From an uncultured archaeon (lineage in GTDB: Archaea > Iainarchaeota > Iainarchaeia > Iainarchaeales > JAAZKV01), in NCBI GenBank assembly GCA_964549775.1, contig CAZJVN010000002.1, positions 1-42,289 of the forward strand: 42,289 bases of DNA, given 5' to 3'. A program made the translations under genes and the position numbers. The stretch's first letter is position 1; each line of letters opens with the position of its first letter. Below, one piece after another: positions 1 to 42,289 of this stretch. The notes beneath the pieces are model-generated. The model searched no databases. It had not been told where the DNA came from and was given only the letters and a program-made list of their open reading frames with translations.

Positions 1-2
1 AA

Positions 3-257
3 AACCAACAAAAAAGATTAATGTTCTACAAATACATACCAGAAATATGTAAAGCCCTATCAACAATTACAAAAGCAAACGAAGCTTCACTAAAAACAAA
101 CATGGAAAAAATGGTTCTAACAAAACTAAAAATAGAAGACCAAAAAGATGCACAAGTAAAAGCACAAACAGAAAAAACACTTGCAGCTGATGAAAATAGT
201 TTTGTTATAGAAAACAAACCTGAAAAAAAGAAAGAAGAAAAGGAGAATAAAAAATAA
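3..257 (+). CDS. 3' end of an ORF open to the left window edge; possibly the C-terminus of DNA topoisomerase VI subunit B (context-based guess)
   Basis: Frame 3 is open from base 3 (NQQKRLMFYKYIPEICKAL...) to TAA at 255-257. It ends 41 nt upstream of top6A, which fits the common top6B-top6A arrangement. The tail is Lys/Glu-rich. No diagnostic GHKL motif is visible in the fragment. Confidence 0.3.
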   Translation, partial: NQQKRLMFYKYIPEICKALSTITKANEASLKTNMEKMVLTKLKIEDQKDAQVKAQTEKTLAADENSFVIENKPEKKKEEKENKK

Positions 258-298
258 ATACTAAAAATTATTTTTAAAAAATTAAAGGTGAAAACAAA

Positions 299-1438
299 AT
301 GGCTGAAAAAAAACAAAGAAAAGTAACAAAAACAACAGAAAAAGTTAGTCCAAAACAAATTGCTGAAAGGATAACAAAAACAGCCGAAAACATGGTTAGC
401 CAAATTGGAAAACAACAAGACCCAGAATTCACTACAATGCAAAGAGGAAAAAGCAATGTTGTTTGGGATGAAAAAAAAGGATACTTAGCGCTAGGAGAAA
501 AAGAAGTTACAAGAACTTTCCTAAATATTGCACACGCACGAAAATTCATGCAAACAACACTAATAATGCAAAAAGCACAAGACTACCTATCACACAATAA
601 AACAGCTTCAATTCGTGAAATTTATTATGAACTAAAACACACAATAAAAGACACTAAAGAAAACACTTTCGAAGGACAAGACGAGAGTGACCCAATCATA
701 GTTGATCTTGAACACTCAGTAGACACTATTAGAGAAAAACTAAACTTACATGCAAACCCAAAAGGAACACTATACGGAGACATTACTCTGCTTGACAGAA
801 TGCACCACAACGATAAATTCAATGCCTCAAAACTAGGAAGAGGAGGATGGAGTATCATGTCAAGAGTAGAACCTGAAGAAATAGAACTTGTTGACTCAAA
901 TGCTGAATATTTACTTGTCTGCGAAACTGAAGCAATTTATGAAAGACTAATTGAAGAAGGATTTCCAAAACAAAACAAATGTATCCTAATTGGAACCGGA
1001 GGACAAGCTGCTAGAGGAGCAAGAAGATTAATTCACAGAGTACACAACGAACTTGATTTACCAACTTACGTTTTCACAGACGGAGACCCATACGGGTGGT
1101 ACATTTATTCAGTAATAAAACAAGGATCAATGGCTCTTGCCGCACACTCAGAATTTATGTCAGTACCTGATGCAAAATACATTGGAATGACAATTGATGA
1201 TGTAAAAAATTATGGACTAGAAAATGTTACAGAACAAATGAAAGAAGGAGACATAAAAAGAGCAAAAGAAATGATGGCATACCCATGGTTCCAAAATAAA
1301 GAATGGCAAGACCAACTAAAAAAAGCACTAACCCAAAAAATCAGAATCGAACAACAAGCACTAGCAAACAAAAAATTAGACTTCGTTGCAACACACTACT
1401 TGCCTGAAAAAATTAGAAACAAAGAATTTTTACCTTAA
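299..1438 (+). CDS. top6A: DNA topoisomerase VI subunit A (Spo11 family)
   Basis: 379-aa ORF with Spo11/Top6A hallmarks: catalytic-Tyr segment SIREIYYELKH and Toprim acidic residues LLVCETEA and VFTDGDPYGWY. An aaaGGTGAaaac Shine-Dalgarno-like motif lies just upstream of ATG 299. Confidence 0.95.
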   Translation: MAEKKQRKVTKTTEKVSPKQIAERITKTAENMVSQIGKQQDPEFTTMQRGKSNVVWDEKKGYLALGEKEVTRTFLNIAHARKFMQTTLIMQKAQDYLSHNKTASIREIYYELKHTIKDTKENTFEGQDESDPIIVDLEHSVDTIREKLNLHANPKGTLYGDITLLDRMHHNDKFNASKLGRGGWSIMSRVEPEEIELVDSNAEYLLVCETEAIYERLIEEGFPKQNKCILIGTGGQAARGARRLIHRVHNELDLPTYVFTDGDPYGWYIYSVIKQGSMALAAHSEFMSVPDAKYIGMTIDDVKNYGLENVTEQMKEGDIKRAKEMMAYPWFQNKEWQDQLKKALTQKIRIEQQALANKKLDFVATHYLPEKIRNKEFLP

Positions 1439-1470
1439 AAATATTATTTCAACAACATTTAAGCAAAAAA

Positions 1471-2688
1471 TTATTTCTCAACGCTTAATAAAACTTTTTC
1501 AGTAGTTTCTAAATCTCCAATAGAAAGTAATTCAAAAAATCTTACAGTATCAAAATCTTTTAGATTAGCTTCTTCCACATTTTTTTCTAAAAGAGCAACA
1601 CCCAAATCAAGAACTCCTTTCTTTTGGTTTTGTAAGTCTTTTAATTCTAACATTTTTTTCTTAAAATCTTCAACAACTAGTTCTTTTGAAACAGAAAATA
1701 TTGCACGCCCTTCTGGAAATGAAAAAGAAACATCGCTTTGAGAAAAACCTTTCGCAAGAGAACCAGTGATTTTTAATCTAATCAAAGGACTCAACTCAAA
1801 TTTTTCTAACAAAAAAGAATTCACTTTTTCTTCAACAACTTTTTTTACTTGCTCTGGCGTGGCACTATTAAAAGTAAATTTTTCATAAAATAATTTTCTT
1901 TGAATTTTGTAAGGAACAAAATCTAATTTTTTTGTGGCAGTGTCAAAAAAGAAAACTCCTTTTTCTTTTTTTGATTCCAAGTTCTTCATTTGAGTAAAAA
2001 TACTCGAACCAGTTAATAAAAATCTTTTATCCCCAATTACTTGTTCATCTACCCAGTGAAGATGTCCATTAATAATTAAATCAAAACCACTAGGAAGATC
2101 AGCTAATGACAAAGAAGCGATCATATCATCATCAAAAGGTAAAAATTCTTTGAAAGATTGATGGAACAAAATAACATTTGTCGCACCAAGAACTGGTTTT
2201 GGATGGTATTTTTCTAAAACCTCACGAGCATGCTTTTCTGGCACACCCCCCATTCCATGAATAACTACTTTTTCTTTTTTCCCACAAACCTCATTTTCAA
2301 AAATAATATTTCCTGCATGAATATGAATCAAACAATTACTTTCTTCCAAAATGTCAAGAGCGTTAGCAAAATCTTTTCCTCTATGTTCATGAGTTCCATG
2401 AATTGCAACTATAGGAATTCCTTTTGCAAATACTCTCATTTCACCATTAATTGTATTTTTTTTAAACTCCTTTGAAGCCCCATTGTTTTGAGAAAAACAT
2501 TCATAAGTTTTTAACCAAACCTCTTGAGAGGGCGTAGCTTCATCAAACAAATCCCCTGCGTGAAGAATTAAATCCACTTTCTTTTCTTTAAATAAATTAA
2601 TTGCTTCCTTAAAACGAGAAAAAGACTCACTAAATCTATCATCAGACCCATACCCTAAATGAGTATCAGAAAAAATACCTATAAGCAT
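1471..2688 (-). CDS. mre11: Mre11/SbcD-like metallophosphoesterase (DNA double-strand-break repair nuclease)
   Basis: 405-aa ORF with calcineurin-like phosphoesterase motifs in Mre11 order: FSDTHLG, HAGDLFD, AIHGTHEH, ILFHQS, INGHLHW. The C-terminal half is non-catalytic and capping-domain-like. Confidence 0.78.
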   Translation of the reverse strand: MLIGIFSDTHLGYGSDDRFSESFSRFKEAINLFKEKKVDLILHAGDLFDEATPSQEVWLKTYECFSQNNGASKEFKKNTINGEMRVFAKGIPIVAIHGTHEHRGKDFANALDILEESNCLIHIHAGNIIFENEVCGKKEKVVIHGMGGVPEKHAREVLEKYHPKPVLGATNVILFHQSFKEFLPFDDDMIASLSLADLPSGFDLIINGHLHWVDEQVIGDKRFLLTGSSIFTQMKNLESKKEKGVFFFDTATKKLDFVPYKIQRKLFYEKFTFNSATPEQVKKVVEEKVNSFLLEKFELSPLIRLKITGSLAKGFSQSDVSFSFPEGRAIFSVSKELVVEDFKKKMLELKDLQNQKKGVLDLGVALLEKNVEEANLKDFDTVRFFELLSIGDLETTEKVLLSVEK

Positions 2689-2760
2689 ACTAAACTTATG
2701 TTTGAAAAGGATTAAAAAATCCTAACCAACAAAAAAACAAACCCCAAAATAATAAATTTA

Positions 2761-3594
2761 CTAATCAAAAGGAGTTGAGTTGAAATCAACAAAAAGTGGA
2801 GAGAGCGGTTTTAAACCAATTTTTTTTGTACACTCCATTAATTCTTTTTCATTAATAGAGTCGGAAAAAACTCCTGCAACTTTTCCTTCACTAAACAATT
2901 CTTTTATTTTTTCTTCTTCAACTTTTTTTATTATTTTAAAAGAATTAAATTTTTCAAGATCAACTAAATCTGTTTTTCCACAATAAATCAAATTTACTCC
3001 AGATCGTAATAACAAATAACCTAGCTTTAGAGCAAACTTGTCTCCAATTAGTATTGAAGTTCCTTGAGTAGACACCGGCAACCCTTGTGCGCCCTTAATT
3101 TCTTTAAAATAAAAATAAGAAAAACCATTCATTGAAAGACAATAAAATTCGCTAATTGGTTCTTTTAATTTTACTGACAATTTTGGAAAGCACTTTAGTA
3201 CTTCTGACCCTAAAGCGATTTCTAGATCTTTTGAAGAAAAACTTTCACAAAAACTTTTTCCCCTAATTGCAAAAGTGTTTTCTAAATTTTCACCACACAA
3301 ATCTAACACATTAGAACAAATGTTTTCAAGTGATGTTGTTTTTCTTTTTTCTGCAATAAAAAAAGAACTAACTCCAAAACAATTCTTTAAAGCAAACACT
3401 ACTCCTTTAGGGTCTTTACAATCAATAAATATTCTGCCACAAAAAGCACTAATTTTTATAAAATCTATCCCTTGTTTGTTTAAGTAAAAAGAAATATTTT
3501 CTTTTAAAATTGAAAACCACCTTGATTTAACTTCCGAACTCTTTAAAGAAATCTCTGAGTTAGCCAAAATTATTACACAATTTGGAGAAAACAT
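2761..3594 (-). CDS. THUMP-domain protein, ThiI-like but with a degenerate PP-loop
   Basis: 277-aa ORF. The N-terminal region is ThiI-like ferredoxin-like plus THUMP (EISLKSSEVKSRWF, TFAIRGKSF, KGAQGLPVSTQG). The position where ThiI carries SGGxDS reads ILIGDKFA, and the protein is shorter than the ThiI proteins I recall. Confidence 0.5.
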   Translation of the reverse strand: MFSPNCVIILANSEISLKSSEVKSRWFSILKENISFYLNKQGIDFIKISAFCGRIFIDCKDPKGVVFALKNCFGVSSFFIAEKRKTTSLENICSNVLDLCGENLENTFAIRGKSFCESFSSKDLEIALGSEVLKCFPKLSVKLKEPISEFYCLSMNGFSYFYFKEIKGAQGLPVSTQGTSILIGDKFALKLGYLLLRSGVNLIYCGKTDLVDLEKFNSFKIIKKVEEEKIKELFSEGKVAGVFSDSINEKELMECTKKIGLKPLSPLFVDFNSTPFD

Positions 3595-3734
3595 ACAAAA
3601 ACTCTATAAAAAAACAATTAAAAATCAAAAGGCAAACCAAAATCCGCTCCAAAATCAATTTTTTAAACTAGGAAAGAATATAAACTTTTTATCCCTTAAT
3701 TGCAAAGACAAAAAACCAAATTAAGTGAATCCGA

Positions 3735-5552
3735 ATGGAAGCATTAACTCTTTTTATTGTTTTAGCCCAAATAATTATAGGGGCTGCTTTTTTTAGTGCA
3801 ATATTAAGAAAATTAAACCAACCCACACTATTTGCGTATATTATTGCAGGAATAATAATTGGACCACTAGTGTTAGGATCCATTGATTTTTCAGGGTTGA
3901 ATTTACCTTTTGATATTGGAATAAAAAATATTACTCCCGAAATACAATTATTAGCAAGTCTTGGAACAGCACTATTACTTTTTTCAATAGGAATTGAAAC
4001 TTCTATTGAAAAATTATTTAAAGTTGGAAAACCATTAATAATAAACACTATTTTACAAACTGTTATTCTTATCATAATTACTATTTTATTCTCAACTGCA
4101 ACAAACCTTTTAACATTTGAACAATCACTATTTGTGGCAGTAATAATTTCTTCCTCATCAACAATGATTGTAATAAAAGTTCTAACTGATAATAAAGAAA
4201 TAAATACTTTGACTGGAAAAGTTATTTTATCAATAACTTTAATTCAAGATTTTTTAATAATATTTTTTACACCCCTTCTAACAGACATTAGTTCAATATT
4301 TGATTTAAATTTCACATTATTAATAATTGGAAAAACACTAGTACTAATAGCAATCGCAATTTTATTTAATAAAATTATTTTTCCAAAACTTTTTGAAGTT
4401 GCATCAAAAGAACAAGAGTTATTCTTTTTAGTGAGTATTGCAACAGGATTCTTTTTTATAGGAATTGGATACTTGCTTGATTTACCTATAAGCATTACTG
4501 GGTTTATTGGAGGGTTGGCTTTAAGTACTCTAAGTTTTAATACTTCAATTTTTTCAAAAATACGAGCCTTACGAGATTTTTTCTTAATAATATTTTTTGT
4601 AACTCTTGGGATTCAAATAAATTTTTCACTCGGATCCTTAAAAATTGAATTAATTTTATTATTACTATTTTTAATATTTATCCTAAAACCAGTTACTCTT
4701 TTTATTTTAACAATCTTTTCAGGGTATGGTGGAAAAATTGGAGTAAACTCCGCTTTTTCTTTAGTTCAAATATCTGAATTTGGTTTTTATTTAGCAGCAC
4801 TTGGTTTAACTGTAACTGGACCAAATGGAGTGGCAGTAATTGGAGAAAATTTATTTTCTCTATTAATAATTTTAACCGCAGTTTCAATGTTAATGGCGCC
4901 GTATTTAATTACTTTTAGTGATAAAGCTTGGAACAAGGTTCACAAAAAAAATAAACTCTTTGATATTTTTGATAACAAATTTTTTGCAAGACAATTATTC
5001 AAGCTACAAAACATTTCTACAAAAAAACAAATGAAAAACCACATTGTTATAATTGGGGGAAATGTTACTGGAAGAGAACTTGCAAGAAAGTTTTTAAAAG
5101 AAAAAGAAGAGGTAGTAATTGTTGAATCAAACCCTGATATTATCTCTCAAGGAATAAAAGACAAATTACCTTTCATTTACGCTACAAGCGATGATGATAA
5201 TTTTTTAGAAAAAACTGATGCTTGTGAAGCAAAATTAATTATTATCACAATAAAAAATATTGCAGAAGCAAAAATGTTTGTTAGTTTAATCAAAATGAGT
5301 TGTAAAAAACCAAAAATATATGTAATTGCACACCACTTTGAAGAAGCACTCGAATTTTACAAAAAAGGAGTAGACTTTGTGGCAATGCCAACACTAATAA
5401 GCGCAACACAATTAGCAGAACTAGCTTATTTTGGAGATAAAAAAACAAATCTCGCAAAGTATGAAAAATTTAAAACTGAACAAATTAATTACATTAAAAA
5501 ACAAGCCCAAGAAGACAAAAATTATGATACACGACTTGTTCCAAAAAACTGA
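3735..5552 (+). CDS. Kef-type monovalent cation:proton antiporter (CPA2) with C-terminal RCK/TrkA-N domain
   Basis: 605-aa ORF. About 400 aa form multiple hydrophobic helices typical of Na+/H+ exchanger folds. These are followed by a Rossmann-like RCK segment HIVIIGGNVTGRELARKF...VVIVESNPD. An aaGTGAatccga motif precedes the ATG. Confidence 0.85.
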   Translation: MEALTLFIVLAQIIIGAAFFSAILRKLNQPTLFAYIIAGIIIGPLVLGSIDFSGLNLPFDIGIKNITPEIQLLASLGTALLLFSIGIETSIEKLFKVGKPLIINTILQTVILIIITILFSTATNLLTFEQSLFVAVIISSSSTMIVIKVLTDNKEINTLTGKVILSITLIQDFLIIFFTPLLTDISSIFDLNFTLLIIGKTLVLIAIAILFNKIIFPKLFEVASKEQELFFLVSIATGFFFIGIGYLLDLPISITGFIGGLALSTLSFNTSIFSKIRALRDFFLIIFFVTLGIQINFSLGSLKIELILLLLFLIFILKPVTLFILTIFSGYGGKIGVNSAFSLVQISEFGFYLAALGLTVTGPNGVAVIGENLFSLLIILTAVSMLMAPYLITFSDKAWNKVHKKNKLFDIFDNKFFARQLFKLQNISTKKQMKNHIVIIGGNVTGRELARKFLKEKEEVVIVESNPDIISQGIKDKLPFIYATSDDDNFLEKTDACEAKLIIITIKNIAEAKMFVSLIKMSCKKPKIYVIAHHFEEALEFYKKGVDFVAMPTLISATQLAELAYFGDKKTNLAKYEKFKTEQINYIKKQAQEDKNYDTRLVPKN

Positions 5553-5628
5553 AAAATAATGAAAAAAATATTAATAAATTAAATAAAAAAACATAAATTA
5601 AGCAGTTTTTTAAACAAAACGCAAGAAA

Positions 5629-5639
5629 TTTTATTTATA
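5629..5639 (+). promoter_or_regulatory. Candidate TATA box for the tRNA-Cys transcript
   Basis: TTTATTTATAG-like element lies about 70 nt upstream of tRNA position +1. It would give a roughly 40-nt 5' leader containing the hairpin at 5684-5702. AT-rich background makes this weak. Confidence 0.25.
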
Positions 5640-5706
5640 GAATGACTGCATGAAAATAAGGTTAAACCTTTTCTAGTGCAGGTCTTTTGCCCACGGCAAA
5701 AGAAGT

Positions 5707-5847
5707 GCAGGGATAGCAAAGCGGTTATGCACCCGCCTGCAGGGCCTGTTTCGCCATGCCTAGACGAAGCAATGTCTTCGCCACGGCTCGACATAGCGAA
5801 TCGGCTTTAGTTAGTGGGATAGGAGGGTTCAACCCCCTCTCCCTGCT
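5707..5847 (+). tRNA. tRNA-Cys(GCA): tRNA-Cys (anticodon GCA) interrupted by a 70-nt intron at position 37/38
   Basis: GC-rich island folded by hand. Acceptor is GCAGGGA/TCCCTGC; D arm is GCAA-AGCGGTT-ATGC with an A13:A22 mismatch. Anticodon stem is CCCGC/GTGGG with loop C-U-GCA-G[intron]A. The variable region is 4 nt (ATAG) and the T arm is GAGGG-TTCAACC-CCCTC. The discriminator is U73 and there is no encoded CCA. Confidence 0.85.
5743..5812 (+). other. tRNA intron (70 nt, canonical 37/38 site)
   Basis: Sequence between G37 (5742) and A38 (5813). It must be removed to juxtapose CCCGC-CUGCAG with A-GUGGG. It is GC-rich with an internal stem GACGAAG...CTTCGCC. Confidence 0.7.
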
Positions 5848-5876
5848 TTTTTAAGAGGCCTCTTAACAAGCTTTTT
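5847..5876 (+). terminator. tRNA terminator region: T6 run, perfect 16-nt palindrome, second T run
   Basis: tttttt follows the tRNA 3' end directly. Then comes ttaagaggcctcttaa (5851-5866), then cttttt (5871-5876). Confidence 0.5.
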
Positions 5877-5944
5877 AAAGGTTTCATTTGAGTTTATTAA
5901 TATAACTTGGTGAGTAAATTTTCAATTTAATTTGGTGATAAATA

Positions 5945-6733
5945 ATGGGACTAAGACCAGCAAAATGTTACACTAATCCTCGAGGAGGAAAAAGAATAAG
6001 AAAAGGAGCTTGCGGTTATGCAAGAAAAATAAATCACCAAAGAGCTTATACAAGAATTGCAATAACTGCACCGGATAGAAATTATATCGGAGCATCACCT
6101 GCTTTAAGAATAAGACAATTCAATATGGGAAACCCAATTTTACCTTACAATACTGTTGCTGAACTTGTAGTTACACAAAGTATTGATGTTAGAGATAATG
6201 CTATTGAAAGTGCAAGACAAAGTATTAACAGAAAACTAGTAAAAGCACTTGGAAAAGAAGGATTCTTTATGAAGGTAAGAGTTTACCCTTCACACATTTT
6301 AAGAGAAAATAAACAAGCACAAGGAGCAGGAGCGGATCGTGTATCCCAAGGAATGTGTTTATCATTTGGAGTACCTAATGGTAGAGCAGCAAGAGTAAGA
6401 GCAGGACAAACTATTTACAGTGTACTATGCATGGATACACAAAAAGCTGCAGTTAAAGACGCGCTAATGAGAGCAAGAACAAGATTTCCTTGCAGTGTAA
6501 AAGTTGAATTTCACAAAGATGTTAAAAGTATTGGAACAATTCCTACAAAAGTTGTTGAAGAAAAAGTTGCAAAAGTTGTTACAACAGAAGCTACTCCTGC
6601 AGAAGGAACAGCAGGAACAACTCCAGATGCAACAGGAAAAACACCAGCAGCAGATGCAGGAAAAACACCAGCAGGAAAAGAAACACCTGGAGCAAAAGCA
6701 GATGCAAAAGCCCCAGCTGGAAAAAAGAAATAA
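5945..6733 (+). CDS. rpl10e: 50S ribosomal protein uL16 (L10e) with a long low-complexity C-terminal extension
   Basis: 262-aa ORF. L10e core segments are RPAKCY, AYTR, IRQFNMGN, FFMKVRVYPSHILRENK, GAGADRVSQGM and GRAARVRAGQTIY. A GGTGAt SD precedes the ATG. The last ~70 aa are a Thr/Pro/Ala/Gly/Lys tail. Confidence 0.93.
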   Translation: MGLRPAKCYTNPRGGKRIRKGACGYARKINHQRAYTRIAITAPDRNYIGASPALRIRQFNMGNPILPYNTVAELVVTQSIDVRDNAIESARQSINRKLVKALGKEGFFMKVRVYPSHILRENKQAQGAGADRVSQGMCLSFGVPNGRAARVRAGQTIYSVLCMDTQKAAVKDALMRARTRFPCSVKVEFHKDVKSIGTIPTKVVEEKVAKVVTTEATPAEGTAGTTPDATGKTPAADAGKTPAGKETPGAKADAKAPAGKKK

Positions 6734-6758
6734 ACAAATTAAAAATATTTTCAAATTT

Positions 6759-6793
6759 TTGGTTGAATTTTTTCAACCAAAAAAACTTTTTTT
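6759..6793 (+). terminator. Hairpin plus T run downstream of rpl10e
   Basis: TTGGTTGAA-tttt-TTCAACCAA (9-bp stem, 6759-6780) is followed by ctttttttaaa. Confidence 0.45.
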
Positions 6794-6941
6794 AAAAATT
6801 CCAAATTAAATACAAAAATTAACTAATTTTTTAAAAAAATCTAAACCCCCAAAAGCTTTTTTAACTACAAAATTCTTCTATTAATCAATCTTACTTAGAA
6901 AAAAATGAATTAAAAAAAGATTTTGTAAAGGTGAAAGAAAA

Positions 6942-9900
6942 ATGGTTAATATTTTGTGGTTTAAAGAACTTGACATGAATAATATTCCTCAAGCTGGAGG
7001 AAAAGGAGCTTCACTAGGAGAGATGACACAAAATGGTTTTCCAGTACCTAATGGTTTTGTAATAACTTCAGAAGCTTACTTTAATTTTTTAAAAGAAAAA
7101 GGAATTGAACAACAAATAGTAGAAACTATTGACGCAATTGATGTTGAAAACACAGAACAACTAGAAAGAGTAAGTGAAAAAATTAGAGAACTAATTGAAA
7201 AAACTCCAATGCCTAGTGAAATCAAAGAAGAAATTATAATAAATTATTGGAAACTAAGCGAAGGAAATCCTCAAGGATCACTAGTTGCAGTAAGATCAAG
7301 TGCAACAGCAGAAGATTTACCTGAAGCAAGTTTTGCAGGACAACAAGAAACTTACTTAAATATTCAAGGAAGCGATGATGTAGTTTACTCTGTACAAAAA
7401 TGTTGGGCCTCACTTTTCACAGCAAGAGCGGTGTACTATAGAAAAAAACAAGGGTTTGGAACAGAACAAGTTGGACTTTGCGCAGTAATACAAAAAATGG
7501 TGAGTAGCGAAGTTAGTGGAATAATGTTTACTGCAGACCCTACTGGAGATCTTGAAAAAATAATTATAGAAGCAGGTTATGGGTTAGGAGAAACAGTTGT
7601 TAGTGGAAGTATTACTCCTGATAATTATGTTGTTAGTAAAAAAGAAATGAAACTAGAAAATAAAAAAATAAATAAACAAGAATGGATGCTTGTGAAAGAA
7701 GGAAGAGAAAATGTAAGAGTGAACTTAGGTGAGATGAAAGCAAAGTCGCAAAAATTAATGGATGATAAAATAATTGAACTTGCAGCAATTGGTCAAAAAA
7801 TAGAAGACCACTACAAAAAACCAATGGATATTGAATGGGCAATGGAAAATAATGTTTTATATATTGTACAAGCAAGACCCATAACAACACTTGGGCTTGA
7901 CAAGAAAAACTCTGGACACGAAACTATCCAAGTGAAAGAAACTCCAATACTTGTTGGACTTCCAGCTTCCCCGGGAATAATTACAGGAATTGTAAAAATT
8001 GTTCCAGAAATTGAAGATATCGCAAAAGTAACTACTGGAGACATTTTAGTAACAAAAATGACTTCACCCTCTTGGGTTCCTGTCATGAAAAAAGCGAGCG
8101 GAATAATTACAAACGAAGGAGGAAGAACTTGTTTTGATGGAGAAACAAAGCTTTTGACAAACAAAGGATTTATGACATTCAAACAAATACACGAAGAAGG
8201 ATTTGATGGGTTGAAAATTGTTTCATTTAATAAACAAACAATGAAAACTGAATGGAAACCAGTTATATTTTCAATGAAAAGAACTGCCCCACGAATAACA
8301 ATAAGTATTTCTCAATCAGGCAGAATTAATCACAATATCTTAACACTTACCCCTGATCATAAAATGATTAATTTAAGAAATGCTGAATTAATTGATACTG
8401 AAATACAAGAAATGATTGAAAAAAATGAAATGGGTTGCGTAGCACAATATATCCCTGCACTAACTGAAGCGACAGAGAAAGACAAAAAAATGGCTTATTT
8501 TTTAGGAGGAATAATGACTGACGGGTCAATTTATCAAACAAGAACACATGGGGAAGTTCAATTTATTCAAAAAAATATTCCTGAAAAACAAGAATTTATC
8601 CAATATATGAATGATTGTGCAAAAACCACATTCAATAAAGAATTTGCGATTTCAGAAAAAAAGATTTCAAATGGATTTATACGAGGAAATAAAGTGGAAG
8701 GACAAGCAACAGCTTACAGACTTTATTCAAAACAAATTGCCCAAGAGGTTAATACCGAAGAACAACAAATCACACAAACTTTACTGCAAGGAAACGAGGA
8801 AATATCTTACAATTTTTTGGCAGGAGTTATTGATGGAGATGGAACTTTTTTCAATAACAGAGTTAATATTTATGTTTCAGAAGAGCTTTTATTACAAGGA
8901 GTCATGACTGCTTGTTTAAGAATTGGAACACTACCCCAAGTCACAAAAAACAGAAACATTTTTAATGTCCAAATTGTTGAAAAACTAGAAGAAATATTCA
9001 AGTACACAAAAAGAGTGAAGGGCAATCTAAGAAGCAGAAAAATACAAACAAGATTCTTTTCTGCAAAGCAACTTCAAACAAATAATTCACCTTATAAATT
9101 AAAAGATAGAGCAAAGAGAAATTTGCTTATTTCTGATAAAGAACTAATGTTAATTAAAGATTCAAAAATACAATCAATTTTGAATAGCCGTATTAAAATG
9201 CAGAGAATAACAAAAATTTCTGAGGATACAATGGGAGAAGTTTACAATATTACTGTAGATGATAATCACACATATTTAGTATTTTCAAAAAACCTTACTC
9301 CAATTCTTGCAAATAACTGTCATGCTGCAATTGTTTCTCGTGAACTTGGAATACCCTGTGTGGTTGGAACAGAAAAAGGAACAACAATTCTTACTGACGG
9401 ACAAGAGGTAACAATTGATGGATACAATGGGAATGTTTATGCTGGAAAAGTAGAAATCATTCGAGAAAAAAAAGAGATCAAAGTTCTTGAAGAAAATGAA
9501 ATTGATAAACTAGAAAAAGCAATTAGTATAGAAATAAGCACTAACCCTTTAATTACTGAAGTAGAAAAACAAAAAGCAAAAACAATAATCAAAGAATTTG
9601 CAGGAATAAAATACAAAGAAATGCCGCTTGAAGAAAGAGAAAAAGAAGAAAAAGAATTATTAGAATTACTAAAAGATTTAACAATAAAAGTAAAAGTAAA
9701 CGTTGCACTAGTTGATGCTGCCGAAGCTGCACAAAAAACTAAAGCTGACGGAGTAGGACTACTTAGAGCGGAGCACATGATTACTAGTTCTGGAATGCAC
9801 CCTGCAGAATTTATTAGACAAAATAAAGATACTGAATTAAAAAATATTGTAAAAGAAGCTATTAGAAATGTTGCGAGTAGATTTACTGGACCTGTTTGGT

Positions 9901-10595
9901 TTAGAACATTTGATGCAAGAACTGATGAATACAAAGAATTAATTGGCGGAGATAAGGAACCAAAAGAAGAAAATCCAATGCTAGGTTGGCATGGAATTAG
10001 AAGAGATCTTGATGAACCAAGAATGTTTAAGTGTCAATTAATTGCAATAAAAGAACTTTATGAAGAAGGACAACAAAATGTTGGAGTTATGCTACCTTTT
10101 GTTCAAAGCTTGGAAGAAGTAGTTGTAGCAAAAAGAATAGCAAAAGAAATAGAATTACCAGATGGAGTAGATTTTGGAGTAATGGTAGAAACTCCCGGAG
10201 CAGTTTGGATAATTGATGAAATAATTCCATACATACAATTTGTCTCATTTGGAACAAACGATCTAACACAACTAACACTAGGGCTTGATAGAAATAACGA
10301 GAAAGTACAAAAACAATTCACTGAACTACACCCTGCAATATTAAGACAACTCGAATATGTAATAAAAAAATGTAAAAATGCTGGAGTAGTTACTAGTATT
10401 TGTGGACAAAGTGCATCAAACCCTGAAATGGTGAAAAAACTTGTTTGGTACGGAATAGATTCAGTATCAGCAAACATCGATGCAGTAGAAGAGATAAGAA
10501 ATACAGTGATTATTGAAGAAAAGAAAAAAATATTAGAATACCTAAACAAGTGGCCTTACAATACTAAAAAAAATGAAATAATTGATCTAATCTAA
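6942..10595 (+). CDS. ppsA: Phosphoenolpyruvate synthase (pyruvate, water dikinase), intein-containing precursor
   Basis: 1217-aa ORF. N-terminal ATP-grasp/PPDK_N domain has IPQAGGKGASLGEM and RSSATAEDLPEASFAGQ. The phospho-His motif GGRT/CHAAIVSRELGIP is interrupted by an intein. The C-terminal PEP-utilizer barrel has GVGLLRAEHM, FGTNDLTQ and ICGQSAS. The spliced length would be 821 aa. An aaGGTGAaag SD is present. Confidence 0.93.
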   Translation: MVNILWFKELDMNNIPQAGGKGASLGEMTQNGFPVPNGFVITSEAYFNFLKEKGIEQQIVETIDAIDVENTEQLERVSEKIRELIEKTPMPSEIKEEIIINYWKLSEGNPQGSLVAVRSSATAEDLPEASFAGQQETYLNIQGSDDVVYSVQKCWASLFTARAVYYRKKQGFGTEQVGLCAVIQKMVSSEVSGIMFTADPTGDLEKIIIEAGYGLGETVVSGSITPDNYVVSKKEMKLENKKINKQEWMLVKEGRENVRVNLGEMKAKSQKLMDDKIIELAAIGQKIEDHYKKPMDIEWAMENNVLYIVQARPITTLGLDKKNSGHETIQVKETPILVGLPASPGIITGIVKIVPEIEDIAKVTTGDILVTKMTSPSWVPVMKKASGIITNEGGRTCFDGETKLLTNKGFMTFKQIHEEGFDGLKIVSFNKQTMKTEWKPVIFSMKRTAPRITISISQSGRINHNILTLTPDHKMINLRNAELIDTEIQEMIEKNEMGCVAQYIPALTEATEKDKKMAYFLGGIMTDGSIYQTRTHGEVQFIQKNIPEKQEFIQYMNDCAKTTFNKEFAISEKKISNGFIRGNKVEGQATAYRLYSKQIAQEVNTEEQQITQTLLQGNEEISYNFLAGVIDGDGTFFNNRVNIYVSEELLLQGVMTACLRIGTLPQVTKNRNIFNVQIVEKLEEIFKYTKRVKGNLRSRKIQTRFFSAKQLQTNNSPYKLKDRAKRNLLISDKELMLIKDSKIQSILNSRIKMQRITKISEDTMGEVYNITVDDNHTYLVFSKNLTPILANNCHAAIVSRELGIPCVVGTEKGTTILTDGQEVTIDGYNGNVYAGKVEIIREKKEIKVLEENEIDKLEKAISIEISTNPLITEVEKQKAKTIIKEFAGIKYKEMPLEEREKEEKELLELLKDLTIKVKVNVALVDAAEAAQKTKADGVGLLRAEHMITSSGMHPAEFIRQNKDTELKNIVKEAIRNVASRFTGPVWFRTFDARTDEYKELIGGDKEPKEENPMLGWHGIRRDLDEPRMFKCQLIAIKELYEEGQQNVGVMLPFVQSLEEVVVAKRIAKEIELPDGVDFGVMVETPGAVWIIDEIIPYIQFVSFGTNDLTQLTLGLDRNNEKVQKQFTELHPAILRQLEYVIKKCKNAGVVTSICGQSASNPEMVKKLVWYGIDSVSANIDAVEEIRNTVIIEEKKKILEYLNKWPYNTKKNEIIDLI
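8130..9317 (+). mobile_element. PpsA intein with LAGLIDADG homing-endonuclease domain (396 aa)
   Basis: Cys1 (CFDGETKLL) follows GGRT directly. Block B is LTPDH. LAGLIDADG motifs are YFLGGIMTDGSI and NFLAGVIDGDGTF. Blocks F/G are EVYNITVDDNHTYLV...ILANN, followed by the +1 Cys of CHAAIV. Removal restores GGRTCHAAIVSRELGIP. Confidence 0.9.
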
Positions 10596-10661
10596 AGTCA
10601 CTTTATTTTCATTTTTTTAAGAAAAAGAAGACTTTAATTACTTTCGAACAAATAATTAGTC

Positions 10662-11642
10662 ATGTTACAAATAAATCTAAATAATGCAATTAAGGATTTA
10701 AAAAAAATCAAAGCTAAAAAAGTACTACTACAAATTCCTGAAGGGCTAAAAACAAAAACTGAAAGTATAATTACTGAACTTGAAAAAAACGATTTTAATG
10801 TAATTGTATCAATGGATCCTTGCTTTGGGGCATGCGATGTTAAACCCAAAGAATCAGAAATGATGAACTGTGATGCAGTACTCCACATTGGACACACAAA
10901 GTTTATTGAAAAAAATGATAAAAAAATAATTTATGCTCCGCTAACACAAGAACTAACAAACTTTGAAGAAATAAAAAATAAAATAACACGTTATTTGTTG
11001 GACAACAATTTTTCTTTGATTGGAATTGTCACAACCGCACAATATTTACATTACTTGCCAGAAATAAAAAAACATTTAGAAAAAAACAAAATCAAAGTAA
11101 AAATTACAAACGGAAAAAGAGTAGAAAATGGACAGGTTCTTGGATGTAATTATTCTAGCGCTAATGGTAAAGCAAAAACTATTCTTTATTTTGGGGATGG
11201 ATTGTTTCACCCGCTTGGAATTCATTTTGGTACAAAAAAAGAGGTTATTATTTTTGACCCAATTCTTGGAACAATAAAAACGCTTGATGAAGAAAAAAAT
11301 AATTTCTTACGAAAAAGATTCCTTTTGATTGAGAAAGCAAAAGAAGGAAAGTCTTTTGCAATTCTTGTTTCTACAAAAATTGGACAAAACAGAATTTCAA
11401 CTGCAGAGAAAATAAAAAAAGAACTTGCACACGCTGGAAAAAAAGTTTTTATCTGTTCAATGGATTTTATTTCTGAAGAAAAATTACTCGGACTTGATGT
11501 TGACGTTCTTGTGAACACTGCTTGTCCTCGTCTTTCAATAGATGATTTTGCTTCCTACAAAAAACCCTTAATTAATTACAACGAAGTAAAATATGTTTTA
11601 GGACAAAATTATGAAGATTATAAAACAGAAATAATTTACTAA
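10662..11642 (+). CDS. dph2: Diphthamide biosynthesis protein Dph2 (2-(3-amino-3-carboxypropyl)histidine synthase)
   Basis: 326-aa ORF with LLQIPEGLK. Three Cys contexts (DPCFGACD, VLGCNYS, VNTACPR) lie at the spacing of the archaeal Dph2 Fe-S ligands. LHIGHT is present. There is no SD; a TTTAATTA TATA-like box about 20 nt upstream suggests a leaderless mRNA. Confidence 0.87.
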   Translation: MLQINLNNAIKDLKKIKAKKVLLQIPEGLKTKTESIITELEKNDFNVIVSMDPCFGACDVKPKESEMMNCDAVLHIGHTKFIEKNDKKIIYAPLTQELTNFEEIKNKITRYLLDNNFSLIGIVTTAQYLHYLPEIKKHLEKNKIKVKITNGKRVENGQVLGCNYSSANGKAKTILYFGDGLFHPLGIHFGTKKEVIIFDPILGTIKTLDEEKNNFLRKRFLLIEKAKEGKSFAILVSTKIGQNRISTAEKIKKELAHAGKKVFICSMDFISEEKLLGLDVDVLVNTACPRLSIDDFASYKKPLINYNEVKYVLGQNYEDYKTEIIY

Positions 11643-11667
11643 CTAATACAGACAATTATAAATAATT

Positions 11668-12519
11668 TTATTCTTCTTCGTTTTCTGTTCCCACATTTTC
11701 TGTTCTTACCATTGTTCCTTTAAATTCGGGATTTCCTCGAACAATGGATTTAAAATTTTCTACATCATTTCCTGAAATAAAATAAGATCTAATTTTGCTT
11801 CTTTGCAAAATTGCTGCTGCGTGAGGATCAACAAAAGTGTGTGCCCCTGGTTTTGAAGCTTGAGCTTTAAGAAGGGAAACCATTTTTGTGTGAGTTAATT
11901 CTTTATACATTTTTGCATGTTCTTCTTTTGCTGGATCTGCTGAATAAATTCCATCCACATTACTTACATTAATAAAATCTGCGCCCAAAAGTTCTGCAAT
12001 TATTGCAGCAACCGCGTCAGTAGTTTGTCCAGGAATTGTTCCACCAAAAATCGGGGTTTTTCCTAAAAGTAAAGTTCTCTCCGCCTCTTTAGGGTCAGTT
12101 AGTACTCCCCTCCAAGAATTATCTATTCCATACGTAAAAAATAAAGCGTTTGCTCGGGTTACACTAATTCCAACCTCATCAAGCTCGAAATTATTTGCAC
12201 CCATTGATTTTGCTCCAGCTTGATAAACTCTTGCAACCTTTCCCCCACCAACAACAACAACAAATTGGTTACCCTCTCTAATTAGTTCATTTATTACTTC
12301 ACAAAATTTAGCAATTTCAGGAGCTCTTAATTTTTTGTTAAAAAAGACTGATCCCCCTAAACTTAACACAAAAATCTTTTGATTATTTGATTGAGGATAA
12401 GGATTGTAAGGTTGGTAAACTGATTGTTGAGATTGAGTAGTTGAAGAACTTGTAGTAGAAGAGGTACTTGATTCATTAGCTTTTGGAGTACCATCCCATT
12501 TTTCAAATAAATCAAACAT
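11668..12519 (-). CDS. pyrH: Uridylate (UMP) kinase, archaeal type, with low-complexity N-terminal extension
   Basis: 283-aa ORF. Core segments are VLSLGGSVF, VVVVGGGKVAR and TTDAVAAIIAELLGADFINVSNVDGIYSADP. A strong GAGGTGAG SD precedes ATG 12519. The first ~47 aa are Ser/Thr/Gln/Pro-rich. Confidence 0.9.
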   Translation of the reverse strand: MFDLFEKWDGTPKANESSTSSTTSSSTTQSQQSVYQPYNPYPQSNNQKIFVLSLGGSVFFNKKLRAPEIAKFCEVINELIREGNQFVVVVGGGKVARVYQAGAKSMGANNFELDEVGISVTRANALFFTYGIDNSWRGVLTDPKEAERTLLLGKTPIFGGTIPGQTTDAVAAIIAELLGADFINVSNVDGIYSADPAKEEHAKMYKELTHTKMVSLLKAQASKPGAHTFVDPHAAAILQRSKIRSYFISGNDVENFKSIVRGNPEFKGTMVRTENVGTENEEE

Positions 12520-12620
12520 TTACTCACCTCAAAAATAATTAAATTAAAGCATAATGTTACATTTTTGCTAAAATCAATAGCTTTTATAAAGTAACGAAGC
12601 CGAATTATTATGGAAATTGT

Positions 12621-12631
12621 CCTTTAAATAC
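12621..12631 (+). promoter_or_regulatory. Candidate TATA box for aRF1 (CCTTTAAATAC)
   Basis: CCTTTAAATAC lies about 50 nt upstream of ATG 12680. The identical 11-mer occurs upstream of the S-layer gene (23615-23625). Confidence 0.4.
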
Positions 12632-12679
12632 TTTTTCCAATAAGTAAAAATAATTAAAATAAAATAAAAGTGAAACAAA

Positions 12680-15430
12680 ATGGCTAAAGAATTAAAACTA
12701 AATGAGGTAAGCGAAGCAGAGCTTGCTGTGTTTAAGAAAAAACTAAAAATGCTTGAAAACTTTAAAGGTCGACACACTGAACTTATCACCCAATATATTC
12801 CTCCAGGAACTGATAGAAGTACTGTAATGAACCAATTAAGTGAAGAAATTAATCAAAGCTCAAATATTAAAAGTCCACAAACAAGAAAAAATGTTCAAGG
12901 GGCCTTAAGAAAAATAATTGGGTTCTTAAAAAATATTAACTTCAAATTACCAACTAATGGAATAGTTGTTTTTGCAGGAAATGTATCCGAAACTGATGGA
13001 CGAGCAGATATTCGTTTATTTACTGTTACCCCAGTTATGCCCTTAAAATCAAAACTCTACTGGTGTGATTCTTCATTCCACATTGATTACTTAAAAGAAA
13101 TGATGACTCCTAACGATTTTTACGCAATAATGACGATTGATAAAAACGAAGCAACAATAGCTCAACTAATTGGAAAAAAATATGAAGTAATAGGACACTT
13201 TACTTCGCTAGTTCCTGGAAAAACTAGAGCTGGAGGACAATGTTTAACACCAAACACCCAAATAATCAAATCAACTGGAGAAATAAGTTCTATTGAAAAC
13301 TTAAGGGAAGGGGAGTTAATTAAAGGAGTTGATTTTAAAACAGGAAATACCATAAATACAAAAGTGAAAAAGAAATGGCAAACAGTAAAAAAAACAATTA
13401 CAATAAAAACAAAAAACCCACAATTTTTAATTAATTGTTCCCCAGACCACACTTTTTTTGTATGGGATAATGGAGCAATAATTGAAAAACAAGCAATAGA
13501 ACTAACAAAAAAGGATACTTTATTATTTAACGAGAAAATAAATGTTTCTGAAAAAAAAGAAATAACTTTAACTCAACAATATAACTCATACGCATTAAAA
13601 GTTCCTGCACAAAAAATAATCTTTCAGAGAAGACAAAAAGAAGAATTATCCCAAAAAGAACTGGGAGAATTAATTGAAATGACACAAACTGAAATTTCTT
13701 TATTAGAATTAGGTAAAAGAAATCCTAAAAACGAAACAATAAAGAAAGTCTGTGAAAAATTAAAAATAAATAGAAAAACTTTTATTAAAAAATATTGTGA
13801 AAAAATTGACCAACAAATATTACCACACAAATTAACTAAAGAGTTAGCAGAATTTTTAGGATATTTTGAAGGAGACGGATCATTTGAAAAAGAAAGAATT
13901 TCCTTATACGATTCGGACAAACAAATAATTGAGTACTACACGAATCTAGCAAAAAAATTATTTAACTGCAACTGTAAAATTACTTATAGAAAAAACAAAG
14001 GACATTATCAATCAAGAATTTATGGAAAACAAATAGTTTCATTTTTAAATAATAATTTCCCCGAAATAAATAAAGCCTTAACTTCAAAAGTACCCAAACA
14101 AATAATGCTTTCTGAAAAGAAAATCTTATCGGCTTTTATAAAAGGATTGTTTGATGCTGAAGGATATGTATCAAATAAAAAAGTTGGGTTTGGAATAAAT
14201 AATTACCAACTAGCTCAACAAATCCAAATAGCTTTACTTGAATATGGAATACACCCGTCCTTAATTGAATATGATAATAGAAAAAACATTTATTCAAAAA
14301 ATAAAAGATACACTATAGAAATTGGGAATAAACACTCAATAGTACAATTTTTAGAAAATATTGGATTTAATAGTTATAAAAAAAATAAAAAACTATTACA
14401 ATTAATTAATACAAAAAGTGAAAAAAATAATGTGCGTCAAATCTTAGCAAACGGAGATTATGTAAAAGAAATAATTTTGGAAACAAAAAATCCATTAAAA
14501 GGTTTTCACAAAACAAATATGTTTTTGAATAACAAAAGAAAAATCTCAAAAGAAATTTTTAAACAAGAAATAATAGATAAATCCAATACTCAAGCAAAAG
14601 TAGAATTGAATAAAATATATGAGTATAACCTACTCCCTACAGAAATAATTAAAATTGAATCAAATAATCAACAACCCATGATTGATATTAGTACTGATTG
14701 TGAAAATTTTATAGCAAATGGATTAATTGTTCATAATAGTGCTCAAAGATTTGAAAGATTAAGAGAGGAAGCAACACAAAACTTTTTCAAACTCGCAGGA
14801 GAAAGATTTAACGGATACTTTGAACCACACAAAGAAAAAGTAAAAGGAGTAGTAATTGGCGGACCCGGACAAACAAAAAATTATTTCATGGAAAAAAAAG
14901 TAATACACCACGAACTAGAAAAAAAAGTTCTTGGAGTAATTGACACCTCTTACACTGATGAAGGAGGAATAAGAGAACTTGTACAAAAAAGTAGTGATCT
15001 TCTAAAAGATTCAGAACTTGTAAAAGAAAAAGAAATACTTGACAAATTTATTGGAGAAATAGCAAAAGACGGACTTGCCACTTACGGACAAGCAGAAGTA
15101 GAAAAAATAATTGAAGAAGGAAGAGTAGCGATACTAATTATTTCAGAAGATATTCCTTGGATGGTTTATAGAAAAACATGCGAACACTGCGGAGCTGACA
15201 CCTTTGAAACAGTAAAAGACCATAATAACTTTAGAGAAATTGATCTTAGATGTGGAAATTGTCAATCAAAAGTAGAAGTAACTGAAGAAATAGATTATAT
15301 TGATTGGTTAATGGAAAAAGCAAAAAACACCGGAGCAGATGTGCGAGTAATTAGCACTGAAACAAACGAAGGGAAGAATTTTTATGAAGGATTTGGAGGA
15401 ATAGGAGCAATACTAAGATACAAAATATAA
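12680..15430 (+). CDS. prf1: Peptide chain release factor aRF1, intein-containing precursor
   Basis: 916-aa ORF. Domain 1 has NIKS (SSNIKSPQTRKN) and YxCxxxF (LYWCDSSFH). The domain 2 GGQ motif is split by an intein (TRAGGQ / SAQRFERLREE). Domain 3 has a CxxC...CxxC mini-domain. The spliced length would be 417 aa. Confidence 0.93.
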   Translation: MAKELKLNEVSEAELAVFKKKLKMLENFKGRHTELITQYIPPGTDRSTVMNQLSEEINQSSNIKSPQTRKNVQGALRKIIGFLKNINFKLPTNGIVVFAGNVSETDGRADIRLFTVTPVMPLKSKLYWCDSSFHIDYLKEMMTPNDFYAIMTIDKNEATIAQLIGKKYEVIGHFTSLVPGKTRAGGQCLTPNTQIIKSTGEISSIENLREGELIKGVDFKTGNTINTKVKKKWQTVKKTITIKTKNPQFLINCSPDHTFFVWDNGAIIEKQAIELTKKDTLLFNEKINVSEKKEITLTQQYNSYALKVPAQKIIFQRRQKEELSQKELGELIEMTQTEISLLELGKRNPKNETIKKVCEKLKINRKTFIKKYCEKIDQQILPHKLTKELAEFLGYFEGDGSFEKERISLYDSDKQIIEYYTNLAKKLFNCNCKITYRKNKGHYQSRIYGKQIVSFLNNNFPEINKALTSKVPKQIMLSEKKILSAFIKGLFDAEGYVSNKKVGFGINNYQLAQQIQIALLEYGIHPSLIEYDNRKNIYSKNKRYTIEIGNKHSIVQFLENIGFNSYKKNKKLLQLINTKSEKNNVRQILANGDYVKEIILETKNPLKGFHKTNMFLNNKRKISKEIFKQEIIDKSNTQAKVELNKIYEYNLLPTEIIKIESNNQQPMIDISTDCENFIANGLIVHNSAQRFERLREEATQNFFKLAGERFNGYFEPHKEKVKGVVIGGPGQTKNYFMEKKVIHHELEKKVLGVIDTSYTDEGGIRELVQKSSDLLKDSELVKEKEILDKFIGEIAKDGLATYGQAEVEKIIEEGRVAILIISEDIPWMVYRKTCEHCGADTFETVKDHNNFREIDLRCGNCQSKVEVTEEIDYIDWLMEKAKNTGADVRVISTETNEGKNFYEGFGGIGAILRYKI
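13241..14737 (+). mobile_element. aRF1 intein with XRE-type HTH module and LAGLIDADG homing-endonuclease domain (499 aa)
   Basis: Cys1 (CLTPNTQII) follows GGQ directly. Block B is CSPDHTF. An HTH segment spans 13616-13783. LAGLIDADG motifs are EFLGYFEGDGSF and AFIKGLFDAEGYV. The C-terminus is PMIDISTDCENFIANGLIVHN, followed by the +1 Ser of SAQRF. Confidence 0.9.
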
Positions 15431-15573
15431 TGTGCTTAACCTATTTTGAAAAAACAAATTTAACTAAGAAAAATAATTAAAAATTAATTAAAAGAAGTAA
15501 TAAAAATAAAATCAATAAAAAAACTAAATAACAATAGAACACAATTTGTTGGACAACTATTAAAGGTGAAAAA

Positions 15574-16836
15574 ATGATTGAAAAAAATTTAGAATTTATT
15601 ACTAACTGCCCCGCACTAAAAGGGATAGTAAAACAACGTTACTCTGATTTTGTTGTAGAAGAAGTTACTCGCGAAGGAACTTGTGAAGTAAAAAGATACA
15701 ATAAACCAATGAATGAAAGAAATTTTGAAAAAATGAGTGTTCCAGAAAATACTGAAAATAAAGAACACTTAATTTTAGAGATGGAAAAAATAAATACTGA
15801 CACTGCAACAGCAATAGCGCTCCTTGCAAGAGGAACAAACTCAAGCAAAAAAAGAGTAGGGTACGCTGGATTAAAAGACAAACGAGGAATCACTTGCCAA
15901 AAAATAAGTTTATATCAACCAAATATTCCAAGAGTAGAAAACTTTGGAGTAAAAGGAATAGAACTAAGAAACCCTCACTGGGGAGAAAGAATCGAACTAG
16001 GAGATTTACTTGGAAACCAATTTACAATAACAATTAGAGGAATTAATGAAAGTGAAGAAGAAATAGAAAAGATTGTCCAACAATTTGTGTCAGAGTGTGA
16101 GCTTGGCGTTCCAAACTATTATGGTAACCAACGTTTTGGAGGAAAAAGACAAGTAACTCATAGAGTAGGAAAACTTTTGCTTCAACAAAAATTTAAAGAA
16201 GCAGTTGAACTTTACTTAACAGAAACTTACGAGGAAGAAAAAGTTGATATGAAAAATGCAAGAATCAATTTAGCAAAGTCAAACGATTATGCAAAAGCAT
16301 TACGAGAATTTCCTTTTGAAGCAAGAACAGAAAGAGCAATACTAAACCATTTAGTGAAAAACCCAAACGATTATGCAAACTCTTTTTCAGTACTCCCAAA
16401 AAAAATGAGATATTTATTTACACACGCTTACCAAAGTTATTTGTTTAACAAAATGATAGGAGAGAGAATAAAAAGACTAGGAAAAAATGCACTCCTGCCC
16501 CAAGAGGGAGACATACTTGAAGAGGGAATTCCAACAGCTTTACTCCCAGGTTATGAAAGTAATTTTGCAAGTGGAATACAAGGAGAAATTGAGAAAAAAA
16601 TAATGGAAGAAGAACAAATGAACCCTGAACAATTCAAAGTAGAAGGAATAGCAGAAATATCAAGCCAAGGAGCACGAAAAATAATTTCACTAAAACCCCA
16701 AAATATGTATTTAGAGAAAACTGGAGAGGACGAATTTAATGTTGGAAAAAGATTTGCCACAATAAAATTTTATTTAACAAAAGGAAATTACGCAACAACA
16801 ATTTTACAAGAACTAATTAAAGAAGAAATATTCTAA
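15574..16836 (+). CDS. truD: tRNA pseudouridine synthase TruD/Pus7 family
   Basis: 420-aa ORF with YSDFVVEE, catalytic-Asp segment GYAGLKDKRGIT and NYYGNQRFG. An aaGGTGAaaaa SD is present. Confidence 0.9.
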   Translation: MIEKNLEFITNCPALKGIVKQRYSDFVVEEVTREGTCEVKRYNKPMNERNFEKMSVPENTENKEHLILEMEKINTDTATAIALLARGTNSSKKRVGYAGLKDKRGITCQKISLYQPNIPRVENFGVKGIELRNPHWGERIELGDLLGNQFTITIRGINESEEEIEKIVQQFVSECELGVPNYYGNQRFGGKRQVTHRVGKLLLQQKFKEAVELYLTETYEEEKVDMKNARINLAKSNDYAKALREFPFEARTERAILNHLVKNPNDYANSFSVLPKKMRYLFTHAYQSYLFNKMIGERIKRLGKNALLPQEGDILEEGIPTALLPGYESNFASGIQGEIEKKIMEEEQMNPEQFKVEGIAEISSQGARKIISLKPQNMYLEKTGEDEFNVGKRFATIKFYLTKGNYATTILQELIKEEIF

Positions 16837-16891
16837 TTTTGGAAATAATCTAATTTTACAAATAGTCTAATTTTGTAAAAAAAGAATTTTT

Positions 16892-17902
16892 TTAAGCAAT
16901 GTAAAAATTCATAAATAATGTTGCCCAAATTACACAATTAATTAAAACAATTAGCCAAATTAATAAAACTATTTGCCACTCTTTTAGTGGACCAAATATT
17001 TTCATTATTAGTTTTGCAAAATCATACCTTGTTCTCTTATCAGGATAAATTGGAATTGAAAGCTTTCCATTTTTTAGTAAAGTATAGGGTCTGAATTTTC
17101 TTTGAGTGGCATCGTCTCTATTTGTTAACATCTTTAGTAAAAAGAAATCAATCATGTGCGGGATAAAAAGTAAAAATATGAAAACAACAATCAAAATATT
17201 TTGAGAATATAAGGCAAATCCTGCAATACTTGATCCGATTAATAAAGTTCCAGAATCCCCTGGGAATGCTCGTGCAGGAAACCTGTTAAAAACAAGTAAA
17301 CCTAAAATGATTGCGTTAAGTGAAAAAAACAAAAAACTTAACTCTTGAGAAATTTGAATTATTGTAAGAGTAATTATTGAAGTGATAATAAAACTTGTTC
17401 CAATAGTCCAACCGTTTAACCCTTCAAAAGTATTACTAAAACTAGCAACTCCTGCAAAAAATAATGCTAAAAGAATTACTAACAAAATTCCTGCAAAATC
17501 AAATAAACCTAGCGGAGTAAACAAAATGTATCCCACTAAAAGTGAAACAAACGCTATGGGCACAGCTCTTTGTTTCCAACTTAAAGGTTTTGAAAGGAAC
17601 TTGTTTTTTGAGTCATCAATAAAACCAATTAAAGCAAAAACACTAACTGCAAAAGCAACTATCACTAATTTGAATTCAAATCCAAAAAAGAAAAAAAATA
17701 ATGCAATAATTAACCAAAACGGAATTATTAATGCAATTCCAACACTCTCAGCAACTAATGGCTCCCCCAATTTGTTAATATCTTTTCCAACAATTTTTTT
17801 TGAAAAGTTTCGCTTAATTATTATAAAAACAAAAATAGTTGACAAAAGGAATAAAAAAACGGGTGTTAGTGTTAGTAAATCTATTTGTAAAAAATCAAAC
17901 AT
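16892..17902 (-). CDS. Glycosyltransferase family 4 (MraY/WecA/AglH-like sugar-phosphate:polyprenyl-phosphate transferase)
   Basis: Polytopic membrane ORF with GFIDDS, NTFEGLNGWTIG and FPARAFPGDSGTLLIGS. The track ORF starts with GTG at 17911. ATG 17902 sits behind aaGGTGAg and is the likelier start. Confidence 0.8.
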   Translation of the reverse strand: MFDFLQIDLLTLTPVFLFLLSTIFVFIIIKRNFSKKIVGKDINKLGEPLVAESVGIALIIPFWLIIALFFFFFGFEFKLVIVAFAVSVFALIGFIDDSKNKFLSKPLSWKQRAVPIAFVSLLVGYILFTPLGLFDFAGILLVILLALFFAGVASFSNTFEGLNGWTIGTSFIITSIITLTIIQISQELSFLFFSLNAIILGLLVFNRFPARAFPGDSGTLLIGSSIAGFALYSQNILIVVFIFLLFIPHMIDFFLLKMLTNRDDATQRKFRPYTLLKNGKLSIPIYPDKRTRYDFAKLIMKIFGPLKEWQIVLLIWLIVLINCVIWATLFMNFYIA

Positions 17903-18024
17903 TTTTAGCACTCACCTTTTATCTATTTGATAATTAATGAATAAAAAAAGAGTTTATAATCCTAATCAGTACAAAAATAAAATAAAATCATTGATCTAAT
18001 TTAAATTATTTCATTTAATTCAAA

Positions 18025-18993
18025 TTATTTTTTTATTTTAATTAAAGAAACAAATAAACTTACAATTGTTGGAATAATTAATCTAACAACTGCGAAGAGT
18101 ACGAGTATTGCTGCAATTTGTGGAACGCTTAAAGAAATTTTTGAGAATTCTGGTAATGCTAAAAAAATAAAACCTGCTGCTTCAACAAGCCCAATTCCTC
18201 TTGGGATTATTGGTGTTCTTTCAAGAACAGAAATTATTATGAACAAAAACATTAGTGGGAAAATTTCTATGAAAACATTTAATGCGAAAAAACAAAAAAG
18301 TAGTGCAACAAATTCTAGTAACAAAGATATTCCTGATAACATTAGAACTATTAAGAAGTTTCTTCTTGGAACAACTTGCAAATAATGAGAGTACTCATAA
18401 AAGTATTTTTTTAGTATTAAAAATGGGTGAAATATTTTTCCAAGTTCTCCAAAGATTCCTGAAATAAGTAACCCTATTTTTTTATTTAAGGGTAATAAAA
18501 ATAATGCTGCGGCTAGAATTATTACTGAAAAACCAGAGAGTAAACCAAATAAAACTACTAAGGATAATTGTGTTTCCCATAAAACTATCCAAATAACTAT
18601 GCTTGAGAGGAGGGCTAGCATGAAGAATTTTAGTCCTTTAACAACCATTGCTGCAGAAATTGATTGAGAGTAAGACACTCCAAAATATTCTTTAGCCTTA
18701 ATTGATCTTAGAGCTTCTGAACCAACTTGTACAGGAGTTAATGCTCCATACACGCAAGAGAAACCTAACAGAATGGACTTGGATAAAGACACTTTCTTAT
18801 TGTTTTTGAGTAGTAAAGCCCATGGAATAATCCAAAAAACAATAGATGTTAAGAAAAAAAGCACTGCTAACGCAAAGAAATACGGGTTCGCTTGCATTAT
18901 GACAGGTAAAGCTCCTGAAAGGCTAGTCACAATACTAAACCCTACAAAAACTAGTATTAAAAGAATAAGACTGTACTTCAAATATTTTTCCAT
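18025..18993 (-). CDS. Polytopic membrane protein, flippase-like / LPG-synthase-TM (UPF0104)-like
   Basis: 322-aa ORF with about 8 hydrophobic helices and short basic loops. The architecture matches proteins that often neighbour archaeal glycosyltransferases. The family call rests on overall pattern only. Confidence 0.45.
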   Translation of the reverse strand: MEKYLKYSLILLILVFVGFSIVTSLSGALPVIMQANPYFFALAVLFFLTSIVFWIIPWALLLKNNKKVSLSKSILLGFSCVYGALTPVQVGSEALRSIKAKEYFGVSYSQSISAAMVVKGLKFFMLALLSSIVIWIVLWETQLSLVVLFGLLSGFSVIILAAALFLLPLNKKIGLLISGIFGELGKIFHPFLILKKYFYEYSHYLQVVPRRNFLIVLMLSGISLLLEFVALLFCFFALNVFIEIFPLMFLFIIISVLERTPIIPRGIGLVEAAGFIFLALPEFSKISLSVPQIAAILVLFAVVRLIIPTIVSLFVSLIKIKK

Positions 18994-19018
18994 AAAATAA
19001 ACCTTTTAGTTTAGAAAA

Positions 19019-19720
19019 CTATTGAATTCCATAAACAGCTTCGTTAAATTGTTTAACTAACTCTTCTGCGTTTGGAAAAATTTGTTTAATCACAGAAAAA
19101 TTAGTTACATTAATAGAATCAAGAGGAGAATAAACCGTTAATTTGTTTTTTGATAAAAGGGCAGTTTTTTCATTTCCCTTCTCCATTAAGATAACAAATT
19201 TGTTTGAATCATTAATTATAGCATTACATTCTTGCACAGGAATTTGTTTACTTATGTAAACATTACCATCATTAGTATAACAGTAAAGAACTGTTCCGTT
19301 CTCACTAGTAGTTCTAATTAGTTGGATTACAGTTATTCCATTTCCTATTAGAGAAATTTGCCATAAATTTAAAGCGTTAAACACTACTGGATCTGCTCCA
19401 TTTTCTTTCATTACAGGAGAAACATAAATCGTTTGATTAATTTTTAGTTCATTAAAAAATTCTGTAGGAGTATACTCGTTAGAAACATATTTTACATTAT
19501 CTATAACAAAAGAGTACTTGTATTGGTTCAAAAAGAAAAAAACAATTACTATCAAAAGAATTACAATTAAAGATGCAATAATTAATTTTGTTTTGTTAGA
19601 ATTTTTTGGTTCATTAGTAACATGTTTTTTGTGTTCTGTTTTTTCTTCTTTAATTTTAAGAACTTCTTTTTGAGTAGTTTCTTTTTGAATTGTTTTTGTT
19701 TTCTTTTTACTTTCACTCAT
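19019..19720 (-). CDS. Hypothetical single-pass membrane protein
   Basis: 233-aa ORF with a Lys-rich N-terminus, one TM helix (LIIASLIVILLIVIVFFFL) and a ~150-aa extracytoplasmic domain. No family recognised. Confidence 0.55.
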   Translation of the reverse strand: MSESKKKTKTIQKETTQKEVLKIKEEKTEHKKHVTNEPKNSNKTKLIIASLIVILLIVIVFFFLNQYKYSFVIDNVKYVSNEYTPTEFFNELKINQTIYVSPVMKENGADPVVFNALNLWQISLIGNGITVIQLIRTTSENGTVLYCYTNDGNVYISKQIPVQECNAIINDSNKFVILMEKGNEKTALLSKNKLTVYSPLDSINVTNFSVIKQIFPNAEELVKQFNEAVYGIQ

Positions 19721-19809
19721 AAGTAAAATTTAAAACAATAAGAATAAAAACCAAACTAAAAGCTTTGGTTCTTTGAAACAAAATTTATTAGATTTGTTTT
19801 TTGAATAAA

Positions 19810-20256
19810 TTATTTTTTTAGTTCTTTTTCAACTTTTTCTATAAAATCTTCAACTTCATTATATATTTCGCCAATAGATTCTTTGTCAAGTTCAGGTCTT
19901 TCTATTGAATATTGAATATCATTTCTTTTTTCTCTCAAAGAATCAAGCACTATTGCATGTTTTAATGTTATTAGTTCGTTTGAAGAATATTTTTCTTCAA
20001 TATATTTACTAACACAATAATGACTGTGTTCTTTTACCCCATCTCTAAAAAGAAGGGCTCTTGCTGCGTGAAAGCAAGAATTGTATAAAGCTATTAGCGA
20101 CATGTCAAGCATTTCTGTTTGAATCAAATCAAAAGATTCTTCAAAAAAGTGTTTTGCAATACTTAAACTTCTTTCTGCAAAGACTTTGTTTTTTGGAACA
20201 TTTTTTAGTAAACCTTCTTTGAAACAATCATCCACACTACTCAATAATCTCACCAA
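19810..20256 (-). CDS. HEPN-domain protein (partner of the upstream nucleotidyltransferase)
   Basis: All-helical ORF with FHAARALLFRDG and a C-terminal LREKRNDIQYS, an R-N-x3-Y variant of the HEPN Rx4-6H motif. It overlaps the 3' end of the MNT gene. Alternative TTG starts lie at 20256 and 20244, with GGTGAG between them. Confidence 0.72.
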   Translation of the reverse strand: MVRLLSSVDDCFKEGLLKNVPKNKVFAERSLSIAKHFFEESFDLIQTEMLDMSLIALYNSCFHAARALLFRDGVKEHSHYCVSKYIEEKYSSNELITLKHAIVLDSLREKRNDIQYSIERPELDKESIGEIYNEVEDFIEKVEKELKK

Positions 20257-20788
20257 AAATCAATTTAGATTTTTGGTTTAACTCACTATAAAAAACTTTA
20301 TCAGTTTTCTGCAATTGACGAAACTCATTTGTTGTATAAAATTTGATGTTAACTTCTTTGTTAAGTTCTTTTGAAAAACAGTGTTTTATATTTGAGGATT
20401 CAAGTAGTGAAAACTTTTTTTCAGAAATAATGCATAAATCAATATCACTCATTTTGTCAACTAACCCACTTGCTCCGCTACCAAATAACAGAAAAGCTTT
20501 TGTTGTTTTTTTTATTCCATTAAAACAACTAGCATTAATTATTTTGTTTATTATTGCTAGAGAGATTAGTTCTCTAACCAAAGCATTCTCTCTATTTAGA
20601 GAAACTATCTTTTGGTTCTTTCTAAAAACACTCTTAGCCAAATCGTTTTTTATCAAAAAACTGAAAAACAAACTAATTTTTGCAGGAGAGAGGTTTCTTT
20701 TTTCTGCAAGTTCTCTCACCCCAAAATCATTCCATAATAGTTCCCAGAATAATGATTCGTTTAATTTTGAAAAAATTGTGCCAATCAT
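20237..20788 (-). CDS. Minimal nucleotidyltransferase (MNT) with N-terminal wHTH-like segment
   Basis: 183-aa ORF. VRELAEKRNLSPAKISLFFSFLIKNDL is followed by FLLFGSGASGLVDKMSDIDLCII, a GSx(n)DxD nucleotidyltransferase motif. Confidence 0.78.
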   Translation of the reverse strand: MIGTIFSKLNESLFWELLWNDFGVRELAEKRNLSPAKISLFFSFLIKNDLAKSVFRKNQKIVSLNRENALVRELISLAIINKIINASCFNGIKKTTKAFLLFGSGASGLVDKMSDIDLCIISEKKFSLLESSNIKHCFSKELNKEVNIKFYTTNEFRQLQKTDKVFYSELNQKSKLIFGEIIE

Positions 20789-20800
20789 ACAAAAATAAAG

Positions 20801-20842
20801 TGTTTACACAATATAAACATTTTGTTTATTAAAAATAAACAA
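20801..20842 (-). promoter_or_regulatory. Four TGTTTA/TAAACA half-sites (two inverted repeats) upstream of the MNT-HEPN operon
   Basis: TGTTTA(20801)-7nt-TAAACA(20814) and TTGTTTATT-aaa-AATAAACAA (20822-20842, 9-bp arms) lie 13-54 nt upstream of the MNT start codon. Confidence 0.3.
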
Positions 20843-20884
20843 CATTTTTGTTTTATTTTTTAATTAAAAAAAATTTTGATTTTT

Positions 20885-20927
20885 TAAAAAAATAGAGAAA
20901 AAAGAAAAGACCCCCTTTTGGGGGGCC
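20885..20927 (-). terminator. GC hairpin plus T tract downstream of the S-layer gene
   Basis: The minus strand reads GGCCCCCC-AAAA-GGGGGTC followed by ttttcttttttctctattttttt. This is the only G/C-pure stem in the neighbourhood. Confidence 0.6.
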
Positions 20928-20953
20928 ACTTTCTTTTTCTTAAACTAATTTAT

Positions 20954-23515
20954 TTACATTAAGTCTTCTAATGCACTTATTAAAGCTGAAGCAGCCATAC
21001 CAGTGTCACTAGCGTTCTTTCCAGCAACAACGATATCTCCACTAGCTAATACTGAAGCAACATAGTCTCCATCACTTATTAGTAATGATTCTAATGTTTT
21101 TCCTTCAGAAACTTCTAGTTGAGCAGCAGCAGCGTTAGCAAACCAACCACCAACGATGATTGATTTTCCTGAACCTTTAGCTGTCTTAACTAAGTTACTT
21201 ACAGGAACTACTTCAACAGCAGCTTCTGAACCAGCTCCGCAGTTAACTGCGTCGATAGTTACATTTCCTTTAACTTCTTTAGCAGCAACACCAGTGTATG
21301 ATGCTCCACCTGTTGTTGAACTTGTTGTTTCAACACTACCTAAGTATGCTTCCATTTCCATCAATTCTTCAGGAACTGATACAACGAAAGTATCTCCGTC
21401 AGTAGTTAATACTGAACCGTCTTCCATTTGTAATGAAGTTAAGTCGTCTTTATCTTCACTTAATTCCATTGCACCGTAGATTGCATCCCATTCATACTCA
21501 GCATCAGCGTATACTGCATCGTTATCGTCTTCTAATGCAGCTGAATCAAGTACTTTTGCAGATTCTCCAGTAGCCATAGCCATTCTTGCATCATTACCAG
21601 CTAAATTTGTATAATTAAATTCAGCAACATAATGATTGTCGTCATCGAATGCATGTGCAACATCAGGAACAACACCCACATCGATCGAATCAAATATGAA
21701 AGTTGCACCAAATACTTCTTCCATATCGTCTGTGTTTGGAACATAGAATAATGCATCTTGGTCTAATTCATCAACCATTGCAGTGAATTCTATCCATGCA
21801 TCGTCAGCACCATCAGTATACACTTCAAATGCTTGATTTGTTGCAAGGAATAATCCACCTTGTTCTTCAACAGCATCGTAGTAGAAGTAATAATTTACAA
21901 GTTTTGTTGTACCAGTATTATCTTCAACTCCAAGATCTAAATCAACTGTACCTGCAAATGCATTCCAATCTAATACAGAATAGTCTAAGTCAGTTTCTGC
22001 TGCAGCGTCTGTTAAATCTCCTTCTTCATAGTATACATTATTACCAACAACCCATAGAGTGTATTCTTTACCTGCTATGTCGATTGTTATTGGATCATCG
22101 TTACTTATTTCGAATGCTTGGTAGTATGGTATTTCAACGTCATTTCCTTCAATATCTGTGAATTCTAATGCGTCTTCACCAACTATTACATCATTCTTTG
22201 CAACAGATGTGTCCCATCCTCTAAATTCGAATTTTGCAAAGTCTTCAGGGAATACAATTTCCTCTCCAACTTTTAAAACATATTTTGATGTTTCAGTTTC
22301 TGAACCAGAGTCTTTTTCGTATGACCATTGATTAGTTACTGTAATTGAATTAATTCCAGTACCATCAGCGTCAATTAAAACTTTCCATTGAGCTTCATCA
22401 TCAATGTCTTTATCGTCTGCAAATGGAAATCCTTTACCATTAACAAGTTCTAATCTTTCTGTTCCAGTTCTTATTGTAGCAACATAAGTTCCTGCAGATG
22501 AATTCTTTCCTGCGTTAGTTACGTTAATACTATCTACAAAATAGTCATCATCAAATGAATCTTTCAAGTCATAATCTGGAGCTTCAGTGAAATAATCTTG
22601 GATTTCTCCATCAACTAATACAGCCCACTTAGCTTCATATGCTGAAGCATCAACTTCAGATTCAAACAAGTCAACTAATTGTACTTCAACTTTACTTCCT
22701 TCATATTCTTTAGTTGGAGTAACTTCAATTATTGTTCCAACTTCAATTGTTTGTGGTAAAGTATCAGCGTACATTATAATTTCTGAACCGTTTGCATTTA
22801 TTTCATCAACAACGTATTCTTTTCCTAAGAAAGGAATAACAATATCCCAATCTCTGTCTGCATCCAAATCTTTTTCATCTAATGGGATTTGAACATCAAA
22901 TTCAACAGTGTATTTCAAAGCTTCTTCTGGAACTGAAGCAACTAATTCTTCATAAGCATATGCTTTTGAGCCAGAATCTGCTTGAACATATACATCAACA
23001 TCATCTGCTGTTAATGTTTCTTCAATACTAACTTGTTTTTCAACACGATTAATTTCCCATTCAGCGTCAACATTTTTTATTAATGAAGACATATCTTTGT
23101 GATCTACATCAATATTGTCAAATTCATCGTTAGCCGAAGCTTCAAAAAGATCTAAGGCAATAGCTGAATCAGAAGTTACTTCTTCAAGTACTCCAGACCC
23201 TTTAATAGTTGTTCTTCCACCTATTGTGAAGTCTACTGTTCCTGCACTAGCTGAGCATGTTACTGGTTTAGTAGCTAATTGTGCTACTCTTGCAGCAATG
23301 TTTCCTGCCCATACTACATCAGATACAGCAGCGTTTGCTCCAACTACTACGTCCACCGCTGGTGCACCAGTAGCTGTTATTACTGTGTCTCTTCCTAATT
23401 CGTCTAATCCTGTAGGTACTACGTTAGCAGCCGATACAACTGGTGCTAATGCTGAACCAACAAGAGCTGCCCCTAATCCTAAGGCAACTATTCTTTTTAC
23501 GTTCAATCCTTTCAT
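20954..23515 (-). CDS. S-layer protein (Methanococcales/Thermococcales-type S_layer_N / S_layer_C ends)
   Basis: 853-aa ORF with signal peptide MKGLNVKRIVALGLGAALVGSALAPVVSA. An N-terminal S-layer pattern GAPAVDVVVGANAAVSDVVWAGNIAARVAQL is present. The C-terminal pattern is SIIVGGWFANAAAAQL...GDIVVAGKNASDTGMAASALISAL. The protein is strongly acidic. A GAGGTGAaaaac SD is present, and the gene is visibly less AT-rich than its neighbours. Confidence 0.85.
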   Translation of the reverse strand: MKGLNVKRIVALGLGAALVGSALAPVVSAANVVPTGLDELGRDTVITATGAPAVDVVVGANAAVSDVVWAGNIAARVAQLATKPVTCSASAGTVDFTIGGRTTIKGSGVLEEVTSDSAIALDLFEASANDEFDNIDVDHKDMSSLIKNVDAEWEINRVEKQVSIEETLTADDVDVYVQADSGSKAYAYEELVASVPEEALKYTVEFDVQIPLDEKDLDADRDWDIVIPFLGKEYVVDEINANGSEIIMYADTLPQTIEVGTIIEVTPTKEYEGSKVEVQLVDLFESEVDASAYEAKWAVLVDGEIQDYFTEAPDYDLKDSFDDDYFVDSINVTNAGKNSSAGTYVATIRTGTERLELVNGKGFPFADDKDIDDEAQWKVLIDADGTGINSITVTNQWSYEKDSGSETETSKYVLKVGEEIVFPEDFAKFEFRGWDTSVAKNDVIVGEDALEFTDIEGNDVEIPYYQAFEISNDDPITIDIAGKEYTLWVVGNNVYYEEGDLTDAAAETDLDYSVLDWNAFAGTVDLDLGVEDNTGTTKLVNYYFYYDAVEEQGGLFLATNQAFEVYTDGADDAWIEFTAMVDELDQDALFYVPNTDDMEEVFGATFIFDSIDVGVVPDVAHAFDDDNHYVAEFNYTNLAGNDARMAMATGESAKVLDSAALEDDNDAVYADAEYEWDAIYGAMELSEDKDDLTSLQMEDGSVLTTDGDTFVVSVPEELMEMEAYLGSVETTSSTTGGASYTGVAAKEVKGNVTIDAVNCGAGSEAAVEVVPVSNLVKTAKGSGKSIIVGGWFANAAAAQLEVSEGKTLESLLISDGDYVASVLASGDIVVAGKNASDTGMAASALISALEDLM

Positions 23516-23614
23516 TTGTTTTTCACCTCAAATTTACAAAAAACAACCCATTCTTATCGCACTTATGTAATACATAAATACGGCAAGGCAGGTTGAAACA
23601 ATATTCGTCAAGTG

Positions 23615-23625
23615 CCTTTAAATAC
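23615..23625 (-). promoter_or_regulatory. Candidate TATA box of the S-layer gene
   Basis: The plus strand reads CCTTTAAATAC; the minus strand reads GTATTTAAAGG. It lies about 100 nt upstream of ATG 23515, implying a structured leader. The same 11-mer occurs upstream of aRF1. Confidence 0.35.
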
Positions 23626-23813
23626 CTTACTATTAGGGCCAAGAAAAACCCAAATTAGGCTTAAACCCAAGGGAAAAATCACGTTTTAAGGGGAAAAGGA
23701 GTACGTCAATTGTCATTTGGACTTTTTTTTAACAAAAACAAACAAAGCCAAGGTTTTAATAAAAATTAGACAAAAAAACTAAAATAAATTATAAAATTTT
23801 TAAAAAAAAGAAA

Positions 23814-24167
23814 TTAATTTTTTTTGTAACCGTATTTTTTGTTATACTCTTCATGATCTGTGATTGTTAAAACAAATGCGATTATTTCTATTTCGGAATT
23901 ATTGTTTTTTAGAGTGTAATCCATTCTCCAAAATGAAGCTAGTTCTACATGGAACAAATTATTTATTCCATATTTTTGAATATATTCTTTAGGGATAAGG
24001 TTTTTCCCTACAGGCTCTCCATACATTGGGTTAGTTTTTATAAACTCTATTTTTGTTTTTATTGATTTTAAAATACTTAAATCAGTTTTCGAAGTGAGGG
24101 ATTTCTTATTTAGTTCGTCAAATGCACTTTTAGCTTCTTTTGAAAGAATTACTAAAACTTTTTTCAT
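23814..24167 (-). CDS. RelE/ParE-superfamily toxin-like protein
   Basis: 117-aa ORF. The C-terminal pattern LFHVELASFWRMDYTLKNNNSEIEIIAFVLTITDHEEY resembles the RelE/ParE core (xxxWRxxYxxxxxx-I-I-xV-x-I-xH-xxY). Its start overlaps the upstream small ORF by 4 nt (ATGA). Confidence 0.62.
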   Translation of the reverse strand: MKKVLVILSKEAKSAFDELNKKSLTSKTDLSILKSIKTKIEFIKTNPMYGEPVGKNLIPKEYIQKYGINNLFHVELASFWRMDYTLKNNNSEIEIIAFVLTITDHEEYNKKYGYKKN

Positions 24168-24439
24168 ACCACAAACCCTTCATTTATCGCTTTTTTTAGT
24201 TTAGAGTTGCTGTTAAAGATCCAAGTTATTCCTTTAACTGAAAAAACAATCTTGTTACTATCCTCCAAGTACCCTAAAATTATTTTTAGAGTATCATGAT
24301 TTACCTGCCTTGGCAAATTTTGTTTCAGTTCAGTAATTGATTTAACAAATCCTTTATCTTCAAGAGTTTTTTCCACCATAAAAACTGTGTTTAAAGTAGG
24401 ATAATGAAGAACTCTTGATGCAACCATTGTTTCACTCAT
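24164..24439 (-). CDS. Putative cognate antitoxin / small DNA-binding protein
   Basis: 91-aa ORF translationally coupled to the RelE-like gene. It has a wHTH-like helical pattern (SITELKQNLPRQVNHDTLKIILGYLEDSNKIV). The call rests on position and size. Confidence 0.45.
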   Translation of the reverse strand: MSETMVASRVLHYPTLNTVFMVEKTLEDKGFVKSITELKQNLPRQVNHDTLKIILGYLEDSNKIVFSVKGITWIFNSNSKLKKAINEGFVV

Positions 24440-24640
24440 AACAAAAACCCCAACAACACCACTAATATATACAATAAATATACATACTTATAAACTTATT
24501 GTACACCCTAGTAAACAAAGATTTGTTTAAATCTATTTAAATTTGTTTAACTTATTAAAAAACTAATTAATAAGGAAAAAACATTTAACTAAATTAAAAC
24601 CAAGAACCATTTAATTAAATTAGATTAAATTGAATTAAAT

Positions 24641-25282
24641 TTATTTGTAAAGGTTTTTGTAGAACTTATCCATCTCGTTTTTGTTAATGTTTTTCTCTAA
24701 ATAAGTAGAGTATTTTTGGAAGATGTCTGTTAATTGCATCATTCCTTCTTGGAACTCATAATTTGAGAACTCTACTTTTGTTGGTTTTAGCACTTCTAGT
24801 GTCGTTGGACCATAATAAAACAAAAATCTTATGAGTGTAGGAAGGTCTCTTACTGACATGTTTACTTCAATAAAAGTTGCAAACATCTCTTCGTCCTTGT
24901 TTTCCTCAATTTCTGCTTGAGTTATTCCATAAATAGTAAAATTTTCTTCCTTCCCTATCGCTTCCATTATTTTTTTTGATTGTTTTTTCAATAAATCTTC
25001 TTCAATAGCTTTAATTTCAATAATCGCACTAATTCTTAATCTAAAAGAATCATCTTCAGCAATTTTTTTTCTCTTCTGAACCTCAGAAATAATTTCTTGC
25101 TTTAATTTGTACTTTGTAGGATAACCATCTTTTGAGACAAGCCCAAGTTTTAACATATTTTTTAGATCAATTGTTAGTTTATCATAAGGAATGTTTAGTT
25201 GCTTGTGTAACTCTTCTTCAGTTTTTGGTTCATTTAGCAAAAGCAGTGCTATTTTTTTTTGCTCTTCATTAAATGCTACCAC
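24641..25282 (-). CDS. wHTH-domain protein with uncharacterised C-terminal alpha/beta domain
   Basis: 213-aa ORF with a GTG start behind GGTGAG. The N-terminus is ArsR/MarR-like (KKIALLLLNEPKTEEELHKQLNIPYDKLTIDLKNMLKLGLVSKD). The C-terminal ~130 aa have no recognisable family. Confidence 0.5.
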   Translation of the reverse strand: MVAFNEEQKKIALLLLNEPKTEEELHKQLNIPYDKLTIDLKNMLKLGLVSKDGYPTKYKLKQEIISEVQKRKKIAEDDSFRLRISAIIEIKAIEEDLLKKQSKKIMEAIGKEENFTIYGITQAEIEENKDEEMFATFIEVNMSVRDLPTLIRFLFYYGPTTLEVLKPTKVEFSNYEFQEGMMQLTDIFQKYSTYLEKNINKNEMDKFYKNLYK

Positions 25283-25446
25283 AAAAACTCACCAAGTCAA
25301 TTTTTTTATCAAAAATATTAAATAAAACAAGACAAGAACGGTTTAAAAAACCATTTAGCCCAATTGAGAATTTAAAATAATATTAAAAATAGTTAAAAAA
25401 AAATAATATAACTAATTATAACAAATCAAGTAACTAAAATTATTAT

Positions 25447-26700
25447 TTAATTGTTAATCAACTCTAAGAGAGCTTGTTTTTGTTCAATTAGTTTATTACT
25501 AAACCAACCAAAAGAATCCCACCTTTTTGATTTTTGGGAAAAATGAAACAAATCATTATCAGTTATAACTGTATGAATGTAAGATTTGTTTTCAAGAGAC
25601 AACTTTGAAAAAATTTTTTCATTCATTAAATAAATATTGTCATAATTTTCATTAACTAATTCAAAATCAACATTTTTTTCAAAATCCTTTATCACTCCCA
25701 CATACTCCCCGCCTTGAGGCTCCACCATTTCAGCTCCCACTAACTCATAAATATCATTTTCAAAAACAATTTTTTTACTAGTAAACGCTACTACACAATG
25801 CCCATTAATTTCTTGAGATTGCAAATCATACATGTTTCCACAAACAATTACTGGAAAAATATTTTCAGGAGACAATTTTTTTGCTTTTGCTGAATCAAAG
25901 TACCAATTTTTTTCAAAATCCAAATAATAATTTCTATTAGACTCATCAAAAATAAAAGATTCTATAATTATTTCTTTACCTTTACAAAAATTAGTCAAAT
26001 AATTCATTTGAGCTTTGAATATTAAAGAAAAATCTTCACAATCCCCGCCCTTGCTTTCAAAAAATTCTGAAAGAGATTGCAAGTAATCAGTTTTGTTAGA
26101 AGTTTTTTCATCCAATTTGTAGGAGAAATTAAAAGAACCAAATTCTTTTGAACCAACTAAATCCAGACAAGCGGTTTTGATTTCACAACTATAAGCATTA
26201 TCTTCAACACAATTACTTTTTAGTTTTGATTCCATTTTTTGTTGTGAAAAACTATCATCAAAAAAAGAATTTGTTGAAAACCACTCCATCGAATCAGACA
26301 TACTTTCAATGTACTCTTCAATTTGTAAAATTGTTTGAGTGGTTTCTCCTTTTAGGATACCGTATTTTTCTGTTAAATCACTATTTTGTTTATCTAAAGA
26401 ATCAAAATTTGAAGAATTAACAGATAAATTTAGTTCAAGATCTGATTTTTGTTTTTCAAGCAAAGAAATTTTTTCAATCAAAGTATTTTTTTCTGATAAA
26501 AAACTATTTTCTTTTATAATTAAAGAATTATTTAATTCTTCTTTTTCAATAACCACTAAAACTAGTAAAATAACTAGCGCTAAAATAATTAGAATCAAAA
26601 TAAAAAAAACAACTATTACTTTTGAATTTTGTGAAACTGGAATTTTTAAAGAATCATCTTTGTTTTGGGCATCTTTTTTCATCCAGAGGTTTTTTTGCAT
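25447..26700 (-). CDS. Membrane-anchored coiled-coil protein with transglutaminase-like cysteine-peptidase core
   Basis: The likely start is ATG 26700 (MQKNLWMKKD); the upstream GTG-initiated extension to 26823 would overlap the divergent gene. It has a TM helix (VIVVFFILILIILALVILLVLVVI) and a ~90-aa coiled coil. Then come KGGDCEDFSLIF (Cys), NGHCVVAF (His) and a downstream acidic VEPQGGE. Confidence 0.55.
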   Translation of the reverse strand: MQKNLWMKKDAQNKDDSLKIPVSQNSKVIVVFFILILIILALVILLVLVVIEKEELNNSLIIKENSFLSEKNTLIEKISLLEKQKSDLELNLSVNSSNFDSLDKQNSDLTEKYGILKGETTQTILQIEEYIESMSDSMEWFSTNSFFDDSFSQQKMESKLKSNCVEDNAYSCEIKTACLDLVGSKEFGSFNFSYKLDEKTSNKTDYLQSLSEFFESKGGDCEDFSLIFKAQMNYLTNFCKGKEIIIESFIFDESNRNYYLDFEKNWYFDSAKAKKLSPENIFPVIVCGNMYDLQSQEINGHCVVAFTSKKIVFENDIYELVGAEMVEPQGGEYVGVIKDFEKNVDFELVNENYDNIYLMNEKIFSKLSLENKSYIHTVITDNDLFHFSQKSKRWDSFGWFSNKLIEQKQALLELINN

Positions 26701-26767
26701 AAAAAAATTAATAAGCAAACATATTTTAAATCTAAAAAACCTAATTAGTATACTAGAAGGGACAAAA

Positions 26768-27103
26768 ATGATTTTAGAATTTCTAAATTTTGGGGAAAGC
26801 GCTAATTTTACTCCACTACCCACACAAGAAGCACTTTATAGTCAAGCTGCTCAAATAATTCCTTTCAATATCGAATTAGTAATTCTTGTAATTATCCTAA
26901 TCGCAATTACAATTTTTATCGCATTCTTTTTAAAAAAAGTAATAGTAAATAGCATCCTTGGCGGAATAATTTGGGCACTAGCAGTTTTTGTTTTCAAAGT
27001 ACAACTCCCTTTAATTCCAAGTTTTGTTATTTCAGTACTTTTTGGACCTGCAGGAATAGGGACACTATTATTACTATCAGCGCTAGGATTACTTGCAATT
27101 TAG
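26768..27103 (+). CDS. Small integral membrane protein, BofA-like
   Basis: 111 aa counted from ATG 26768. NSILGGIIWALAVFVF...PLIPSFVISVLFGPAGIGTLLLL resembles the BofA pattern (N..GG....P.N......G.LG.PG...L). The 5' part of track ORF 26339-27103 is antisense to the neighbouring gene. Confidence 0.5.
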   Translation: MILEFLNFGESANFTPLPTQEALYSQAAQIIPFNIELVILVIILIAITIFIAFFLKKVIVNSILGGIIWALAVFVFKVQLPLIPSFVISVLFGPAGIGTLLLLSALGLLAI

Positions 27104-27142
27104 TTTAAAAAAATAAATAATTTAAACAAAAAAGGTTTTGTG

Positions 27143-27409
27143 ATGAAATTTTTTCCAAGAGCGAGAACTTTTTTTGGGTTCAAAAAAAGAATAGTTAGTC
27201 TACAATTAAGGAATTCTATTTTTTTAAAACACGGAGACACTCTAAAAGGAATTGCACTTATTAGAGAAATAAAAGCGAGTAATTTGGCAGAAAAAACTAA
27301 AGAAAAATTAATAAGACAAGCAAAAGTACAAGTACAAAAACACATAGACGAAGCAAGAAGACTCCAAAGAGAGGAAGAAGACGCTACTGAAAATATGAAT
27401 AGAGATTAA
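27143..27409 (+). CDS. Hypothetical small basic protein
   Basis: 88 aa counted from ATG 27143, which sits behind aaaGGTtttgtg. It is predicted helical and Lys/Arg/Glu-rich. No family recognised. Confidence 0.4.
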   Translation: MKFFPRARTFFGFKKRIVSLQLRNSIFLKHGDTLKGIALIREIKASNLAEKTKEKLIRQAKVQVQKHIDEARRLQREEEDATENMNRD

Positions 27410-27441
27410 AAACAAAAATTATTTTTTTGGAAGGGAAGCAA

Positions 27442-28029
27442 ATGGATCTTAACGAAAGCACAAAACTTGCAAAAGTAAAAAACGATTTAATCAACAATGC
27501 AAAAAAGCACGAACTTTACAAAACAGTTCTTGAAACTAAAGGAAATATTGTTTTTGGAAGAGGGAGCGATTGCGCAAAAATTCTTTTCATTGGAGAAGCT
27601 CCAGGGTTTAATGAAAACGCGCAAGGAAAACCTTTTGTTGGAAGAAGCGGAAAACTTCTTATGGAATGGATTAATGAATTAAAGCTTGAGGAAAAAGATT
27701 ATGCAATAATGAATGTGGTTCCAATGATTCCACTTAGTAAAGAGAAAAAAATCAGACCACCAACAGAAGAAGAGATAAATTATTTTTTACCACAAACAAA
27801 AAAAATGATTGAAGCAATCTCTCCAAAAATAATTGTTTTACTAGGAAGAAGTTCAGCTAGTATTTTTGATAAAAAACTAATTGTCGGGCAAGCAAAAAAA
27901 GAAGTTATTGGAAATTTAACAACTTTATTATATTTCATCTATCATCCAGCTTATTATTTAAGAAATGGAAGAAAAGGTTTTGAAGGACTAGACCCATTAA
28001 AAAAAATACTAAAAGAAATAAAAAAATAA
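27442..28029 (+). CDS. udg: Uracil-DNA glycosylase, family-4-like, lacking the Fe-S cluster cysteines
   Basis: Motif A is ILFIGEAPGFNENAQGKPFVGRSGKLL and motif B is FIYHPAYYLRN. Only one Cys is present in the whole protein. ATG 27442 is preferred over the TTG at 27427. Confidence 0.8.
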   Translation: MDLNESTKLAKVKNDLINNAKKHELYKTVLETKGNIVFGRGSDCAKILFIGEAPGFNENAQGKPFVGRSGKLLMEWINELKLEEKDYAIMNVVPMIPLSKEKKIRPPTEEEINYFLPQTKKMIEAISPKIIVLLGRSSASIFDKKLIVGQAKKEVIGNLTTLLYFIYHPAYYLRNGRKGFEGLDPLKKILKEIKK

Positions 28030-28084
28030 ACAACAAAACAAACAATATTTTTAAAAAAAATACTAAAAGAAATAAAAAAATAAA
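27997..28084. repeat. Perfect 34-nt direct repeat (period 54 nt) duplicating the 3' end of udg
   Basis: ttaaaaaaaatactaaaagaaataaaaaaataaa occurs at 27997-28030 (last codons plus the stop of udg) and again at 28051-28084. Confidence 0.85.
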
Positions 28085-28117
28085 ATAAGAATTATTTTTT
28101 TAACAATTAAGAAAAAA

Positions 28118-28894
28118 TTATCGAACGTAACTTAAATTACTATCAGGTTTTGTTTCTTCTACAGCTTCAAGTTGTTGAGTTAAATCTTTGAACGCTTTTT
28201 CGATTTGTTTAGCATCCTTGTCAAGTAACTTCATTTTAACTTTAAAACCAAACTTTTTACAAAGTAATTCTACTAATGATTTTGCGCTTCCTTGATCTCC
28301 ATAAATTAGCTGAGCGTTTGTTTCACCCATTAAACAAACCCCATCAATTCCGTGTAGTTTTCCTAGACCCACAATTAACCCTGCAGCTCCAGAAATAAGC
28401 CCTTCTTTTTTATCTTCCTTTGCTCCAAGATCAACCCAAGTTTTAATTAAAGCGTCATCAGTTCCAGCAACAATTACTTTTGGTTTCTCATTCAATCTTT
28501 TATCCCCAATATTTACTCCTGCAAGAGTAACTATTTCAATTACCCCAGAAGCTTTAAAAAAATTAACTAAAGTTTCTGCAAACTCATAATGTTCTTGAGA
28601 ACTACCAAGTTTCATATCAAGTGCTGGTTGAACTGGGCCAGCTAAAAACAAAAAGTCTTTTCCTTTATAATTGTAATAAAATATTTCATTTTTTATTAAA
28701 AATATTTTAGAGTTTTTTGTGTGAACACTTGGCGGAAATGAGTCAGACAAAACTTCTGCAATTTTTTCTGCTTTCATTTCTTTTAATAAATAATCAATAG
28801 AAATTTTTCCAACTAAACCAATTCCTGGTAACCCTACAAGTAGAGTTGCTTTTGTTATTGGAAGTTTTTTCATTACAAGAATTTTTGTTGGCAT
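28118..28894 (-). CDS. PAC2-family protein (proteasome assembly chaperone-like)
   Basis: KATLLVGLPGIGLVGKISIDYLL near the N-terminus and the overall ~250-aa length fit archaeal PAC2 (DUF75) proteins. The start is ambiguous: ATG 28894, ATG 28873 or TTG 28930. Confidence 0.72.
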   Translation of the reverse strand: MPTKILVMKKLPITKATLLVGLPGIGLVGKISIDYLLKEMKAEKIAEVLSDSFPPSVHTKNSKIFLIKNEIFYYNYKGKDFLFLAGPVQPALDMKLGSSQEHYEFAETLVNFFKASGVIEIVTLAGVNIGDKRLNEKPKVIVAGTDDALIKTWVDLGAKEDKKEGLISGAAGLIVGLGKLHGIDGVCLMGETNAQLIYGDQGSAKSLVELLCKKFGFKVKMKLLDKDAKQIEKAFKDLTQQLEAVEETKPDSNLSYVR

Positions 28895-29060
28895 AAACAA
28901 ATACTCGCAAGAAAAGTAATTTAAACCCAAACGAAAAAAGAAAAAATAACAAAAATAATGAAAATAACAAAAATTAAGGAAGAAATAACAAGCAAAATTA
29001 GGATTAAATTAATTAAAATAAATTGATTAGTACCAACTTTATTAGGATTAAATTATACTT

Positions 29061-29822
29061 TTAGTTATTGTCTTCTTTTTTGAATTCAAAAGTTGCGCCA
29101 AGTTCTTTTGCTTTCTTTTCTGCCAAATCAACTGCTTTTGTTAATAATTTATCAGCTTGTTTAAATGTGAAAGAGGTGCAAGAAACAGTGTACACTCCAG
29201 AACCCATGTAAATTACGTCACAACCTTTTACTGTTTCAATGACTGTAAGTATTTCTTTAATTATTTCTAAACCATTAGGAGACATTGAGTTAATTTTTGC
29301 TTTACCTTTTAGTACTTTTTGTGAAACAACAATATTTTTTTCAACAAGTTCTTTTAGTGGAGTAATCCATTCTTTTTCTACAATTCCTGAAATGTCTTCT
29401 CCTAAAGCGATTTTTTCAAGAGCATTCATTAATGAACCGTACTCTGCGTTAAGTGGTTCTGCCACCCCTTGCCAAACATCATCAAACTTTTTGTTAACTT
29501 GTTTAGCAAATAAAGCGATTAGTTTTTCTTCTCTATTGTATTGTTTGAAGTCATTAATTTTTTGTTTTTCTCTTGAAGAACTTACTCCTGCAAAAGATAG
29601 ATCTATTTGTTTTTTTTCTAAATCAACGTTAAGAACTTTTGCTACTCTTACTTGATTTGGTTTTACAAAGTTTCTAATATTTTTTACCCAAGAAGAAGAA
29701 ACATTACTAATGTGGACAAATCCTCTAACATGTCCAAATTCTAGTAATTCAACAAAAACACCATAGTCAAGAATTTGACTAACTCTAACAACAACCAAGT
29801 CTTCTCTTTGTGGGTATTCCAT
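29061..29822 (-). CDS. eif2a: Translation initiation factor aIF2 alpha subunit
   Basis: An N-terminal S1 domain (EDLVVVRVSQILDYGVFVELLEFGHVRGFVHISNVSSSWVKNIRNFV...IDLS) is followed by helical and alpha/beta domains. ATG 29822 is preferred over the upstream TTG. Confidence 0.9.
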   Translation of the reverse strand: MEYPQREDLVVVRVSQILDYGVFVELLEFGHVRGFVHISNVSSSWVKNIRNFVKPNQVRVAKVLNVDLEKKQIDLSFAGVSSSREKQKINDFKQYNREEKLIALFAKQVNKKFDDVWQGVAEPLNAEYGSLMNALEKIALGEDISGIVEKEWITPLKELVEKNIVVSQKVLKGKAKINSMSPNGLEIIKEILTVIETVKGCDVIYMGSGVYTVSCTSFTFKQADKLLTKAVDLAEKKAKELGATFEFKKEDNN

Positions 29823-29922
29823 TATAATCAATAATAAGTTTAGAAATAAAAAGAATTAAAAAGCACTAACAAAATCAATAAAACACTAATTTACTAGTGT
29901 TAAAAATTATTTAGAAAATGAA

Positions 29923-30459
29923 TTAGCATTCTTCTGCGATTTTTCTTAAAACAAGTAATTTAGCTATTTTTGAAGGAACATCAACTTTTTGTCCACTAGA
30001 AAAAGGACCATACTCTTGCATGTCAGTTCCAACAAAAGTAGGAACCTCTTTAATAATATTTATTGTAACAAGTTCAGTTTCTTCTTTTTGTCTTTCTCCA
30101 AACAGTGAAGAGTAAATATTGTTATGATCATTTAATAGTTTTAACATTTTTTTGTAAGTGTCAGCCTCTTCTTTAGCCATCTTATCCATGTTAATGTCTT
30201 TTGTGTGAGCAGCGATAAGAGCTTTGTTTAATAATTTTTTTTCTCTCATCAAAAATATTTCTTCAATAACTCTTTTTAGATTAGTAAATTCTCTAACATC
30301 AGAAGAAGAAAAGTTTTTTAGAGAGGATAAATATTTTTTTTTCTCTTCTTCAACAAACTTTTCTAAAGATTCAATAAAATCATCATCAACTTCTACAAGT
30401 TTACTAGTGTTTTTTTCAAGTCTATGAATTCTTCTTAGTTCATCAAAATCAATTTTCAT
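29923..30459 (-). CDS. gins51: GINS complex subunit (Gins51/Gins15-type)
   Basis: 178-aa ORF. A helical A-domain (LRRIHRLEKNTSKLVEVDDDF...REKKLLNKALIAA) is followed by a beta B-domain (VTINIIKEVPTFVGTDMQEYGPFSSGQKVDVPSKIAKLLVLRKIAE). It lies directly downstream of priS, as in many archaea. Confidence 0.7.
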   Translation of the reverse strand: MKIDFDELRRIHRLEKNTSKLVEVDDDFIESLEKFVEEEKKKYLSSLKNFSSSDVREFTNLKRVIEEIFLMREKKLLNKALIAAHTKDINMDKMAKEEADTYKKMLKLLNDHNNIYSSLFGERQKEETELVTINIIKEVPTFVGTDMQEYGPFSSGQKVDVPSKIAKLLVLRKIAEEC

Positions 30460-30513
30460 AATAAACCCTTAACACCAAATAATTATTAAAAAAATATTCT
30501 TACACAATTTTTA

Positions 30514-31650
30514 TTATCTTATTTCTGCCCCTTTTCCTATTAAATAAATTGCCACAAACAGTGGTAATTCTACTTCTTCATTTTCAAAAGGACCATAACT
30601 TGTATTATTCAAAGTAAATTTTGGAGCTTTCTTTATAAAAACCCTTTGTGGAGCATTATCAAAAACAATACTGTCAACAAAAGGGTCAAAGCTTTTTAAA
30701 TCGTCAAGCTTAATGGTTTTAGCTAAAAACCCAGTGTCTCCATGCAGAGTGTTTGGTACTCTAATTATTTTGTGAAGATCAGTACTTGTCTGTCTATCAA
30801 TTGGGCAAAGTTGTTTTTCAACTGCACTCTCAAATATTTTTTTCCAAAACTCGCTAGATTTTCTTCCTTCAAGTTTAAACAACACTCCACTATCAAATCC
30901 TTCAAAAACTGCTTGTTTTTTTTCAAGCAGAGTTGAAATCTTTTTTTGTTGAATCCCTGTAAGGGCAGAAAGTTCTTTTGTAGAAGAATTATTTAGCACT
31001 TCTTTTACGCTTGAATTAATTCTTTTTACCCAATTTCCTTTTGTTCTTGAAACAATTCCTTTTTCAAAATCATAACCTAATTTTTCAAAATAAACTCCTG
31101 CTCCAGTTAAGTAATCCACTAGTTCAATTCTTGCTTGTTTATTTAATGATCTTACTTTTTCTGAACGGATATGCAAATGATACCCTGCTTTTCCTGAAAA
31201 ATTTATTGAGAAATCCTTTGAATCAAAACCAAAATCATTTTCTAAAAAATCTATTAATCTAAATATTTGTTTTTTTGCCTCATCTAAATGTTTTTTTTCA
31301 AACCATTGTTTTCCATCAAGTTCTAAAACTTCAAGTCCAAGTTCGTCAGCATCAAATTCATAAATAAGATCCGCTCCAAACAAAATTTTGTTCTCCATTG
31401 GTTTTCTTTCAGGAAACTTGTAATAAGCATTTGAGTAAGAGAAAAAGAGTGGTTTATTGTTTCTTAAAAAGTAATTCATTTCGTTAGCATCTCTAAAAGC
31501 AATGTTTCTGTTAGCTATTTTTCTTTTAAATATTCCATAACCAAATTCTCTATTTTCAACATTTGGTAAATCAATAAAGTTTTTTGAATAATATTTAGAA
31601 AATTTTTCTTTTAAGAATTCTGCTTCTTTTGATTGATCCTCAACATACAT
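30514..31650 (-). CDS. priS: DNA primase small (catalytic) subunit PriS
   Basis: AEP primase motifs DLIYEFDADE, SGKAGYHLHIR and IIRVPNTLHGDTG. An AGGAGGGG SD lies inside the end of priL, and the ATG overlaps the priL stop (TAATG). Confidence 0.9.
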   Translation of the reverse strand: MYVEDQSKEAEFLKEKFSKYYSKNFIDLPNVENREFGYGIFKRKIANRNIAFRDANEMNYFLRNNKPLFFSYSNAYYKFPERKPMENKILFGADLIYEFDADELGLEVLELDGKQWFEKKHLDEAKKQIFRLIDFLENDFGFDSKDFSINFSGKAGYHLHIRSEKVRSLNKQARIELVDYLTGAGVYFEKLGYDFEKGIVSRTKGNWVKRINSSVKEVLNNSSTKELSALTGIQQKKISTLLEKKQAVFEGFDSGVLFKLEGRKSSEFWKKIFESAVEKQLCPIDRQTSTDLHKIIRVPNTLHGDTGFLAKTIKLDDLKSFDPFVDSIVFDNAPQRVFIKKAPKFTLNNTSYGPFENEEVELPLFVAIYLIGKGAEIR

Positions 31651-32696
31651 TATTCTTCCCCTCCTTTTATTGTTTTACCATCATCATCTTTTTTGAATCT
31701 ATTTTTTGTTCTTAACTTTGCAATATAATATCTTACTGGATGATTGTGTTTGCATTCAGTTGCACATTCTTTAACTTTAAGTCCATAATCTGCAATTTTT
31801 TTACAACCAGGAGCAGATAATTTTTTTTGATAAATTCTATCAACATGATATTCAGCAATATGTTTTTTGTAATCAGGACTTTTTGCAAATAGTGCAAGCA
31901 TTTCTTGTTTTTGCATTCCAAGTTGGAAAAGAAAACTAGCAAGTACCACTCTTGCGATATAAGATAATTTTTTTCCAGAAGCTTGATCAGCATAAAGTGC
32001 TTGCATACAAGGGGGGAATAAGTTTGGCTCAATTTTTCCTTGAATTTTTAAATCAAAATTCTTCTTTTCAATTACAGTTAATTGTGAATCAATTGTTTTT
32101 GCGTACTCTACAAAAGCTTTTGGAATAAACTTTTTTTCAATTGGAAGAGAATCAAAAACTTTTTTGTAAGATTTTTCTGATAAAAATCTTGCAAAATCAT
32201 TTAGAGTTAAAAAAACTTTTCCACTCGCAACATTTTTGTTAATTAACTTTGATTCATCATCCACAAACAAAATATCTAAATAATCAATTAAATCTAATTC
32301 AACAAAAAAATCTTTTTCTTCACTAATCACATATTTTATTTTAAAATCATCAGCTAAATTTAAACAAATAGTTTTTGGATCAACATTTTTTAAAATTGAT
32401 TCAAATGTTTTCTTTTTTATTAGTAAAGAAAACTTTTCTTTAATATTTGGTATAGTCATTGAAGAAAGAATTAATTTTGCTGTAGGAAAAGCAATTATTT
32501 CATTTTCAAGCATTTCTTTTGAAGGACTAGTTAAATCAACTATGTACTCTTGACCAGCGTTTGCTCTTAAAATCATTAAAGCTGCTCTTTTTATCACAGT
32601 GTCAGAGACCTCTTCAGGGTTAATTTTTGACTCTCTTAAGAATTCTCTTGCAGTTTCAGTAAAAGGAAAATTTTGAGAAAAAACAAGGTCTACCAT
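31650..32696 (-). CDS. priL: DNA primase large subunit PriL
   Basis: 348-aa ORF. A helical N-terminal domain is followed by a C-terminal Fe-S domain with four Cys (FPPCMQAL, APGCKKI, KECATECKHNHP). It is translationally coupled to priS. Confidence 0.85.
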   Translation of the reverse strand: MVDLVFSQNFPFTETAREFLRESKINPEEVSDTVIKRAALMILRANAGQEYIVDLTSPSKEMLENEIIAFPTAKLILSSMTIPNIKEKFSLLIKKKTFESILKNVDPKTICLNLADDFKIKYVISEEKDFFVELDLIDYLDILFVDDESKLINKNVASGKVFLTLNDFARFLSEKSYKKVFDSLPIEKKFIPKAFVEYAKTIDSQLTVIEKKNFDLKIQGKIEPNLFPPCMQALYADQASGKKLSYIARVVLASFLFQLGMQKQEMLALFAKSPDYKKHIAEYHVDRIYQKKLSAPGCKKIADYGLKVKECATECKHNHPVRYYIAKLRTKNRFKKDDDGKTIKGGEE

Positions 32697-32763
32697 AAAT
32701 GAAATGTCAATAGAAAAGCATTAAATAAATAAGCTATTTACTAAAAATTGGGAAATAAAATAA

Positions 32764-33480
32764 TTAAAGTATCATGTGAGCTAAATAGAAAGTAATTTTG
32801 CTTTCCCCAATACTGTATTCAACTTTCATTGGAGAATCGTTTCTAAGATAAATTGCAACTTTTTTCTCATTATCCGCTTCTTTTATTATGTTTTGGAAAA
32901 ACCCTAAAGAAAATTTTGAGTTAACATTAGATTTTGAGGAAACTGTTGCAGTTTTTAGTGCTTCTGAATCAAGTGCTCCTTGAGAACCTCTAGCTTCTAT
33001 AAAAAATTTCCCACTTTCAACTTTAAGTATTACACTTGAACCAAACAATGAAGCATCTTTTAGTAATTCTTTTAAAAAAGAAGCCATTATCTCTATTTTT
33101 GTTTCATAATTAATTGTAGGAACTTTTGCATCCTCTTGTGAAACATCAATCAAGGGAAGTCTAAAAGTTCTTTTTAGTTCAGATTCAAATTTTAATTTTA
33201 ATTCAGCATCAGAAATATCTAAAAATAATTTATCAGCAATCATTGCTCGCTCAAGCATCTTATTTAACTCTACTAAATCCACTCCAACAAAATTTGGTTC
33301 AACCTCATACTTATCAAATAATTTTTTGTCAATAAAATAATCTACTAATACTACTTGACTGGGGTCAGTTGAACGAAAAGAAACTCCTTTATCAGAGAAA
33401 CGAAAATTTCCTTCAGGGATAAAAGAAGAAATAGCGTCCACCGCTCTTCTAAAAAAATCTATTCTCTTAAGCTCAATCAT
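32764..33480 (-). CDS. pcnA: PCNA sliding clamp, divergent paralog A (heads the primase operon)
   Basis: Full-length clamp pattern that aligns with the second PCNA in this window: TDPSQVVLVDY vs TDPSQISMVDF, RLPLIDVS vs QVPLIDIS, ITFYLAHMI vs ITYFLAPRI. ATG 33480 is preferred over TTG 33489. Confidence 0.85.
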   Translation of the reverse strand: MIELKRIDFFRRAVDAISSFIPEGNFRFSDKGVSFRSTDPSQVVLVDYFIDKKLFDKYEVEPNFVGVDLVELNKMLERAMIADKLFLDISDAELKLKFESELKRTFRLPLIDVSQEDAKVPTINYETKIEIMASFLKELLKDASLFGSSVILKVESGKFFIEARGSQGALDSEALKTATVSSKSNVNSKFSLGFFQNIIKEADNEKKVAIYLRNDSPMKVEYSIGESKITFYLAHMIL

Positions 33481-33579
33481 AAAAATCAACTAATCTTTGC
33501 AATAAAATAAACAACCACGAAGTATTTAAATGATTATTTTGGTCAATAAAATATTAAAAACAAAAACAACTCATTATAA

Positions 33580-35505
33580 TTAATACTTGTTTTTTAAGAA
33601 AACAATCACTAAAGCCAAAACACAGTAAAATATTAATAAAATTATTTCCAACCATAATTGAGTTAGCGAGAATCCTTTGATCAGTAACCCTATTAGTAAA
33701 TTATTTGCTACAGTCATTGGTAAAAATGAACTAACCATTTGCATGAAGGGTTCCATGAATTCTAAAGGCAAAACAATTCCACTCAAAAACAACATTGGAA
33801 CAATCAACAGTAAAGATGTTAGAATTGCTGTAGATTGGTTTTTTACAAAAGAAGCTATTAGTAATCCTATGCAAATAAAAGTCACTGAAACCAAAATTAC
33901 TGCTAAAACTAATTCAATCAAACTAACTGAACTAACAAGACCAAAACCAAGTTGAGTTACTCCCAGTATTGGAAAAGGAAGTGGTATTTTTGCAAATGCT
34001 ACTATAAAAATTATTCCCGCTTCAATTAGAGCAATAACTAATTGTCCAATTATTTTTCCAGTAAAAAGAGTAAATTTACTTGTAGGGGAAAGTTCTAAAC
34101 GAAGAGTAACATTTTCTGTTTTTTCCATTATAAAAATTATTGAAGTTAAAAGCATACACGTAAGGATTAGTACAACCACTAAAGCGTTTGAAACTAAAAT
34201 ACCAAATGAACCAACCTCAAAGAGTCTACTTTCATAAAATATTACTGGTTGAGCTAATACTTTTGGATCAATATTACCAAACTCAACTAATTGAGTAGAG
34301 AAAGTTGACAACAATACTGAAGATGCATTTAGTTTTGATTCAATTGTTTCTTTTGAAGAACGCGCATTTTTTATTAATGCTTTTACTTCATCAATTGATT
34401 CTTTGAATAATTGTAACTTTGAATCCATTGTAGTAATTGCTGTACTTGAAGAATTCACTGCTGATTCAAGTCCTTGTGTTTCGGAATCAATTTCATCAAA
34501 AACATCATCAGCTTCTCTAAAAGCAATATTTATTTTTGATTGCTCATCTTTAATTTCTAAAAATAATTCTAACAAATTGTCTAAAAATTCTTTTTCAATA
34601 ACAATTTCTTCTCTAATACTCTCAATCTTTGTTAAAGAATCAGTAATTGATTGTTTTGCTACCCCTTCAGGCAAAGTTGATTGTACTGAAAGTAAAAGTT
34701 GCTTTATTTCATCAATATCTTTAATAGCAACATCAAGCCCAGTAATTAAAGCATTCAGTTTTGAATCATAAGAATTTATTTTTGAACGAAATGTAGAATA
34801 ACTATCTCTTGCTATTTCATAAGAGTCTTTAAATTTTGCAACATTTTCTTCAAAAGAATCTATTTTTGAGTTATAACTTGCAACAGTATTTTTTTGTGAA
34901 GATAAAATTGATTCAATTTCTGCAAAATCAAATTTATTCATATCAGATTCTAAATCATTTAGAGAATCTTCAGCAGAAATTAATTGTGCTTTAAAATCTT
35001 CAACATTTTTTATTTCCTCATTAACATTAGCCCCAAAAGAAGTCATGGTTTTCCAAATTTCCCCTAGTTGTTTTTGTGCAACATCCATCGTAATTCTTTG
35101 CATCACAGCTTTTGCTATCTCCATGAAAAATCTTGAAGACAATAAATTAGAATTATCATAAAGTAAATCAACACGCAATTGTTTGTTTGGTGAATCTCCC
35201 TTTAGCACAATTCCTGAAATAACTTTTTTTGATAATAATGCTTCTCTTAGTGAGTTTTCATCAGAGTAAGTAATAATTGATAAATTTTCAGAACTAGCCA
35301 TATTGTCAATTATTTTTGAATTAAAATCTAAATCATTTACAAACCCAATTTTTGTTCCAGAAGCTTTTGTAGCGTCAAACCCGCCAGTAAATGCTGAACC
35401 AAGTAAACCTATTACAATAAAGGGGTAAAGAAAAATTAAAACTAGCGCAATTTTTTGTGCTTTTATTAGAGAAATTTCTTTCCAAATAATATCAATTAAC
35501 TTCAT
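33580..35505 (-). CDS. ABC-2 type permease with large extracytoplasmic coiled-coil domain (YhgE/Pip-like)
   Basis: An N-terminal TM helix is followed by ~380 aa of helical/coiled-coil sequence and then 5 C-terminal TM helices. It lies immediately downstream of an ABC ATPase. ATG 35505 is preferred over the upstream TTG. Confidence 0.72.
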   Translation of the reverse strand: MKLIDIIWKEISLIKAQKIALVLIFLYPFIVIGLLGSAFTGGFDATKASGTKIGFVNDLDFNSKIIDNMASSENLSIITYSDENSLREALLSKKVISGIVLKGDSPNKQLRVDLLYDNSNLLSSRFFMEIAKAVMQRITMDVAQKQLGEIWKTMTSFGANVNEEIKNVEDFKAQLISAEDSLNDLESDMNKFDFAEIESILSSQKNTVASYNSKIDSFEENVAKFKDSYEIARDSYSTFRSKINSYDSKLNALITGLDVAIKDIDEIKQLLLSVQSTLPEGVAKQSITDSLTKIESIREEIVIEKEFLDNLLELFLEIKDEQSKINIAFREADDVFDEIDSETQGLESAVNSSSTAITTMDSKLQLFKESIDEVKALIKNARSSKETIESKLNASSVLLSTFSTQLVEFGNIDPKVLAQPVIFYESRLFEVGSFGILVSNALVVVLILTCMLLTSIIFIMEKTENVTLRLELSPTSKFTLFTGKIIGQLVIALIEAGIIFIVAFAKIPLPFPILGVTQLGFGLVSSVSLIELVLAVILVSVTFICIGLLIASFVKNQSTAILTSLLLIVPMLFLSGIVLPLEFMEPFMQMVSSFLPMTVANNLLIGLLIKGFSLTQLWLEIILLIFYCVLALVIVFLKNKY

Positions 35506-35555
35506 AAAAATCAATTCCTTATAATACAATCATCAAAAACATTTTGTAAAAATAA

Positions 35556-36494
35556 TTATTCTTGTTGTTTCATTCCTTCTCCTGTAATATTTAGGAAAAC
35601 ATCTTCTAAATTTGGTTCTTTTGTTAGAGAGGAAGAAATATTGTACCCTTTTTTCATTAACCACTCAGTGATTGCAATAACTTTTTCAAAAGTGTGTTCT
35701 TGTTCAAATGGAATAAATAGTAAATCATTTTTTGATAAAACTGTGGATTGGTTTAGAACAGATTTTATTTTTAATAAATCTTCTTCTTTAACTCCGCCAG
35801 GAATAGTGAATATCATTACTTTTATTCCACCATACTTTGTAATTAGTTCTCTTGGTTTTCCAAGCGTGAGTAATTTTCCTTTTTTCATTAAAGCTAATTT
35901 TGTGCAAAGTTTTTCAGCTTCATCCATATAATGAGTAGTAATAATTATTGTTTTTCCTGCAGTTTTTAGATCTTTTATTTTTGTCCAAAACATTTGACGC
36001 ATTTTTGGATCAAGCCCAACTGTTGGTTCATCTAAAAAAATTAGTTCAGGGTCATGAACTAGAGAAATTGCGATATTTAAGAGACGTTGATATCCTCCAC
36101 TCAAAAAACCCGATCTAGCATTTCTAAACTCTTCTAAATTTAGCCATTTTAATAAAAAATCAACTCTTGGTTTTATTTTTTTTGATTCAAGCCCTGAAAT
36201 GCTTGCAAAAAACTTTAAATTTTTTTCAACAGAAAAGTCTTTGTAAAAAGCAGTGTCTTGTGGAACTAGCGCAATTTTTTTCTTTAAATTAACATTTTTT
36301 CCGTTAAACAAAATTATTTCTCCAGAAGATTGTTTTTCTAGACCTAAAATAATTGAAGTGACAGTAGATTTTCCTGCACCGTTACTTCCTAAGAGACCAA
36401 AAATGTCCCCTTCTTCAATATCAAAAGAAACACTGTCTAAAACTTTTTTTGCCCCATAACTTTTTGAGACATTCTTAACAGAAACAATTGGCAT
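35556..36494 (-). CDS. ABC transporter ATP-binding protein
   Basis: Walker A is GLLGSNGAGKST, the signature is LSGGYQRLLNIA, Walker B is LIFLDEPTVGLD and the H-loop is TTHYMDEA. ATG 36494 sits behind AGTGAAc. Confidence 0.92.
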   Translation of the reverse strand: MPIVSVKNVSKSYGAKKVLDSVSFDIEEGDIFGLLGSNGAGKSTVTSIILGLEKQSSGEIILFNGKNVNLKKKIALVPQDTAFYKDFSVEKNLKFFASISGLESKKIKPRVDFLLKWLNLEEFRNARSGFLSGGYQRLLNIAISLVHDPELIFLDEPTVGLDPKMRQMFWTKIKDLKTAGKTIIITTHYMDEAEKLCTKLALMKKGKLLTLGKPRELITKYGGIKVMIFTIPGGVKEEDLLKIKSVLNQSTVLSKNDLLFIPFEQEHTFEKVIAITEWLMKKGYNISSSLTKEPNLEDVFLNITGEGMKQQE

Positions 36495-36598
36495 AAAGTT
36501 CACTAAAAACCTTACAGATAAAGAAAAAAGTAGTATAAAAAGAATACTTTTGAAAAAAAATAATTAATTTATTTAAAAAAATCAGATTAAAAAAATTA

Positions 36599-36626
36599 AA
36601 TAAGTGTGAAATGAATCACACTTATT
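36599..36626 (-). terminator. 11-bp hairpin downstream of the Cys-rich lipoprotein gene
   Basis: AATAAGTGTGA-aatgaa-TCACACTTATT lies 12 nt beyond the stop codon. It is followed on the minus strand by T-rich sequence. Confidence 0.5.
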
Positions 36627-36637
36627 AATTATTTTAT

Positions 36638-38158
36638 TTAACAAGATTTGGTACTAATTTCTGTAATTTTCCAACTATTTGTTGTTCCGCAACCTAAATG
36701 TATATCTGCACAATAAACATTTTGATCACCAACACAACACCATTTGTTTCCATTAGTTCCGCAAACATCTGCGCAACCTCTTCCACAACCAGTGTCACCA
36801 ACTTTGTATTTTCCTTCTACAACTTTTGGTTCAACACTTACTTTTGCAAAGTAAACTTCACCACCTTCAGTAATTTCTTTATCTATTGAATACAAAGTCA
36901 TTTTTGGATCCAAAATATTTTCTGGATCAAACACGGCAGAAATTTCTTTATTCAAATCAATCACTCTAGCTTCGACTACTTTACCATCAAAAGACAATTC
37001 AAAATCTGCTTGTAATCGATCTTCGGAGTTAATTAAAATATCAACTAATCTTAATCTTCCAATTTTTCTATTATAATCAGTTCCACCATTAACAAATATT
37101 GAATCATTACTTGTTCTTGGAACTAATTTAGAATTAAAACCATATTCCACTTTTGGAATACAAGCTCCATCTAAACAACCATTTTCACAAATATACCAAA
37201 ATCCATCAAGGAATCCATTTTCTGTGCAAGACCAATCTACCAAAGTGTTAGAATCAACACATTTATCTTCATTAACTTCGAAAGGCCCTTCTTCTGATCG
37301 CATTCCAGTTCCAACTCCCTTCAAGTAATAATCTAAACCATTATCTGAATCAGTACATTCAATTATTTCTCTAGCACAAGTTCCAACAATGTCTGCTATT
37401 CCGTTTTGATTCATACCTAATATTGATTCATTTGAATAACCAATTTGAATAGTATTTTTAGAAAATCTGTATTTTGTGTTTTCTTCACAAAAAGAAAAAC
37501 CGCTTATTTTTACACTAATATTTTGTCCAGGCGAAACTTCAATTCCTTCTTCTACAGTTTGACTTACTCCATCAATATAAATTGAATTATATTTTAGAGT
37601 TTGTGCAGTTTGATTTCTTAAAATCAAAGTCATTGTTGTTCCTTCTCTTACCCAATCAACTATCGCCCAAGGTTGTGCTGAAGCCCAAGCAATTCTTGCT
37701 GATTGTTCACTAATATCAGTTTCTCCAGGAGTACAAGTGTACCCTGAAGTGTAGGGATAACTTTCAATAAGTATCCAACTTGGAGTACTATTTTGCCATT
37801 TTATTCCATTAACTATTGGCGGGGAGTAACTTTGAAAATCACTTGCTCCAACATAATTTTTTCCTTCAATATAAGAACACCACTTAGCAGCAGTTTCTAA
37901 ATCAGGATACGGAACATACTCTATCCCATTATAAATTATTCTAGGATCTGAATAAAAATCACCATTAGATGCTGGCGCGTTATAAAAAATAGAAGTACTT
38001 TCAACAGTACAATCAAGAGGATAATAATTAGGAGAATTTACAATACTCTCTCCAATCTCACAAACCCCATTTCCTGCAACACTTTGAGGCATTGTGCACC
38101 CAAAAAGTAAGAATAATGAAGAAATTACTAAAAATATAAAACCTAATTTCTTTAACAA
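36638..38158 (-). CDS. Secreted Cys-rich protein, probable lipoprotein
   Basis: 506-aa ORF with a TTG start behind GGAGGTG. The signal peptide ends in a lipobox-like LLFG-C21. An internal Cys-rich module spans residues 261-333, and a C-terminal cluster has 8 Cys in the last 49 aa. Confidence 0.6.
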   Translation of the reverse strand: MLKKLGFIFLVISSLFLLFGCTMPQSVAGNGVCEIGESIVNSPNYYPLDCTVESTSIFYNAPASNGDFYSDPRIIYNGIEYVPYPDLETAAKWCSYIEGKNYVGASDFQSYSPPIVNGIKWQNSTPSWILIESYPYTSGYTCTPGETDISEQSARIAWASAQPWAIVDWVREGTTMTLILRNQTAQTLKYNSIYIDGVSQTVEEGIEVSPGQNISVKISGFSFCEENTKYRFSKNTIQIGYSNESILGMNQNGIADIVGTCAREIIECTDSDNGLDYYLKGVGTGMRSEEGPFEVNEDKCVDSNTLVDWSCTENGFLDGFWYICENGCLDGACIPKVEYGFNSKLVPRTSNDSIFVNGGTDYNRKIGRLRLVDILINSEDRLQADFELSFDGKVVEARVIDLNKEISAVFDPENILDPKMTLYSIDKEITEGGEVYFAKVSVEPKVVEGKYKVGDTGCGRGCADVCGTNGNKWCCVGDQNVYCADIHLGCGTTNSWKITEISTKSC

Positions 38159-38257
38159 CTTAACACCTCCAAAGTGTTTTGATAATTAAACAATATTAGT
38201 TTAGGGAATATTTAAACACAATTGGTTAAAGAAAAAACTAAGTTTTTTAAGAAAAAA

Positions 38258-39001
38258 TTAAGCGTTTTCTATTCTTGGAGCTAAAAAGTAAGTGATACTT
38301 GCATCCCCAATAGTGTAAGCTACTTTTACTGGAGCATTTGATTTTAGTAAAAGAGAAACTTTAGTGTCACTAGTTGCAGCTTTCAACATGTCTTGCAAAT
38401 AATCAAGAGGAAACATTGATTTGCACTCTTTCTTTACTTTCATTTCAAATAATGCAGTTTTATCTTGAGCCAGTTCTTCACTTAAGTTTCCTTTTGAAGA
38501 ATTTGCTTTAACAAAAAACTTTTCATCAGTAGAACCAAGAGTAATGTGAGTACTAATTAATGCCGCATCCTTAAATGCGCTTTGTAAAAATCCTGCAGAA
38601 ATTATTAATTCAGAATCAAACTCAATCTTAGGGTTAGGTACATCGTTTGTTGAAATATCTATTAGTGGAACTTGAAATGATCTTGTAGCATTTCCTTTAA
38701 ATGAAACACTCAAAAAAGATTTCTTTTCATCAAGAGACAAAACTAGTTCATCACTACTTTGAGCTCTTGACAGTACTTGATTTAAGTAATCTAAATCTAG
38801 TCCAAGTCTAATATTTTCTGACTCAAATTTAGTAAAGGCTTTTTTTGGTAAAGAAAAATCAACCATTGATATTTGAGAAGGATCCGTTGCTTTAAGTTCA
38901 ACCCCGTTCTCGTTAATTACTATCTCTGCTTCATCAATTAGTACGGCTATAGCTTCCATACTTTTTTTGAAAACATCAGCATTTTTTAAAACAAGTTCCA
39001 T
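38258..39001 (-). CDS. pcnB: PCNA sliding clamp, canonical paralog B
   Basis: Full-length PCNA pattern ending in ITYFLAPRIENA. The second ATG (39001) sits 5 nt behind GGTGA; an upstream in-frame ATG lies at 39013. Confidence 0.88.
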   Translation of the reverse strand: MELVLKNADVFKKSMEAIAVLIDEAEIVINENGVELKATDPSQISMVDFSLPKKAFTKFESENIRLGLDLDYLNQVLSRAQSSDELVLSLDEKKSFLSVSFKGNATRSFQVPLIDISTNDVPNPKIEFDSELIISAGFLQSAFKDAALISTHITLGSTDEKFFVKANSSKGNLSEELAQDKTALFEMKVKKECKSMFPLDYLQDMLKAATSDTKVSLLLKSNAPVKVAYTIGDASITYFLAPRIENA

Positions 39002-39081
39002 TAAATTCACCATTCACTAGAACAATTAGGTCAAATTAAATTTATAAACCAATTTCCTTAACTAAAAATTGTTTTTTAAAA

Positions 39082-39498
39082 TTACTTTGATTTTTTGTAA
39101 TCAATAATTTTTCCTGAAGAATCAAGAACTAGTAAAAGTTTTGTTCCAGACACCTCAACTAGGGCCAAAAAGTTCTCTCCTTTTGCATTAAAATCAACAA
39201 AATTGATTTTTGCTTTTAATTGTTTTTCAATTATTGGTTTAAATTTGCTAGTTAACAACTTTTTTAGTGAAAGTTCTTCTTTTTTTATTTCAAGAACTGG
39301 TTTTGGTTTTTCAACTACTTTTTCTTCTCTTAAAAAATCAATGTGTTTTAGTACTTGAGAGGCTTTCTTTTCTTCAGCATTTTTTAAAACTAAAATAACA
39401 AAACAAATAACAATTATTAGTGCTGAAAGAACAATTATGATAAGTGAAATTAGAACTAAATCAAAACTCAATAGTGACTCTATACTCAAAAAATCCAT
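39082..39498 (-). CDS. Hypothetical single-pass membrane protein
   Basis: 138-aa ORF with an N-terminal TM helix (LVLISLIIIVLSALIIVICFVILVL) followed by a Lys/Glu-rich soluble region. No family recognised. Confidence 0.5.
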   Translation of the reverse strand: MDFLSIESLLSFDLVLISLIIIVLSALIIVICFVILVLKNAEEKKASQVLKHIDFLREEKVVEKPKPVLEIKKEELSLKKLLTSKFKPIIEKQLKAKINFVDFNAKGENFLALVEVSGTKLLLVLDSSGKIIDYKKSK

Positions 39499-39558
39499 GA
39501 AAAATAAAGGCTTTTAGAGAATAAAAAACTTAGGGTAAAGAGAAATTAACAAAATTCT

Positions 39559-40389
39559 CTAACAAAAACCTCTATAATCCTTAGGCAAACTTCCTGTGTA
39601 AATTAAAGAAAGCGAATTATCCACTAACCAAAGTTTTATGCAACCAATTTTTGGGATATTAAAAAAATCTACTCCTTGAATCTCTTGGAGCGGAATCGCA
39701 TAAAAAGTTATACAATTTTTTTCTGAAGAAGGAATAGAAGAGTTTACTTTCCCACAATCCTGATCAAAAGTAGTGTTTGTTAAAACATTATCTCCTTTTG
39801 TTAAAATAAATTCCCCATCACTCGCTTTAATTTTTACTATAGCTCGATGAATTATGGGCATCCCTGAAGGGTAAGCCCCATAAACAATAATCCTTGAATT
39901 AGTGTCATAAATTACTTCTTCTCCATTAGAAAATGTTAGTGAATAAAATTTTCCTTCTTTATATTTGGGAGAAACAAAATCAATAGCGGGAACATTTTTT
40001 ATTGATCTATTAAAAATAATTTCTGGACCAAAATCCATTTCGCTTGTAGCTTTAGTTAAACCAATAATATCTCCTCTGTAAAGTACTGGCTCCATACTTG
40101 CAGAGTAAACAATAACTAAAGGAGTGGCAGTACCAAAAAGCATGCTTAGTAAAGAGTAGAAAGCAAAAGCAAAAAATGCTGCAAACAAAATGTTTACCAT
40201 TGTTTCAACGACTTCACTTTTTGTTACTTTTTTTACGTGCGGCATTACAAACAAATCAACGTAATAAAAAGGGTCCAACCATTTTAGGAAAGAAAACTTT
40301 TTTTTAAAATCTTTCCAAACAGTGCTAAAATTATTTTTTTTATTTGAAACAGAAGATTCCAATTTTTTTGGTTTATTAAATTTAGTCAT
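39559..40389 (-). CDS. Signal peptidase I, archaeal/ER (Sec11, S26B) type
   Basis: The catalytic Ser context is VIVYSASMEPVLYRGDII, the His context is MPIIHRAIV, and TKGDNVLTN is present. A gAAGTGAaaac motif precedes the ATG. Confidence 0.85.
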   Translation of the reverse strand: MTKFNKPKKLESSVSNKKNNFSTVWKDFKKKFSFLKWLDPFYYVDLFVMPHVKKVTKSEVVETMVNILFAAFFAFAFYSLLSMLFGTATPLVIVYSASMEPVLYRGDIIGLTKATSEMDFGPEIIFNRSIKNVPAIDFVSPKYKEGKFYSLTFSNGEEVIYDTNSRIIVYGAYPSGMPIIHRAIVKIKASDGEFILTKGDNVLTNTTFDQDCGKVNSSIPSSEKNCITFYAIPLQEIQGVDFFNIPKIGCIKLWLVDNSLSLIYTGSLPKDYRGFC

Positions 40390-40487
40390 GTTTTCACTTC
40401 AAAATTTTATTTCAAAATTATTTTTCTAATAAATCTAATATATTTACTATTTTTTTCTATTTTTTAATTTCTTTTTTAAAAAAATCT

Positions 40488-41468
40488 TTAGTAACTCATT
40501 GAAGCAGTTTTTCCTTGTCTTTTACCATAAAAGAAAACCGCCAAAATAATTAATAATACATAAACAAATCCTAAAATGTAATAAACTTCTCCCCAACCCA
40601 TTATTCCTACTGCTTCGGTTAGTGCTCCATAAATTACTGAAAAGAAAGCTAGTACTATTAGAAATAAGATGTCTTTTCCTATTTCCATTGCTCCGTGTCT
40701 AAAGAAATCTTCTTTAGCTATTGCTGAAGAAAGTATTGCTCCTGCAATCGCTCCAAAAACATAAGCTAATAGTTCTGGTGGACCGTGACCTATCAACATT
40801 CCTTGTAAAAAACCAAACCCTTTCATGTGTTGCCCTACTAAAAACATTTCTCCAAAAAATACTCCTAATATTGAGGCGTTCCACGCAATAATAAAAATGG
40901 CACCCACCCCATAAAAAATTGATAAAACTAATATGAAAACTAAAACCCCTGCATTGTTTTGTAAGATAAAAAATGTACAATCTGAAATATTGCTTGTACT
41001 TGGATTTTGGCAAGAAGAAAATGCTCCTGCAGTTGCTCTTCCGCTTATTGAAAGAGGAACTCCTCCCTCACAAGAATCGCTACCCGAGATTGAACAAAAG
41101 GATCTTGTTTGTTCTTCAAACCACAATCCTCTTTCTTCTACTGGGGAAAGAGAATAAGCTACTGCAAAAGCGAGTATTATTCCAACAAACACCCAAACGT
41201 AAAGCATTAGTAAATTAAAGTGTCTTGCAAAAAAAGTTACTGCACTTTTTCTTTCAAGAAGTTCTTCTGATTGTTCATTTGATAAAATATTAAAAATTAC
41301 TGGGACTAAACCCATCGTAATAAATGCAATTGATAATACACTTCCATGTTTTGAAAAAATCATGTCCGCTGCAAAAATACTTACAATACTAATAACAAAA
41401 GTAATGAAAAAAATTAGTATAGGATATTTTCTAATCCTCTTTTCTCCAATAATTGATTCTAAAACCAT
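40488..41468 (-). CDS. SpoIIM-like (DUF95) membrane protein with an inserted Cys-containing loop
   Basis: 326-aa polytopic ORF with the characteristic MLIGHGPPELLAYVFGAIAGAILS segment. A ~60-aa loop (residues ~107-165) carries 4 Cys. Confidence 0.7.
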   Translation of the reverse strand: MVLESIIGEKRIRKYPILIFFITFVISIVSIFAADMIFSKHGSVLSIAFITMGLVPVIFNILSNEQSEELLERKSAVTFFARHFNLLMLYVWVFVGIILAFAVAYSLSPVEERGLWFEEQTRSFCSISGSDSCEGGVPLSISGRATAGAFSSCQNPSTSNISDCTFFILQNNAGVLVFILVLSIFYGVGAIFIIAWNASILGVFFGEMFLVGQHMKGFGFLQGMLIGHGPPELLAYVFGAIAGAILSSAIAKEDFFRHGAMEIGKDILFLIVLAFFSVIYGALTEAVGIMGWGEVYYILGFVYVLLIILAVFFYGKRQGKTASMSY

Positions 41469-41638
41469 CTGTACTCAACCATTAATCCTACTCTAGTTTG
41501 TAAAAAAAACTCTTTGCAAAAGACATTACCTTAGCTTTATATATCTTTCATAAACTAAATTCTTTTGGACATTAAATACTTTTCTGTTAAATTGGAGAAA
41601 AAGAACTATTTTTGAAAACTGTCGAAATTGGTGAAAAT

Positions 41639-42289
41639 ATGGGTAAAATGAAAGAATTAATTATAGTGCCTGGAGAAGAGGTAGCTATTGAAGAAGAATA
41701 CGCTGGTGGAAAAAACACTTTCGTAAAATTTGGTAAAATAAAATCTGTGGCAGTAGGACGTGCAGTTTTTGATGAAGGACAAAAAAAGGTTGTTGTTGAA
41801 GGAAAAATTGTTCAAACATTGACAATAAATGATATTGTTTATGGAAAAGTTGTAAAAGTAAAAGACTCAATGGTTCTTGTAGAATTAACTAACGCTGAAA
41901 ATGATAAAAAAATTATTTCAAAAGAAGCAAATTTGCCTGTTAGAAATGTTTCAACAGAATATATTACAAAACTAGATAATTTTTTCAAAATCGGGGACTT
42001 AATTAAAGCAAAAGTTGTTAACGTGAGTCCTTTGGGGATAGACCTTGCAACAAACGAGCAAGGGTTAGGCGTAATTAAAGCGTATTGTAAGGAATGTCGA
42101 ACTGAACTAAGTCACTCAAGCGGAAAACTTTTGTGTTTTAATTGTGGAAGTCAAGAAGAAAGAAAATGGTTTAGTGATGAGCAAAAAGAAAGAGAATTTG
42201 TTCCTCGAAGTAACTTTGGAGATAGTAGAGGATTTAGAGGAAATAACAATTTTAGAGGAAACTTTCGACCACGAGACAATAATAGAAGA
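41639..42289 (+). CDS. csl4: Exosome complex RNA-binding subunit Csl4 (open at the right window edge)
   Basis: Not in the ORF track because no stop is reached. Translation from ATG 41639, which sits behind GGTGAaaat, gives MGKMKELIIVPGEEVAIEEEYAGG.... An S1-like core (DIVYGKVVKVKDSMVLVEL...IGDLIKAKVV) and a zinc ribbon (CKECRTEL...CFNCGS) follow. The end is an RG/N-rich tail (RGFRGNNNFRGNFRPRDNNRR). Confidence 0.85.
   Translation, partial: MGKMKELIIVPGEEVAIEEEYAGGKNTFVKFGKIKSVAVGRAVFDEGQKKVVVEGKIVQTLTINDIVYGKVVKVKDSMVLVELTNAENDKKIISKEANLPVRNVSTEYITKLDNFFKIGDLIKAKVVNVSPLGIDLATNEQGLGVIKAYCKECRTELSHSSGKLLCFNCGSQEERKWFSDEQKEREFVPRSNFGDSRGFRGNNNFRGNFRPRDNNRR

Follow-up and report, generated by a model that had tools for sequence, protein, structure and literature searches.

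Class-1 intein at the GGQ motif of aRF1

The gene for the release factor aRF1 in a low-GC DPANN archaeon of the Iainarchaeota/Diapherotrites type carries, at its GGQ motif, a canonical class-1 intein whose splicing is predicted from its sequence motifs. The element is best read as a selfish one, probably mobile by horizontal transfer among DPANN archaea and equipped with its own homing endonuclease, and not as a regulator. We put the probability of this overall explanation (i.e., a class-1 intein located after GGQ that splices, homes, and behaves as a selfish mobile element) at roughly 85%.

The precursor is encoded by an open reading frame (ORF) of 916 amino acids plus stop, located at positions 12680 to 15430 of the 42,289-nucleotide stretch of DNA that was analyzed (here termed the window); this ORF and all features described below lie on the forward strand. 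It scored 433 bits against TIGR03676 (cutoff, 234.7) and contains all three Pfam eRF1 domains (eRF1_1, eRF1_2, and eRF1_3). The N-extein (12680 to 13240; residues 1 to 187) comprises domain N, with the NIKS and YWCDSSF motifs, and the start of domain M; it ends in RAGGQ, such that GGQ occupies residues 185 to 187 of the translated ORF and Gln187 is the -1 residue. The C-extein (14738 to 15430) starts with the +1 Ser (residue 687; SAQRFERL) and contains the remainder of domain M followed by domain C with a CxxC...CxxC insert. In silico deletion of the intein leaves a 417-residue aRF1 with NIKS at 62, YWCDSSF at 127, and an uninterrupted GGQSAQRF, and this restored protein, which had been proposed in a preliminary description of the locus, matched aRF1 4AF1 from end to end (E value, 1e-78). 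The three domains, the NIKS, YxCxxxF, and GGQ (185) motifs, and the equivalog profile score above threshold place the host among the aRF1/eRF1 class-1 release factors. No second aRF1 copy was found within the 42-kb window.

The intein itself (13241 to 14737; 499 amino acids, 1,497 nucleotides) extends from Cys1 (ORF residue 188, at position 13241) to the terminal His-Asn (residues 685 and 686, ending at position 14737). Relative to empty alleles it is a clean in-frame insertion, and its junction residues are invariant in 118 to 120 homologs. The N-terminal Hint lobe (13241 to 13579; ORF residues 188 to ~300) includes the block A Cys1 and a block B with the sequence SPDH (intein residues 67 to 70), in which Ser replaces the Thr of T-x-x-H; the lobe is delimited by a TIGR01445 match over intein residues 1 to 74, by the beta-strands of the AF2 model, and by conservation in the family. 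The C-terminal Hint lobe (14630 to 14737; ORF residues 651 to 686), assigned from the AF2 model and conservation, contains block F (MIDIS and NFIANG) and block G (LIVHN). All 118 aligned homologs have Cys1, the Ser and His of block B are conserved in 118 and 119 of 120, respectively, and Asp482, His498, Asn499, and the +1 Ser are retained in all 120. Profile scores for the insert were 52 bits for Pfam Intein_splicing (PF14890; curated cutoff, 35.8), 29.9 for the intein N-terminal model TIGR01445 (cutoff, 24.5), and 14.9 for the C-terminal splicing region model TIGR01443, slightly below its cutoff of 15.6. The insert thus shows the block A Cys, block B, blocks F and G with His-Asn and a +1 Ser, a Hint profile and fold, and a host protein restored upon its removal for which empty alleles are known, all of which characterize class-1 inteins.

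The boundaries and motifs given in the preliminary description proved exact. Its statement that the intein splits GGQ needs a small correction, since the tripeptide is intact; the intein follows the Gln directly and precedes the Ser that is conserved in GGQS.

Domain organization of the intein

A two-motif LAGLIDADG homing endonuclease domain (13838 to 14413; ORF residues 387 to 578) is nested between the Hint lobes. It matched LAGLIDADG_3 (PF14528) with 82 bits (curated cutoff, 22.5), and Foldseek related it to the TliVMA intein, PI-PfuI, and PI-TkoII. Motif 1 (GYFEGDGS; 13859 to 13882) provides the catalytic Asp212 and motif 2 (KGLFDAEGYV; 14141 to 14170) the catalytic Glu307, which are retained in 118 and 115 of 120 homologs, respectively. 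Two motifs with their acidic residues, together with a sporadic distribution that fits homing, are the hallmarks of a monomeric two-motif LAGLIDADG endonuclease.

The N-terminal Hint lobe is followed, ahead of the endonuclease, by an XRE/Cro-C1-type helix-turn-helix (HTH) domain with a family-conserved core (13601 to 13795), a feature on which the preliminary description had not remarked. It scored 37 bits against Pfam HTH_3 (PF01381; cutoff, 23), forms five helices at ORF residues 308 to 372 in the AF2 model, and matched C.BclI (2B5A) with an E value of 1e-3. On the other side of the endonuclease, helices in the AF2 model delimit a four-helix accessory domain that precedes the C-terminal Hint lobe (14453 to 14620; ORF residues 592 to 647). 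The model of the full precursor (pLDDT, 90.9) has the order Hint-N, HTH, LAGLIDADG, helical domain, and Hint-C, inserted in aRF1. Its Foldseek matches included the TliVMA intein (7QSS; E value, 1.5e-23; target-normalized TM-score, 0.75), PI-PfuI, PI-TkoII, and aRF1 4AF1. In inteins that bear an endonuclease, accessory domains modulate how DNA is recognized (PMC8966425). The HTH and helical domains of the aRF1 intein are probably extra DNA-binding modules. We infer a role for the HTH in recognition of the homing target; it is N-terminal to the endonuclease, unlike characterized accessory domains.

Predicted splicing and homing

The chemistry of the intein family suggests the following course. 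The 916-residue precursor would be translated first and, before splicing, would carry a 57-kDa insert at the tip of domain M. This precursor should be inactive in peptide release, because the tip that holds the insert must reach the peptidyl-transferase center. Through an N-S acyl shift, Cys188 would convert the Gln187-Cys188 bond to a thioester, which the +1 Ser687 would attack with its hydroxyl group, and cyclization of Asn686, assisted by His685, would release the intein; an O-N shift would then restore the GGQ-S peptide bond and yield a normal 417-residue aRF1. The excised intein, consisting of the Hint, XRE-HTH, LAGLIDADG, and helical accessory domains, most likely cuts intein-free aRF1 genes at the sequence coding for GGQ/S, and repair of the cut allele would copy the intein into it (homing).

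Distribution of the GGQ-site intein

When public proteins are clustered at 90% identity, >118 clusters carry an intein at exactly this site (GGQ|C...HN|S); at 50% identity, the number is ~55. The carriers belong to Iainarchaeota/Diapherotrites, Aenigmarchaeota, Woesearchaeota/Nanoarchaeota, Micrarchaeota, and Nanohaloarchaea. The GGQ-site aRF1 intein is therefore common across most DPANN phyla and is no rarity. The insertion site is the same in every homolog, and a second aRF1 intein site, inside YxCxxxF, was seen in one protein (P0287). The preliminary description had suggested an uncatalogued allele, which holds insofar as the allele is apparently undescribed in the literature but not insofar as it implies rarity. 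Some carriers are already named "eRF1/intein/homing endonuclease" in the automatic annotation of JGI; names given to intein-bearing aRF1 at NCBI are "hypothetical protein," "helix-turn-helix domain-containing protein," and "LAGLIDADG family homing endonuclease," and a search of NCBIfam yielded no model dedicated to an intein-containing aRF1, of the kind that exists there for GyrA.

Among viral sequences, a scan of IMG/VR with the precursor alignment recovered only giant-virus eRF1 genes, all intein-free. IMG/VR matches that seemed to end at residue 187 were an artifact of the numbering of the precursor query, and tblastn detected no intein homology in them. A scan of IMG/VR with the intein alone, which has low sensitivity, returned no matches.

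Empty sites and probable mobility

A search of relatives recovered both empty and occupied GGQ sites. The closest extein relatives are intein-free (P0121 and P0122, with 96% and 94% extein identity, respectively), as are ~40 further relatives with 75 to 80% extein identity, and all 11 GTDB species representatives found among the relatives have an empty site. In three of the empty loci (L001 to L003), gene order is preserved and the intein site appears as a clean in-frame gap. Alignment with empty alleles (L001 to L013) delimited a presumed homing site of 72 bp in its empty form, the left half of which lies at 13205 to 13240 and the right half at 14738 to 14773. Joining the two halves recreates the empty allele (...GCTGGAGGACAA|AGTGCTCAAAGATTT...), for which the corresponding sequence of L001 is TCACTAGTTCCTGGAAAAACTAGAGCTGGTGGACAA|AGTGCACAAAGATTTGAAAGACTACGAGAAGAAGCA. 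Pairwise identities of inteins and exteins are nearly uncoupled across the family (Spearman coefficient, 0.23); for example, P0071 and P0079 have 67% identical exteins and 94% identical inteins. Empty sites in close relatives and the uncoupled similarity of intein and extein indicate active homing and horizontal transfer, although an empty and an occupied allele were not seen together in any single population.

Alternative explanations

Under one alternative, the intein is fixed and decaying, with an inactive endonuclease, and persists through vertical descent alone, as a passenger still obliged to splice. In line with this reading, no near-identical copy was detected elsewhere; the nearest intein is only ~60% identical to the focal one, and no recent donor appears identifiable. 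Base composition may be read in the same way, since the GC content at third codon positions of the intein (16%) is close to that of the exteins (19%), which speaks against a very recent insertion. The focal intein and >95% of its homologs nevertheless have two intact LAGLIDADG motifs with both catalytic acidic residues, sister lineages at 94 to 96% extein identity have empty sites, and the incongruence between intein and extein is strong throughout the family. We therefore regard decay as unlikely.

Another alternative holds that splicing is conditional and that redox, temperature, or another signal adjusts how much active aRF1 is available and, through it, termination, as in the post-translational control point that the preliminary description had envisaged. 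The insertion does interrupt the catalytic loop of a release factor that is probably the only one; a disulfide is conceivable between Cys1 and Cys66, which adjoins block B (CSPDH) in the focal intein and in the inteins most closely related to it; and conditional splicing has been reported for other inteins of archaea, that of RadA among them. On the other side, Cys66 is not conserved in the intein family, and the closest relatives do without the intein, which is thus dispensable. A conserved endonuclease and horizontal movement explain its persistence without a benefit to the host. An intein retained for conditional splicing is not the pattern seen here, where the closest relatives are empty and the endonuclease is intact. 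Empty relatives, conserved catalytic residues of the endonuclease, and uncoupled intein and extein similarities are instead characteristic of selfish homing and not of a retained regulator, so that a switch appears quite unlikely and the proposed control point is not borne out. A more elaborate scenario, which we judge very unlikely, is that stress (oxidation of Cys1 or a shift in temperature) would cause unspliced precursor to accumulate and to slow or stall termination globally, and that the excised XRE-HTH intein might also regulate through DNA. In this scenario the precursor is proposed to behave like eRF1(AAQ), because stop-codon reading by domain N would be kept while the catalytic loop is blocked.

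The excised intein might also moonlight as a sequence-specific DNA-binding regulator through its XRE-HTH, by analogy with WhiA-type proteins, in which a LAGLIDADG fold combined with an HTH reportedly serves as a transcription factor (PMC3240954 and PMC11701221). Of 119 members of the intein family, ~110 have kept a genuine HTH_3 domain. At least five independent losses of this domain have occurred within the aRF1-intein family, the inteins differ from WhiA in keeping their catalytic residues, and HTH-like accessory domains of inteins have already been linked to target choice by the endonuclease (PMC8966425), all of which make a regulatory function highly improbable. Finally, the idea that the long ORF stems from an assembly chimera or a misjoined contig, in favor of which one can cite nothing but the lower GC content of the insert (24.7% versus 33.0% in the exteins), is refuted by the same architecture in >118 independent assemblies from several sources, by alignment with empty alleles that shows an exactly in-frame insertion with perfect intein junctions, and by collinearity with L003 in both flanks.

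Comparison with known inteins

The best matches in both sequence and structure were the VMA-b inteins of archaeal V-ATPase subunit A (TliVMA and PhoVMA; 7QSS, 7QSU, and 7QST; PMC8966425). As in the aRF1 intein, a two-motif LAGLIDADG endonuclease is nested in their class-1 Hint domain, a helical accessory domain separates this endonuclease from the C-terminal Hint lobe, and the host is an essential protein interrupted at a catalytic loop, which is the ATPase P-loop in their case and GGQ|S in aRF1. The link between Hint-N and endonuclease is an unstructured loop of 28 to 32 residues in the VMA inteins (PMC8966425), whereas the XRE HTH_3 domain occupies this place in the aRF1 intein. Sequence identity in the structural alignment is only ~15 to 17%.

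PI-PfuI (1DQ3), PI-TkoII (2CW7), and PI-SceI (1VDE and 1LWS) share with the aRF1 intein the combination of Hint and LAGLIDADG domains, additional DNA-contacting modules, and a homing cycle. Their hosts are ribonucleotide reductase for PI-PfuI, DNA polymerase for PI-TkoII, and, for PI-SceI, VMA1. Their extra DNA-binding modules differ from those of the aRF1 intein as well; PI-SceI has its DNA recognition region inside the Hint domain, and this region is no XRE HTH.

A further LAGLIDADG intein in the same window, located in the PEP synthase gene (8130 to 9317) and absent from L003, also interrupts a catalytic motif (GGRT|CHAAIV), at a classical site that intein catalogues have long listed. Its relationship to the aRF1 intein is distant (27% identity over the endonuclease domain); it lacks HTH_3, ends in Asn-Asn instead of His-Asn, and is followed by a +1 Cys. 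HTH-bearing relatives were found in other hosts, namely, a dCMP deaminase (P0306), a metallo-beta-lactamase-fold protein (P0292), and two other proteins (P0321 and P0304). Their inteins align over the full 499 residues and likewise carry HTH_3, HTH_26, or HTH_31 N-terminal to the endonuclease, but they differ from the aRF1 intein in host and insertion site and are 26 to 30% identical to it.

Core translation factors are also hosts of the archaeal aIF2/IF2 inteins (15 cases in a survey; PMC4760082), although aIF2/IF2 are P-loop GTPases that act in initiation, unlike aRF1.

Novelty and implications

We found no description of a natural aRF1/eRF1 intein in the full-text literature (main texts only in the case of intein surveys), in which the matches were mostly papers on genetic code expansion. 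Such an intein is likewise not mentioned in papers on BsV, ARMAN/Mia14, and Anaeramoeba, in Novikova 2016, or in a preprint on divergent proteins. The GGQ-site aRF1 intein thus appears to be undescribed. The main text of the survey cited above describes inteins as few in the core translation machinery and has no mention of release factors (PMC4760082); the present case adds a class-1 release factor, interrupted at its catalytic loop, to the known hosts of a machinery considered intein-poor.

For annotation and phylogenomics of metagenome-assembled genomes, a misnamed intein-bearing aRF1 can hide an essential and commonly used single-copy gene. The intein also offers a resource for protein and genome engineering, as a Cys1/Ser+1 intein with Gln at -1 from a LAGLIDADG family with a modular XRE-HTH. 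The presence of the GGQ allele in at least five DPANN lineages, with incongruent intein and extein, could mark gene flow among episymbiotic archaea. If the interrupted gene is the sole aRF1 in its genome, this archaeon would be a clean natural system in which to examine whether splicing can limit termination.

An intein directly after the GGQ motif of aRF1

The open reading frame at nt 12680-15430 (forward strand) encodes a 916-aa aRF1 precursor in which GGQ (aa 185-187) is followed by CLTPNTQIIK, the start of a 499-aa intein (nt 13241-14737, forward strand; aa 188-686) that ends in ...FIANGLIVHN (aa 686) and is succeeded by SAQRFERLREE. Removal of the intein leaves a 417-aa protein with NIKS (62), YWCDSSF (127), and GGQSAQRF, which matches Halobacterium aRF1 (4AF1; E 1e-78) and human eRF1 (1DT9; E 7e-59) over the full length; the precursor scores 433 bits against the aRF1 equivalog TIGR03676 (cut-off, 234.7). 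All elements listed in the preliminary description (ORF, intein ends, and restored aRF1 motifs) were found at the coordinates it gave. Its statement that the intein splits GGQ needs one refinement, as the tripeptide itself is intact: the insertion lies between Gln (the -1 residue) and the conserved Ser of GGQS (the +1 nucleophile). A CxxC...CxxC insert in domain C of aRF1 (CEHCG...CGNC; precursor aa 834-880, window about 15179-15319) looks like a candidate small zinc ribbon, with a weak match to NF041197. Many of the shorter intein-bearing aRF1s have a C-extein ~40 aa shorter and may lack this insert.

The Hint and LAGLIDADG assignments were borne out by several curated profiles, i.e., Pfam Intein_splicing (52 bits; threshold, 35.8), LAGLIDADG_3 (82 bits; threshold, 22.5), and the intein N-terminal region model TIGR01445 (29.9 bits; threshold, 24.5). 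Among solved structures, the insert is closest in sequence to three archaeal V-ATPase inteins (7QSU, 7QSS, and 7QST; E 4e-15 to 8e-11) and to PI-PfuI 1DQ3. An AlphaFold2 model of the whole precursor (75-sequence alignment; mean pLDDT, 90.9) comprises aRF1 domains N and M (ORF aa up to 187), an N-terminal Hint lobe (188 to about 300), a five-helix domain (308-372), a LAGLIDADG domain (387-578), a four-helix domain (592-647), and a C-terminal Hint lobe (651-686), followed by the remainder of aRF1. Foldseek searches of this model against the PDB retrieved the TliVMA intein 7QSS (E 1.5e-23; target-normalised TM-score, 0.75) and aRF1 4AF1 (E 2e-23), with further matches to PI-PfuI, PI-TkoII, and PI-SceI.

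Accessory domains of the intein

The five-helix domain, which the preliminary description had missed, is a genuine XRE/Cro-C1 helix-turn-helix (HTH) domain, judging from its Pfam HTH_3 match (37 bits; cut-off, 23) and its similarity to the controller protein C.BclI. According to Beyer et al. (PMC8966425), endonuclease-bearing inteins consist of Hint, endonuclease, and accessory domains. In their structures, the endonuclease is followed first by the accessory domain and then by the C-terminal Hint lobe, the N-terminal Hint lobe is linked to the endonuclease by an unstructured loop of 28-32 residues, and two accessory domains are HTH-like and affect target choice. The aRF1 intein likewise has a helical domain at the usual C-side position, whereas its N-side link additionally holds the XRE HTH. 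The N-side HTH is not exclusive to aRF1 inteins. Relatives occur in a dCMP deaminase, a metallo-beta-lactamase-fold protein, RadA, a DHH/RecJ-like protein, and a glutamine amidotransferase, and several of the distant full-length relatives (database proteins P0306, P0292, P0321, P0304, P0318, P0369, P0309, and P0313) have an HTH in the same place, e.g., P0306 (dCMP deaminase) and P0292 (metallo-beta-lactamase fold). P0306 has, in addition, a separate LAGLIDADG_2 domain at its N-terminus. Among the aRF1-family members listed, at least eight, in at least five groups, have no HTH and the nearest neighbours of each have one; the HTH has therefore been lost repeatedly. The HTH is most economically read as a module that assists the endonuclease in binding DNA. 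In two proteins of 971-974 aa (P0272 and P0274), the GGQ-site intein is larger, at about 555 aa, and its endonuclease is followed by additional helical sequence (e.g., ...LRITPTEIANELKISTGPIYRLE...) that by eye resembles a second HTH.

Empty sites and mobility

Both empty and occupied GGQ sites were found among relatives. The closest aRF1s by spliced-extein search are all intein-free (P0121, 96% identity; P0122, 94%), as are about 40 more at 75-80% (408-431 aa for all of these), and the closest intein-bearing aRF1s have only 65-68% extein and 56-60% intein identity. Among GTDB species representatives, the intein is absent from all 11 closest loci (Candidatus Iainarchaeum, Candidatus Forterrea, or "archaeon"; best-segment identity, 67-96%). 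With nt 13241-14737 removed, the window aligns without gaps to the DNA of the intein-free loci L001 and L002 across ...GCTGGAGGACAA/AGTGCTCAAAGATTT..., and a third such locus, L003, follows window 7761-18390 colinearly, with 81-86% identity and two clean gaps corresponding to the aRF1 intein and an intein in PEP synthase. The insertion is therefore precise, and these alignments rule out an assembly chimera.

Across 117 intein-bearing aRF1s, pairwise intein and extein identities are almost uncoupled (Spearman, 0.23). Pairs such as P0071/P0079 (94% intein versus 67% extein identity) point to horizontal transfer between hosts that have diverged. Among empty alleles, the target region encodes an invariant protein sequence and varies mostly at synonymous positions. 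The GGQ-site intein behaves as a mobile element.

The PEP synthase intein (396 aa; window 8130-9317, in ORF 6942-10595, forward strand) occupies GGRT/CFDGE...ILANN/CHAAIVSRE, adjoining the catalytic His motif on its N-side. It has a LAGLIDADG domain, an Asn-Asn end without the penultimate His, and a +1 Cys, and is absent in L003, which reads GGRTCHAAIVSRE. In L004 (a Candidatus Iainarchaeum MAG; 635-697 versus window 6805-10614), the whole PEP synthase gene is apparently missing, with otherwise colinear flanks.

Distribution of the GGQ-site intein

A search with the precursor yielded 291 clusters at 90% identity with E <= 1e-10. At least 120 were listed, all of 811-921 aa except for one 611-aa fragment; all of those listed have eRF1 and LAGLIDADG domains, nearly all intein-splicing domains, and most HTH_3. 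All 118 aligned sequences covering the site have Gln-1 and Cys1; His-Asn and +1 Ser occur in 120 of 120, and the block B Ser and His, the block F Asp, and the LAGLIDADG acidic residues Asp212 and Glu307 (intein numbering) in 115-120 of 120. By source name, the hosts are Diapherotrites/Iainarchaeota, Aenigmarchaeota, Woesearchaeota, Nanoarchaeota, Micrarchaeota, and Nanohaloarchaea, a range covering most of DPANN. An exhaustive search with the intein alone against 1.8 billion 50%-identity representatives identified 3265 relatives, of which the top ~55 have aRF1 geometry (intein start near residue 175-190). The aRF1 of P0287 (1452 aa; Logan assembly) contains two inteins, one at GGQ/C...HN/S and the other inside the stop-codon-recognition motif YxCxxxF (YLYR/CVAPDS...FMVHN/CDDHF); aRF1 thus has at least two insertion sites.

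Full-text searches of the literature turned up no account of a natural intein in aRF1 or eRF1. Core translation machinery has few inteins according to a 2016 archaeal survey, the main text of which does not mention release factors (PMC4760082). Exception models for intein-containing GyrA and radical-SAM proteins were returned by the NCBIfam scan, and none for aRF1. The proposal that aRF1 is uncatalogued as an intein host thus appears to stand for the literature searched, but such proteins are abundant in public data, and some bear the JGI pipeline label "eRF1/intein/homing endonuclease." At NCBI, others (P0062-P0064, P0069, P0073, P0080, P0082, P0092, P0093, P0103, P0105, P0109, P0116, P0119, P0264, P0270, P0280, and P0307) are named "hypothetical protein," "helix-turn-helix domain-containing protein," or "LAGLIDADG family homing endonuclease," so that an essential release factor is hidden in these MAG annotations. 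This is an ordinary intein whose host and site appear undescribed, though abundant in public data.

Predicted consequences for translation termination

The residues needed for standard four-step class-1 splicing are present, and from the chemistry of its family the aRF1 intein would be expected to splice by this route. Peptide release is established to require entry of the GGQ loop into the peptidyl-transferase centre, and here the loop bears a 57-kDa insert; the unspliced precursor is accordingly expected to be inactive. No second aRF1 copy was found within the 42-kb window. Intein Cys66 (CSPDH; window 13436-13438), directly before block B, is common to the closest relatives (P0002-P0009), and could pair with Cys1; the family consensus at this position is Ser. 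Regulated splicing as a control point, as previously suggested, received no support; sister lineages do without the intein, which is dispensable there, and Cys66 is not conserved. If this aRF1 is the only one in the genome, termination would depend on splicing. The GGQ-site inteins form a neat and useful allele family, mechanistically conventional, with evidence of DPANN-wide transfer.
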